Assembly: GCF_006345805.1 (NCBI RefSeq)
Contig: NC_043006.1
Span: forward strand, 37,200,001 to 37,264,000
DNA: 64,000 nucleotides
Reading direction: 5' to 3'
DNA from: Octopus sinensis
Lineage: Eukaryota
Position numbers and translations under genes: made by a program. This document shows, one piece after another, positions 1-64,000 of the stretch. Below the pieces are notes generated by a model, which saw only the letters and a list, made by a program, of their open reading frames with translations, ran no database searches and was not told the origin of the DNA. Positions within the stretch are counted from its first letter, which is position 1, and each line of letters begins with the position of its first letter.

Positions 1-269
1 CAAACCTACTAATTACTCTTATTGGGCTTATTTGAAGTAGTAAATTTGCAAAAGTCTTTTGAGTATCGGACACATACTTTGCTGTATTTGTTCCGGATGT
101 TTGGTTTCTAAGTTCAAAATCACAGCGTTAAACAGGCCAGCCATGGTCGAGCAATCCTATGATGTAAGGTAATCCAGCACTGATTATCCTTTTATTTTCA
201 CACAATGTATCTAAAATAAAGGTGATCGATTGGTAGAGTATTTAGAGCACCGGTTAGGTTGTGACTCTC

Positions 270-385
270 TGTACTCTGAGCCTTGGGTTTCTGTATTCTT
301 AGCCTTGGCTTCCTGTACTCCGAATCTTGGCTTTCTGATACTGAGTCTTGACTTTCTGTACTCTGAGTTGTGGCTTTCTGTACTC
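270..385. repeat. Degenerate ~22-bp tandem repeat (ctgtactctgagccttggcttt), about 5 copies
   Basis: Visible periodicity. Confidence 0.75.
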
Positions 386-469
386 TTTTCTATTCTAGGC
401 ACAAGGCCCGAAATTTTACCCTTGCTCTTTCTCTCTCTCTCTCTCACACACACTTCCCCCTCTCTCTCT

Positions 470-563
<94 letters not shown>

Positions 564-589
564 TATGTATGTATGTATATATGTCAGGT

Positions 590-1140
590 CACTTTCGTGT
601 GCTACTGGTAACATGTAACCCAGTACAACCTGTTGCATGGTTGGGTCGTCGGCGACTAAACCGGCAACCCCACCAAGCTTACTTGGTGAGGAGGGTGTTT
701 ATTGGTCACCCTGCGGGATGAAAAACAAAATCCGTCAAAGGGCGGCGGAACTTTTGAGAGTCAACGGTCATCCAATATATGGCTTAAGGCTGTATCATGC
801 GCGGGGACATAGACATAATCGGACTGAATACCCGATCGCGCGGTTAAACCATTGGGAGTGAAAGACTCCTAGCCTTTGTTAGGGTATCCTTCTAGGTGAA
901 GGTAACTCAGGTAACTGGGATAACTCCGAAATAAAACCTGCGGTTCAGTGGTTACCGATGATGTTGACTTGTTCTTCTTTTCGGATTATGGCTGTTGTTG
1001 CTTAGTGAGTGGGAATGACTCAGTGAACAGCCTTTCCTCACTTTAAAAAAATCTTCTTGCACAGGCATTGCACGATAACAACATTGATTAAACTTCATGC
1101 AATGGCCATACTCGATAACGAGGGGGCAGCCACCATGTAT
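590..1140 (+). mobile_element. ~550-bp non-autonomous retroelement (family D), copy 1; probably RTE-LINE derived
   Basis: Highly similar to 23128-23675; ends ...GCAGCCACC followed by (ATGT)n; no ORF. Confidence 0.7.
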
Positions 1141-2429
1141 GTATTCAGACACACGATGGCTTTCCACACAATTTCAGTCTACCAACACATATTTTGTAGT
1201 TTTGAGTATTCAATTTAATTCAGGAAAAAAAAAGAACAAACAACATATTTTCTAGTTTTAAGAGCAGAAGAAACTCTATATAAATAAAATATTTCGTAAT
1301 CACACGTTTTCAGTTTTTTGTAAAGACAGGTTTTTTTTTTCTTAAACAAGAGAGTGCCAACATTTGGCTTGTTACTATGGAAACAGGCATGAATGTATCT
1401 GTGTCTAACAATTGGCTAAAATTACTCAAAATTTATAAACTATAAAAGCTATTAACTCTTTGCTTATTGATTTATGGCGAAATTGAATTTTATGTCATTA
1501 ATTACTGTACAAAACTACATCATTACACCAAATTTTGAAATTAACTGGAACAAAATTGATGAAATTGAAAAGTGGCAGCCAAACAGAAAAAAATCCGGTT
1601 TCGGGACTGAAAAGGAAACTTCGTGTTTGCAAAGTGAACATCTTAACAACACAACTATGTCTGCGACTATGGGCGTAAATAATAATGCAAGAACAACCTT
1701 CAATAGTAATGAGAGTGATGATAATGATAACGACAACGACGACGACGACGATGATGATGAATACATGATGATGATGATGATGAATACATGATGATGATGA
1801 TGATGATGACGATTGGGAAGTTGTGGTGCTATCTATTTGAAAAACAGACTGTAGATTCGCTCTGTCAACAGAGTAAGAATAAAATATTCTTAAAAACAAT
1901 TCTGAAAATTCCGACTGTTTCCTATGCTACTGATGACTCACTCCTGCGAAACACTACAGACGCCAGAGATGGTAAGCAGTCAAATATGACAGGATTTAAC
2001 AAGTTGATGCCGTAATGACATTTAAAATGTCATGCTTGTGCGAGCTAGAAATTTGTCAATAGAATTTACCATTTGTTGAGTCTTGTACAGGAGGAAATGG
2101 ATTTAAGCATGGAGACTTGAACAAACTAAAGCAGTAGAGAAATAATTAATCTATTAGTTTCCTTTCGAGGGAAATTGTTGAGGATCGATTATATTTGAAA
2201 CTGTATAAGTCTTTCTGAGGTTATTTTCCCATACATTTAACAAATATTATCATTTCCTGCTGCATAAGGCAGCGAGCTGACGAGATCGTTAGAATGTCGA
2301 CAAAATGCTTCGCGGCAATCCTTCCGGCTTTACGTCTTGAGTTCAAGGTTCACCGAGTTCAAGGTTCACCCGCAACTACAAGGGGGCCTGCCCGCAACTA
2401 CAAGGGAGCCCACCCGCAACTACAATGCT

Positions 2430-2805
2430 TTACTCTTTTACTTGTTTCAGTCATTTGACTGTGGCCATGCTGGAGCACCGCTCTTTTAGTCGAGCAAATC
2501 GACCCCAGGACTTATTCTTTGTAAGCCTAGTACTTATTCTATCGATCCCTTTTGCCGAACCGCTAAGTTACGGGGACATAAACACACCAGTATCGGTTAT
2601 CAAGCGATGTTGGTGGGGGGACAAACATATACACACACATACATATACATATATACGACAGGCTTCTTTCAGTTTCCGTCTACCAAATCCACTCACAAGG
2701 CTTTGGTCGGCCCGAGGCTATAGTAGAAGACACTTGCCCAAGGTGTCACGCAGTGAGACTGAACCCGGAACCATGTGGTTCGTAAGCAAGCTACTTACCC
2801 ACAAC
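2430..2805 (-). mobile_element. tRNA-derived SINE family A (CORE-like CACCTTGGGCAAGTGTCTT, internal (TA/TG)n, ...GACTGAAACAAGTAAAAG tail)
   Basis: A/B-box-like head GGCTGTGTGGTAAG...GGTTCAGTCCC. About 20 related copies or fragments in the window, e.g. 6195-6580(+), 11731-12100(-), 14086-15030(+), 15222-15598(-), 24203-24400(+), 29335-29610(-), 37115-37506(-), 37820-38200(-), 44200-44480(-), 46790-47425(-), 51508-51924(-), 55990-56325(-), 56575-56870(+), 61215-61403(-), 62400-62940(+). Confidence 0.85.
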
Positions 2806-3910
2806 CATTCTTTATTTATGTTTTGTTAAAAGTATTCTTTTCAAAAGTCTACAAACACAGCCAGACTGAAATAATTAATGCATTATTCCAGGAGTGAATA
2901 AAAAAATTCGCAAAGTTCAGGAGAAAGGCCCCTGAAATACTAAGAGCGGCCCCCATATATGAATTCTAATGGCGCTGGGGTTCACTTGCCACCAGGCAAG
3001 CTGGCAACCTGGCCAGTCCGCCACTGTCTGCATGTGTTACTCAACTTGCTAGGAATAGCTGTCAATTTTGCATGGAAGTACACTCTGCCGTGTTAGAAAG
3101 GAAATATAAGACGATGGAGACTACGAAATTATTGGCACAGGGTTGTGGTGATGGAGGAGGAGGAGACAGCGTGGAAAAACAAAAGAGTTAATTGGTTAAA
3201 ATTACAAAAAACTTCCATATTTTAAAGTTCATGATTTTTTTTTATTATTAGTTTCTCTGGAAAATGGTTGTGGTTTTCTTTTCGTAATTGGCATACAAAA
3301 CAACATCATCTGTAAAAAATTTTCAATAAAATCGGTGACTGTGATTCAAATGACAAAGATCAAAAGCAAGAAACAAAAAAAAAAAAAAATGGGATGGTCA
3401 CAGCTAGAATGCTCTTGATCACCGTGGTCAGTTTGACCAATATTGAATATTGAACTTAGGTCAAGCAACAAAACAAAAGTAAAAATCTATTCCGACAGGA
3501 AATTATAAATAAGTCACTTCCTGCTGACGTTCTTTTGTGTGCGCATGTTGACTCACACACGTACACTTACATACACATACACATACATACACACACACAT
3601 AAAGACATACACACACACATACATACATACATACATACATACATACATACATACATACATACATACATACATACATAAATACATACATATGCACACAAAC
3701 ATACGTTACTGCAAATTTACGCTCATAAACTAGCATACACGCATGCGCGCAGAAGCCTCTAAGTACTCACTCCACCAGCTTGAAATATCTGTTGAATCTC
3801 CCTTTAATCTCAACGTACCATCTTAGCTGCCTGAGAATAGAGATGTGAAACTAATAACTGTGAAATGTGAAGTCTCATCTTAAAATTGAATACACACACG
3901 CACACATATA

Positions 3911-6170
3911 CTAGCAGTAATACCCGTCGATGATCGGGTAATTACTTTTACTGTTTCTCGGGAGCCACATTCAAAGTATTATTATATATATAATTTACTC
4001 CTCCTGTATGTTTGTATCTTTATAAGAAAAAACATATGTAATAACTGGAGTAGAAAGAAAGATTAATTTCATACATGAACTTCTGTTTGTTTATTATATG
4101 ATAATAATAATAATTGAGTTGTATGTGTTATTTTATTTATCAATACAGTAATGGCAATTATATAATACACTTCATTCGAATAGTTAATTTACTCAATCTT
4201 GAAAGCAATGATAGTAATGGCAAATTCAGTTATTGAAGTACTCATGTTGCATTAAGAGTGAATATTTCTTTATAAACAATGATTTTGTTTTATTTCGAGG
4301 GGGTGGGGATAAGCAGAAAGATTTACTTTTGCTCCCACACATGATGCTCGTACATTAAGTTGGCCATGTGAGAAGCATGGTTGTTCAAGTTGCAATCCAG
4401 CAACTTTTAGTGTTTGGTCCTGATTTTTATTAATGCTCATGGCAAAAGAAAGTGGGATAGGAAACTGTAACCACTTAAATTGGAATGGGACATTAGATGG
4501 TATAACTGGTTTTTGAGAAATGATGACCGTCTTACATTTACCACAGCCTGTGAGAATATTTGCTCAATGCAGTTCCTCATGAGTTTGTGCACAATTGATC
4601 TTGTACCATTGCATAATTTTGGTGGAGGCAAATTATTTAATAGTATAATAGGAGTCCATTTTATCAGCTGAAGACCATGAGGACTGTATTTGATGGTTGT
4701 AGTGAGTTCAAAACTTATCCTGATCATCAACAACCCTATCAGTTGAGTTATAAGTGAATATTTCGCTTGGATGTTTATTCAATAGCATATTATTAATACT
4801 ATGTTCAGTAACATAGCTCGTTCACAGATCAAATCTGTATTGTTGTAATTATGAAAAAGATTAGGAAAGATTTCATCCACCGAATCATCGACGGAATCAG
4901 TTAAATTACATATTGGATTGAGTGTAAGAACCTGTTCTTTATCAATTGGAACTCATCCTTCACCACGCTTCAGAAGCTGCTCTGCAAATAGCTCAGCTGA
5001 TTGGTCTCTTGAAAGCCTCCATCTCACAAAATAATTGCAGTAGAAAAAAAAAATCAGTTTCATATATAAACTTCTGTTTGTTTATTATATAATAATAAGT
5101 GAGTTGTATGTTTTATTGTATTTATCCATACAGTAATGGCAATTATATAATACAGTTCATTTAAATATGTAATTTACTCAATCTTGAATATAACAATAGT
5201 AATGATAAATTAAGTTATTGAAGTATTCATGTTGCATTAGACTGAATATTTCTTTATAAACAATGGTTTTTTAAAAATTATTTCGGGGTGCATAAGCAAA
5301 ACGATTTGCTTTTGTTCCCACATGTGATGCTCCTACATAAAGTTGGCCATGTGAGAAGCATGGTTGTTCAAATAACTTTTAGTGTTTGGCCCTGAATTTT
5401 ATTAATGCTCATGGCAAAAAAAAACCTCGCATAGGAAATTGTAACCGCTTAAATTGGAATGAGATATTAGATAGTATAACTGGTATGTGAGAAATGAAGA
5501 TGGTCTCACCTTTAGCACAGCCAGTGATAATATTTGCCTCAATGCAGTTTGTCATAAGTTAATCTTGTACCTTTGCATGATTTTGGCTGAGACAAATTAC
5601 GCAACAGCATAATATGAGTCCATTCTTTTCAGCTGAAGATGATGAGGAATCGTACCTGGTGGTTGTAGTGAGTTCAAAAATTCGATGGGGTAGTTAACAA
5701 TATCCTGATTATCAACAACCCTGTCATTTGAGTTATAAGTGAATATTTCTCCCAGAAGTTTTATTCAATAGCATATTATTAATGCTATGTACAGCAACAT
5801 TTTTTGGAATCAGTATAGCTCGCACACAGATCTAATCAGCATTGTTGTAATTATGAAGAAGATTAGGAAATATTACATCCATCAAATCATCGACGGAATC
5901 AGTTAAATTACATTTTCGATTGAGTGTTAGAAACTGTTCTTCATCAATTGGAACTCTCTCTTCACGGAGTTTCAGAAGCTGCTCTGTAAATAGTTCAGCT
6001 GGTTGATCTCTTGAAAGCTTCGATCTTATATTTGTCGAAAGTAGAAGTGATACCATAATACAGAAGACTTTATTGAAGCACAATTAGTGTTGCTTCCTTT
6101 GAACCGATTAGTTTCATTTTATGGGACAAACAAACATACAAACGGGTAGAATCTCTCTTTTATACATACA
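3911..6170 (-). mobile_element. Non-autonomous Helitron with two tandem degenerate PIF1-helicase C-terminal segments
   Basis: The minus-strand 3' end is a hairpin ACCCGATCATCGACGGGT, a short spacer, then CTAG|T at 3911. Remnant peptides [46 protein letters not shown] appear in two copies (~4075-5030 and ~5060-6060). The 5' boundary is approximate. Confidence 0.85.
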
Positions 6171-6352
6171 TACATTCATACATATATACATAATGACTGC
6201 GTGGTTAGTAGTTTGCTTACCAACCACATGGTTCCGGGTTCAGTTCCACTGCGTGGCACCTTGCGCAAGTGTCTTCTACTATAACCTCGAGTCGACCAAA
6301 ACCTTGTGAGTAGATGTGGCTGACGGAAACTGAAAGGAGCCCGTCGTATGTA

Positions 6353-6411
<59 letters not shown>

Positions 6412-6584
6412 TTTGTGTGTCTGGTGTGTTTACGTCCCCGTCAGTTAGCGGTTCGGCATAAGAGACCGATAAATTAAGTACTAGGCTTACAAAGAATAAG
6501 TCATGGGGTCGATTTGTTCGACTAAAGGCGGTGCTTCAGCATGGTCACAGTCAAATGACTGAAACAAGTAAAAGAAAAAGAATA

Positions 6585-6636
<52 letters not shown>

Positions 6637-6645
6637 GTGGGTGTT

Positions 6646-6717
<72 letters not shown>

Positions 6718-6860
6718 TAATATAATATAATATAAAATAAATATAAGAGAGTGGTCACTATATTGCTCACTCTAGCACCAGTTAATCCAAAAGGTTTCAA
6801 CCACTTGGTGTTGAATAAATATACTATTAAATTAGTATCTAATTCTCTCACCCTTATTAA

Positions 6861-6922
<62 letters not shown>

Positions 6923-7199
6923 GTGCATTTGTGCTAATCTTTCGTTTGATGTACGTAGTACACCGAAAGTAAATTATGGTCTTGACTTCGTAGTTCTCAT
7001 CAATGCAAAGCAAGCGAGTACCAGGATAAAGGTGAAGTAGCATTAACATCGTTTAGTTTACACTGCATTAGGAATCGAAGTCCAATATTGATTGATGTAG
7101 AGGATCTATTAATACTATGGTTGAAAGATTGTAATTAGAAGCGAATTCCAATTAACACCGGTTATATAATGATCTAAGCTCTTAACCAATTTTTTTCTC

Positions 7200-7880
7200 G
7201 ATAAGAAAGACAAGCAAATATCAAGGAATCTTGCAACATTTTACGTCAGTAAACATTGGTTAGAAAATGTCAAAACTGGAACAGTAATGAAAACCGTAAA
7301 AATAAAAGAAGCAACAGATGTAGATGAAGTTTCTGCAGGTAAATATTCTGCTTAATTAAAGAAAATGATCAATGAAAATAATTACGATGATCCTCAAATT
7401 GTCAATGTTGACGAAGCCAACTTTACTTCAGAAAAAAATGTCAAGAACTTTGTCTCCTTTTTTTCTTTTTAAAAATGTAAAAGGTTTCAATTTGGTCATA
7501 AAGTACCACAGGATTGATTAACCTTCTTACTTAGAGACAATACCTATTTCATTACTACCCACAAGGGGCTAAACACAGAGAGGACAAACAAGGACAGACA
7601 AACGGATTAAGTTGATTATATCGACCCCAGTGCGTAACTGGTACTTAATTTATCGACCCCGAAAGGATGAAAGGCAAAGTCGACCTCGGCGGAATTTGAA
7701 CTCGGAACGTAACGACATACGAAATACGGCTACGCATTTCGCCCGTCGTGCTAACGTTTCTGCCAGCTCGCCGCCTTAGAGACAATACCGAAGAGAGGGG
7801 AGGCTTCAAATCAAGGCCGAATCTTATTTACCGAAAGACGAACTCAAAAGCTTTAAAATTATGCAACAAGCAATTTGGTG
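7200..7880 (+). pseudogene. pogo/Tigger-family DDE transposase fossil, interrupted by a SINE
   Basis: Remnants FYVSKHWLENVK, YDDPQIVNVDE, GHKVPQD*LTFLL..., FKSRPNLIYRKTNSKALK resemble Tigger QIFNADE / GHK..KDRLTLLL / KPLLIY..ENPRALK. Confidence 0.7.
7545..7774 (-). mobile_element. SINE family C monomer with 15-bp target-site duplication
   Basis: TSD CTTAGAGACAATACC at 7530-7544 and 7775-7789; head GGCGGCGAGCTGGCAGAAACGTTAG...GAGTTCAAATTCC; central GTCGACTTTGCCTTTCATCCTTTCGGGGTCGATAAA. Confidence 0.9.
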
Positions 7881-7884
7881 ATGA

Positions 7885-8197
7885 AATGTTGTTGTTTGTT
7901 CCTTCTCGAGCCATGCCTGACTCATAAGGGCCGGTTTCCCGGTTTCATTGGCGTATAGGTTCCCCACCTGGACGGGACGCCGATCTGTTACAGGTGAGCT
8001 GCTAGACGTTGGAGGAAAGAGTGAGAGAAAGTTGTGGCGAAAGAGTCAGCAGAAGTTCGCCATTACCTTCTGGCGGAGCTGCGTAGAGCTTAGGTTTTTC
8101 GCTCATAAACGCACACACATCGCCCGGTCTGAGATTCGAACTCGCAATCCCTCGACTGCGAGTCCGCTGCTCTAAACGCTTGGCCATGTGCCTCCAC
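7885..8197 (-). mobile_element. tRNA-derived SINE (head shared with family B, different tail)
   Basis: A box TGGCCAAGCGTTT and B box GAGTTCGAATCTC; (AAC)n tail; imperfect TSD GGTGAT(G/C)AAAT. Confidence 0.8.
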
Positions 8198-10310
8198 GGT
8201 GATCAAATACAATAAGTAAAAACCGTGGGTCTCTACACTCTTGTTTACAATTGTGACGTCGCATTCTTGTATTTAGATTGAAATTCACTGGAAAGAAAAA
8301 AGAGCATAATTTAGGTTACACAGTTCTTAAAGATTTTTGTACTAATATGTAAAACATAATCCCAACTGCTGTCCATTTCTGTTTATTTTATGTTCTCTGT
8401 AGTCTAACATGCTGATGTTGCTCTCTTAAGACTGTCGTTCGTAGAGATCGTCGCCAATACGTCGTTGGCATCATCCAGACAGCTGTTGATCTGTTTTCAT
8501 AGCTGTCAGTAACGTCTCTTGCATATGTCGCCTCACAATATAATGGCCTTACCCGATCTGGGTGGCACGAGGTCTTCCTTGTTGTAAGCGGACAACTGCA
8601 GTTCCAGTAAGCCGGATACGATGCTGAAGATGATAATATAAATACGTGTTTATGTTGAAAAATGTACGTTGAAGTAATTTTCAGCCAGTTGGGTGTTGAC
8701 ACAGCCTCCAAGAGATCAAAGGCTTGATTTACGCTCTTCTAAACTCAGCATTGCCGTCTCGTAATGATCGCAAGGGTACAAAGAATTATGCGAATACAGT
8801 TTTATTCAGTGTTGGCACTTGACACCTGATGATCCATTGAAATGTGTGTACATGGAGCACAAATACATCTCGTGCAAGATTACATGTATCTCATTAGACT
8901 ACTTAACACTGATTTAATTGCTGCTCTTTACATGAAATTCTTGCATTGCATGAGAGCCCAAACCTTATATTGATGCACTATAGTTTTGTTAGGTCTTTCC
9001 ACCTCTGTAAAGCCGGGGTTGTCGCCCTTCTAAGACTAGACATGCTGCCTTTTAAAACAACTTTTGAAATATACTCGTTTATTTTTTTCCTTATTAAAAT
9101 CAGTTACTACATACCATGCATACCTGCATTCTCACATACATAAGAAACAGCTATATTTTTTTCAAATTTATTACATTAAAAACCCTGTTATCTTCCTTAT
9201 TAAGGGTTTTTCATATTTCTTTGTCACTCCTTTATGTTTAGTATGAAAAAATAACGTTGCTAAATTCATTAATTCATTAATGCTTTCGAGATTTTATCAG
9301 TATCATCATCAGAATGAAATGACAGTAATATGAGCGGAAGTTGCAAAGGAACATAGAAATATTGCTATAACTGATAAAATCACCAACGCCTCCTTAAAAA
9401 GTATTCACTGGTTAATTTCTGGTAGATTCCATGGCTTATATTACATGTCCTGTACCTATGCATTGGTATTTCATTGTGTTTTTCTATTAGTGAATTTTCC
9501 ATGGTTACTCTTTCAGTATATTTTCAATGTTCTCTTTGAATAGTGCTGTCAGCTAACGTTTTCTAATTTTATTTTCTTGTATTATAACCTCTGACTTTAC
9601 CTTCTTCTCTATGCACAGTAGGGTGAGAGAATAATGATTTACACAAAATGGCAGCAGCTTTTTGTATATTGGTGAAACTAGTTGGTGACTGGCCGATCGT
9701 TTTAGAAAACATTTCTTGGGCGTTCGCTGTGACAACACCAGATTACGCTTGCCAACAAAGCAACCTTTACATAGTCACTCGACATGCTCGAAATAGCAGC
9801 CAAATCTCCATTCCAAAGTTTCTTTTAAATTGGAATAACATAAAAATAATATAGTTCAATATGTATTGTCAAAACAGACCCCCCCCCCTACGAAGAATCC
9901 CGATAGTAATGTCATGGCTAGAACACTTTTCATCATGTATCTGCTTGATGAAAGCTGACCTGGAGTTAAAGAACAATAGCAGCTATATCTCCCACAAATA
10001 ATCTACTACCTTAAAAAAAAAAAGAAAGAACACGTTAAACAATGTTATCCAAGATATACAAAACAATGGGATGGTCACGACTGACCATCTCCTCGAATAT
10101 AGGTCTGCTTGATCAGAGCTGATCATGGGATTAAAACAGCAACAGCTACTTCTATAACAACAAATAACTGGCCTATCAACGATGTTTTTACGTTAAACAC
10201 AGTACGTAGACGACCATGTTAATTTTATACTGCTTCAATTGCGTATACTGGATTTTTATTCAACCGGACAACCTACATCAGAAGTGATGAGTTTTCGCCT
10301 AAGTATGTGG

Positions 10311-10662
10311 CTGGCTGCCGGTACACGTCATTAAAAGGGTCCTAAAAGGCTGAGATGTATCTGGTTGCCGGTACACGTCATTAAAAGGACCCTAAAAGGC
10401 TGAGATGTATCTGGTTGCCGGTACACGTCATTAAAAGGACCCTAAATTGCTGAGATACATCTGGCTGCCGGTACACGTCATTAAAAGGGCCCTAAAAGGC
10501 TGAGATATTAATGGATGCCGGTACACGTCATTAAAAGGACTCTAAATTGCTGAGATAATTCTGGTTGCCAGTACACGTCATTAAAAGGACCCTAAGGCTG
10601 AGATACATCTGGTTGCCGGTACACGTCATTAAAAGGTCCTAAAAGGCTGAGATGTATCTGGT
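10311..10662. repeat. 50-bp minisatellite, 7 copies
   Basis: Unit ctggttgccggtacacgtcattaaaaggaccctaaaaggctgagatgtat starts at 10311, 10361, 10411, 10461, 10511, 10561 and ~10609. Confidence 0.95.
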
Positions 10663-11080
10663 ACCCTCGCTGGATGCTACTGTGACGATTTTTTTTGTCT
10701 CCTTCCGATATTCATTGCGTTTTTAACATAGATCATCCATAGGAAATGTTAACTCAGAATGAATACCGTTGGAGCTGGTCTATCCACGCTGTGTATATAT
10801 TAAGTATGATATATAGATTACTGTTTTAAATGTCAGTTGTTCAAATTAAATGCCACTTCGTATATGTTTTATAAATAGAGTGGGGAAATATGAAATTGAT
10901 AGCGAGTGAATAAGGAGCATGGAAAATGTATCCCATGGAAAATATATCACACCCTGGTTAATTAGTTTAATTACATTAAGTGGGTATGAGAAAGTATAAA
11001 TATTTATTTATTTATATTATATTTGTATGCTTAACGAATTTTGATCTGAAATCATATAACAGAACTACTACTACTACTAC

Positions 11081-11113
<33 letters not shown>

Positions 11114-12101
11114 CGGTAGTAGTAGTAGTAGTAGTAGTAGTAGTAATGGTGGTGGTGGCGGTAGTGTAGTAGTAGTAGTAGTAGTAGTAATGATGGTGGT
11201 GGCGGTAGTAGTAGTAGTAGTAGTAGTAGTAGTAATGATGGTAGTGGCGGTAGTAGTAGTAGTAGTAGTTGTCGGTTAGCTCCGATATTAATCTTATCAG
11301 AGCAGACCTACAGTCAGTGGCGACGTTCCACCTACGACCATTCCGCCTTATTTTCATAAATTGCTTAAGGAGAATTTCATTGTACAATGTAGCCTTCCAC
11401 ATTTTTTTGTAAAGACAGTTGGGAGGGTGTGGTGTTTCGCTGTTATTTCTAGCAAATCGAGAGACTACATCGAGGTTCCTCACTGACTCGCGTTTTTGTT
11501 ACATTTTGGGGTGGGTGGGTGGGGGTGGGGGGCAAAATAGTTACTGTCAACACCATGTTATGATTTGTTGTCGTCGTTATTGATGATGATGATGACGATG
11601 ACAAAAATCGATGATGATGATGATGATGATCAACGGCTATATGTGGTGTCATATGTTACCCGTTGGTTGTTTTGAATTGGCATCATTGCTCAAGGATCTT
11701 TGCTTTGATATATATATATATATATATATACTCTTTTACTTGTTTCAGTCATTTGACTGCGGCCATGCTGGAGCACCGCCTTTAGTCGAACAAATCGACT
11801 TCCAGGATTTATTCTTTGTAAGCCTAGTACTTATTCTATTGGTGTCTTTTGCCGAACCGCTAAGTTTCGGCATCGGTTGTCAAGCGATGTTGGAGGGACA
11901 AACACAGACATACAAACATATACACACGCATACATATATAGGACGGGCTTCTTTCAGTTTCCGTCTACCAAATCCACTCACAAGGCTTTGGTTGGCCCGA
12001 GGCTATAGTAGAAGACATTTGCCCAAAGTGTCACGCAGTGGGAATGAACCCGGAACCACGTGGTTGGCAAGCAAGCTACTTACCACACAGCCACTCCTAC
12101 G

Positions 12102-12148
<47 letters not shown>

Positions 12149-12150
12149 CG

Positions 12151-12525
12151 TGGAGGTGCAATGGCCCAGTGGTTAGGGCTACGGGCTCGCGGTCAAAGGA
12201 TCACGGTTCCGATTCCCAGACCGGGTGTTGTGAGTTTTTATCGAGCGAAAACACATAAAAGTTCCGCGGGGCTCCAGCAGGGGCTAGTGGTGAACCCTGC
12301 TATACTCTTTCACAATTTTCTCTCACTCTTCCTGTTTCTGTTGTACCTGTATTTCAAAGGGCCAGCCTTGTCACACTCTGTGTCACGCTGAATCTCCCCG
12401 AGAACTACGTTAAGGGTACACGTGTCTGTGGAGTGCTCAGCCACTTGCGCGTTAATTTCACGAGCAAGCTGTTCCGTTGATCGAATCAACTGGAACCCTC
12501 GTCGTCGTAACCGACGAAACGTCAC
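12151..12525 (+). mobile_element. tRNA-derived SINE family B
   Basis: A box TGGCCCAGTGGTTAGGGC, B-box-like GGTTCCGATTCC, tail ...GTCGTCGTAACCGACG. Related copies at 40669-41048(+), 58850-59228(+), 34848-35168(+), 46955-47262(-), 28596-28835(+), 31150-31278(+). Confidence 0.85.
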
Positions 12526-13087
12526 GATATGTAAGCCACCACATCTTGTAATGGTATCCTATATCTACCGCAATTCAAATCTCGTAGCTGAACGTCCGTT
12601 ACCAGTCAGTGGCCGTTTTTTGGTTGTTTCACTCTAGGTCTGTTTTGATTGAGATGACCTCTCATCAAAGACTTTACAGCCATGACTATCTCGTCTCTCT
12701 TTTCATGTACGGAGAACCCAGGACCACATAATCCAGCGTACCCCCTACCAACCACATTATTAAAAAAAAAAAAGATAGGGTGTGATTTGCAGGAAATTTG
12801 ACTGTTATTTCTAGCAGATACAGCGACCACATAGAAGCACCCATGTTGATAGTGGTGGTAACGATGCTGTTGAAGAGTTTACAGGGAGAAGGGTGAGAAT
12901 TGGTGGGCTGAGAGTCAATGATGAATGTCACCAAATCTCTATTAAATGGGAAGGAATTTTCTTAATGGCAGACAATTGGCATTTATTGGCATGACATTTC
13001 TGTTAATTTCATTAAAGCAACAACAACAACAACAACAATTACATCTGCCACCACCACCACCACCAACCACCACTACTACTACTATAC

Positions 13088-13196
<109 letters not shown>

Positions 13197-13320
13197 GTCT
13201 GGAGATTGAAAATGTGGAGTGTGGAATAAAAATGCTTTGCTGCGTTCAGTTCCATCGCTTTTCCTTTCTGCATTCAACTTCCGCCAGGAATCGATGAAAT
13301 ACAAGTACCAGTCAAATATT

Positions 13321-13732
13321 CTTTTCTACTCTAGGCACAAGGCCCGAAATTTTTGGGGAGTGTGCCAGTCGATTAGATCGACCCAAGTACGAAACTGGTA
13401 CTTAATTTATCGAACCCGAAAGGATGAAAGGCAAAGTCGACCTCGGCGGAATTTGAACTCAGAACGTAAAGACAGACGAAATACCGCTAAGCGTTGCGCC
13501 CAGCGTGCTAACGTTTCTTATTTCTTTACTGCCCACAAGGGGCTACACAAAGAGGTGACAAAGAAGGACAGACAAACGGATTAAGTGTGTAACTGGTACT
13601 TATTTAATAGACCCCGAAAGGATGAAAGGCAAAGTCGACCTCGGCGGAATTTGAACTCAGAACGGAGCGGCAGACGAAATATCACTAAGCATTTCGCTCA
13701 GCGTGCTAACGTTTCGGCCAGCTCACCGCCTT
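13321..13732 (-). mobile_element. Dimeric SINE family C insertion with 19-bp TSD
   Basis: TSD CAAGTACCAGTCAAATATT at 13302-13320 and 13733-13751 flanks two joined C units with different tails. Confidence 0.88.
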
Positions 13733-14246
13733 CAAGTACCAGTCAAATATTGGATTCGATTTAATCGACAGTTCGATAGTAGTTCCTTCGTGTCTCTATT
13801 AGAAACTTTATTATTAAGGCATTTGGTAAGGTAAGTTCTTTCTGCTATAGGCACAAGGCCTGAAACTTTAGGGGAGGGAGTTAGTTGATTTCATCGGCCC
13901 CAGTGTGTGACTAGTACTTATTTTCATCGACACCGAAAGGGTAGAAGGCAAAGTCGACCTCGGCGAAATTTGAACTCTTGACGTAAAGACGGACAAAATG
14001 CCGCTAAACATTTTGTCCGGCGTGCAAACGATACTACCAGCTCGCCACCTCAAAAGGAAAGACTTCCAGATCGGTGCTTCTGGACAGGCATGCTTGTGTG
14101 GTTAAGGGGCTCGCTTTACAACCACATGATTTCCGCTTCAGTCCTACTCCGTGGCATCTTCGACAAGAGTCTTCTACTGACACCCCGGGCTGACCGTGGG
14201 CCTTGTGAAGGATTCTGATGGACGGAAACTGTGAAGACGCTCGTCG

Positions 14247-14323
<77 letters not shown>

Positions 14324-14607
14324 CTGCCTGCCTGTCTGTCTGTCTGCTTGCCTGCCTGCCTGCCTATCTGTCTGTCTGTCCACCTGTGTATTTGTCCGAC
14401 TGTCCGTCCATCTGTTTCTCTATCTGTCCGTCAGTCTCTGTCTGTCTATCATGCATGTATGCACGTATATGTGTATACTTGTGTGTGTCCTTGTATTTGT
14501 GTTTATTGTCCATCACCGTTTGACAACCTGTATTAGTTTATTTATATCCCCGTAACATAACAGTTATAAATGATTACGATGGCCGATTGATATATATATA
14601 TATAGAC

Positions 14608-14677
<70 letters not shown>

Positions 14678-14825
14678 CCTAGAGCCGACCAAAGCTTTGC
14701 GAGTGGATTGGGTAGACAGAAACAGAAAGTAGCCCGTTGTATACCTACCTACCTGCACACATATATATATATATATACATGCATACATGCAGACATACAC
14801 ACACATATACACACATGTACACACG

Positions 14826-14862
<37 letters not shown>

Positions 14863-15037
14863 ACTTTGTATTTGTCTCCCTCCACCGCTTGATCCCGTAA
14901 CTTGGAGGTTCGGCGAAAAAGCTCGATAGAATAAGTACCAGGCTTAAAAGAATAAAATGAATTCTTTCGACTAAAATTCTTCAAGGTGATGCCCCAGCAT
15001 GGCCGCGGTCTAATGACTGAAACAAGCAAAAATTAAC

Positions 15038-15114
<77 letters not shown>

Positions 15115-15594
15115 TTATATATATATGAATACATAGATATATGTATGTATATACGTAGACATATGTATATACATACATATATCTATGTATACACACACAC
15201 ACGCATACATATATATTCTTTTATTCTTTTACTTGTTTCAGTCAAATGACTGCGGCCATGCCGGAGCACCGCCTTTAGTCGAACAAATCGACTTCCAGGA
15301 TTTATTCTTTGTAAGCCTAGTACTTATTCTACTGGTGTCTTTTGCCGAACCGCTAAGTTACAGGGACGTAAACACACCAAGATCGGTTGTCAAGCGACGG
15401 TGGTGGTGGTGGTTGTGGTGGTGGTGGTTGTGGTGGTGGGGAGGTCAAACACAGACATACAAACATATATATATATATACAACGGACCTCTTTCAGTTTC
15501 CGTCTAACAAATCCACTTGCCCATGATGCCATGCAGAGGGACTGAACCCGGAACCATGTGGTTGGGAAGCAAGCTTCTTACCACACAGCCACGC

Positions 15595-15632
<38 letters not shown>

Positions 15633-16595
15633 CCATCTACCTACCTATCTCTCTCTATCTCTATATACATACAACGGGCTTCTACACAGTTTTCGTGTAC
15701 CAAATTCTGTCGCAAGTCATTTGTCGGTCCGAGGCTATAGCAGAAGACACTTATACAATATGAGAATTTATTTTAGCGATCTCGGGAAATTGAAAGGTAA
15801 ACGTGACATCGGAGAGATTTGAACTGCAAAGATAAAGATCTGCGACAAATACCGCATGACATTTTGTTTGACGCCCTGAACGAGTTTTCTAACCCTCCGC
15901 CCCCTTGATAGTTATCTAAAAATAAATAATCTAAAATTGAAGTCTGAAACGAAATACTACGGTAACGAGGTTGTTGGCTGGTTGGTTGGTTGTCTTGTTG
16001 ATCGGTTGATGGCCTTGTCGTCAGGTGGGTGGATTGATGTAGGCGTTGATCAGGAAATGTGATAGTCTTTGATGAATTAAATGGCAAATGACCTTGGAAT
16101 TGTTCAGCTGATGATAAAAATAAAATCTTTCCAAAATGTCATCATCAGAGTGGAACTAAAACTGGTTATTTTTCTTTTACACAACTGGATTATACTTATC
16201 ATTGTATCACTGTATCGGCCAGATTAGCGGATGTGATTATACACTGCTCGTCACAATGCGCTTCCTCGCATCGTCGTAGCTTTCGAATGATGCCATCCCT
16301 GGTCGCTAGGCGGGCAGACAAACATTCCTCCTGAACAGAATGGCAGTCCACCGTGGCTTATTCATTTAAAGCTGAATGAACTGGATCAACGTAAAATGAA
16401 GTGTTTTAATCAAGAACACAACGCGCCGCCCGGTCTGGGAATCGAAACAGCAATCGCAAGATCGAGAGTGAATTACCTTTGCCCATAGAACACGCGCCTT
16501 CACTGGGTTATACTCTTAGCTGAACGATAAATAGATTGGTAGGTAGATAGAACAGTAAAATATAACAACTAAGGATGATACACTTTGATGCTTTC

Positions 16596-16720
<125 letters not shown>

Positions 16721-16919
16721 CCTGTCTGTCTGTTTGTCTACATAGTTGGAATTTATAGTAAAACAAAAGAAGACAAGTGTATGAACAACAAACAGATGTA
16801 TTAGTTTGATGCTCGGGAAAAAGGAAAAAAGTATTTTGTTTCGAGCCTATGCTCTTCAACAGAAAGGAATTAGAGAAAATAAACAGAGAGAGAATAAGAA
16901 AAACCTTGTAGATTAGCGC

Positions 16920-16954
<35 letters not shown>

Positions 16955-17119
16955 GTATGAGTGCATAAGGATATAAAATCCAGACAAATGATATGAAATC
17001 CTTACAAGTACTCTACAATAATCCAGATTCTGGCTAATTTAGGATATCACATCCTAAGATATCTATGTAGGAGAAACACGTGTCGTACAATCTTTTAAAG
17101 AGAATATATCATGTATGAC

Positions 17120-17162
<43 letters not shown>

Positions 17163-17963
17163 CTTTGTGGGTGTACAATTCTCCGTCCTTATTATATTAA
17201 TTACAGAGAGAGAAAGAGAGAGAGAATGATGAATTCTTCTTATAGCTAGTCTTTATTACGCTGACTGAAACCTCTATAAAAATTTCGGAGCGTAAGTTAG
17301 AAAACATCCATGGGTTAGAAACGAATCCCTGTTTAAAAAATGTCAAAATTATCTGAAAGTTACTTTTTTATTATCTTACTAAATTTCCCTTCCCTTCTTT
17401 AGAAAACTGTCTTATTAATTTCAATTAATTTTATTATTATCGTCTTCCATATTTTTCAAGGTTCTTTTTTAAGTATTAACACTGCGTTCTTGAAGCGTTA
17501 TGTCGAGGGATTATTTTTTTTAACATAGACTCCTTCTAGCCTGATGAGGAAAGCTTAATATTTGCATTAATCTAAAGATTGTGTATATCAATGTACACAT
17601 GTAAGCAAGTTACTTATAAAATATAACAAAATAAATTATCTTTTAAGTTGTGAAACAATTTGTTGTTATATAAGAATTTCAAATGGCTAAATAAAATTCC
17701 ATCATACTATATTTCTCTCATTGAAGTGTGGACGGCATTTTCTGTTGCTCCTTCGCCGTTCTCAAAAATAGCGTTCGTAATACTTTTTCTCGTTCGGCGT
17801 AACAGCCCTTCTTGTCTTGTTATTCTCCTTGTCCTGTCTTTTACTGTTTATATTTTGTACTGTCGTTACTGTCCTGTTTTTGTTACCATTTTTACCCCTC
17901 CGCAAAAAGATCTCAAATTTTATTTAATTTGCTTTTCGCGAGAAGGAAAGTTTCTATTGAAGA

Positions 17964-18024
17964 TGCGTATCGCCTTCACCTTCGAAACGCAGAGTAGATG
18001 AAACCATGGCGACTGAAGAAGGGG
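17964..18024 (+). ncRNA. Putative non-circularly permuted hammerhead ribozyme, copy 1
   Basis: TGCG-TA-TCGCC ... CCTTC-GAAA-CGCA ... GGCGA-CTGAAGA-AGGGG. Confidence 0.6.
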
Positions 18025-18234
18025 AATTTTCCTTGTATTATTTGTCCTGTACTCTATTTTTGTTGTTGTTTAAGAAAAATGTCAAGTTCCTTGGTTTTGT
18101 GTTTATGTTTTCGTTTCTCATTGTGTTCGACGTTTTTTTTGGTGTCCTGTACCCATATATGCGTGTATATATACATGTTGAGGTAGGTATGTACATATAT
18201 GTATGTATATATGCATATGTTTTATTTATTAATT

Positions 18235-18280
<46 letters not shown>

Positions 18281-18284
18281 TATG

Positions 18285-18316
<32 letters not shown>

Positions 18317-18414
18317 TGTATGTATGTATGTATATATTATATATATACATACATACATACATCATACATATACATACATCATACATACATACATACATAC
18401 ATAAACTACATACA

Positions 18415-18498
<84 letters not shown>

Positions 18499-18679
18499 TC
18501 TCATTTGGTCAAAGTCGTATGACAACCACCGTTATATATATTTTTGTTTATTCATTACTGTTTTCAATTTCGTTTTCGTCTCTTGTATTCACATCCGTCT
18601 TGTGCGTTCACATTCCTGTCTTAACCAAGAAATCTAATGCTTACAGCTTAGTTTTTTTTCTTGGGGCTGGCCGAGTTGG

Positions 18680-18745
18680 AGCAATATCAGAATTGAACAG
18701 CCGAATTGCTATGATGATTCGGTGTCTGACTGAAGATTGAAGGCT
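18680..18745 (+). ncRNA. Putative non-circularly permuted hammerhead, divergent third example (one core A missing)
   Basis: AGCAA-TA-TCAGA ... AGCC-GAA-TTGCT ... TCTGA-CTGAAGA-ttgaa-GGCT. Confidence 0.5.
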
Positions 18746-18862
18746 TCGAATGATTTGTCTGTGTTCCGTGTTCGTCCCTTCCTGTATTTCACGTTCATTA
18801 TATATAAAAACATTCATTCTTATATATATATATATATATATATATGTATACACTGATGTATC

Positions 18863-19005
18863 ATTATATAGATATGATTATAGCAAAAGGTGTGGATGTG
18901 CTAACGGAGTAAAAATAATATGTGGTTTATAGACCTATTAGCATCTATTTCTACCATGTTCGTGTGCTTTATCCACACCCTTTGCTATAATTATATCTAT
19001 ATAAT
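18863..19005. repeat. Foldback/MITE-like element with ~35-bp imperfect inverted arms, in (TA)n
   Basis: attatatagatatgattatagcaaaaggtgtggat ... atccacaccctttgctataattatatctatataat. Confidence 0.75.
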
Positions 19006-19231
19006 TATATATGTGTATAAATAGTTACCTAAATGGTTTTAACATGCTGTCCAATAAAATCATCATTAAATCGTTTTATCCTTCATTAATTACACACACA
19101 CCACACACACACACAAACATATATATATATATATAAGTGTTTTAACACCGGCAACATGAGAGTTATATACTCCGCTACGCCATTGCAGCCACCAGAAAAT
19201 AAACAAAGCATGTACGTTAGTATATGTATTC

Positions 19232-19274
<43 letters not shown>

Positions 19275-19380
19275 TAATAATATAATATTAATAATAATAG
19301 TAATAGTAATAATAATAATAGTAATATGTGTGTGTATGTGTTTGAATGTGTGCGAGTGTGTATACACACTGATGTACATT

Positions 19381-19417
<37 letters not shown>

Positions 19418-19510
19418 CAACAATTGAGGGCAAAATTAATTAATTATTAATCAATTTCACCAAGTGTTCAGTATGCAAAGGGACCATTCAAGGCGAATTC
19501 AAATTATTAC

Positions 19511-19875
19511 ATTATATAAAAGGGCTTAGTAAAATAAATTACTTTGCCGCATACTGAACTCATTAGAAATAGCAGCTAAAAAACTTTTTTAAAGCTATTT
19601 CTAATACTTAAAGAAAATCTCTCTCATATATAGTGTTTGCTTAATTCAACTCACAAAAGTTTGGGGGTAAGGACATCGAAAAATCAAATGAACCTTAGCA
19701 TTTGATTTTTCGATGTCCTTACCCCAAACTTTGTGAGTTGAATTAAGCAAACACTATATATGAGAGAGATTTTCTTTAAGTATTAGAAATAGCTTTAAAA
19801 AAGTTTTTTAGCTGCTATTTCTAATGAGTTCAGTATGCGGCAAAGTAATTTTTTTACTAAGCCCTTTTATATAAT
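19511..19875. repeat. Near-perfect palindrome, ~180-bp arms, 8-nt loop
   Basis: 19511-19690 is the reverse complement of 19699-19875, differing only at homopolymer runs. Confidence 0.95.
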
Positions 19876-20272
19876 ATATATATATATATATATAATTATA
19901 GTATATATATATGTGTGTTGTGTGTGGGTTGTGTGTTTGTGTGTTTATGTGTGGTGTGTGTGTGTGTGTGTGTGTGTGTGTGCATTTATATATAAACCAG
20001 CACCGGTGCTATGCGGATGCAGCTCACTAGGTGCTTGTCTCTATTTCAGTGTTCATCCCAGATTTAATTATTTTAAGCACATGGCACTCTGTGAAACTAT
20101 TTCCTATCAAAGGTTGGGAAAGGAATTTTGTTCGCCTCTTTGGTTATTATTTTAACATCAACAACAATGAGAACGACAACATCTATAAAGGACTCAGAAA
20201 TCCTCGGAAGTTACAATTAACCATACAATTGAGTTAGGTCTACTTATATAGTACCAGTACATATGCATCTGC

Positions 20273-20600
20273 TGGAGGTGCATGGCTCAGTGGTTAGAGC
20301 GGTCGGGCTCAAAATCATGAAGTCGTGAGATCGTTTCCCACGACCGGGCTGTGTGTTGTGTTCTTGAGCAAGACACTTTATTTCACGTTGCTCAAGTCCA
20401 CTAAGCTGTAGAAACGAGTTGCAACGTCACGGGGGGGCCAAGCTGTATCGTCCCCTTAGCCTTTCTTTTGGATAACATCGGTGGAGTAGAAAGGAGAAGC
20501 TGGTATGCATGGACGACTGCTGGGCTGCCACGAACAAACTTCCCTGGACTCGTTCCTCGGAGGGAGAACTTTCTAGGTGCAATCCCATGGATTTTCACCC
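20273..20600 (+). mobile_element. tRNA-derived SINE (head H2, tail T3)
   Basis: A box TGGCTCAGTGGTTAGAGC and CORE-like TTCTTGAGCAAGACAC; homologous copies at 49099-49415 and 58466-58780. Confidence 0.8.
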
Positions 20601-20819
20601 CCACCACCTTTTTTTTTTTTTTACATATGGATCCAATAAAGAGACAGCTATGTGATCACTTGACGACCTAGAAATAGCAGCCGAAATATTTCCTTATCTA
20701 TCGTATTTGAAAATATTAAGGGGATTGGATAAGGGTGTCACACAGTCATCATCATCAGCAGCAGCAACGGCCGGACATTACTATGTTGAATCCTAGGACT
20801 CATAAGACCGGTTACCCGG

Positions 20820-20851
<32 letters not shown>

Positions 20852-22142
20852 CGAGGGGCGTTCAATAAGTAATGCCCCTGACCCACTTCCCATAGCAGTA
20901 GAGCAACGAAACTTGGCACAGTTATTAGTCTTTTTCTACATAGGAACCACTCAGAGTTACACATTTCTCCTATCGTTTGATGCAACTCTGGAGACCGTTT
21001 TTGTAGAAGACCCCAGCTTGGTCCTCCAACCACGACGTGACTTCAGAAATCAAGGCTGCATCATCTGGTAAACACTTTCCTTTCAAAAACAACTTCATGG
21101 CTGGGAAGAGGTGAAAATCAGAGGGTGCAAGGTCAGAAGAGTAGGGGGATGGGGGAGGAGTTAATAGCCGCACGCCTGTGCTTCTGATCTGGCGACACGC
21201 GAGTTGTAGACCGAAGCGTTGTCCTGCAGGAGGAGGATGCCTTTGCTGATCTTGCCCCGCCTCTTGATTTTGATAGCTTCTCTTAATTTCCTCAAAAGTG
21301 AAGCATAATAGGCTCCTGTAATTGTGGAACCCTTTGCCAGGAAATCTGTCATCACTACTCCGTCTGGTCCCAGAAGACTGTGAGCATGACCTTGCCAGCG
21401 GAGGGTTGCACCCTTGCCTTCTTTGGAGGAGGTGAGTCACGGTGCTTCCACTGCATTGACTGGGCTTTGGTCTCTGGATCATAGTGATGGACCCAGGTTT
21501 CATCCTGTGTAATCAGTCTTTTGAAAAATTTTGACTCATCTTCTTGGCACATCTCCAAATTCATCCTCGAGCACTCGACGCGTTCTTGCTTCTGGAAAGG
21601 TGTGAGCAACCTGGGAATCCATCTGGCAGACACCTTTTGCATATGCAAATGGTCATGAATGATAGTTTCCACAGACCCGGTACTAAACTTGACCTCATGG
21701 GCTATTTGGCGAATAGTTATGCGTCGATCTTCCAAAATGGCAGCCTCAACTTGACGGACAGATGCCTCATCAATGGCAGAAGGGGGGTGACCAGATCTGG
21801 GAGCTGTTTCCACAGAGTTCCAACCATGTTTGAATTCATGATGCCAGCGTTTTACAAGGTCATATGATGGGGCATCATCACCATAAGTTACTTTCATTTC
21901 ATCAAAAGTCTCCCGTGGTGTGCGTCCTTTCAAATACAAAAACCAGATCACTGCTCGACACTCAACAGGCTCCATTTCACACTTGACTCGGTTCAAACAC
22001 CTGTAAATCAGAAACCACAATTAGTTCAGAGCTGTAATTTGCCACTTAATCTATAGAGATATAAATAATTGCACATGTAAATTTTCAGCTAGATCAAACA
22101 ACTGCAAGTGGGTCAGAGGCATTACTTATTGAACGCCCCTCG
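20852..22142 (-). mobile_element. Full-length mariner transposon (1291 bp), probably irritans subfamily
   Basis: 37-bp TIRs CGAGGGGCGTTCAATAAGTAATGCC(C/T)CTGACCCACTT with one mismatch; TA target duplication at 20850-51 and 22143-44 inside (TACA)n. Confidence 0.95.
20925..21975 (-). pseudogene. Mariner DD34D transposase, disrupted by about two frameshifts and a premature stop
   Basis: MEPVECRAVIWFL..., WIPRLL, TQDETWVHHYDPETK, LLLQDNA, YSSDLAPSDFHLFP spread over three frames; KR*EKC near the C-terminus. Confidence 0.93.
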
Positions 22143-22153
22143 TACATACATAG

Positions 22154-22192
<39 letters not shown>

Positions 22193-22193
22193 A

Positions 22194-22263
<70 letters not shown>

Positions 22264-22489
22264 GCAGGAGTGGCTATGTGGTAAGTAGCTTGCTTACCAA
22301 CCTCATAATTCTGGGTTCAATCCCAAGGTGCACATAGTTCCGGGTTCAGTCCCAAGGTGCCACATGCTAGAAATAACAACCAATTTTTTTTTTTTTTAAA
22401 GTAAGTAGAATAGAAATAGCAGAACACAGGAATAGAAGAACAAATGAAGCAGTAATCCGAAGCACGAACTGGATTTAGTTGATTCACTT

Positions 22490-22855
22490 TCATTGACGCT
22501 GTCACACACCGAGAAGGTCTGTATGAACACCATCATTTTCGTGGCACAAAATGATGCGCTGCTATGTCCTGTGTGATATTTTACGAACCTGTGCTTTGGT
22601 GATTGTTGCAAAGACTGCCGAAAAAGCATCCTTCATTTGTTGGGTATTCTTGTATCGCTTATGTGAAACTCTCTCCTTGATAATACCCCCACAGAGCATT
22701 ATCGCAAGATTGGACTTCTGGGAGGCCAATCGACAGGTGCCGGTTGTTGTTGCGCTCTTCGACCTATCCATCTATCTCGATAAATTTCATTTAGGAATTT
22801 CTGGACAGTAATAAACAATATGTAGGGGGTAACAAGACTTTCGGACCACCCTGTA
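22490..22855 (-). mobile_element. Internally deleted Tc1/mariner-superfamily remnant
   Basis: RWIGRR...WPPRSP motif and C-terminal helix; TIR-like TACAGGGTGGTCCGAAAGTC at the right end. Confidence 0.7.
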
Positions 22856-23127
22856 CTTTGGCAACCGAGCGATTGGTAAAAGTAGAAGCTTTTGTCACTT
22901 AAATCCAATGACGTACAAATTTCTCACAGTCGTTTCATTTCTTCATCCGTTTTGTATTTCATTACGTCACATGGCGATGTTAACTCGGAACACTCAGGGT
23001 GAATGTGAGACGGCTATCATCTAACAACATGAGGCAATCATCATATATTTACGTATGTATGTATGTATGTATGTATGTATGTATGTATGTATGTATGTAT
23101 GTATGTATGTATGTTATCGTCAGATTA

Positions 23128-23675
23128 CTTTCGAGTGCTACTGGTAACATGTAACCCAGTACAACTTGTTGCATGGTCGGGTCGTCGGCGACTAAACCGG
23201 CAACCCCACCAAGCTTGCTTGGTCAGGAGGGTGCTTATTGGACACCCTGCGGGATGAAAAACAAAACCCGTCAAAGGGCGGAGGAACTCTTGAGAGTCAA
23301 CGGTCATCCAATAAATGTCTTAAGGCTGTATCATGCGCGGGGACAGAAATAATCGGACTGAATACCCGATCGCGCGGTTAAACCATTGGGAGTGAAGGAC
23401 TCCTAGCCTTTGTTAGGGCATCCTTCTAGAAGGTAACTCAGGTAACTGGGATAACTCCGACATAAAAAAACTGCGGCTCAGTGGTTACCGATGATGTTGA
23501 CTTGTTCTTCTTTTCGGATTATGGCTGCTGTTGCTTAGTGAGTGGGATTGACTCAGTGCACAGCCTTTCCTCACTTTAAAAAGAATCTTCTTGCACAGGC
23601 ATTGCACGATAACAACATTGATTAAGCTTCGTGCAATGGCCATACTCGATAACGAGGGGGCAGCCACCATGTATG
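23128..23675 (+). mobile_element. Family D retroelement, copy 2
   Basis: Aligns with 590-1140 over its full length; flanked by (TATG)n. Confidence 0.7.
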
Positions 23676-23949
23676 TATGTATGTCTCTTCTATTTTTTAA
23701 TTATTAAATCTTCCACTGCGGAGGGAGCCGGTTTGCAAGGAATGTAGAAGGCTCCATATTTGGGATGTAGTTAACTCAGACAAATTCACATTTAGAACTT
23801 TAATAAAGACTTGCATATTTTTACTGTATGTATGTATGTATGTATGTATGTATGTATGTATGTATGTATGTATGTATGTATGTATGTATGTATGTACTTT
23901 TGACGTCAGAAGGATTTAATAAAATTTCGAGCGAGCGTGAAGTTATTCT

Positions 23950-24190
23950 TTTTGGAATTGTGGATTTCGAAGCACACATAAACCTATAAACCACACCATG
24001 TAAATACTGGGTTGGAAAAAACCCTTTCAGTTAAAATGAAAGTGGAAGGCTGCTCCTGAGACACGAACCTGTCTATAGAAGTTGTGGGTTCGTATCCCTC
24101 CACTTTTCCTATCCAAACAGTTTTTTCAACCCATATTTACATGCTATTGTTTATAGCTTTATGTGTGCTTCGAGATCCACTATTCCAAAA
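23950..24190. repeat. Foldback/MITE-like element, long imperfect hairpin
   Basis: ttttggaattgtggatttcgaagcacacataaa... / ...tttatgtgtgcttcgagatccactattccaaaa; inner pairings gtggaagg/ccctccac and acgaacc/ggttcgt. Confidence 0.8.
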
Positions 24191-24534
24191 CATAATATAT
24201 ATAGGCGTGGCTGTGTGGTAAGAAGCTTGCTTTCTAACTACATGGATCAGGGTTTTAGTCCCACTACGTGGCACCTTGGGTAGGTGCCTTCTACTATAGC
24301 CTCAGGCCAACCAAAGCCTTGTGAGTGGATTTGGTAGACGGAAACTGAAAGAAGCCCGTAGTCTTTGCGTCTGTGATTGTCCCCACACCACCGCTTGACA
24401 ACCTGAACCGCGGGAATGTAAACACGGATGTAAACGCGGGGATGTAAACACACCAATATCGGTTGTCAAGCAATTGTGGAGTGGGGACAAACACAGACAC
24501 AAACACAAATATATACATACATACAAATATATAT

Positions 24535-24565
<31 letters not shown>

Positions 24566-24859
24566 TATATATGGAAGTTTTGATTTATATATATATATAA
24601 TATATATTTACGATGGGCTACTTTCACTTTCCGTCTACCATATATGTGTATGTATGTATGTATGTATGTATGTATGTATGTATGTATGTATGTATGTATG
24701 TATGTATGTATGTATGTATGTATGTACAGCCTGTATCTATTTATAGTCGATGTCTATTTATAGTGTACATCATCAGTTTGTGTCTAATAGAAAAACACCA
24801 ATTACGGAAACCCACGCACTCCTCAAACACCATTAACGCCCATGCGAATTGTCTCTGTC

Positions 24860-24893
<34 letters not shown>

Positions 24894-25211
24894 ACTTTCT
24901 TACATACACCTGTGAACACACACACACACACATGCAGACCAGCGAAGAAGCCTCTAGGTAATTGTTTGATCTGCTAGAAATAGCATTTAAATTCGACTCC
25001 ATACCATATGTTATGTTAATAGCTAAAAGGAAGGACACATCGGTTAATGTAGTCCTAGATATACTATTCCCGGGAAAAAGGAAACAGAACAGAAATAGAG
25101 CTGGTTACATTCTGAGGCCCTTCGATCAATAGGTTTGATCGATTTACGCTCATGTTGTACAAAACAGTAACGCACACGCGCGCACACTCACACACAGGTA
25201 CACACACACAG

Positions 25212-25245
<34 letters not shown>

Positions 25246-25569
25246 ACACTGTCACACATGAATACAGATAACACTCACACATACAGAGGACTGCACAGAC
25301 AGCGTCACACACACGCTCACACGTACATACATCCACACACGCAAATACAGTCACACACAAATGCAGATAGACACATACACACTCACACACACGCACACCC
25401 ATACACACATTCGCACGAACACAAGTAGTCACACACGAATATAGATAAATACACACACACATATACACACACGTACACGCAAGTGCGCTCGTGATTTATT
25501 AATGAAGATACCGGATTATTTTGCCAATTTTTTTTTTAACGGTTTTGTAAGGAAATCGAAATTTTCCCT

Positions 25570-26300
25570 TTTATCACCGTCTTCACCATCATTACCATCA
25601 TCACCATCATCATCAACATCACTACCATTACCATCATCACCGCCGCCGCCGCCACCACCACCACCACCACCACCACCACCACCACCACAACCATCATCAT
25701 CATCATCATCATCATCATCACTTTGTCGTTCGGGCTCAATAAAATAGGTACCAGTTGTGTATTAAGGTCCATGTAACCGACTATCCCCACTCCCTCAAAA
25801 TTTTCAGGTGGTGGGCCTAAAGCAGAAAGGATTACCACCACCACCACCACCACCACTACCACCGCTAACACCATCGCCACCATCACTAGAAATAGTATTA
25901 CTAACAACATTATGACCATCACTACTACTCCTACAACAACACCACCACCACCACCACCACCAACTACTTCTACTACTACCACCACCACCACCACCACCAC
26001 CACCACCACCAACTACTTCTACTACTACCACCACCACCACCACCACCACCACCACCACCATCACCACCACCACCACCACCACCACCACTACTACTACTAC
26101 TACTAAGACCACCAACATCACCATCATTACCATCACTACAAACACCATCATAGCCAACAGATCAATACCACCACCACCACCACCATTATCACCACTACCA
26201 CTACTACTATACCCTACGCACCACGACCCCCTAACGCTGTCATCACCAACGACCACAACCATCACACACCATCTCCCAATCGTCAATTCCTCTCCACCGC
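25570..26300. repeat. Compound (CAC/CAT/TAC)n trinucleotide repeats
   Basis: Direct reading; similar tracts at 11065-11270, 13020-13197 and 40140-40360. Confidence 0.95.
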
Positions 26301-26684
26301 TACTACTGCTACGGCCAAAACTAGTGTCCTTCCTTTCTTATCTAAAGCAACAGTTGCGGTTTACAGGCTCTGGTTGCTCTTTCTTAGCAAACAGGTCAAG
26401 CAACACCATTATTAAAGGTGTTACAGCTCGGGCTGCCCCGTCTATTTTTGCTTTTAAGTATATTTCAGACAACATTATCTAATATACTCTTCTGTTTTTT
26501 TTAGAGTATAAAGCGTGAGATATGAGAGAGTTTTAGCTATTATATCTAGCAGATGGGACATCTACACAGAGGACGTCTCGTCGTTGGCTCGTTGTATATT
26601 TGAATGTTTTAATATCACTTATTATCATCCCTCACAGATCAACAGCTGTGCTTATTGATATCTGAACTACCCTATTGATTATCG

Positions 26685-27360
26685 ATTCCTTCATTCATTC
26701 ATTCATTCCTTCATTCATTCATCGATTCATTCAGTTATTCATTCAATTAGTCAATCATTCTTTTAATCGTTTCATTTAATCGTTTGTTTATTTATTCGTT
26801 CGCTCATTCGTTCATTCACACATTCATTCATTCAGTCAGTCAGTCTTGCTTTCATTCATTCATTCATTCGTTCATTCATTCATTTCATTGATTTAGTCAC
26901 TCATTCATTCATTGTTTCATTCAGTCTTACTTTTTATTCATTCTTTCGTTCATTCATTCTTTCGTTCATTTATTTACTCATTCATTTATTCATTCATTCA
27001 GTCAGTCTCGTTTTTATTCATTCATTCATTCTGTCATTTATCTATTCACCCATTCATTCGGTCACTCAGGCGGTCATTTATTATTATTATTTAATTCATT
27101 CATTCCTAGTCTGTCAGCTAGTCATTCGTATACTTTTTCAATCAATCATTCATTCATTTGTTTATTCATTTATTTATTCGTTCATTCATTCATTCTGTCA
27201 GTCAGTCAGTCATTCGTTCATTCACTCATTCATTTATTCAAGCATTTTTAATTCATTCAAACAATCAATCACTCATTTCGTCTTTCATTCATTATTTTAG
27301 TCACTCATTTACTCGAATGCTTATTCATTCATTCATTCATTCATTCACTCATGCATTTAT
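26685..27360. repeat. Degenerate (TTCA)n/(ATTC)n simple repeat
   Basis: Direct reading. Confidence 0.95.
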
Positions 27361-27527
27361 TTATACGTTTGTTTACCGAAATAGATACACTGATTTCACA
27401 ACAATATCGATTACACCATTTCGTTGATATTTAGGTAATCGATAGGAGTCGAATAGGAAACAAGCTAATGACAACATACCACCCCTACTCCACCACTATC
27501 TCTTCCTCTCTAACGAAGTATATCAAT

Positions 27528-27699
27528 CAGCGGTTCTCAACCGTAACTCCCAGAACCGCATGTGGCCCTCAAGCATCCTTCCGGCGGTCCTCGACCGTCT
27601 TCCTTCTATAAATATAATTTTTCTTTCACTGGCTAGTATTTTACTTTTTTGGTGTGTCCCCTAAGAAAATCCAGGTTTTAAAAAGGTTGAGAGTCACTG
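27528..27699. mobile_element. hAT/Charlie-type MITE
   Basis: TIRs CAGCGGTTCTCAACC / GGTTGAGAGTCACTG; related reversed copy near 46230-46399. Confidence 0.65.
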
Positions 27700-27889
27700 A
27701 TCTGTGATACTCGATCTACTAGAAACAACAGCTAAAACTCTCTTTAATCACACTGCATTGTCATCAAAGAAGGAAAGACGTATTATATAATGTAGTCTGG
27801 GTTGGTCGTAGTTGAAGAGCCTTCGACCATGAGTCCGTTTTAACCAGGGTTGACCTTGGGCTGAACAACAACAAAACAACATATATTAT

Positions 27890-28867
27890 CAGTGATGTAG
27901 CTGGACTAGACTGTGTGCCGCCTAGAGCAGCTCTTGAATTTGCGGTCCTGGCCGCGAAATTTTTTCCCACGAGAGTTCCGGACCCCAGTAATGAACTCAT
28001 TTGCATACAGCCAGTCAGACCTTGCCTTGACCTTGTTGTCAAGTTAACAAACACACTCTACCGAATAAACTCAAGACGAAGAACGGTGTTGTAAGTCGAC
28101 CGATCGCCAAGTTACGCCTGATTTTAGAAGGAGACAAGTAATTAGATAGATTTGCATCTTTACCTATTATCTGATTTTGTTAGGGCCCCATGTGGTAAGG
28201 ATGTGGATGGGAAAAATGTGGGTAGAGGGCGATGTGCTAGCAACCCACTCCCCTTACTGTTTTACAACAGCACAAATAACTATGCAGAGGCAGTCATGGT
28301 TGAAACAAGAACAAGAACAATAAGCATTCTTAAAAGAGAAAAGAAGCATGGTCATTCCTTACCCAAGTGACCTTATTTTATCACCCATCACTTGTTATGC
28401 GCTCATAAGTTAGTTTAATAGTTGAGCTTTGATTGGCTGTATGCAAATGAGTTCATAACTGGGGTCCAGATCTCTCGTGGGGAAAAAAATTTCGCGTCCC
28501 GCCCCGGGTCTCCAAGTCTATACAGTAGACCCAACAGTACCGTCCCCATAAAGGTATCGACCGGGACGAACCGCCCCTTACCTCTACTGTCAGAGAAGGC
28601 GTGTGGCTAAGTGATTAAAGTATTAGGCTCACAATCATAGAATTGTGAGTTCAATTCCCGGCTACGCATTGTGCTCTTCAGCAAAACAGTTTATTCCACG
28701 TTGCTCCAGTCCACTCAGCTGATAAAAATGAGTCGTACCTATATTCCTAAGGGCCAGCCTCATCACATTGTGTGTCATGCTGAATATCCTACGTTAAGGT
28801 AAGAGCACTCATCGTTGTAACCGACAGAGGGCCAGTTACTCCTACCCTCACTCTAGCTACGCAACTG
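27890..28867. mobile_element. Possible hAT-like MITE (CAGTGATGTAGCT...CTAGCTACGCAACTG) containing a foldback element and a SINE
   Basis: Terminal inverted motifs; internal ~70-bp inverted arms 27950-28020 / 28430-28500; no clear TSD. Confidence 0.45.
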
Positions 28868-29652
28868 CACTGGACCACCACCAACAACAACAACAGCAAC
28901 AACAACACCCAAAGCAGCAATGAATAGATTACATCGAACCAGTGACGTAGCTAGAATGTGTGCCATTCGAGGAAGCCCACTAGTCCCAGCCCCCACCCCG
29001 AACCTATAACAGGCTTATAAAGCAAACCCGAAAGTGCCGCCATTATAAAAGTGTCGCAAACGGTCCTTTTAGGAAACGGGATGGAGGACTATCCCTTCCC
29101 ACCTACACTACCGAATCACATACATCGAACCAACGGAAAAACATCCCCCTGGCAAATGGTTCTGAACATGGGTGAGAGTATCCAATGGAGACATTGGAAG
29201 CTCAATGTGGGCGGTAAATGCACGGGTTACTGGGTTTAGAGTTGGCGGGTAGGGTATGAGTTTTTAAGGAGTTGTGATTTTTTTTATAGAATTAACAGAT
29301 TTATACAAGGCAGATTACTTTTTTGAAAACTTTACCTTCCACTGGTTTGAGTCATTGGACTGCGGCCATGCTGGGGCACCACCTTGAAGAATTTTTGGTT
29401 GGGTGAATCGACCCCAGCGCTTATGTTGTTTTCAAAAGTCTGGTGCTTATTCTACATGTTTCTTTTGTTAAACCGCTAAGTTACAGGGATATAAACAAAC
29501 GAGCACCTATTGTCAAGAGACGAGACACACACCACACATTCACACACACTCATGTGCACACACACACACACACACACACACACAACAGTGTCCTATATAG
29601 TCACCGTCTACCAAATTGGTATCTATCTATCTACTATATATCTACCTATCCT

Positions 29653-29752
<100 letters not shown>

Positions 29753-29807
29753 CTTATCCATCCATTCATCCACCTTCGTACGTACCTACCTACCTACCCA
29801 TCCATCC

Positions 29808-29871
<64 letters not shown>

Positions 29872-30123
29872 CTATCTATCTATCTATCTAAATATTTTAA
29901 TTTTTTTAAAGCAAAATATTGTTCGTCACTAGAAATAAGATAAGTCAATAGATGGCACTTTTATCTTGCATTTCGATATTTCGGGGTTAAGACCTCTTCT
30001 TCAAGAAAACTATTAACCATTAATTTATCTTGTTTCTTATAACTCACATTGTTTTGGCTTTTCAAATAAATTACAAACAGTTATCTATATCAGACAATAT
30101 TTCATGCAAACTATACCACTCTA

Positions 30124-30154
<31 letters not shown>

Positions 30155-30220
30155 TGTATGTATGTATGTATGTATGTATGTATGTATGTATGTATGTATG
30201 TATGTATGCATGTATGCATG

Positions 30221-30254
<34 letters not shown>

Positions 30255-31358
30255 TGTATGTATATATGTATGTATGTGTGTTTGTATGTATGTATGCATG
30301 CATGTGTATGTATGTATGAGTGCATTTAAGTATGTATGTATGCATATACATACACATATTACACAGACACGCACGCACACAAACACACACGCACACACAA
30401 ATTTCGCTTAGACATTGTGAGACTAATAACCTGATGTAGAACTCAATATTGGTATATTTCAGGACAAAGTATTAGGCGGGTATAGAGCGGTAACGAGTAA
30501 AAAAGTAATGACGCAGGAAAACGATGGTTATGTTATGAACTGCCTTACCTTACACCTGTTTCCGTTATAAGATACAGTGAACTCTTATTTGAGTGCAAGA
30601 ATAACATCCTATTGCTTCATCGGAGCCTCGAATATGAAGTGCAATTTATTTGGGGATTAAAAAATGATTTACAGGGAAAGCGTTACTAGTGAGAAAGTCA
30701 TTGCTTATGTATATAAATAAAAGTATGTCTCAAAGGCAATTAGATTTGCTTGTAGAAAATGCAGAACAAATAAGGCGAAAAATATAAGCTATAGAATGTT
30801 ATTCAGGCGTTCAACTAAGAGTCCACTGCATTTCACTGTAGGAACAGCTGTAAGCTAATTAAGTTGATAACACAAGCATGTTTTTTTCCGGTGTCAGACG
30901 ACGCACACACACACTTAAAATATCTAGAATACTTAGAGAAGTTTCGGCTAGAATTGGCAGAGGCCATGGCTCACTTAAAAGCAGCACCTGGAAAATACAC
31001 TTAATGATGTTTCATATTACGGTCATTCTTTGAACAGAATGGCTGTGTGTGTGTGTGTATACACATACACACTCATATATAAAAATGAAAGAAAAAATTG
31101 AGTAATTTTAAAAAATTTTCACACTCGAGCAATACCTAAACCTAGAGTCGAGAACTACGCTAAGGGTACACGTGTGTCTGTGGAGTGCTCAGCCACTTGG
31201 ACATTAATTTCACGAGCAGGCTGTTCCGTTGATCGGATCAACTGGAACACTCGTCGTCGTAAGCGACGGAGTGCCACATGTATATATATATGTATGTGTG
31301 TGTGTGTATGTATATATGTGTAAGTATATATATACATACATAACATATATATATATAT

Positions 31359-31443
<85 letters not shown>

Positions 31444-31499
31444 TATTATTATTTATTCTAAATCTCTCTAAAGGAGACTATGGCGCAGTACTGGTATTA

Positions 31500-31699
31500 A
31501 TATTTGTCCCCAACATAACATGTTAGTCCAGAAAAATAGCACGAATGCTGCCGTTGATTAGCTTCATGAGGCCATCACCTCCAGCTAGCTATAAGACACA
31601 CAAACCCGTGTCCATTACAACCTTCGAACAGGGGACTTAATCAACGGCAGCATTCGTCCTATTTTTCTGGACTGCCATGTTAGCTTAGCGACAAATATA
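31500..31699. repeat. Foldback/MITE-like element
   Basis: agtccagaaaaatagcacgaatgctgccgttgatta ... taatcaacggcagcattcgtcctatttttctggact. Confidence 0.8.
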
Positions 31700-31720
31700 T
31701 ATTGTTTACAAAGTTTATTA

Positions 31721-31795
<75 letters not shown>

Positions 31796-31850
31796 ACATA
31801 CATACATACATACATACATACATACATACATACATACATACATACATACA

Positions 31851-31886
<36 letters not shown>

Positions 31887-32219
31887 TATATATATTCATA
31901 TTACATTTATTTACATATACACATACATGTGTGTGTGTATAGTTGAAATTTACAGAAAAACAAAGACGAAGACAGGTGTATAAACAACAAGTAGATGTAT
32001 TAGTTTGACGCTTGGGAAGGTACCGCGGCCATGCTGGGGCACCGCCTTGAAGAAATTTAAGTCGGATGAATCGATCCCACTACTTATTTCTTTTAAAGGT
32101 TTGTACTTATTACATCGGTCACTTTTGCCGAACCGTTACGTTTCGGGGACGTAAACACGCCAACGCCGGTTGTCAAGCGGTGGGAATAAACAAACATAGA
32201 CACAAAGACACACACACAC

Positions 32220-32258
<39 letters not shown>

Positions 32259-33636
32259 GGTGCTCTAGCATGGCCGCAGTCAAATGACTGAAACAAGTAA
32301 AAGACTAACAGAATATGAATATAAACATAAATTTATATATATATATGTGTGTGTGTGTGTATGTGTGCGCGTTCTGTGTGTGATGTTTTAAACATACACT
32401 CACACAGGCACACATTTCCATATATGGACAACATCTTTATTCTGATACTCGACGGATACAGCAATTGGAAATTGAATTATATACGAGGAATCGCTTCCTA
32501 GAGCCTCTGTCGTTGCCACTCGTCCCGGTTCGTCTGACTTTTGACCCCAGTTAACCAGATAAAAACCAGGACGAGTAAAGGTGAGGTTATAATGGAATGG
32601 CTGGTTACTATTGTCCTTTTGTGCTTGTCCACGTCATTCCAGAGAACTTCCTTCTCCACTAACGAAACTCCCAAACTCTTTGAACCACTGTCATTTCCTC
32701 TCAAATTGTCCACCAAACGAGTTATTTTTTAACTTGCTTAAGTGGATAGTTTATACAAAACACACACACAGGCACACGTAATACGCGCGTGCGCACACAC
32801 ACATGTATATATATATATATTCTCAGAAAAATATACCTATCCCTGTACGGAAACAATATCTCTTTTCTCAGAAATATATATATATGTATAAAGATGCATA
32901 CATACATATACATACATATATTGTGTGTGTGTGTGTATGTGTGTGTCTATGTGTGTGTGTATATATGTCTGTATATATCTAAATGTGTCCGTGTGCATAC
33001 ATATACATGCATATATATGGATGGATATATAGTATGTATATATGTATGCATGTGTGTATGTATGTATGTATATACGTATATACATATATATACACATACA
33101 CAGATGTACATACATATTTGCACGCACACACACACATCCATACACGCACATACATTCACACACACGCATACATTCACACACACATACGTATATTATTTAT
33201 GAGTGTGTGTGTGTGTGTATGAATATATGTCTGCGTGTGCGCTTTTATATGGATGTATATATAGTATGTATACATATATATGAGTATATACAAATGTATA
33301 CATACATATTTGTACTCACATGCACGCGCACGCACACACACAAATTTATTATGTATGAGTGTGTGTGTGTTTGTGCGATTTTGAGTGTGTGTATGTGTGT
33401 GTGCGCGCACGTTTGAGTGTATGTGTGTGTGTGTTGAGTGTGTGTGTGTGTAAAAGGATGAACCAAAATTTCTCAGATGCCGTGAAGGAAATGTCATGCT
33501 TGAACCATGTCCTTCACTGCTACTAAATATCCGGAAGTACTTTAATATTATTCCAAAATAGATCGTCTTCATTTGCTTTTGTGATTCCTTATTTGCAACA
33601 AGATCAGGATGTGAGATAAAGATAAAAAATGTCTCC

Positions 33637-34090
33637 CTTCTTCTTCTTCTTCTTCTTCTTCTTCTTCTTCTTCTTCTTTTCTTCTCTTCTTTCTTCTTAT
33701 TCTTCTTCTTCTTCTTTTTTCTTCTTCTTCTTCTTATTCTTCTTCTTCTTCTTCTCGTCTTCTTCTTCTTCTCTTCTTCTTCGTCTTCTTCTTCTTCTTC
33801 TTCTTCTTCTTTCTTTTTTCTTCTTTTCTTCTTTTCTTTCTTATTTCTTCTTCTTCTTCTTCTTCTTCTTCTTCTTCTTCTTCTTCTTCTGCTTCTTCTT
33901 CTTCTTCTTCTTCTTTCTTCTTCTCTTCTTCTTCTTCTTCTTCTTCTTCTTCTTCGTCTCTTTCTTCTTCTTCTTCTCTTTTCTTCTTCTTCGTCTTCTT
34001 CTTTCTTCTTCTTCTTCTTCTTCTTCTTCTTCTTCTTCTTCTTCTTCTTCTTCTTCTTCTTCTTCTTCTTCTTCTTCATTCTTCTTCTTC
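33637..34090. repeat. Long (TTC)n microsatellite
   Basis: About 450 bp, almost pure pyrimidine. Confidence 0.98.
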
Positions 34091-34357
34091 AATCATATTT
34101 CTACGTTCCAGTCGTCAAAATTTAAATGCACAAAATGGTTTGATAATATTGTAGCTTCTATTTTTTTTCCCCATCTTTTACTTGTTTCAGTCGTTGATCT
34201 GCGGCCATGCTGGGATACCTCAATGAAAGGCTAAAACCAACAGATTCATTGCAGCATTTAATTTTAAGTCTAGTAATTATCCTGTCGGATTAAGTTAAAA
34301 GTACAAAACAGAGATAGAGATAAGTGTCTTACTAAAATGAAGATACTCGGTTACACC

Positions 34358-34388
<31 letters not shown>

Positions 34389-34469
34389 TGTAGTATGTAT
34401 GTATGTATGTATGTATGTATGTATGTATGTATGTACGTACGTACGTATGTATGTTTGTATGTATGTATT

Positions 34470-34765
34470 AAAAGCCCATGGAAAACGAACCTCCACAAAC
34501 TACTCTGCGTATATATATGTGCACACCTTTCAATGCCATGTATGCCAGAAGGTCTGCAAATGAAATGGAGGTCTCAAAAGACATTTTAAGATCCACAAAG
34601 ATCAGAACTTAACTGCAGCTTTTGGTGGTCCAAATCAGATATGCAATCTATGTGGGTATCTTTTCAGTACATTGTCTGGTTTAAAAAACCACATCAGACG
34701 CTATGATGGGTCTAAGGTGTAAGTACAAGAGGTGGTCAGTCTGCATAAAGAGTAGACAACCACCA
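34470..34765 (+). mobile_element. 3' end of a LINE (RTE-like) with degenerate C2H2 zinc fingers and (TATG)n tail
   Basis: FQCHVCQKVCK*NGGLKRHFKIH and ICNLCGYLFSTLSGLKNHIRRY, then ...GACAACCACC(ATGT)n; embedded in (TATG)n. Confidence 0.6.
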
Positions 34766-35615
34766 TGTATGTATGTATGTATGTATGTATGTATGTATGT
34801 ATGTATGTATGTATGTATGTATGTATGTATGTATGTATGTATGTAGTGAAGATGCGTGGCTTAGTGGTTAGGGCATTCGGCTCACGATCGTTAGGTCGTG
34901 AGTTCAATTCCCAGCAACGCGTTGTGTCCTTGAGCAAGACACTTTATTTCAAGTTGCTCCAGTCCACTCAGCTGGCAAAAATGAGTAGTACCTGTATTTC
35001 GAAGGACCAGCCTTGTCACACTCTGTGTCACGCTGAATCTCCCTGAGAACTACATTAAGGGTTCACGTGTCTGTGGAGTGATCAGCCACCTGCACGTTAA
35101 TTTCACGAGCAAGCTGTTCCATTGATCGGATCAGCTTGGACCCTCGTCGTCGTAACCGGCGGAGTGCTCCTACGTATGTATTAATAAACAAACAATTAAA
35201 AACAGAAAAAAGAAGAAAAAAACGAACGTGAAGATGTGCAGAAGAACTATATTAATTCGACGATCGGTGAAGTGAGTTGTTAACGTTTCGAGCATAGCTC
35301 TTCGTCGGAAAGAGGAAAGGCCAAAGAGAAAGAAAGAGAAATAATAAAAAATCGCCAACAGTCCACGTGCACTGACTGGACCGGAAGTGGAAGGTGAAAG
35401 AGAAAGTGGTTTCTGGGACAGGAAAGTGAGAGGATGGTCGGTATGTGTGTGTGTAAACTTGTGTATATATGGTAGTGTGTGTGTGTGTGTGAGAGAGAGA
35501 GAGTGGTAGCGTGTGCGATATAGTGTACTGTTCCGTGATGGTAAAATTAGCAAAAAAAAGTACTCTATCTGGTGAGAAATAAATATTATTTGATAAACAC
35601 AGCATATATTTTTAT

Positions 35616-35699
35616 GAGCTACTATTAGTTTCATGCGATGAAAACAGCTTAGACAGCATTTTGTAACACGTCTGGTGTCTTCACGCAATCCTCAGGCTG
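35616..35699 (-). ncRNA. Type I hammerhead-like motif with extended stem II
   Basis: AGC-CTGAGGA-TTGCGTGAAGAC...GTTTTCATCGCAT-GAAA-CTAATAG-TA-GCT on the minus strand. Confidence 0.55.
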
Positions 35700-36166
35700 T
35701 GCCCACATGGCATAACAAGCTAAAAACAGGATTATAGAATGACGGAATAAACAAGAAAAGGTGAGGAGGAAGTAGATGTGAAAGGTGGAAGGTGGAAGAT
35801 GTATGTTAAAAGGTGGTAAAGACCGAAGGAACAGTTATGAAATAAATAGATACTGGAGTCGATTTGGTCAACGAAAGCCCTTCAAGGTGGTGCTCAAGCA
35901 TGGCCGCTGTCCAGCGACCGAAACAACAACAAAATAAATGATGGCCGTTTGTGATATTTCTTGTATTCCTAAAGATTTTGGAGATACTAAAACAAGATCT
36001 AATATTTTATATCCAAAACTTTATACAATACAGATACCACATTGATTTTCCGGAATCTTTGCTCCCCAAACCTCTCCGAATTACTGGTAATTTTGAACCA
36101 GGGGTGGTCACCTTGGCTAACGTATACTAAAGTATTAAATTTACTTAAGTTATTAAGTGAGTTATT

Positions 36167-36375
36167 GGACCATCTATGTTCGGAAATTCGGTGTTGTACC
36201 CGTAATGAAAATTCCTATATTTCTGCTTGACAGATTCCGGGCCATCTATGTTCAGGAATTCGGTGTTGTACCCGTAATGAAAAACCCTAGAATTCCGCTT
36301 GGCGGGCTCCGGACCATCTATGTTCGGGAATTCGGTGTTGTAAGTAATGAGAAATCCTATAATTCTGCTTGTCAC
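36167..36375. repeat. 72-bp tandem repeat, about 3 copies
   Basis: g(g/a)ccatctatgttc...ttcggtgttgta units at 36167, 36239 and 36311. Confidence 0.9.
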
Positions 36376-36496
36376 TTTTTAAGTTCGTTATAATCTGTTT
36401 GACTGTTCTCAATGAAAATTGTTAGTATTTTTTCAGGTGGTGAGCTGGCGGGATCGTTAGCATGGCTGAGAACAGTAATTAACTGTATTTCTTTTT

Positions 36497-36906
36497 AATA
36501 CAGTTGTATATTTAAGAGATGAAGAATTCTGTACGTTATTTACATTCGACGGATATTTGTCCTCATCTTGTTTGTTGTTAACATAACGTTTCGGCTGATA
36601 TACTCTCCAGCCTTCTTCACGTGTCTTGGGGAAATTTCGAACCTGGATTCTCATTCCTACGGGCATATGGCGTAGTGTTTAAGAGTGCGGGCTACTAACC
36701 CCAAGATTCCGAATTCGATTCCAAGCAGTGACCTGAACAACAAGAACAACAACAACAACAACAACATCGAAAAAATACCGTAGGAATGAAAATCCAGGTT
36801 CGAAATTTTTCCAAGACACCTGAAGAAGGCTGGAGGGTATATCATCCGAAACGTTGTGTTAACAACAAACATGATGAAGACAAATATCTGTCAAATGTAA
36901 ATAATG
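36497..36906 (+). mobile_element. tRNA-headed retroelement with inverted Penelope-like hammerhead repeats, 13-bp TSD
   Basis: TSD TGTATTTCTTTTT at 36484-36496 and 36907-36919; ~128-bp inverted repeat 36533-36662 / 36778-36906; tRNA-like head 36661-36733; (AAC)n linker. Confidence 0.8.
36815..36860 (+). ncRNA. Minimal type I hammerhead ribozyme motif (Penelope-type)
   Basis: GACAC-CTGAAGA-A-GGCTG..CATCC-GAAA-CG-TT-GTGTT. The inverted copy has a perfect CAGCC stem II but a C3G core change. Confidence 0.7.
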
Positions 36907-38599
36907 TGTATTTCTTTTTGTTTTGTATAGAAATAATTCCAGAACTGGCTTTACCTTTTCTCCTTTCGGGGATCGATAAAACAAGCGTAGGTTGAACACA
37001 GGAGTCAATGTGATTGACTTCTCTCTCACTCAAAATTTCAGCCCTTGTACATCTTGTAGAAAAGACTTTTACGTACTACTGGCAGAAATACCTCTTTCCA
37101 GGCGGTGTTCTGCTACTCCTTTACTTGTTTCAGCCATTTGACAGCGGCCATGCTGGAGCACCGCCTGAAAGGGTTTTAGTCGAAGAAATCGACCCCAGGA
37201 CTTATTCTTTGTAAGCCTAGTACTTATTCTATTGTTCTTTTTGCAGGACCGCTAAGTTGTGGGGGACATTAACACATCAGCATCAGTTGTCAAGCGATGG
37301 CGGTGGGGTGGGGGAACAAACACACGCACACGCGCGCACACATACACACACATAAATATATACGACGGGCTTCTTTCGGTTTCCGTCTACCAAATTCACT
37401 CACTAGGCTTTGGTTGGACTGGGGCTATAGAAGAAGATACTTGCCCAAGGTGCCACGCAGTGGATACGTGGTTGGGAAGCAAGCTTCTTACCACACAGCC
37501 ACGCCTACTTAATATAATTTTCGTTAATTAGCCTAAAAAATGGAGAGGAATTAACATGTTCGTCTACCGATAGAACAAACAGTTTCTATTTTGTTGATGA
37601 ATTACTGGTTCTCAAACTCGTGTATCTCAGCGGCCCCTTTCTCTGGATGGCGTTTTATAGACCCCTGCCCTCATGTTTTGCAAAAGAAAAACATGAACAA
37701 AATCAAGAGAGATAAATGTTACCCAAACTGATTTTGTGCGGTGATTTATTATATTATTTCATCCACCATGTGCCCTCCTTATAAATATTTGCGTAGAGTC
37801 TTGCTTCTTATTTTCTTTTATCTTTCACTTGTTTCGCTCATTGGATTGCGACCATGCTGGAGTACCGCCTTGAAGTGTATGGTCGAACATACTTTTTCTT
37901 TAAAACTCTGACACTTATTCTAACGATTTCTTTGAATGAACCACTAAATTATGAGGACGCAAACAAACCAACACGTTTTATCAAGCGATGGTGGGGGACA
38001 AAAGACAAGCGCAAACACATATGCATGTATACATACATTCATACATACACACGGCAGGCTTCCACACAGTTTCTACCCATTAAGTCCACTGTCAAGGCAT
38101 GGATAGGCCCATGTCTATTGTAGAAAACACTTGTCCAAGGTGCCGTGCAGTGAGACTGAACCTCGGTACCACATGGTTACGGGGCTTCTTAACCACACTG
38201 ATATACATGTGCCTCTTGAAGAAAAGAGTGCAATTTTTTGTAATCATCCACCCGAAATTACCGATTATTGACTGGTTTCATTTCCGGCACAAGACGGGAG
38301 TTGAATTTTATTGGCCAGTGTTGGAACCTTCCACCGCACCACAAAATTAATGATTATCAGCTGAGCCATCTTAACAGCATTAGAAGCCTTTGTGTAAGTC
38401 AATGCACTGGACCCTTTATATAGAACTGTGGGGTCCCCGGCAACTGTCCAGTTTGCCAATGTCTTAAGACTGCGGTGATAACCGGGTCAAGACCCACAGA
38501 GTCCCTAAGCACCAAAATTTTTGAGTCCCTAAGCACTTAAAAATTTTGGTGCCCCATATATATGTAGTTCAAAATACAAACGATAATAAACCGTGAAAT

Positions 38600-39700
38600 A
38601 GATAAAATGAAACGAAACAGCAAGATGGAAAATAATGTTTATTTATGTATACTTCCACTTGATTTATATTTGAAAAGTTTTCTCTTACTTTTTCTAATTG
38701 CAAAGTTTTTGATCAGATCCTCAAAATTAATCTTATGTAAAACATCTGCTTCTATACTTTGTAGAGATAAGGCATCCCGAATATTCTTTTCTACTCTAGG
38801 CACAAGGCCCGAAATTTTTTGGGGAGGGGACCAGTCGATTAGATCAACCCCTGTACGCAACTGGTACTTAATTTATCGACTTCGAAAGGATGAAAGGCAA
38901 AGTCGACCTCGGCGGAATATGAACTCAGAATGAAAAGACAGACGAAATACTTATTTCTTTACTACCCACAAGGGGCTAAGCACAGAGGGGACAAACAAGG
39001 ACAGACAAACGGATTATATTGATCCCGAAAGGATGAAAGGCAAAGTCGACCTCGGCTCCATTTGAACTCAGAACGTAGCGGCAGACGAAATACCGCTAAG
39101 CATTTTGCCTGGTGTGCTAACGTTTCTGCCAGCTCGCTGCCTTAGATAGCAGCTATATTGTTTTCTACTCTAGGCACACGGTCCGAAATTTTGGGGTGAG
39201 AGGGCCAGTCAATTAGATCAACCCCAGTACGCAACTGGTACTTATTTATCGACCCCGAAAGGATGAAAGGCAAAGTCGACCTCGGCGGAATTTGAACTCA
39301 GAACTTAAAGACAGACGAAATACCTATTTCTTTACTACCCTCAAGGGGCTAAACAGAGAGAGGACAAACAAGGACAGACAAACGGATTAAGTCGATTACA
39401 TCGATCCCAGTGCGTAACTGGTACTTAATTTATAGACCCCGAAAGGATGAAAGGCGAAGTCGACCTCGGCGGAATTTGAACTCAGAACGTAACGGCAGAC
39501 GAAATACCGCTAAGCATTTCGCCCGGCGTGCTAACGTTTCAGCCAGCTCGCCCCCTTAAGCATCCTGAATACTATTTTAGCAAGTTTAAAAACTTTGATT
39601 TGTTTTTCGCTGTAAACCATTTACCATTTCTCTGGTACCCCGCTTCCCTTCATGCCCAAGCACGTGCTTATTTTGCTTAATGGTTAATCCTGTGCTGATT
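38600..39700 (-). mobile_element. hAT transposon remnant split by the SINE C tetramer
   Basis: DALSLQSIEADVLHKINFEDLIKNFAIRKSKRKL resembles the hAT C-terminal dimerisation domain; end-like CAGCACAGGATTAACCATTAAGCAAAATAAGCACGTGCTTGGGC near 39697. Confidence 0.55.
38784..39559 (-). mobile_element. Tetrameric (two dimers) SINE family C array
   Basis: Four GAAAGGATGAAAGGCAAAGTCGACCTCGG cores; flanked by near-identical GCATCC(C/T)GAATA. Confidence 0.85.
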
Positions 39701-39977
39701 GGGTCGCATAACTTTATGTATTTGCCAATTTCATCCAATCTACTCATACAAAGGAAAGAAACGGAGATTAAATTGTGATTGTTTAACCCCAGGTCAGCCC
39801 TGATTGTGTAGACCTATGATCAAAGACTTTCTATGATAGTTATGACCATCCTGTCCTCTTTTCAGGCAATGTCTGTTTAGGACTACATCATCTCACGTGG
39901 CCTTCCCTTTTCAAGATTTTTATGGGTGTGATTTGAAAGAAATCTGATTGATATTTCTAGTAGGTTGAGCGACGCAC

Positions 39978-40115
39978 ACTCTCCTACCCTGATGTAATCT
40001 CCAGGGATACAGGTATCCAGCAACAGGACCTACGTAATGCCATGATGGACCGTGAAGTCTGGCGTAGCATGGTAAATTCCATTGTCTCGACCACGGTTGA
40101 ATAATGATGATGATG
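39978..40115 (+). mobile_element. 3' terminus of an RTE-clade LINE with (TGA)n tail
   Basis: LSYPDVISRDTGIQQQDLRNAMMDREVWRSMV...* followed by (TGA)n; DR..WR motif. Confidence 0.65.
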
Positions 40116-42658
40116 AGCAGCCACTTAGAACCTCTATTCAACTGATGGTGGTCATGATAATGATGATGATGATGATGATAACGATGATAGTAGCAGGGAT
40201 GGTTGACGATGGTGATGATGATGATGATGATGCAGTGGTAGTGACGATGCAGTGGTGGTGATAATGATGATACTAATGATAACGATGATGATGTTGGTGA
40301 TGATTGTGATTCTGAAAACGACGGCGACTATGATGGCGATAGTAATGGTGGTGGTGGTGAAGCACTTGACCCTGATAATCTAATGAAAATTCAAGTTCAA
40401 CTCTCGCATAGCAGATAGATAAAGTAGGAGTGGGGGTTGGTGGGTGGAACTGACCTTAAATCTGATTGGTTAAAAGCTTTCGCCTTCATAACTTTGGTCA
40501 ACTCAGCTAAGTATTTCCACTTGATAAAGATGGCGTTCTTGATATTAATTAGTTTTTACAATCATTGGCTGCTCAACCAGGTTCTATGGTTAGCCTCTTC
40601 TCCCATTCTCTCATGGTGTGTGCATGTGCATATGTGTGTGTGATTGAGTGAGTGTCCTTGTGTGTGTAGTGGAGGCGCAATAGTCCAGTGGCTTGGGCAG
40701 CGGACTCGCGTTTGTAGGATCGCGGTTTCGATTCCCAGACAGGGCGTTGTGAATGTTTATCGAGCGAAAACATCTAAAGCTCCACGAGGGGTGGTGGTAG
40801 TGGTGGCGAACCTTGCTGTACTCTTTCACCGCATCATTCTCTCACTCTTTCTTCCTGTTTCTGTTGTACCTGTATTTCAAAGGGCCAGCCTTGTCGCACT
40901 CTGTGTCACGCTGAATCTCCCTGAGAACTACGTTAAGGGTCCACGTGTCTGTGGAGTGCTCAGCCACTTGCACGTTAATTTCACGAGCAGGCTGTTCTGT
41001 TGATCGGTTCAACTGGAACCCTCGTCGTCGTAACCGACGGGGTGCCACGATGACGACGATGTATCTACATGCATTTGCATATGTATGGCTGTTTGTATGA
41101 GTGTGTGTGTATATGTAGGGCTGGATTCAGGTCAACTTTAGCCCTTATCACATCCTAATAAGGGTTCCCCTCTCTACCTTTCCATTGTTTAAGCAACAAC
41201 GCACTAAGGCCCGAAAATTGTAGGAGAGGTAGCTAGTTGAGTTCATCGATACCAGTGATCGGCTGGTGGCTATTTTATTGACCCCGAAAAAATGAAAGGC
41301 AAAGTCGACCTCGGCGGCATTTGAACCCAGAGCGTACAGACCAACGAACTACCACTAAACATGTTGTCTGACGTGTTAATGACTCTGCTTTGCTCGTTGC
41401 TTTCTTTTAAGACATAATAAATGCCAAATGTGAAATAATAGATTAAATGTTCAGTTTTCTTCTATGCCATCCCTCAGATCAATCTCTCACAACCATCTAT
41501 AATAATAAAAGCGAAATTCTGTCAGTCTGTCTGGGACCTCTGTATCTCAGCCTACACTTGCTCTACGTAGACATAGTATACCTTTTTGGAATCATGATAA
41601 TCCCAGGATTGAAAATCTGCCCTTCATTTGGTCCTTGCACACCCAGCATTGGGATCTCATCTAAAATCATTTGGGTTGCTATTTCTAACAGATAAAGCTT
41701 GGCTGATCCACGCCATCTTGTCAGAGGACGTCAATGATCAAAAGGGAGATAAATAACATTCGCTTCGTTAATTTTATGTGGAGATAAGAACTTCGGGACA
41801 AATTGGCCAACAATTGGAATTCAACTTGGGACTAGAACAATAGAATGACTGTACTACAGAATTACTTCTCATCCATCCTTAACTTCTGATCAAACACCAC
41901 CAGGACATAGAGTCATTGTAGATGTATTATAGTCATGCTGTTTAGTTCACTTTAGTTTTGGGCCACAGGCCCTATTAGCCCTCCATAGGAGCTAGTTTAA
42001 AAGTTCACATGGAGTGTGGCTTTTAAGTTAGTATTAAATCTAGCTTGTTATTTAAAGGTTATTTATTCAACACAAAAGTATCCATAAGTTATGTAACTTA
42101 TTTTCTTAGAATGGAGGAAATGAGAAAAATTACAAATTTTCTATACATCTCAATTTATTAAAAAAAACAAAAAAAACTTTTAATTTATCTATTTGCAACT
42201 ATGGTAAAAAAAATCCTTGTGGTGTCCTGGACACTGAAAAATAGTCCTTTTTATGTCTCTGGAACTGAAAACTTCCCTGTGGTACTTTTATTTTCTATGG
42301 TATTTCTTAAAAGTGTGTGCTAACTCTTTGAAGATATATTTCTTTTAATGAGGGACACAATTGCCACAGATACTGGTGGAGCACTTTATCTATATAAATT
42401 TATCAGACCTTGTGCCACAAGTAGAAACAAATATATACAAATTTTAATGGGAAACAATGAAAGATTAAATTGCTTTCTACTTTCTATGGTATCTGAAACT
42501 GTGTACTAACTTTTTGAAAATATGATCTTTTTTTGCTTCATGGAGTATTTTAATAATTTTTCAAATCTCAGATAGCTCTCATACGATAATCATGGCCCAA
42601 CCTCATTCTAGGACCTCAAAACAGTTGTGAGATTTGTCTGTGCAACATAGTATGAAGT

Positions 42659-42719
42659 TGCGTCTTGTCCCTACCATCGAAATGTGGGGTAGATAAAACG
42701 AGGGACAACTGATGAAGGG
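42659..42719 (+). ncRNA. Putative non-circularly permuted hammerhead ribozyme, copy 2 (same repeat family as copy 1)
   Basis: TGCG-TC-TTGTCCCT ... CCATC-GAAA-TGTG ... AGGGACAA-CTGATGA-AGGG; 8-bp stem I. Confidence 0.55.
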
Positions 42720-43059
42720 AATGTTCTTTATGTTGCCTGTCTCGTTTCTCTATTTGTTTCTTCTGTTCGAAAAAAAATTTGTTTTCTGTGTTTTTTTATG
42801 TTCTTGTGTCTCTTTTTGTTCATTTTTTTGATGTCCTGTACCCATATATGCATATATATATAGGTATGTACATATATATGCATATATTTATATATACATT
42901 TCATCCTCCTCCTCATCATCAACATCCATTTTCCATGTTGGCATGGGTTGGATGGTTTGGCAGGAGATGGCATCAGCTTCCATTATCTGTTTCGACATGG
43001 TTTCTATAGCTGGATGCCAAGTTCCTTACTCAGCTTGTGGCTCACTCTCACCCTGATGA

Positions 43060-43700
43060 CAGTATCATGATACAATATTTGCTTGGCTTTCACAAACATT
43101 CATCTGCAGTATTTTCTTAGCCATCACACGACTTACTTAGTGGGAAACTCCGTCAGACTTTTTCCCAGGTCAGTGAATACTAAGTATAGTGGACTGATTT
43201 TTGCTAATAACATCTCTTGTAGTTGTCTCACCAGGAATAAGGTAATGGAATACCTTGGCCAATATTTTACTTAAGCTCTCTCTCCCTCTTCCTAATTAGT
43301 GAAAACTTCTGTTTGTTGCTTTCCATATTGGTCTATCAGTCTGATGTCTCTGCAGTTGCTTTTACCAAAGCATCACTTTTGTTTTTGTATCAATTGATGA
43401 TGCGAAAGTCAATGGAGACAACACACTCCTCTACTACCTTTATTGACTAATATGTTTTACTTTGCCATGTATTTATAGTATTTCAGTGATCATCTCTTGA
43501 GGGTCCAGCAGCCTTTCTTGCCTTCTTATCACTAACCACCTTTTTTGACAAGCTTGTTAACTGGTGAGGTGTCCATTTGGCAGACACTTTCGTCTTTCAC
43601 CATCTTCTGTAATGCATTGCGATCACAAATCCAGTTGTACAGCAGGTTCACCAATTATGATTTGTCTGTCCGTAGAAATCAATTTCTCTCAGTGGTCTTA
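43060..43700 (-). pseudogene. Degenerate RTE-clade reverse transcriptase fragment
   Basis: KAAGPS, YKNKSDAL, LFLVRQLQEMLLAK and PLYLVFTDLGK remnants match the RT N-terminal motifs KAAGP..YKGKGDA..IFxxRQLQEK..PLYLAFVDLEKAFD. Confidence 0.7.
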
Positions 43701-44704
43701 GCTGATGATCTCCCACTGCGTGATTTGTTTTCTATTGTAAGTCATAAATCTCCATCTTCTCAATGTCATCTAATATTTCTTTCAATTAACATGTGGCTAT
43801 CAGCTTCCATATTTTCTCTCCTCAGGCTATTTTGTCTCTGACGGTCTGTCTGCACTTACTTTGATATAATTAATGACTAGTCAATCTTAAATGGTACATT
43901 TCACTTGGGAAAGACTTAGTATTCACAAGTAGACATTATTTCCATTTTCTGGAGAATGTGAAGGCTATCTGACTAGGGTGTTCATCCGAGTGGTAGAGGT
44001 TTAGATGGTTGACCGGTTTCGTGAATTAGGTTATTGGAATCATAGAACTCCAAGGACCTGGATCCTTCTTTGTTCCTTGCAACATATCTGTAACTGCCTT
44101 GTATATACCAGGGTAGCCATCAATTCACATGGACCATGAAGACCCAACAAAACCATGCCCACATGGAAAGTGGATGAAGGTTACATATATATTTATCTTT
44201 TTATTTGTTTTAGTCATTTGACTGTGAACATGCTGGGGCACCAGCTTCAAGGGTTTAGTCAAACAATTTGAATCTTGGATATAGCTTTTTAAAGCCTGAT
44301 ACTTATTTTATCAGTTTCTTTTGCCAAACAACTAAACTACAAGGACATACACACATATGACAGGGTTCCATACCGTTACCGTTTACCAAATCCACTCACA
44401 AGGCATTGGTTGACCCATGCAGTAGGAATGAACCTGAAACAACATGATTCCAAAGATTCTTAACCACACAGCCAAGCACATGCCTACAGACATACTTGCA
44501 TACACACAAAGTTTTATACATATATATATAGATAGATAGATAGATACATATATATATACACACACATACTCATACATACAAGATAATTTTATATGTGTAT
44601 ATATGTATATACACATAGGATATATATATATATACATCTTTGTTTGAAATCAGCAAAACTGTTTGTATTAAGTTACTTTTTTTTCACTGTTTTAAATTAA
44701 TAAA

Positions 44705-44716
44705 TTTATTTTTATT
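44705..44716 (-). terminator. Tandem AATAAA polyadenylation signals about 35-45 nt after the stop codon
   Basis: The plus strand reads tttatt tttatt, i.e. two AATAAA hexamers on the gene strand. Confidence 0.5.
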
Positions 44717-44750
44717 TGCTAAATTTCAATGTTGACTAAGAAAATAACAA

Positions 44751-44899
44751 TTAACTCGTTGACAACGGCTTGCGATATTTACACTGGATCCACACACGGT
44801 ACATCTTCAATTGTCGACTTCTGTTTACTTGGAGGCGCCGGTCAATGATGTTCTGCTCTTCCTCCAGGCCAGCCTGGGTGAACATCTGTCTTAGCTCAT
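44751..44899 (-). CDS. METTL2: METTL2-family last coding exon (149 nt incl. TAA)
   Basis: ctcttttccag|AT GAG CTA...ACG AGT TAA; [49 protein letters not shown]. Confidence 0.95.
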
Positions 44900-47800
44900 C
44901 TGGAAAAGAGAGGGTGAAAAAAAAAATTATATATTTGAGTGTTTAATTGAGAAGGGTTTAAATTTCGATTTTGGTTGTTCAGTCACAAGTCAATATTAAT
45001 CAAGCAGGCAAAAACAGGATGGTAAGGTGAAATCGGGAAGATTTAGTCACTATTTCTAGTAGCCGAGTGACTGTGGTTAACCTCTTTTCTCATTCTCATG
45101 TTTTACACAGTCTGTGGTTAGCCTCTTTTTTCATGGTGTGTGTACGTGTGATTGAGTGAGTGTCCTTAGGTGTGTATATGTGTGAGTGTTTGTATGAGTG
45201 TGTGTGTATATGCAGGGCTGGATTCAGGTCAACTTCAGCCCTTATCACATCCTAATAACGGTTCACCTCTTCACCCTTCCATTGTCTAACCAACAATGTC
45301 TGTGTAAAACAGACAAAAGCAACCTCTTTTTGAGAAGCAGGCAACATAAGACATGGCTCATTGTCAGAAAGGATGCATTGCTAAAACAATTGTTGGTAAT
45401 TCTTTGTTAGATATACCATTCAGAAAATCCCATGGGCTGCAGTTGTGAGATTTTGACTTTCAGTTGTTTGAGACTATGGAATCAGTTAAATAAATACCAG
45501 TTATATAATCGTAATAATGTTGGCACATTTCAATCAACCATTTTCCCTACTGAAAGGAAAACTGAAAAAAATCAACCAACATTTAAATATATCATTTTAT
45601 TTTTTTCTGTCTTATGGTGCTAAGGGAAATAATTGCGTGGCGACGAGAGCGCCTGTACCTGACAGTTTCACTTGCTCGAAACAGCATACTTTACTATGTT
45701 CTTCTTAAAAAGGATACATATAATTTGATAAGGCAGCCCTTATTATGTATGAAAGTAAGATGAGATGGTAATAGCTGTGTTACTTTGATCAGAGGTCTAT
45801 TCATTAGAAACATCAGGGACTGACCTGGTCTATACAACTGGCCCCTTCCTGCTATCCTATTGTGACTTGGTAACTCAGCCTATTATTGAATTGCCCCTAT
45901 ATCTCCCTTAATAAGTTCCCATACACCTTTAAAATGAGGATGACATGTTTTGGTAATCATCATTATCATCATCATCATTTAACATCCATTTTCCATCTGA
46001 TAGAGAATGGATGGTTAGACAAGAGCTGGCAAGCCAAAGAACAGAACCAAGGAGACATTTATACTAAAACGGTGACAATGTGAAGCACATGGAAACAAGC
46101 AGCCAGTTCCCTTCCTGGAATTAACCGATTCTCAAGCTAAAGGATATCTTATTCTATTCATCTTCAAAGGCACAGAACTAGCAGATATTTGTCAATGGTT
46201 CACAATCTTTTTAATATCTGAGCCAAATTCAAAACCTGGAGTTTGGGGGTGGGGTGTGCACAAAAAAAAATGAATAAATAAAACGCAAGTCAAGTAAAGT
46301 AAAATTTATCGTATTTATTATGAGAAGACCATCGAGAGCCTGCTGGAAGGATGCTTGAGGCCCACATGTGGCCCTGGAAGCTGCAGCTGAGAACCACTGA
46401 TCTAAACATTCACACACATGTGCACACACATGTACACACTGTCCAAGGTGCCATGCAATAGGACTGAACCCAAAGTCACATGGTAGCGAAACAAGCTTCT
46501 TAACCACAAACCCAAAATATCCTACTCTTTTTTTGTTAATAGTCAGGAAGGGCATTCAGTCATAGAAACCATGCTAAAACATGCAGTGGTGGTGGTGATG
46601 GGGAGGGCGTCTTCTGACTGGTTGGACCCTGTCAAATTGTCCAACGCATGCCAGCCCAGAATACAGCTGATGATGACGGAATGATGTGACTGAACCCTTA
46701 CTCTGGCCAATGTAATGATTATTTATTCACATTGTTTTCTAATTAATCATGCAGTTATCTTGTAGCTATGAAGTTTCAATGATATTCTTTCATTCTTTTA
46801 CTTGTTTCAGTCATTTGGCTATGGCCATGCTGGAGCACCGCCTTAAAGGATTTTAGTCAATGAAATCGACCCCAGGACTTGTTCTTTGTAAGCTTAGTAT
46901 TTTATTCTATCGGTATAAACAGACACAAACACATAAATGTATATATATATAAAGACTCCGCCGGTTACGACGACGAGGGTCCCAGCTGATACGATCAACG
47001 GAACAGCTTGCTCGTGAAATTAACGTGCAAATGGCTGAGCATTCCACAGACACGTGTACCCTTAACGTAGTTCTCGGGGATAATCAGCGTGACACAGAGA
47101 GTGACAAGGCTGACCCTTTGAAATACAAGTACAACTCATTTTTGCCAGCTGAGTGGACTGGAGCAACGTGAAATAAAGTGTCTTGCTCAAGGACACAACG
47201 CGTCGCCGGGAATCGAACTCACAACCTTACGATCATGAGTCGAATGCCCTAACCACTAAGCCATATATATGATGATGATGATGATGTAGACACACACACA
47301 CACATATATATATATACATATATATATACATATATATGATGGGCTTCTTTCTGTTTCTGTTTACCAAATCCACTCACAAAGCTTTGGTCGGACCAAGGCT
47401 ATAGTAGAAGACACTTGCCCAAAGTATAATTGTTTATTTCTAGAATAGAATTGTAGGGTAGGGTGAAAGGCTGAATTTGGGTGGTTTGAACACCAAAGGA
47501 GGTAGAGTATTCGGGCCGGATAAGACCAGTTTAAATGCTAAAGGGTTAAAAGAGATTTACCTGCTGTTTCAATGAGAGGCTGGTAATACATGTCTATGCA
47601 TGTGTGTGTGTTCATGTTACTGAAAGTGAACTTACCTTGGGTAAAGAAGTATACTCGAGTACCATCTTGGCGGACATAGAAGTTTTCTGACAAGCATCTA
47701 CCTGTGTGTGGTAATGGCAAAAGGTGAGAAGAATGACAAGGCGTTTCATACACTGGGGACACAAGTAGACACATTTTTACGGGAAGATTAAGAGGAACAT

Positions 47801-50800
47801 TAAATGTAAAGTGAAATGCAAAGGAGTTTCAACTTAGAACGTAACTGATAATCATAAGAAATTTAAGGTTTTGGTTATGTGGAGGCACAGGGTTGGTTGT
47901 GGTTAAGAAGCTCATTTTACATCCCTGTGGTTTCAGGTTCAGCCCCCTGCACCTTGGGCAGCTGTCTTTTACTATAGCCCTGGGCCAACCAATGGTCTAC
48001 GAGTGAATTTGATAGATGGAAACTGGGTGGAAAACTGTTGCCATCATTATCATCGTTTAACATCCGCTTTCCATGCTGGCATGGATTGGACAGTTTGACT
48101 AAGGACTGGCAAGCCAGGAGGCTGCACCAGGTTCCAATCTGATTTGGCAAGGTTTCTACAGTTAGTTGCCCTTCCTAACACCAACCACTCTGAGAGTGTG
48201 GTGGGTGCTTTTTTTGTACCACAGGCACGGGAGTCAGTCAGGTGGTATTGGCATTGGCCACACTCGAATGGTGCTTTTTATGTGCCAGTCAGGTGGCACT
48301 GGCATTGGTCATGCTTGAATGGTGCTTTTTATGTGCCACTAGCACAGGTGGCAGTCAAGTAGCACTGGCATTGGCCATGACTACGATTTCACTCAGTTCA
48401 ACAAGTCTTCACTAGCAAAGCATATTGCCCGATGATTGGAGGGTGCTCTTAAATGGGCGATCTCACTTGGTTTGCCGAGTCTTCTCAAGTACAGCATATC
48501 TCTAAAGGTCCCAGTTGCTTGTCATTGCCTTTATAAGGCTCAACATTTGAAGGATGTGCTTCACCACCTCATCCCATATCTTCCTGGGTCTTCCTCTTCC
48601 ACTGGTTCCCTCCACTGTATATATACTGTTATACACTGTATATACACACTGCTGTGTGTGTGGGTGTGTCTCTTTGTGCCTTTGTTTGTTCTCCTCACTG
48701 CTTGAAAACCAGTGTTGGTTTGTTTACAATCTTTTACTTAGTGGTTCAGCAAAATTGTCCAATAGAATAAGTACCAGACTTATAAAGAGAAAATAGTAGT
48801 GGGGTTTTGTTCCAGAGAACTCTTTGAGGCAGTGCTCCAGCATGGGCACAATTCAATGGCTGAAACAAGTAAAAGACAAAAGACACACATTATATATATA
48901 TCTATATAACTATATACGTATTTCAAAATAGAAAATTACCCTTTAACAGGTAATTTTTACATGCTAGAAATAGCAGCCTACCTGTTAAAGGGTAATTTTC
49001 TATTTTGAAATACGAATATGTTGTCTATTGACTTTTTATACATGCTAGGCCACTGGTGGTGATATTTATAATGAGTATTCGCCACTCTATATATATATGT
49101 GAAGGCGCATGGCTCAGTGGTTAAAGTGTCAAGCTTACGATTATATGAGGTCGTGAGTTCAATTCCTGAACTGGGCTGTGTGTTGTGTTCCTGAGCAAGA
49201 CATTTTATTTCTAGATCTCTCATCTGTAGAAATGAGTTGCAACATTACTGGTGTGAAGTTGTATTGGCCTTTGACTTTCCCTTGGATAATATCAGTGGCG
49301 TGGAGGCAGAAGCTGGTATGCACGGCCTTCCATAACCAACTTTGCCCTGACTTGTGCCTCAGAAAGGAACTTTCTGGGTGCAATCCCATGGTCATTCATG
49401 ACCAAAGGCGGTTACCCTATACACACACACACACACACACATAGATACATGAGGGTTTCTGCATAATTCCTGTTGACCAAATTTCCTCCACCAAAAGCTA
49501 TGTTTGAAGACACATTATGCCCAAGGTGCCATGCAGAGAGTTTGAACACGGAACCATATGGTTTGGAAGTAAACTTCTTAACAACATAGCCACAAGATAC
49601 CTGACAGCAAACACAATGGATGTAGAAATAGGCTGAAATTATGACCTTGTGGTTCAGAAATCAATCACTTTCAATCCCAGATCAACAAACTGCATTGTCA
49701 GGACTCCCTGAAGCAAATCCTGCTTACCTTTCTTGAATCGTAGCTGGGCCATGTCATAGCGACCGTAATCTCTGAACAGTAAAAGACCTCCTGGTTTCAA
49801 GTAACTACTTAATCTGTTCACAGTTTGTTGCATCCTGTCGGGAGAAAGAGAGAGAGAGAAGTAGAGTAAATGTAAAGACAGCATTGAGGTAAAAGAGAGG
49901 AGATGGAATATTCAATATACCATGGCATTCATCATCATCATTTAACATCTGTTTTCCATGTTGGCATGGGTTAGATGGTTCGACTGGAACTGGTAAGCTG
50001 GGGAGCAGCACCAGGTTCAGTCTAATTTGGCTTGGTTTCTACAGCTGGATGCCCTTCCTAATGCCAACCACTCCTTGCTTTAACTCTTTTTGCACCAACA
50101 TTTACCTGAGATCACTCCTGTTTCTATGATGTTAATTAGTTTAAAGTGGTTGAAATCAAAGTTGTTCACCAATATTTCATGATAATTTATGTACCAAGCA
50201 CCAGCTTAAAAAGTTATTTTACTAAATGCTCCATTATTTTCAAATTAGCTAAAAGAAGAAGTAGTGTATTTTAACATAAATATGATAATGAAATGGTTAA
50301 CCTCTCATCTCCTAGCATAAAACTGACCCCATTCCCCCCTTGGAGTTAGTAGTCCTGCAAGTTGCATGGTGGCACGAAAAAAGCACCCAGCATGTGCTGT
50401 AAAGTGATAGGCGTTAGGAAGGGTAACCAACTGTTGAAACCATACCAAAGCAGACACTGGAGCATGATGCAGTCCTTGGGCCCATAGGATCCAGTCAAAC
50501 AGTCCATCTTCTGCTGGCATGGAACATGGGACATTAAATGATGACGATGATGATGATGATGATATATAATATACTTCAATGAGGAGAACCTCTGTCACAC
50601 GAAATAGCAGAGGAATTTCAAATTACATTTTCATGTCATAAAGAAGAGGAAAAGACACATTAGTTGATGTAGTGCTAAAAGCACTCTGTGTGAATAAAAG
50701 ACAAGGTGGTCATGGCAGGAATATCTCTGTTGCATCAGAGCTGGAGGAGTAGGAGGAGGAGGAAGAAGAAGCCATCGTTGTCGTTGTCATCATCATCATC

Positions 50801-51706
50801 ATCATTGTTTAACATCCCCTTTCCATGTTGTCATAGGTTGGATGGTTTGACATGGAACTGGCTAGCAGGGAGCTCTCCAGAATCCAACTGTCCATTGTGG
50901 CATTGTTTCTATGGCTAGATGCTCTTCTTAACACCAACCACATTAACAGAGTGTGCTGGGGGATTTTATCACAAGGGCAAACAGTAACAGAGTAATATCT
51001 TTATTGTTCCAACTTTAGTGTAATAATAATAATAATAATAATAATAAAAATCATCATCATCATCATCACCTGTATAGAAAATCAAACACATAAAACGCTT
51101 TGGATCCACAGCCTAGGCACAGGCACTGCTGTGTGGAGTTGGTACTTCCTACATACTTTCATGTATGAAAGTAGGTAGGAAGAAATAGAACAACATTTTA
51201 TGATGAGTGCAAAGTGAAATAGAAGTAAAGACGGTTGTTGAGTGAAGACAAAAGTGATTCTTACTTGTTTGGACTAATAGCATTAAGGACAAATATCATA
51301 ATAATAATATCGAGGCTGTTTTCTTCAAACGGTACTGGAGAATACTCATTGGTGATGTCACATACAAATGGGTAGCAGCGTGAAGGTTCAAATTCTGGAT
51401 GTTCCTGTTGAAGTAGGAAGTGATGGAAATTATTTTATTGATGGTTCAATCATTTAAGAGCATGTGTATATATGCTATCTATCTATCTGTTTATCTAGTC
51501 TTTTATACTTTTACTTGTTTCAGTCATTTAACTGCAGTCATGCTGGAGCACTGCCTTTAGTCAAAGAAATCAACCCCAGGACTTATTCTTTGTAAATCTA
51601 GTACTTATTCTATTGGTCTCTCTTGTCAAACCGCTAAGTTATGGGGACGTAAACACACCAACATCAGTTGTCAGGTGATGGTGGGGGGACAAATACAGAC
51701 ACACAA

Positions 51707-51765
<59 letters not shown>

Positions 51766-51951
51766 AAAGGCTTCTTTCAGTTTCCATCAACCAAATCCAC
51801 TCACAGGCTTTGGTTGGTCTGAGGCTATAGTAGAAGATACTTGCCCAGGGTGCAAGACAGTGGGACTGAACCCAGAACTATGTGATTGGGAAGCAAGCTT
51901 CTTATCACACAGCCACTCCTGCACCTGTATACACACACACACACACACATA

Positions 51952-51998
<47 letters not shown>

Positions 51999-54900
51999 TG
52001 TCTATCATCTATCTATCTGCCACAGCTGGATTGTTCTCTTAAAGTGGGATGGATATGGCTCTTCATACCTACATCGTTTTGCACAAATGTGGCAACAGTG
52101 CTTGTTTCTTGCAGCTGGTGTTCAGAGAGCTTACCACCCACACTGACACATGCCTTGCTTTCATAATAGAATTTTTGTGTGTCTATGTGGAGGTGCATGG
52201 CTTAGTGGTTAGGGTGCTGGACTCCTGATTGTAAGATTGTGGTTTCAATTCCTTAACTAAGCAATGCATTGTGTTCTTGAACAAAACACTTCCCTTCACA
52301 AAAATGAGCAATCCTGCGATGGACTGGTGTCCCTTCCAGGTGGAGAATGTATATGTCAGAAACTGGGAACTGAGTCTATATGACTAGAGAAGGATCTTTA
52401 TCCTTATATCATCACTGTCACCATTTATCATCCACTTTTTTAAGCTTGCATAGGTCAGATAGAATTAGTGGAGGCAGCTTTTCTAGATACCCTTCCTGCA
52501 GTAAACAAATTCCATCTAACCCTTACAAACATAGAAAAGTGGATTAAAAGTGGATCAACATGATGATATATATATTCTAGGATCTAACAATCCTCATATG
52601 TAATTTTTGTCAAATATTTCCCTACTGAGATTCTTAGCCATAAACACGAAATTTTTATTAATTCATTATTTGGTCTGAATTGAAACAATTTGTAGGATTA
52701 TATTTGTAGCTATATAATATAATAATAATATGTTATGTTAATTGTAAATCTATATTTTCTTTCCATTAGCCATAAACACTATATATAGTTAGTTAGTTAT
52801 GATGGCAAAAATAAATGTCTAAAGTTAGCAATCATATGATAGGCAGGGATAAATAGGAAGGCATTACAAAGGGAGAAAATTTACAAATGTTACATGGGAG
52901 ATAATTCCTAAATAAATTATTGCTGTGTAAATAAATTTATTGTGTACTGAGTTGTAGCATAAATCAAGTATTGAATTGTGGTGTGACACAGTATTGTGTA
53001 GCACAGTATATAGGAATATTCGAATGGTATAGTCTTACCTTGACAAGATCAATAGCTTTGGAAGAAAAGTCACAGCAGTATATCACAAGGTTAGGGTTAC
53101 TGAAATTAACAGAAATTAATAAAATTAGCTTTAACCCTTTCGTTACCGTATTTATTTTGAGATGCTCTGTGTTTCTTTCAATTAATTTAAAATATAACAA
53201 AGAATTTAGTAAAATAACTTAGTTATCATTAAGCTAGTGTTAGGAACATAAATTGTGACTAAGATTTGGTGGAAGATTTTAATTCAAAACTTATGGGAAC
53301 AAGATGTTTGTACTACAGAGCCAGAAGTGGTTTCAGCTGGGTTGGTATGAAGAGGGTTAAATAATAGAGGTAACGTGTGTATGCATACACACACACACAA
53401 ACTTAGACGATCAGACAGAGGCGAATCTTTTATGTCCCAAGATATTCAATGGAACCTTGGTTTACGAATGCCTCTCACCATGAAGAAATTGGTTTAGAGA
53501 CAATGTTTCAAACATAAAAATGTCTTGTGTGACAAATGATGTCTTGAATAAAGAACACACAGGGTAGCGACGAGCTGGGATTATCAACAAGAGGGTGTCA
53601 GTTTCTGTTGAGTTTCCATTCAGTGCACATCCCTGCTTCAATTCAATGTAGCTTCTCTTGAATTTCCTGTTGGAAAAATAGTTTTGGGAGACAAATGGTC
53701 TTCAGGAATGAATTAAGGTGGTAAATCGAGGTGTGTCATAGATTTAGCTTCTGTGAGATATCCCGTGATCAGGGCTTAAAGATTGTGTTGTTTAACCACA
53801 GGTCGTCTTTGACTGAGTTAACCTACAATGATCAAAATGTTCTATTATTATATATAATGTCATTTCAATTTTGAACTTATACTTTTCCATGCTTGCATGT
53901 GTTGGATGGAATTTATTTGAGACAGATTTTCTCCAGATGGATGCTCTTTCTGTCACCAACCCTTACCTGTTTTCAAGCACTGACAGATGTGTTTTTACAG
54001 AATAATATCAGAAATGAATGATATTGCTTGTATAACAATAACTATCACGTGATGTCAAAAAAGGGAGACACAACCCCCCACCACATATGTGTGTGTGTAT
54101 GCTTATCCGTATCACTATTTAATGTCCCCTTTTCCATGCTGGCATTGGTTGGATGGTTGAACAGGAGCTGATGAGCCAGAGGACTGTGTGAAGGGCATAT
54201 GTCTGTTTTAGCAGGGTTTCTACAGATTAATACCCTTCCTAACACCAACCAACTAACCAACCAACCAATGAAAATAAAAGTTAATTATTTTACCAATGCC
54301 TTTTAAATTCTCCGCTGCCACTTAAAATTCATTTTCCATACTGACATAGATTGGGGAATTTGGCAGGGGCTGGCAAATAGGAGAGCTGCACCCAGCTTCA
54401 ATTTCCTGTTTTGGCATGGTTTCTACAGCTTGATGCCCTTCCTAATACTAACCACTTTACAGAGTGTACTGGATGCTTTTTTTTTGTTGTGTTATCAGTA
54501 CAAATGGCATCACCAAGTAACTCATGAAACCACTTTGCAGTGTTGAGGTGCAATATTAAGGGGCATGGCTATGTGCTACATGTAGAGAGGCTAAAATAGG
54601 AAAAGGGGACAGAAACAGGTGTCCTGCTGTAGAGAGGTGATACATGGATAGGAAAATAAAACAAATAAAACTTGAAGGATCAATTATGAAACTTACTTGT
54701 TGGTTTTTAAGACTGGAAAAACTGTGTTGCCTGCACCACAGCCAACCTGACACAAAAAGGGAAAGAAACAGGGATCATTTGATAGCAGAGTAAGGAGAGA
54801 AGCTACTAAAAAACACACTAAGAAAATATAAAATAATCTACTATAATAATGCTCTTGTGTTTTTCTCTGTCACAACATATGAATGAGAAAGGAAGGGGTG

Positions 54901-57900
54901 ATGGCAAACTGGTAGTGGGATGATGGAAATTTTCACCATAGAATTTCCATTTAGTCGAAGGCCAGCAATTTTGAAGGGAAGTGTGTTAATTGTCACCATC
55001 AGCCCCAGTACTTCGTTGGTACTTTCTTTTATTGAACCCAGATGGATGGAAGGCAACATTGAATCTAGTGAGAATTGAACTTGGAATGAAAAGATTCACA
55101 ACTAAACATCGCCTCTACCAATTCTTCCAATTATAACAATAAAACACTTTTTGCAGTCTAGTGAGGTAGCCTTCATATTGGTCTTTCAAACTGGTAGAAG
55201 GAGCAGCCAAATTCTTCTCAAACTACATCTTGCTGTCTTAGAAAAAGAGGAAAGACACACTGAATAATGTAAATCTAGATACATTGACTTAAATTATGAC
55301 AGGATAGTCATGGAGAGAAGGCTTCGATTAGAGCTGACTTTAAACCCTTTTTTCTTATCTCAATTGAGAAAGAGAGAAAGAAATGTACAGTGATAGAGAT
55401 AAAGGTTAGAGGTATGTAGGGATGGATACAGTGAGTGGCAAAGATGGCAGATATGAGAAACACACACAAAAAAAAAAAGGAAAAGGAGAAAGGATGAAGA
55501 AAGACAGTAAAACTCCATTACTTCGAAGAATCTGTAGATTTTGTCAGGGTCGTCATTCACCTCTTCTTCACTCACAGTCACTTGAGGTATGATGGAAGTA
55601 GTGGTATTAGTGGAAGCTTGTGATGTTTCATGTTCATTCTCAACTTGTTCCTGCTCGCTGGGGCCTTCACATTGTTGTTGCTCTGGCTGTTGCTGCTCTT
55701 CTGGCACCAGATCACACTGCTCAGAACCGGAACAGGACTTGGATTCTGGTTCTGGTTCTGGTTCAGATTCTGATTCTGATTGACTGTTTGAAGGATGGGA
55801 ATTTGGTGGTTCGAGTTTCGCTTCTGGAGCTAACTCTGGAAACTCTGTGAAGAGCCAGTGCCGATCTTTGAAGAATTTATCCAGGTGTAACTGGTAAAAA
55901 TGGTCCCAGAACTCATAGGCCTTGTCTTCATATTCAACTGATTAAAAAAACAGAAAAGAAAATTTTAAAACATGAAAACATTCTTTTTATTCTTTTGTTT
56001 GTTTCAGTCATTTGACAGCAGCCATGCTGGAGCACTGCCTTTGGTCGAACAAATCGACCCTAGGACTTATTCTTTGTAAGCCTAGTACTTAATCTATTGG
56101 TCTCTTTGGCCGAACTGCTAAGTTACGGGGCATGTAAACACACCAACATCGGTTGTCAAGTGATTGTGGGGGACAAACACAGACACACATACATATATAT
56201 ATACAATGGGTTACTTTCAGTTTCCGTCTACCAAACCCACTCATAAGGCTTTGGTCGGCCTGAGGCTATAGAAGAAGACACTTGCCCAAGGTGCTAGGCA
56301 GTGAGACTGAATATGAAACCAAATGGTGAGAGAGAAGTAAAACAGTGCCAACCAAAAACCAAAACTTGGTTGCTATTTCAGACCACGACACGCAGAGTCA
56401 ATCAAAAGCACCCCTTATGATATGAAGGGCTTTTGAGGTGTTAGGGGTTGAAAGAGATGAGATCTAAACCATAAATCTGTAAAGTATAGATACAACCCTA
56501 TCATAAGTAACTTTCCCAGATGATTAGGGTAGAAATAAGGGTGCTCCTTAAAAAAAAAATTTTAAATGGAATTGTATTCTACTATAACTTCACACAGAAC
56601 AAAGTTCTGTGAATGGATTTGGTAGATGGAAACTGAAAGAAGCCCATTGTGTATATATATATATATGTTTGTGTGTGCATGTGGAGGTGTGTTTGTCTCC
56701 CAACATAATTTGACATCAGTGTTAGTGTGTTTATGTCCCTGTAACTTAGTGGTTTGGCAAAAAGAGACTGATAGCATAAGTACCAGGTTTAAATTAAAAA
56801 AAAAAAAAGTACTTCAAGGGTGTGCTCCAGTATGGCCACAGTCAAATGACTGAAACAAGTAAAGGATAGAAGATGAAAGGATAGAGATGAATGGTGACAA
56901 GGATCATCAAATGACCAACAAAGGTAGTAGTAGTAATGGTGGTGGTGGTGATAGTGACGGTAGTGGTAGTAGTAGAGAGGGTTTTGAAAGTGCTAGAAGA
57001 GGTAGTAGTGGTAAAGGTAGTGGTGGTAAAGAGGGTGAGCAGTTTAATTTGAATGGATATTCTTCTCTAACCTTGTTTCTCAAACGACACAAGGTCAGCA
57101 GCCTGTTCTTCGGTAATACGTCGAGCTTCAGATTCTTGTGATGCATCCCAGACTACATTGTCCCTGGATAGAAGAGTGAAAAGAAAAAAATATATATATA
57201 TAATAAATTCTCTTTTATACAAGCCATAACCCAAAAAAAAAAAAAAAAAGACACCGGTCTTCACCCATGACATACAAAATTTCAGAATCAACTAATAATA
57301 TTTTTGAACAACAATTAGGTGAGATTTTATTTATATATTTTATAAATTATTCAAAGGGGAAGGCCATTAGGCTTTCACTTGCAACCCTCCACCTTTGTAA
57401 GTGAGAATGAAGCAACCAATATCCATTCTGGACATCTGCAAGGCAATCATTGTCATCACCATCATCTTAATGTCCACTTTCCCATGCTTGCATGAATCAG
57501 ACAGAATTTGTTGAGGTAGATTTTCTATGGCTGGATATCTTTCTTGTCAGCAACCCTCACCTGTTTCCAAATAAGGTAACATTCCGGAGGCCAGACATAT
57601 TTCTTTTTACGGAAACTGGAAGCAAACAGCATCACCTGTACAACTGTGATGCTTGTTTATAACTAACATGGAATGTCAGGAGAAAGATATGCACACACCA
57701 GGCTTCTTTCTGTTTCTGGTTAAAATCCACTTACAAGGCTTGGGCTGTAGTAGAAAACACTTGCTCAAGATGCTGTGCAGTGGAACTGAATCCAAGACCA
57801 TATAGCTGGGAAGTAAGTTTCTTAACCACACAGCCATGCCTTCACCTTAGCTCTAAATATCATGGCTATGCTCCATATCATTCCATAAACTGTTGCTTAG

Positions 57901-60719
57901 ATTCAGCTATTTGTTTAGCTGCATGTGCTGTGACTTAGCATCATGTATTGAAGTTTAAGCTTCATAAAATTGTAGTTTAAGCACCTTAAAACTATAGTTC
58001 TACTCCATGTTCTATGGTTTAGTACCATTCATTATAGCTTAACTCCACATGCTGTGGTTTAGTCTCATGCATCATGGTTTTGTTCCTGAGCTGCTCTATA
58101 TCAACTAGAGTCTGTGGAATCAAACACAACATGTGATACCAAAAAGTAAGTAAGTCCCCTGCACATCACTCTCTCAAGTCCTAGGATTTATAAGGCTGGT
58201 TACCCTGTTTCTATGGTATGTAAGTTATTGAAATCACAACTCCCCTCACCTGAATGGAACGTTATCCCATCACAGGGTTCCTCATTTACAGCTGAGTGGA
58301 CTGGACCAATGTAAGATGTAAGTGTTTTACTCAAGAACACAACACATTGCCTGGTCTGGGAATTGAAACCATGATCTTGCGATCATAACTAATCACTAGG
58401 CTAAACATCATCGCATGATACCAAAAATAGTTCCTGAAATTAAATGGTTTATATGAGTATAAATGTGAAGGTGTGTGGCTCAGGGGTTAGAGCACTGGGC
58501 TTACAATCATGAAGTAGTGAGTTCGATTCCTTGACCAGGCTGTGTGTTGTATTCTTGAGCAAGACACTTTATTTCATATTGCTCCAGTTCACTCAGCTGT
58601 AGAGATGAGATATGATGTCACTGGTGCCAAGCTGTATCGGCCCCTTTGCCTTTCCCTTGAATAACATTGGTGGGGTAGAGAGGGGAGACTGGTGGTCTTC
58701 CATGAACAACCTTGTCTAGACTTGTGCCTCAGAGGGGAGCTTTCCAGGAGTAATCCCATGGTCATTCATGACTGAAGACGGGTGGGGGTGGGGTCTTTAT
58801 ATTTATGAGTATAAATCAGAAGAAAGATATGCACTAATAGTCAAAAAGTGAAGGTGCAATGGCCCAGTGGTTAGGGCAGCAGAGTCACAGTCATAAGATC
58901 GTGGTTTCGATTACCAGACTGGATGTTGTGAGTGTTTATTGAGCAAAAACACCTAAAGCTCTACAAGGCTCCGGTATGGGGTGGTGGTGAATCCTGCTGT
59001 ACTCTTTCACCACAGTTTTCTCTTACTCTTTCTTTGTTTCTGTTGTACCTGTATCTCAAAGGGTCAGCCTTGTCACACTCTGTGTCATGCTGAATCTCCC
59101 CGAGAACTACGTTAAGGGTACATGTATCTGTGGAGTGCTCAGCCATTTGCACGTTAATTTCACGAGCAGGCTGTTCTATTGATCAGATCAACTGGAACCC
59201 TCATCATCGTAACTGACAGAATGCCACAAATAATCAAATTACAGAATCAAGAATTTTTCATACTTTTCGTAGAAAATTATAAAATTGTAGGCTATTGCTT
59301 TATTAACACTTTTCATTACAATCTTTAATTTTTGAGAAAAATTTTATGTGGACAATAGAGTTATTGGTTATAGGTTACAAATGGGTTAATCATTGGTTTG
59401 ATGCATTTACTATGATTGCAAAGGCAACATTGGGACAACTGTGTAACTTAAGCAAAACACACACACACACATATATATATATATAGAGAGAGAGAAACAC
59501 ACACACTATATATATAAAGAAGGGAAAATGATGATGGGATAGTAAAAAGTGGAAGACTAAAGAAGAGAAAGGAGTACCTCATTGCTATCATCATCATCAT
59601 CATCATCATCACCATCACCATTTAATGTCAGTTTCCCATGCTGGCATGGATTAGATAGTTCAACAGGAGCTGATAAGCAAGCGGACGGTGCCCAGCTCCA
59701 GTGTCTGCTTTGGCCTGGTTTCTACAGCTGGATGTCCTTCCTCACGCCAACCATTTTACAGAATGTATTGAGTGCTTTGCATGTAGCACGATTACTAGTG
59801 AGGTCACCGTATAACTGACAAAGCAAGATCTCTCAAGGCAGCTGGGTACAGTGTATTGAGGAAATTGGGGCTTTAAGCCTGGTGATAAGAGGTTAAAGTA
59901 TGACAGAAGGGCAGGAACAGGTGTCTTGTAGAGAAACAACTATTTCTTTTTGTCTTTTTATACTTTGTGTTTGATCCCACTGTTTGACACATTGGCAAGC
60001 ATCTTCTACCATAGCCTGGAGGTTACCAAAGCCTCGTAAATGGAATTTGGTAAATGAAAATTGTGTGTAAGCCCATCAGATAAACTGTGTTTTATGTATG
60101 TTGTTGGATGGTAGATGTAAAATGTCAGTTTAACACCATTGTCTGTCCCTTAGATGATTTTATCAGAGACTAGGCTGTTAGAAGCATTTGAACCTGGTCA
60201 GAGGATAACTGTGTGTCTGGACAGGTGCTGCTTCCTTCAGCAGCAATCTATGAACTGGCAGCAGAATTGGAGGCGCTTCAAGGTGTTGTGGGTACTGCTC
60301 TCCTTCATCTGATAAGCTATAAATAAAATTAGGGATGGAAAAACAGAGAGAGAGAGAGAGAAAGAAAGGGGAAAAGAGAAAGAGAGTGATGGAGAGAAAA
60401 TAGAAGAATGTTAGGGAGTAAAGATAGCAACAAAGAGAAGGGAAGAGAGAGAATGGAAAATGCAATGAAAGGGAGTGAGTAAGAAGGATGAAAGGGAGGA
60501 AATAAAGAAAGAGTGGAAACACCCTTACCAATTATTGTGGCTAAATACTTTATTAGGGTCAGTGAGAGACCTAGCCCCACCCCTGGGACGTTGCTGAGAT
60601 GTAGAGCGTGATGAGCAATGCAAAATTTGTGGGATAGAGCGGTATATACAATACTGAAAGGACATCATGTGTCGATTCAGTAGGCTGAGTGTAAATCCAG
60701 AGACAGTACGAGATGCCAT
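44751..60719 (-). CDS. METTL2: tRNA N3-methylcytidine (m3C32) methyltransferase, METTL2/METTL8 family; 9 coding exons, 1272 nt, 423 aa
   Basis: Hand-spliced exons 60719-60529, 57163-57072, 55937-55522, 54746-54697, 53099-53039, 51404-51265, 49834-49728, 47701-47636, 44899-44751. All have GT/AG boundaries and compatible phases (2,1,0,2,0,2,1,1). Family motifs: [34 protein letters not shown] motif [84 protein letters not shown]. Confidence 0.95.
47636..47701 (-). CDS. METTL2: METTL2-family coding exon 8 (66 nt)
   Basis: cacacag|GT AGA TGC...ACC CAA G|gtaagt; [22 protein letters not shown]. Confidence 0.96.
48045..48610. mobile_element. Interspersed family E (CAT)n-TTTAAC..TTTCCATGCTGGCATGG...GGATGCCCTTCCTAACGCCAACC
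   Basis: About 14 copies, all in 42.9-63.1 kb, e.g. 42905, 46540(rev), 49930, 50370(rev), 50790, 54115, 54320, 57460, 59595, 61550(rev), 63000(rev). Confidence 0.75.
48917..49014. repeat. Perfect 36-bp inverted repeat in METTL2 intron 7
   Basis: cgtatttcaaaatagaaaattaccctttaacaggta ... tacctgttaaagggtaattttctattttgaaatacg. Confidence 0.85.
49728..49834 (-). CDS. METTL2: METTL2-family coding exon 7 (107 nt)
   Basis: tctcccgacag|G ATG CAA...AAG AAA G|gtaagc; [35 protein letters not shown]. Confidence 0.96.
51265..51404 (-). CDS. METTL2: METTL2-family coding exon 6 (140 nt)
   Basis: cttcaacag|GAA CAT CCA...AAC AA|gtaag; [46 protein letters not shown]. Confidence 0.95.
53039..53099 (-). CDS. 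METTL2: METTL2-family coding exon 5 (61 nt)
   Basis: aatttcag|T AAC CCT...GTC AAG|gtaag; [20 protein letters not shown]. Confidence 0.95.
53131..53360. mobile_element. piggyBac-like MITE (TTAA-CCC...GGG-TTAA)
   Basis: TTAA duplications at 53131-34 and 53357-60 with CCCT/AGGG termini. A related reversed copy lies at ~50080-50300. A second TTAA family occurs at ~46690-47548 and 62055-62290. Confidence 0.75.
54697..54746 (-). CDS. METTL2: METTL2-family coding exon 4 (50 nt, SAM-binding motif I)
   Basis: tttgtgtcag|GTT GGC TGT GGT GCA GGC AAC...AAC AA|gtaagt; [16 protein letters not shown]. Confidence 0.95.
55522..55937 (-). CDS. METTL2: METTL2-family coding exon 3 (416 nt)
   Basis: ttttaatcag|TT GAA TAT...TTC GAA|gtaatg; [38 protein letters not shown], then an acidic S/E/Q/P-rich linker, then KIYRFFE. 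Confidence 0.95.
57072..57163 (-). CDS. METTL2: METTL2-family coding exon 2 (92 nt)
   Basis: tctatccag|G GAC AAT GTA GTC TGG...AAA CAA G|gttag; encodes [30 protein letters not shown]. Confidence 0.92.
60529..60719 (-). CDS. METTL2: METTL2-family coding exon 1 ([64 protein letters not shown])
   Basis: ATG in GAAATGG context, 5 nt after an acceptor (ttttgtctgtatatttcag, exon start 60724), so an upstream exon exists. Donor TG|gtaagg. The C-terminal part matches the family RxLTDP..VFxHNxW motif. The start codon is inferred. Confidence 0.8.
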
Positions 60720-62940
60720 TTCTTCTGAAATATACAGACAAAAGACTTTTGTTGTTAGAATTAAAATGGAAGTATAGAATGAAGGGATCCTATTGTCAAA
60801 CAATGCTAATCCTATTTGGGAAGTCTGCTTAAGATAGATGAGGAGGCCCCTGTTTGTGACTGTAGACAGTTTTACCCGACATACAGCTTCCCCAATAGCA
60901 ACAGTTACAGTGTCAATAGGGAATGGCTGATTTGGTCCATATCATGGGCTGCAGAGAAAATAAATGTTCTGAAACCAATATCAAACAATTATAATAATCT
61001 AAAAACTTTGTATCATCATCATCATTTTAATGTCCACTTTTTCATGAGGTGGATTTTCTACAGCTGGACGCTTTTCCTGTTCCCAACTCTCGCCTGTTTC
61101 CAAGCAAGATGATATTTCCTCAGCAAATATATTTTTCATGGAAGACTGGAAGCGAACAACATCTCATGTGTGACAGTGATGCTTGTTTATAACGATTATG
61201 TAATATCAAGACAAGGGTACACATACACACACAAACACAAACAAAGGACTTCTACACTGTTTCTGTCTATCAAATCCACTCACATGGCTTTGGTCAGCCT
61301 GGATCTGTAGTAGAAGACACCTGGCCAAGGTGCTACACAGTGGGACTGAACCAGGAACCATGTGGTTGAGGAGCAAGCAGCTCAACCACACAGCCATGCC
61401 TGCACCATAAAGTTATAATATTCTAAAATCAGTATAAAACAGTTTAGAGGCAGTAAGATCAAGATTAAACAGGTAAATTCGAAAACTAAAACTGAAAAGT
61501 CATAGTTCCAAAACTAATATTAATCCTTTTCATAGAATATTCCTGTAGAAAAAAAGCACCCACTACACTCTCGAATTGGTTGGTGTTAGGAAGGGCATCT
61601 AGCTGTAGAAACATTGCTAGATCAGATTGGAGCCTGGTGCAGATGCTGGCTCTCCAGCCCTCAGTCAAACTGTCCAACCCATGCCAGCATGGAAAGCGGA
61701 TGTTATACGACAATGATGATGATGATGATGATAAACTGTTTTTGCTTCAATTAATTCTGAAAATGATGAAAAGTGAACTGGCAGAAGTGTTAGCAAGCCA
61801 AGTGAAATTCTTGGTTTGTGGCATTTTGTCCATATTTACGTTCTCAGTTCAATTTTGCAGAGGCTGACTTTGTCTTTCGTTCTTTCCAGGCTGATAAAAT
61901 AAAGTATCAACTGAATATTGGTGCTAACGATATCAACAAGACTTCCCTGCCCCACCACTGCCAAATAAAAAATTAGAAATTCAGGCCTTGTACCCATAGT
62001 AAAAAGGATTATTCAGACTGGAACAGAAATTAAGATGAAATTATGATGGAAGGTTAAACCCATAAAGCAATGTTCTGATTTCTTTCTGTTAAATGTAAAG
62101 CTTATTTATTCACTCTTTGTTTTGGATTAATCATGCATTATCTCAAAACTTCAAGATTTCAATGCTGAATCTGTTAATTCTTAGAATGACATTGTAGGGT
62201 AGGTGTGAGAGGCCAGATTTCGTTGCTCTGAGCATAAAAGAGGTTGAATATTTGGACCACATGTGGCTGGTTTAAATACTAAAAGGTTAAATTTAGGCAA
62301 CTTTTACAAAGAAATTTTGTAGCACTGAACCAATGATGTGTCCAGAAGGTTGGTATAAAAAGTATTAAATAATTATCATAATATTGAGTAGGGGGTTAGT
62401 CCAACAGCACGGCATCTTGGGCAAGTGTCTTTTACTATAGTTCAGGGCAGACCAAAGCCTTGTGAGGGGATTTGGTGGAGGGGAAACTGAAAGAAGCCCA
62501 TTGTGTGTGTGTGTGTCTATATATATATATATTAGGATCATTTATAGAAATACATAAATTGGGAGGAAAAGCACATTCTAAGATGTAGAGCAGTAAATAT
62601 AGTGGGGTAGGCTGGTTTATGGGGTTAACCTGGGTTTCTTGCTCACAGGTGGTTTAGCCTTAAGGCATATCTTCAGACCCAAAATACTGCTGGCCTGAGA
62701 GCTCTTTAAAATATGGTGGCTTTTCCCATTCCATGAGTAAGAAAACCAGGGTAACCCCATAAACCAGCTTACCCTACTATTAATGATGATGACGATACAT
62801 AGTCCCTGTGACTTAGCAGTTTGGTAAAAAAAAAAAAAGAATGACAGAATAAATACTGGGGTCAATTCATTCTACTAAAAAATTCTTCAAGGCGTTGCCC
62901 CAGCATGGCTGCAGTCTAATGACTGAAATAAGTAAAAAAG

Positions 62941-62982
<42 letters not shown>

Positions 62983-63714
62983 GTGAGTTTTATAGCTTGT
63001 TGAACCATGTCAAATCGTCCAACCCATGTCAGCATGGAAAACAGACATTAAATGATTTACGATTTGCACGTGTACCTCGATGTTTTGCAGTGAATTGGAA
63101 AATACTAAGATATTTAGAAAACCCTAGGTTTTCTCTTTTTCCTTCTTGTGTGTGTGTGTGCGTGTGTGTGTGTGTGCGTGCGTGCGCGCGCAACTCATCG
63201 GCCTTTGGTCGTAGATATACTGTCTGAAAGAAATAATGGATGTTACAGCAGGACTGACTGTGATTGCAAGTCTACTCGACCAGGGTCGATCTCCCGGGAC
63301 TAAAAAATCCTGTATTTACAAAAGCGACGTTCAGTTTATTAAGATTCTCATAAGCTTTTTACGATTAAATTTTTCATGTATGTTTATCATTAATATTGAT
63401 TTTTAACATAGGTGCAAGGTCACAACTATCGGGGATGGTGCAATTGATTATACCAATCCCAGAACTTGACTGGTGCTGAATTTTACTGATCCCAGAAGGA
63501 TGAAAAGTAAAGTTGATTCCGGCAAGATTTGAACTCAGAACAATAAGATACACAATTAAATAGTGCAAGCGATGTTATCAGTCACTCAATCGATCCTTCC
63601 AGTCCAACCGAGCCGTAATATTAAGAATGTATGATGAAATTCTGATTGCAGTCAGATAACTATTTTCGGTAGTTGTCGTTTAATGCATTCAACTCGAACC
63701 GAGCCAACGACAAA

Positions 63715-63915
63715 GCCTTTACATGGTCACTCATCTTGTTAGAGATAGCAGCCAAATCTCCCTCAAATTTTTAGTCTTAGAAAAGGCACGTTGCATAATA
63801 TGATCCTGGGTTCCCTGTATTCAGGGAAAAGACAAGATGGTTACAGCACAAAAGAAATGCCTTTGATTATACGTCTACCAGACCAGAACTCATCTGCAGT
63901 TAAACAAAAAATAGC
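63715..63915 (+). repeat. Abundant old interspersed family marked by CTAGAAATAGCAGCCAAAT...GGATGGTCAC...GGGCTGACCTGG..AAACAACAAC
   Basis: More than 12 degenerate copies on both strands, e.g. 9770-10145, 12630-12830, 24960-25170, 27705-27875, 39780-39970, 55190-55345. Confidence 0.7.
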
Positions 63916-64000
63916 AACTACCGTATTTTACGGTATAAAAAGACGCACCTGCATATCAGATGCACACCGATCTCAGCAGTGCATATTCAGGACAAAAGTT

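Follow-up and report, generated by a model that had tools for sequence, protein, structure and literature searches.

Hammerhead ribozymes with permuted blocks were treated by Eckert et al. (2023) on the assumption of three unbroken blocks, which gives six orders (PMC10085705). Type SGC was described from metatranscriptomes only, and one GCS candidate is the sole permuted form reported there from the genome of a known organism. Type CSG was published from two metagenomic sequences of no known context. According to the same authors, an insertion of more than 1-2 nt between CUGAnGA and stem II is not known. For the hammerheads of Penelope-like elements, a dimeric mode of action across neighbouring tandem repeats has been proposed (Cervera and de la Pena, 2014; PMC4209133). 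Penelope-like insertions have a fixed 3' end and scattered 5' ends, and include partial tandems and inverted copies (PMC8557442). The Naiad elements were reported to be without canonical hammerheads, with "core" and "half core" matches being flagged, and from the failed hammerhead searches a ribozyme was argued to be dispensable for them (Craig et al., 2021; PMC8557442). In the literature searched, chiefly open-access papers and part of the 54 Naiad consensus records, we found neither a description of the layout reported below nor one of permuted hammerheads from Naiads or cephalopods, and no report of an active hammerhead without the A9-G10.1 link.

The locus lies in a stretch of 64,000 nucleotides from Octopus sinensis (the window). 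Judged from sequence, and with a probability of about 0.78, it belongs to a Penelope-like repeat and is damaged; intact copies of this repeat would fold as a hammerhead opened between A9 and G10.1 (the split-core layout) and likely cut themselves. This layout has in common with types SGC and CSG the handedness of the block order, the pseudoknotted stems, a short linker between stems I and II and a fourth helix. In contrast to both types, a stem II strand and a strand of the fourth helix (helix X) precede the cut site and do not follow CUGAnGA, so that block C would be split. Moving the stem II-X segment of SGC from the end to the front yields the split-core layout with the same non-circular ring, and so does moving X'-stem I-CUGAnGA of CSG from the front to the end. 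A further difference to SGC (PMC10085705) is the setting, here an animal genome with hundreds to thousands of copies tied to a retrotransposon. The type I hammerheads of Penelope-like pseudo-LTRs are likewise found near the element 3' end; the minimal type I form differs by its circular order, minimal stem III, lack of helix X and an A9 joined to stem II (PMC4209133).

The window copy and its repeat family

On re-reading the window, all letters that the original prediction had quoted for positions 18680-18745 were present, and stems I (TCAGA/TCTGA) and III were confirmed as drawn there. A fourth helix (18670-76 with 18717-23) had been overlooked in that scheme. The T-rich block between (TA)n tracts, correctly noticed, is a 5'-truncated copy of a repeat family, F3. 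The features of this copy are:

18494..18825, plus strand: 5'-truncated F3 copy, unit positions 370-705, between (TA)n tracts; 97.6% to the L007 unit (blastn)
18665..18669, plus strand: predicted stem II 5' strand GGCTG, first base G10.1; five Watson-Crick pairs with CAGCC at 18698-702, compensatory changes across families
18670..18676, plus strand: helix X 5' strand, pairs with 18717-23; covaries and was found by unconstrained folding of an intact copy
18680..18684, plus strand: stem III strand 5' of the cut site, AGCAA, one A fewer than most copies
18685..18686, plus strand: U16.1-A17 (TA), putative cut site by analogy with hammerheads
18687..18691, plus strand: stem I 3' strand TCAGA, pairs with 18725-29
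18698..18702, plus strand: stem II 3' strand CAGCC, last base C11.1; pairs with 18665-69
18703..18705, plus strand: GAA, against GAAA in the remaining family copies; defect of the window copy as assembled
18706..18710, plus strand: stem III strand 3' of GAAA, TTGCT, one T short
18717..18723, plus strand: helix X 3' strand, pairs with 18670-76
18725..18729, plus strand: stem I 5' strand TCTGA, pairs with 18687-91
18730..18736, plus strand: CUGAAGA core (CTGAAGA), intact in 50/50 sampled F3 copies; A9 unlinked to G10.1
18742..18751, plus strand: downstream look-alike of the stem II and helix X strands, including GGCT at 18742-45; an alternative fold is possible, and as stem II it is not conserved

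The predicted entry of the ribozyme is the stem II 5' strand at 18665..18669, and cleavage is predicted 3' of 18686 by analogy with known hammerheads. Compared with its family, the window copy is one A and one T short at GAAA, and a further A is missing from the other strand of stem III. It differs from the L007 unit by two substitutions and several indels of one base each; three of the indels shorten A/T runs inside the motif. It is a damaged copy of a young repeat and defective as assembled. All three missing bases shorten homopolymers and might be assembly errors, and the earlier verdict that the copy is probably dead holds for the assembled letters and no further. Contigs of three sequencing runs show the family form, none of them being assignable to the window locus.

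The missing A is restored in the family. Among 50 distinct copies in 30 loci (L001-L030), which were the best-scoring ones and not a random sample, CUGAAGA is present in 50/50 and GAAA in 49/50, the window copy being the sole exception. All 40 scored matches of the F3 search (1649 candidates) reach at least 98%, the window itself being among them; this membership in a repeat family bears out the original view that the motif is not a chance arrangement. The intact 46-letter stretch from GAAA to CUGAAGA has 724 exact copies in the genome, compared to 0 for a reversed-pattern control, and the GAA form of the window occurs once.

F3 units are about 710 bp long, non-coding, and occur as single truncated copies, head-to-tail arrays (for example a tandem array at L007) and inverted pairs. 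By hand count, arrays hold 34 of the first 100 listed copies; most sampled insertions are single copies. In 60 insertions drawn from the first 100 listed places of the 724-copy search, the 3' end falls at unit position 690-710 and the 5' ends are scattered from 1 to 571. Short upstream partial copies seemed overrepresented, but this was an artefact of taking the most upstream match. The ends, partial tandems and inverted copies match the insertion pattern of Penelope-like elements (PMC8557442), and F3 is therefore regarded as a Penelope-like repeat. The ~710-nt unit would be a non-autonomous element that a Penelope-like reverse transcriptase (RT) copies into (TA)n.

Head-to-tail units, a fixed 3' end, 5' truncation and microsatellite targets are traits that F3 has in common with non-autonomous Penelope-like elements and retrozymes. 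Animal non-LTR retrozymes are likewise non-coding and arranged head-to-tail with one hammerhead per unit (PMC7229834; bioRxiv 10.64898/2026.07.22.740005), and were likewise proposed as non-autonomous Penelope-like derivatives (PMC7229834; Li et al., 2026). However, they are defined by type I hammerheads and their circular RNA has been demonstrated, whereas each F3 unit has the split-core form instead of a type I hammerhead. Among the data sets listed as containing the sequence, none is recorded as RNA, and unit-length contigs of F3 are compatible equally with tandem DNA or circles. The non-coding unit holds neither GIY-YIG, DKA motif nor RT open reading frame (ORF) of an autonomous Naiad. Among 90 loci, F3 was never found joined to an RT gene, and the wider-spaced F3 pairs (L160-L162) contain no autonomous element. 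At three different loci (L021, L025, L160) F3 copies adjoin the same zinc-knuckle, LINE-ORF1-like sequence, and the two may form a composite that spread together.

Pairing of stem II and helix X

Two further copies in the window belong to other families:

17942..18019, plus strand: F1, same layout, intact; upstream stem II strand at 17942-46; 3699 candidates
42654..42715, plus strand: F2 copy, 5'-truncated just before the cut-site block and without upstream stem II and X strands

That the architecture recurs in a second sequence family, as had been proposed, is supported by F3 beside F1. The match to the copy at 17964 stands for the block order; the linker, said to be 14 nt in both, measures 14 nt in the window copy and 16 nt at 17964, so that the likeness is approximate only. 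The two copies are adjacent on the same strand within window positions 17600-18850, with a (TA)n/(TATG)n tract between them, an arrangement to be expected of two families that target such tracts.

Stem II had originally been drawn as AGCC/GGCT, with GGCT downstream of the core. This pairing needs a 5-nt insertion after CUGAAGA and is not maintained in related families, and a longer partner is found upstream (GGCTG, 18665-18669). With the partner upstream, the chain is open between A9 and G10.1. In F3 the strand of the fourth helix follows directly 3' of this partner. We compared pairing in 18 representatives, which are mutually related. The upstream partner forms 5-6 bp with a lower duplex energy than the downstream one in 18/18, and pairs 1-5 are Watson-Crick in 18/18, counts that are partly circular because the strand was chosen by pairing and the scan for three octopus-type families required it. 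G10.1-C11.1 is found in 17/18, with A-U in the remaining one, and positions 2-5 each show three or four pair types. Downstream, a candidate without insertion pairs in 3-9/18 per position, and in 7-11/18 with a 1-nt insertion. Even if up to 6 inserted bases are allowed, no more than 2 bp form in 7/18. Within 0-2 nt of insertion, 4 bp are reached in only 4/18, all with G-U pairs; F3 gives 1 bp, and F7 lacks any downstream partner.

Since downstream pairing is poor and the upstream pairing is seen in 18/18, the topology is not published type SGC but one opened inside the core. The permuted topology of the original prediction thus holds for the S-G-C order and not for the type, and of its three pairings stems I and III persist in related families, the downstream stem II does not. 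Blocks S, G and C occur in the order of type SGC, and a fourth helix joins stems I and II, with its 5' strand upstream; an unbroken block C with the stem II strand 0-2 nt after CUGAnGA is missing. On sequence grounds we class the motif as hammerhead-like in its presumed working and outside type SGC as defined. A type SGC ribozyme would use GGCU after CUGAAGA as stem II behind a 5-nt insertion and the next UCGAAU for the fourth helix, and in F3 four Watson-Crick pairs plus a 6-bp helix are indeed possible, with weaker downstream look-alikes in F1, F2, F4, F5 and F6. Against this, F3 needs those 5 nt after A9, F1 and F2 give only G-U-rich stems, and across families the insertions needed range from 1 to 6 nt and differ, pairing elsewhere being G-U rich or absent. 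Together with the 7/18 and 18/18 counts above, and with no insertion of more than 1-2 nt known for that type in the text of Eckert et al. (PMC10085705), this makes a published-type SGC ribozyme very unlikely. Pairing of the 5' flank with the tail after A9 into a closing helix was also considered and rejected, as it is not general (duplex energies +2.9 to -8.8).

Helix X measures 4-11 bp in 18/18 representatives, its register being unsure in F4 and F6, and is the counterpart of the stem I-II "interaction" helix of SGC and CSG ribozymes. In shuffled upstream sequence, an upstream stem II plus helix X arises with a chance of 1-28% per representative. Compensatory changes occur in all four predicted helices, and stems I, II and III abut the core with covariation. 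Intact copies hold every conserved hammerhead base, arranged as putative stem II strand, helix X, cut site, GAAA, X partner and CUGAnGA. The U16.1-A15.1 pair is present in 18/18 representatives, this pair being a requirement of the scan. A strict scan of the examined loci matched only repeat families with the same layout, and added F1b, F6 and F7.

Helix X and stem III fold as a rod of 9-25 bp with few unpaired bases, and the intact F3 copy folds as this X/III rod without constraint. With a program that cannot form pseudoknots, the F3 motif does not reach a significant folding z-score (-0.68). Types I, II and III have a circular block order and match Rfam, compared to the order S-G-C found here. 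Rfam hammerhead families gave 0 matches at gathering score in 20 loci and none at E up to 10 on the intact F3 copy; on the whole window no hammerhead is among the 150 of 247 matches listed, which are microsatellite-driven.

Occurrence in Naiad elements

A pattern taken from the 3' end of an Octopus Naiad consensus was found at 285 places of the genome (family F5), with 0 in the control, and the F5 end matches the displayed 3' ends of two Octopus Naiad consensus records (PMC8557442). In 15/30 loci an RT-thumb match is followed, 444-1358 bp further 3', by the F5 motif. The best RT remnant (P0002) gave a weak RVT_1 match, and its homologues carry an N-terminal GIY-YIG and a DKA motif. F5 shows the features of an autonomous Naiad only as broken remnants, and an intact Naiad ORF was not found in the genome, the longest open frame being 421 aa among at least 52 matches. 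At a Naiad 3' end in L200 (minus strand, 5163, 5395 and 5646), three F5 motifs stand in tandem about 240 bp apart.

Other published Naiad ends were inspected by eye. A number of them show stems I and III in S-G-C order and have no stem II partner after CUGAnGA; the partner is found upstream, and directly behind it is a strand that can pair with the bases preceding stem I. Among the 54 Naiad consensus records, seen in part and with names inferred from their order, we assign the split-core layout to three Acropora, two Octopus and three unnamed records, and partly to two more; the displayed ends of a spider record and several nematode records appear to be CSG. We read the published "core" and "half core" matches as probable complete split-core or CSG hammerheads. 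The N-terminal GIY-YIG, DKA motif, (TA)n targets, partial tandems and inverted copies are likewise described for Naiads (PMC8557442).

Metagenomic Naiad loci, chosen by RT similarity alone (the best 80 of 401), were scanned on both strands. Stems I and III in S-G-C order were found in 10/80 sense and 0/80 antisense, every such locus being listed, and five shuffles of the 80 loci gave 0 full matches and 1 partial match. In all 10 sense loci the upstream stem II measures 5-6 bp and helix X 6-11 bp; the product of the chances over these loci is about 1e-10 (calculated by hand, the loci being related). The remaining 70/80 loci lack the motif. Chance pairing in an AT-rich repeat would fit a folding energy that by itself is indistinct from shuffles, but is effectively refuted by the sense-antisense difference and the shuffles; the strict-scan matches, all of which are repeat-family members with the same layout, also speak against it, and its probability is close to nil.

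In the 10 carriers, 48-586 nt separate the longest ORF from the motif behind it (hand subtraction). The DKA motif is present in 10/10, an endonuclease match upstream of RT in 8/10 and an ORF of at least 898 aa in 7/10, so that the features of an autonomous Naiad (N-terminal GIY-YIG, DKA motif, RT ORF) are found among the carriers. In a quick RT tree, a branch with support 100 has all motif-bearing rows on the same side. One change each explains the 11 split-core rows and the 3 CSG rows, 49 rows with neither form make up a separate branch, and the row of the octopus genome itself is long-branched. The motif is missing in 18/29 rows of the split-core branch and hence not universal there; 8 of these have tails below 400 nt and 8 above 600 nt, counted from the estimated ORF end. 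Complete type-CSG hammerheads are predicted 3' of Naiad RT in L243 (~2900-3010), L246 (~3450-3570) and L256 (~1670-1790), all on the plus strand. A GCS-order match in L280 is AT-rich, lies inside an ORF and was treated as chance. In 17 loci of the hammerhead-less branch, no ribozyme family in Rfam matched at E up to 0.5. In 6/17 (L228, L247, L253, L266, L268, L273), SECIS-like Rfam matches that stay under the cut-off are found 3' of the Naiad ORFs, in agreement with published Naiad selenoproteins. A search of viral contigs gave no Naiad relative.

We put forward tentatively, at somewhat below even odds, that a large Naiad branch in several animal phyla carries an active hammerhead rod, opened at A9/G10.1, that completes the active site of the next copy, and that other Naiads carry CSG. 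If true, non-circular hammerheads would be common in animal genomes and the failed hammerhead searches on Naiads would be explained. Non-circular permutations, so far from metatranscriptomes and metagenomes of unknown hosts, would gain an animal-genome context at high copy number. The list of layouts would also grow beyond the six of Eckert et al., in which the CUGAnGA block is assumed uninterrupted, and the A9-G10.1 backbone link would be dispensable.

Strand geometry, predicted cleavage and further families

In hammerheads the sheared G12-A9 pair stacks on stem II. The catalytic core of the split-core form would be that of the hammerhead, with G12-A9 stacking on the G10.1-C11.1 pair without a backbone link. 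Natural hammerheads tolerate one unpaired base in the step from A9 to stem II (PMC4209133), which makes A9-G10.1 a plausible link to open. Helix X and stem III would form one rod, the loop of which bears the cut site and GAAA. This loop would be bound by a 5' arm (the stem II strand) and a 3' arm (the stem I strand plus CUGAnGA).

Since arms and loop lie at opposite ends of the rod, the arms of one tandem copy would bind the loop of the next. From this geometry we give about even odds to a head-to-tail dimer. The frequent tandem arrangement of F3 copies and the published dimer proposal for Penelope hammerheads (PMC4209133) point the same way. Binding between copies would cause no strain. Multimeric transcripts would then be cut to unit length and a single copy would be stable; such a ribozyme would count copies, being cut as a multimer and stable as a monomer, and an obligate two-molecule head-to-tail ribozyme would be useful as an RNA engineering part.

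The same split-core fold might also cut as a monomer, with helix X bending back along stems II and III and a few end pairs fraying. The base of the rod would then have to come into contact with the loop of the same molecule; in the ring so closed, X is shorter than stems II and III together. Several members have 4-6 nt linkers and a short stem III, most sampled insertions are single copies, and SGC members without a linker between helix I and stem III, as well as validated SGC constructs that cut co-transcriptionally, have been described (Eckert et al., PMC10085705). On the other hand, several members have only 0-2 spare bases on one side of the rod, and in L208, L210, L211, L218 and L223, where this is combined with rods of 14-25 bp, the helix ring would be strained. 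We consider cutting as a monomer possible, though less likely than not.

Among the 60 F3 insertions, no 5'-end peak was seen at the predicted cut: none ends at unit position 566 and two end at 571, and 58/60 read through the intact site. Uncut or multimeric templates, or re-ligated circles, would be in keeping with this absence, which speaks against a simple role in setting RNA ends. The absence would also suit a hammerhead-derived, non-catalytic binding or priming signal for the protein of the element, in which the open link abolished cutting or cutting needs the protein. A Poseidon hammerhead cut only with the protein of its element and was dispensable for insertion in vitro (PMC11167929). 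This alternative is nevertheless improbable, considering the catalytic bases of the metagenomic members. Allowing two core mismatches gave no extra sense match and one antisense match, and 10/10 sense cores are perfect. None of the listed members has G as the base at the cut, which is a condition of the strict scan but not of the two-mismatch scan. A split-core hammerhead with probable self-cleavage is retained as the preferred reading.

Further families with the same layout (F4, F6, F7 and F1b) were met by chance in flanking sequence, at L099 +522, L063 +2451, L149 +2254 and L037 +226, respectively, and the genome therefore probably holds many more. F7 has 295 candidates. In the tails of F5, F6, F7, F1 and F2, and at window positions 18742-18751, the helix X 3' strand has a second possible partner, located after CUGAnGA, and the F7 tail can pair with the core itself. 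This second partner is possibly an off-state switch; it was not seen in the metagenomic members inspected.

Window positions 36812-36860 (plus strand) resemble a type I minimal hammerhead (CUGAAGA, stem II, GAAA, CG-UU) of a further Penelope-like family. A Neptune-like element next to an F1 copy was rejected as carrier of the permuted motif, which occurs only in unrelated inserts there. This element (L092-L121) has 17,287 candidates and open frames of up to 1009 aa, and is a candidate mover of the short families. Its tail shows, by eye, a minimal hammerhead of type I in which position 3 is U.
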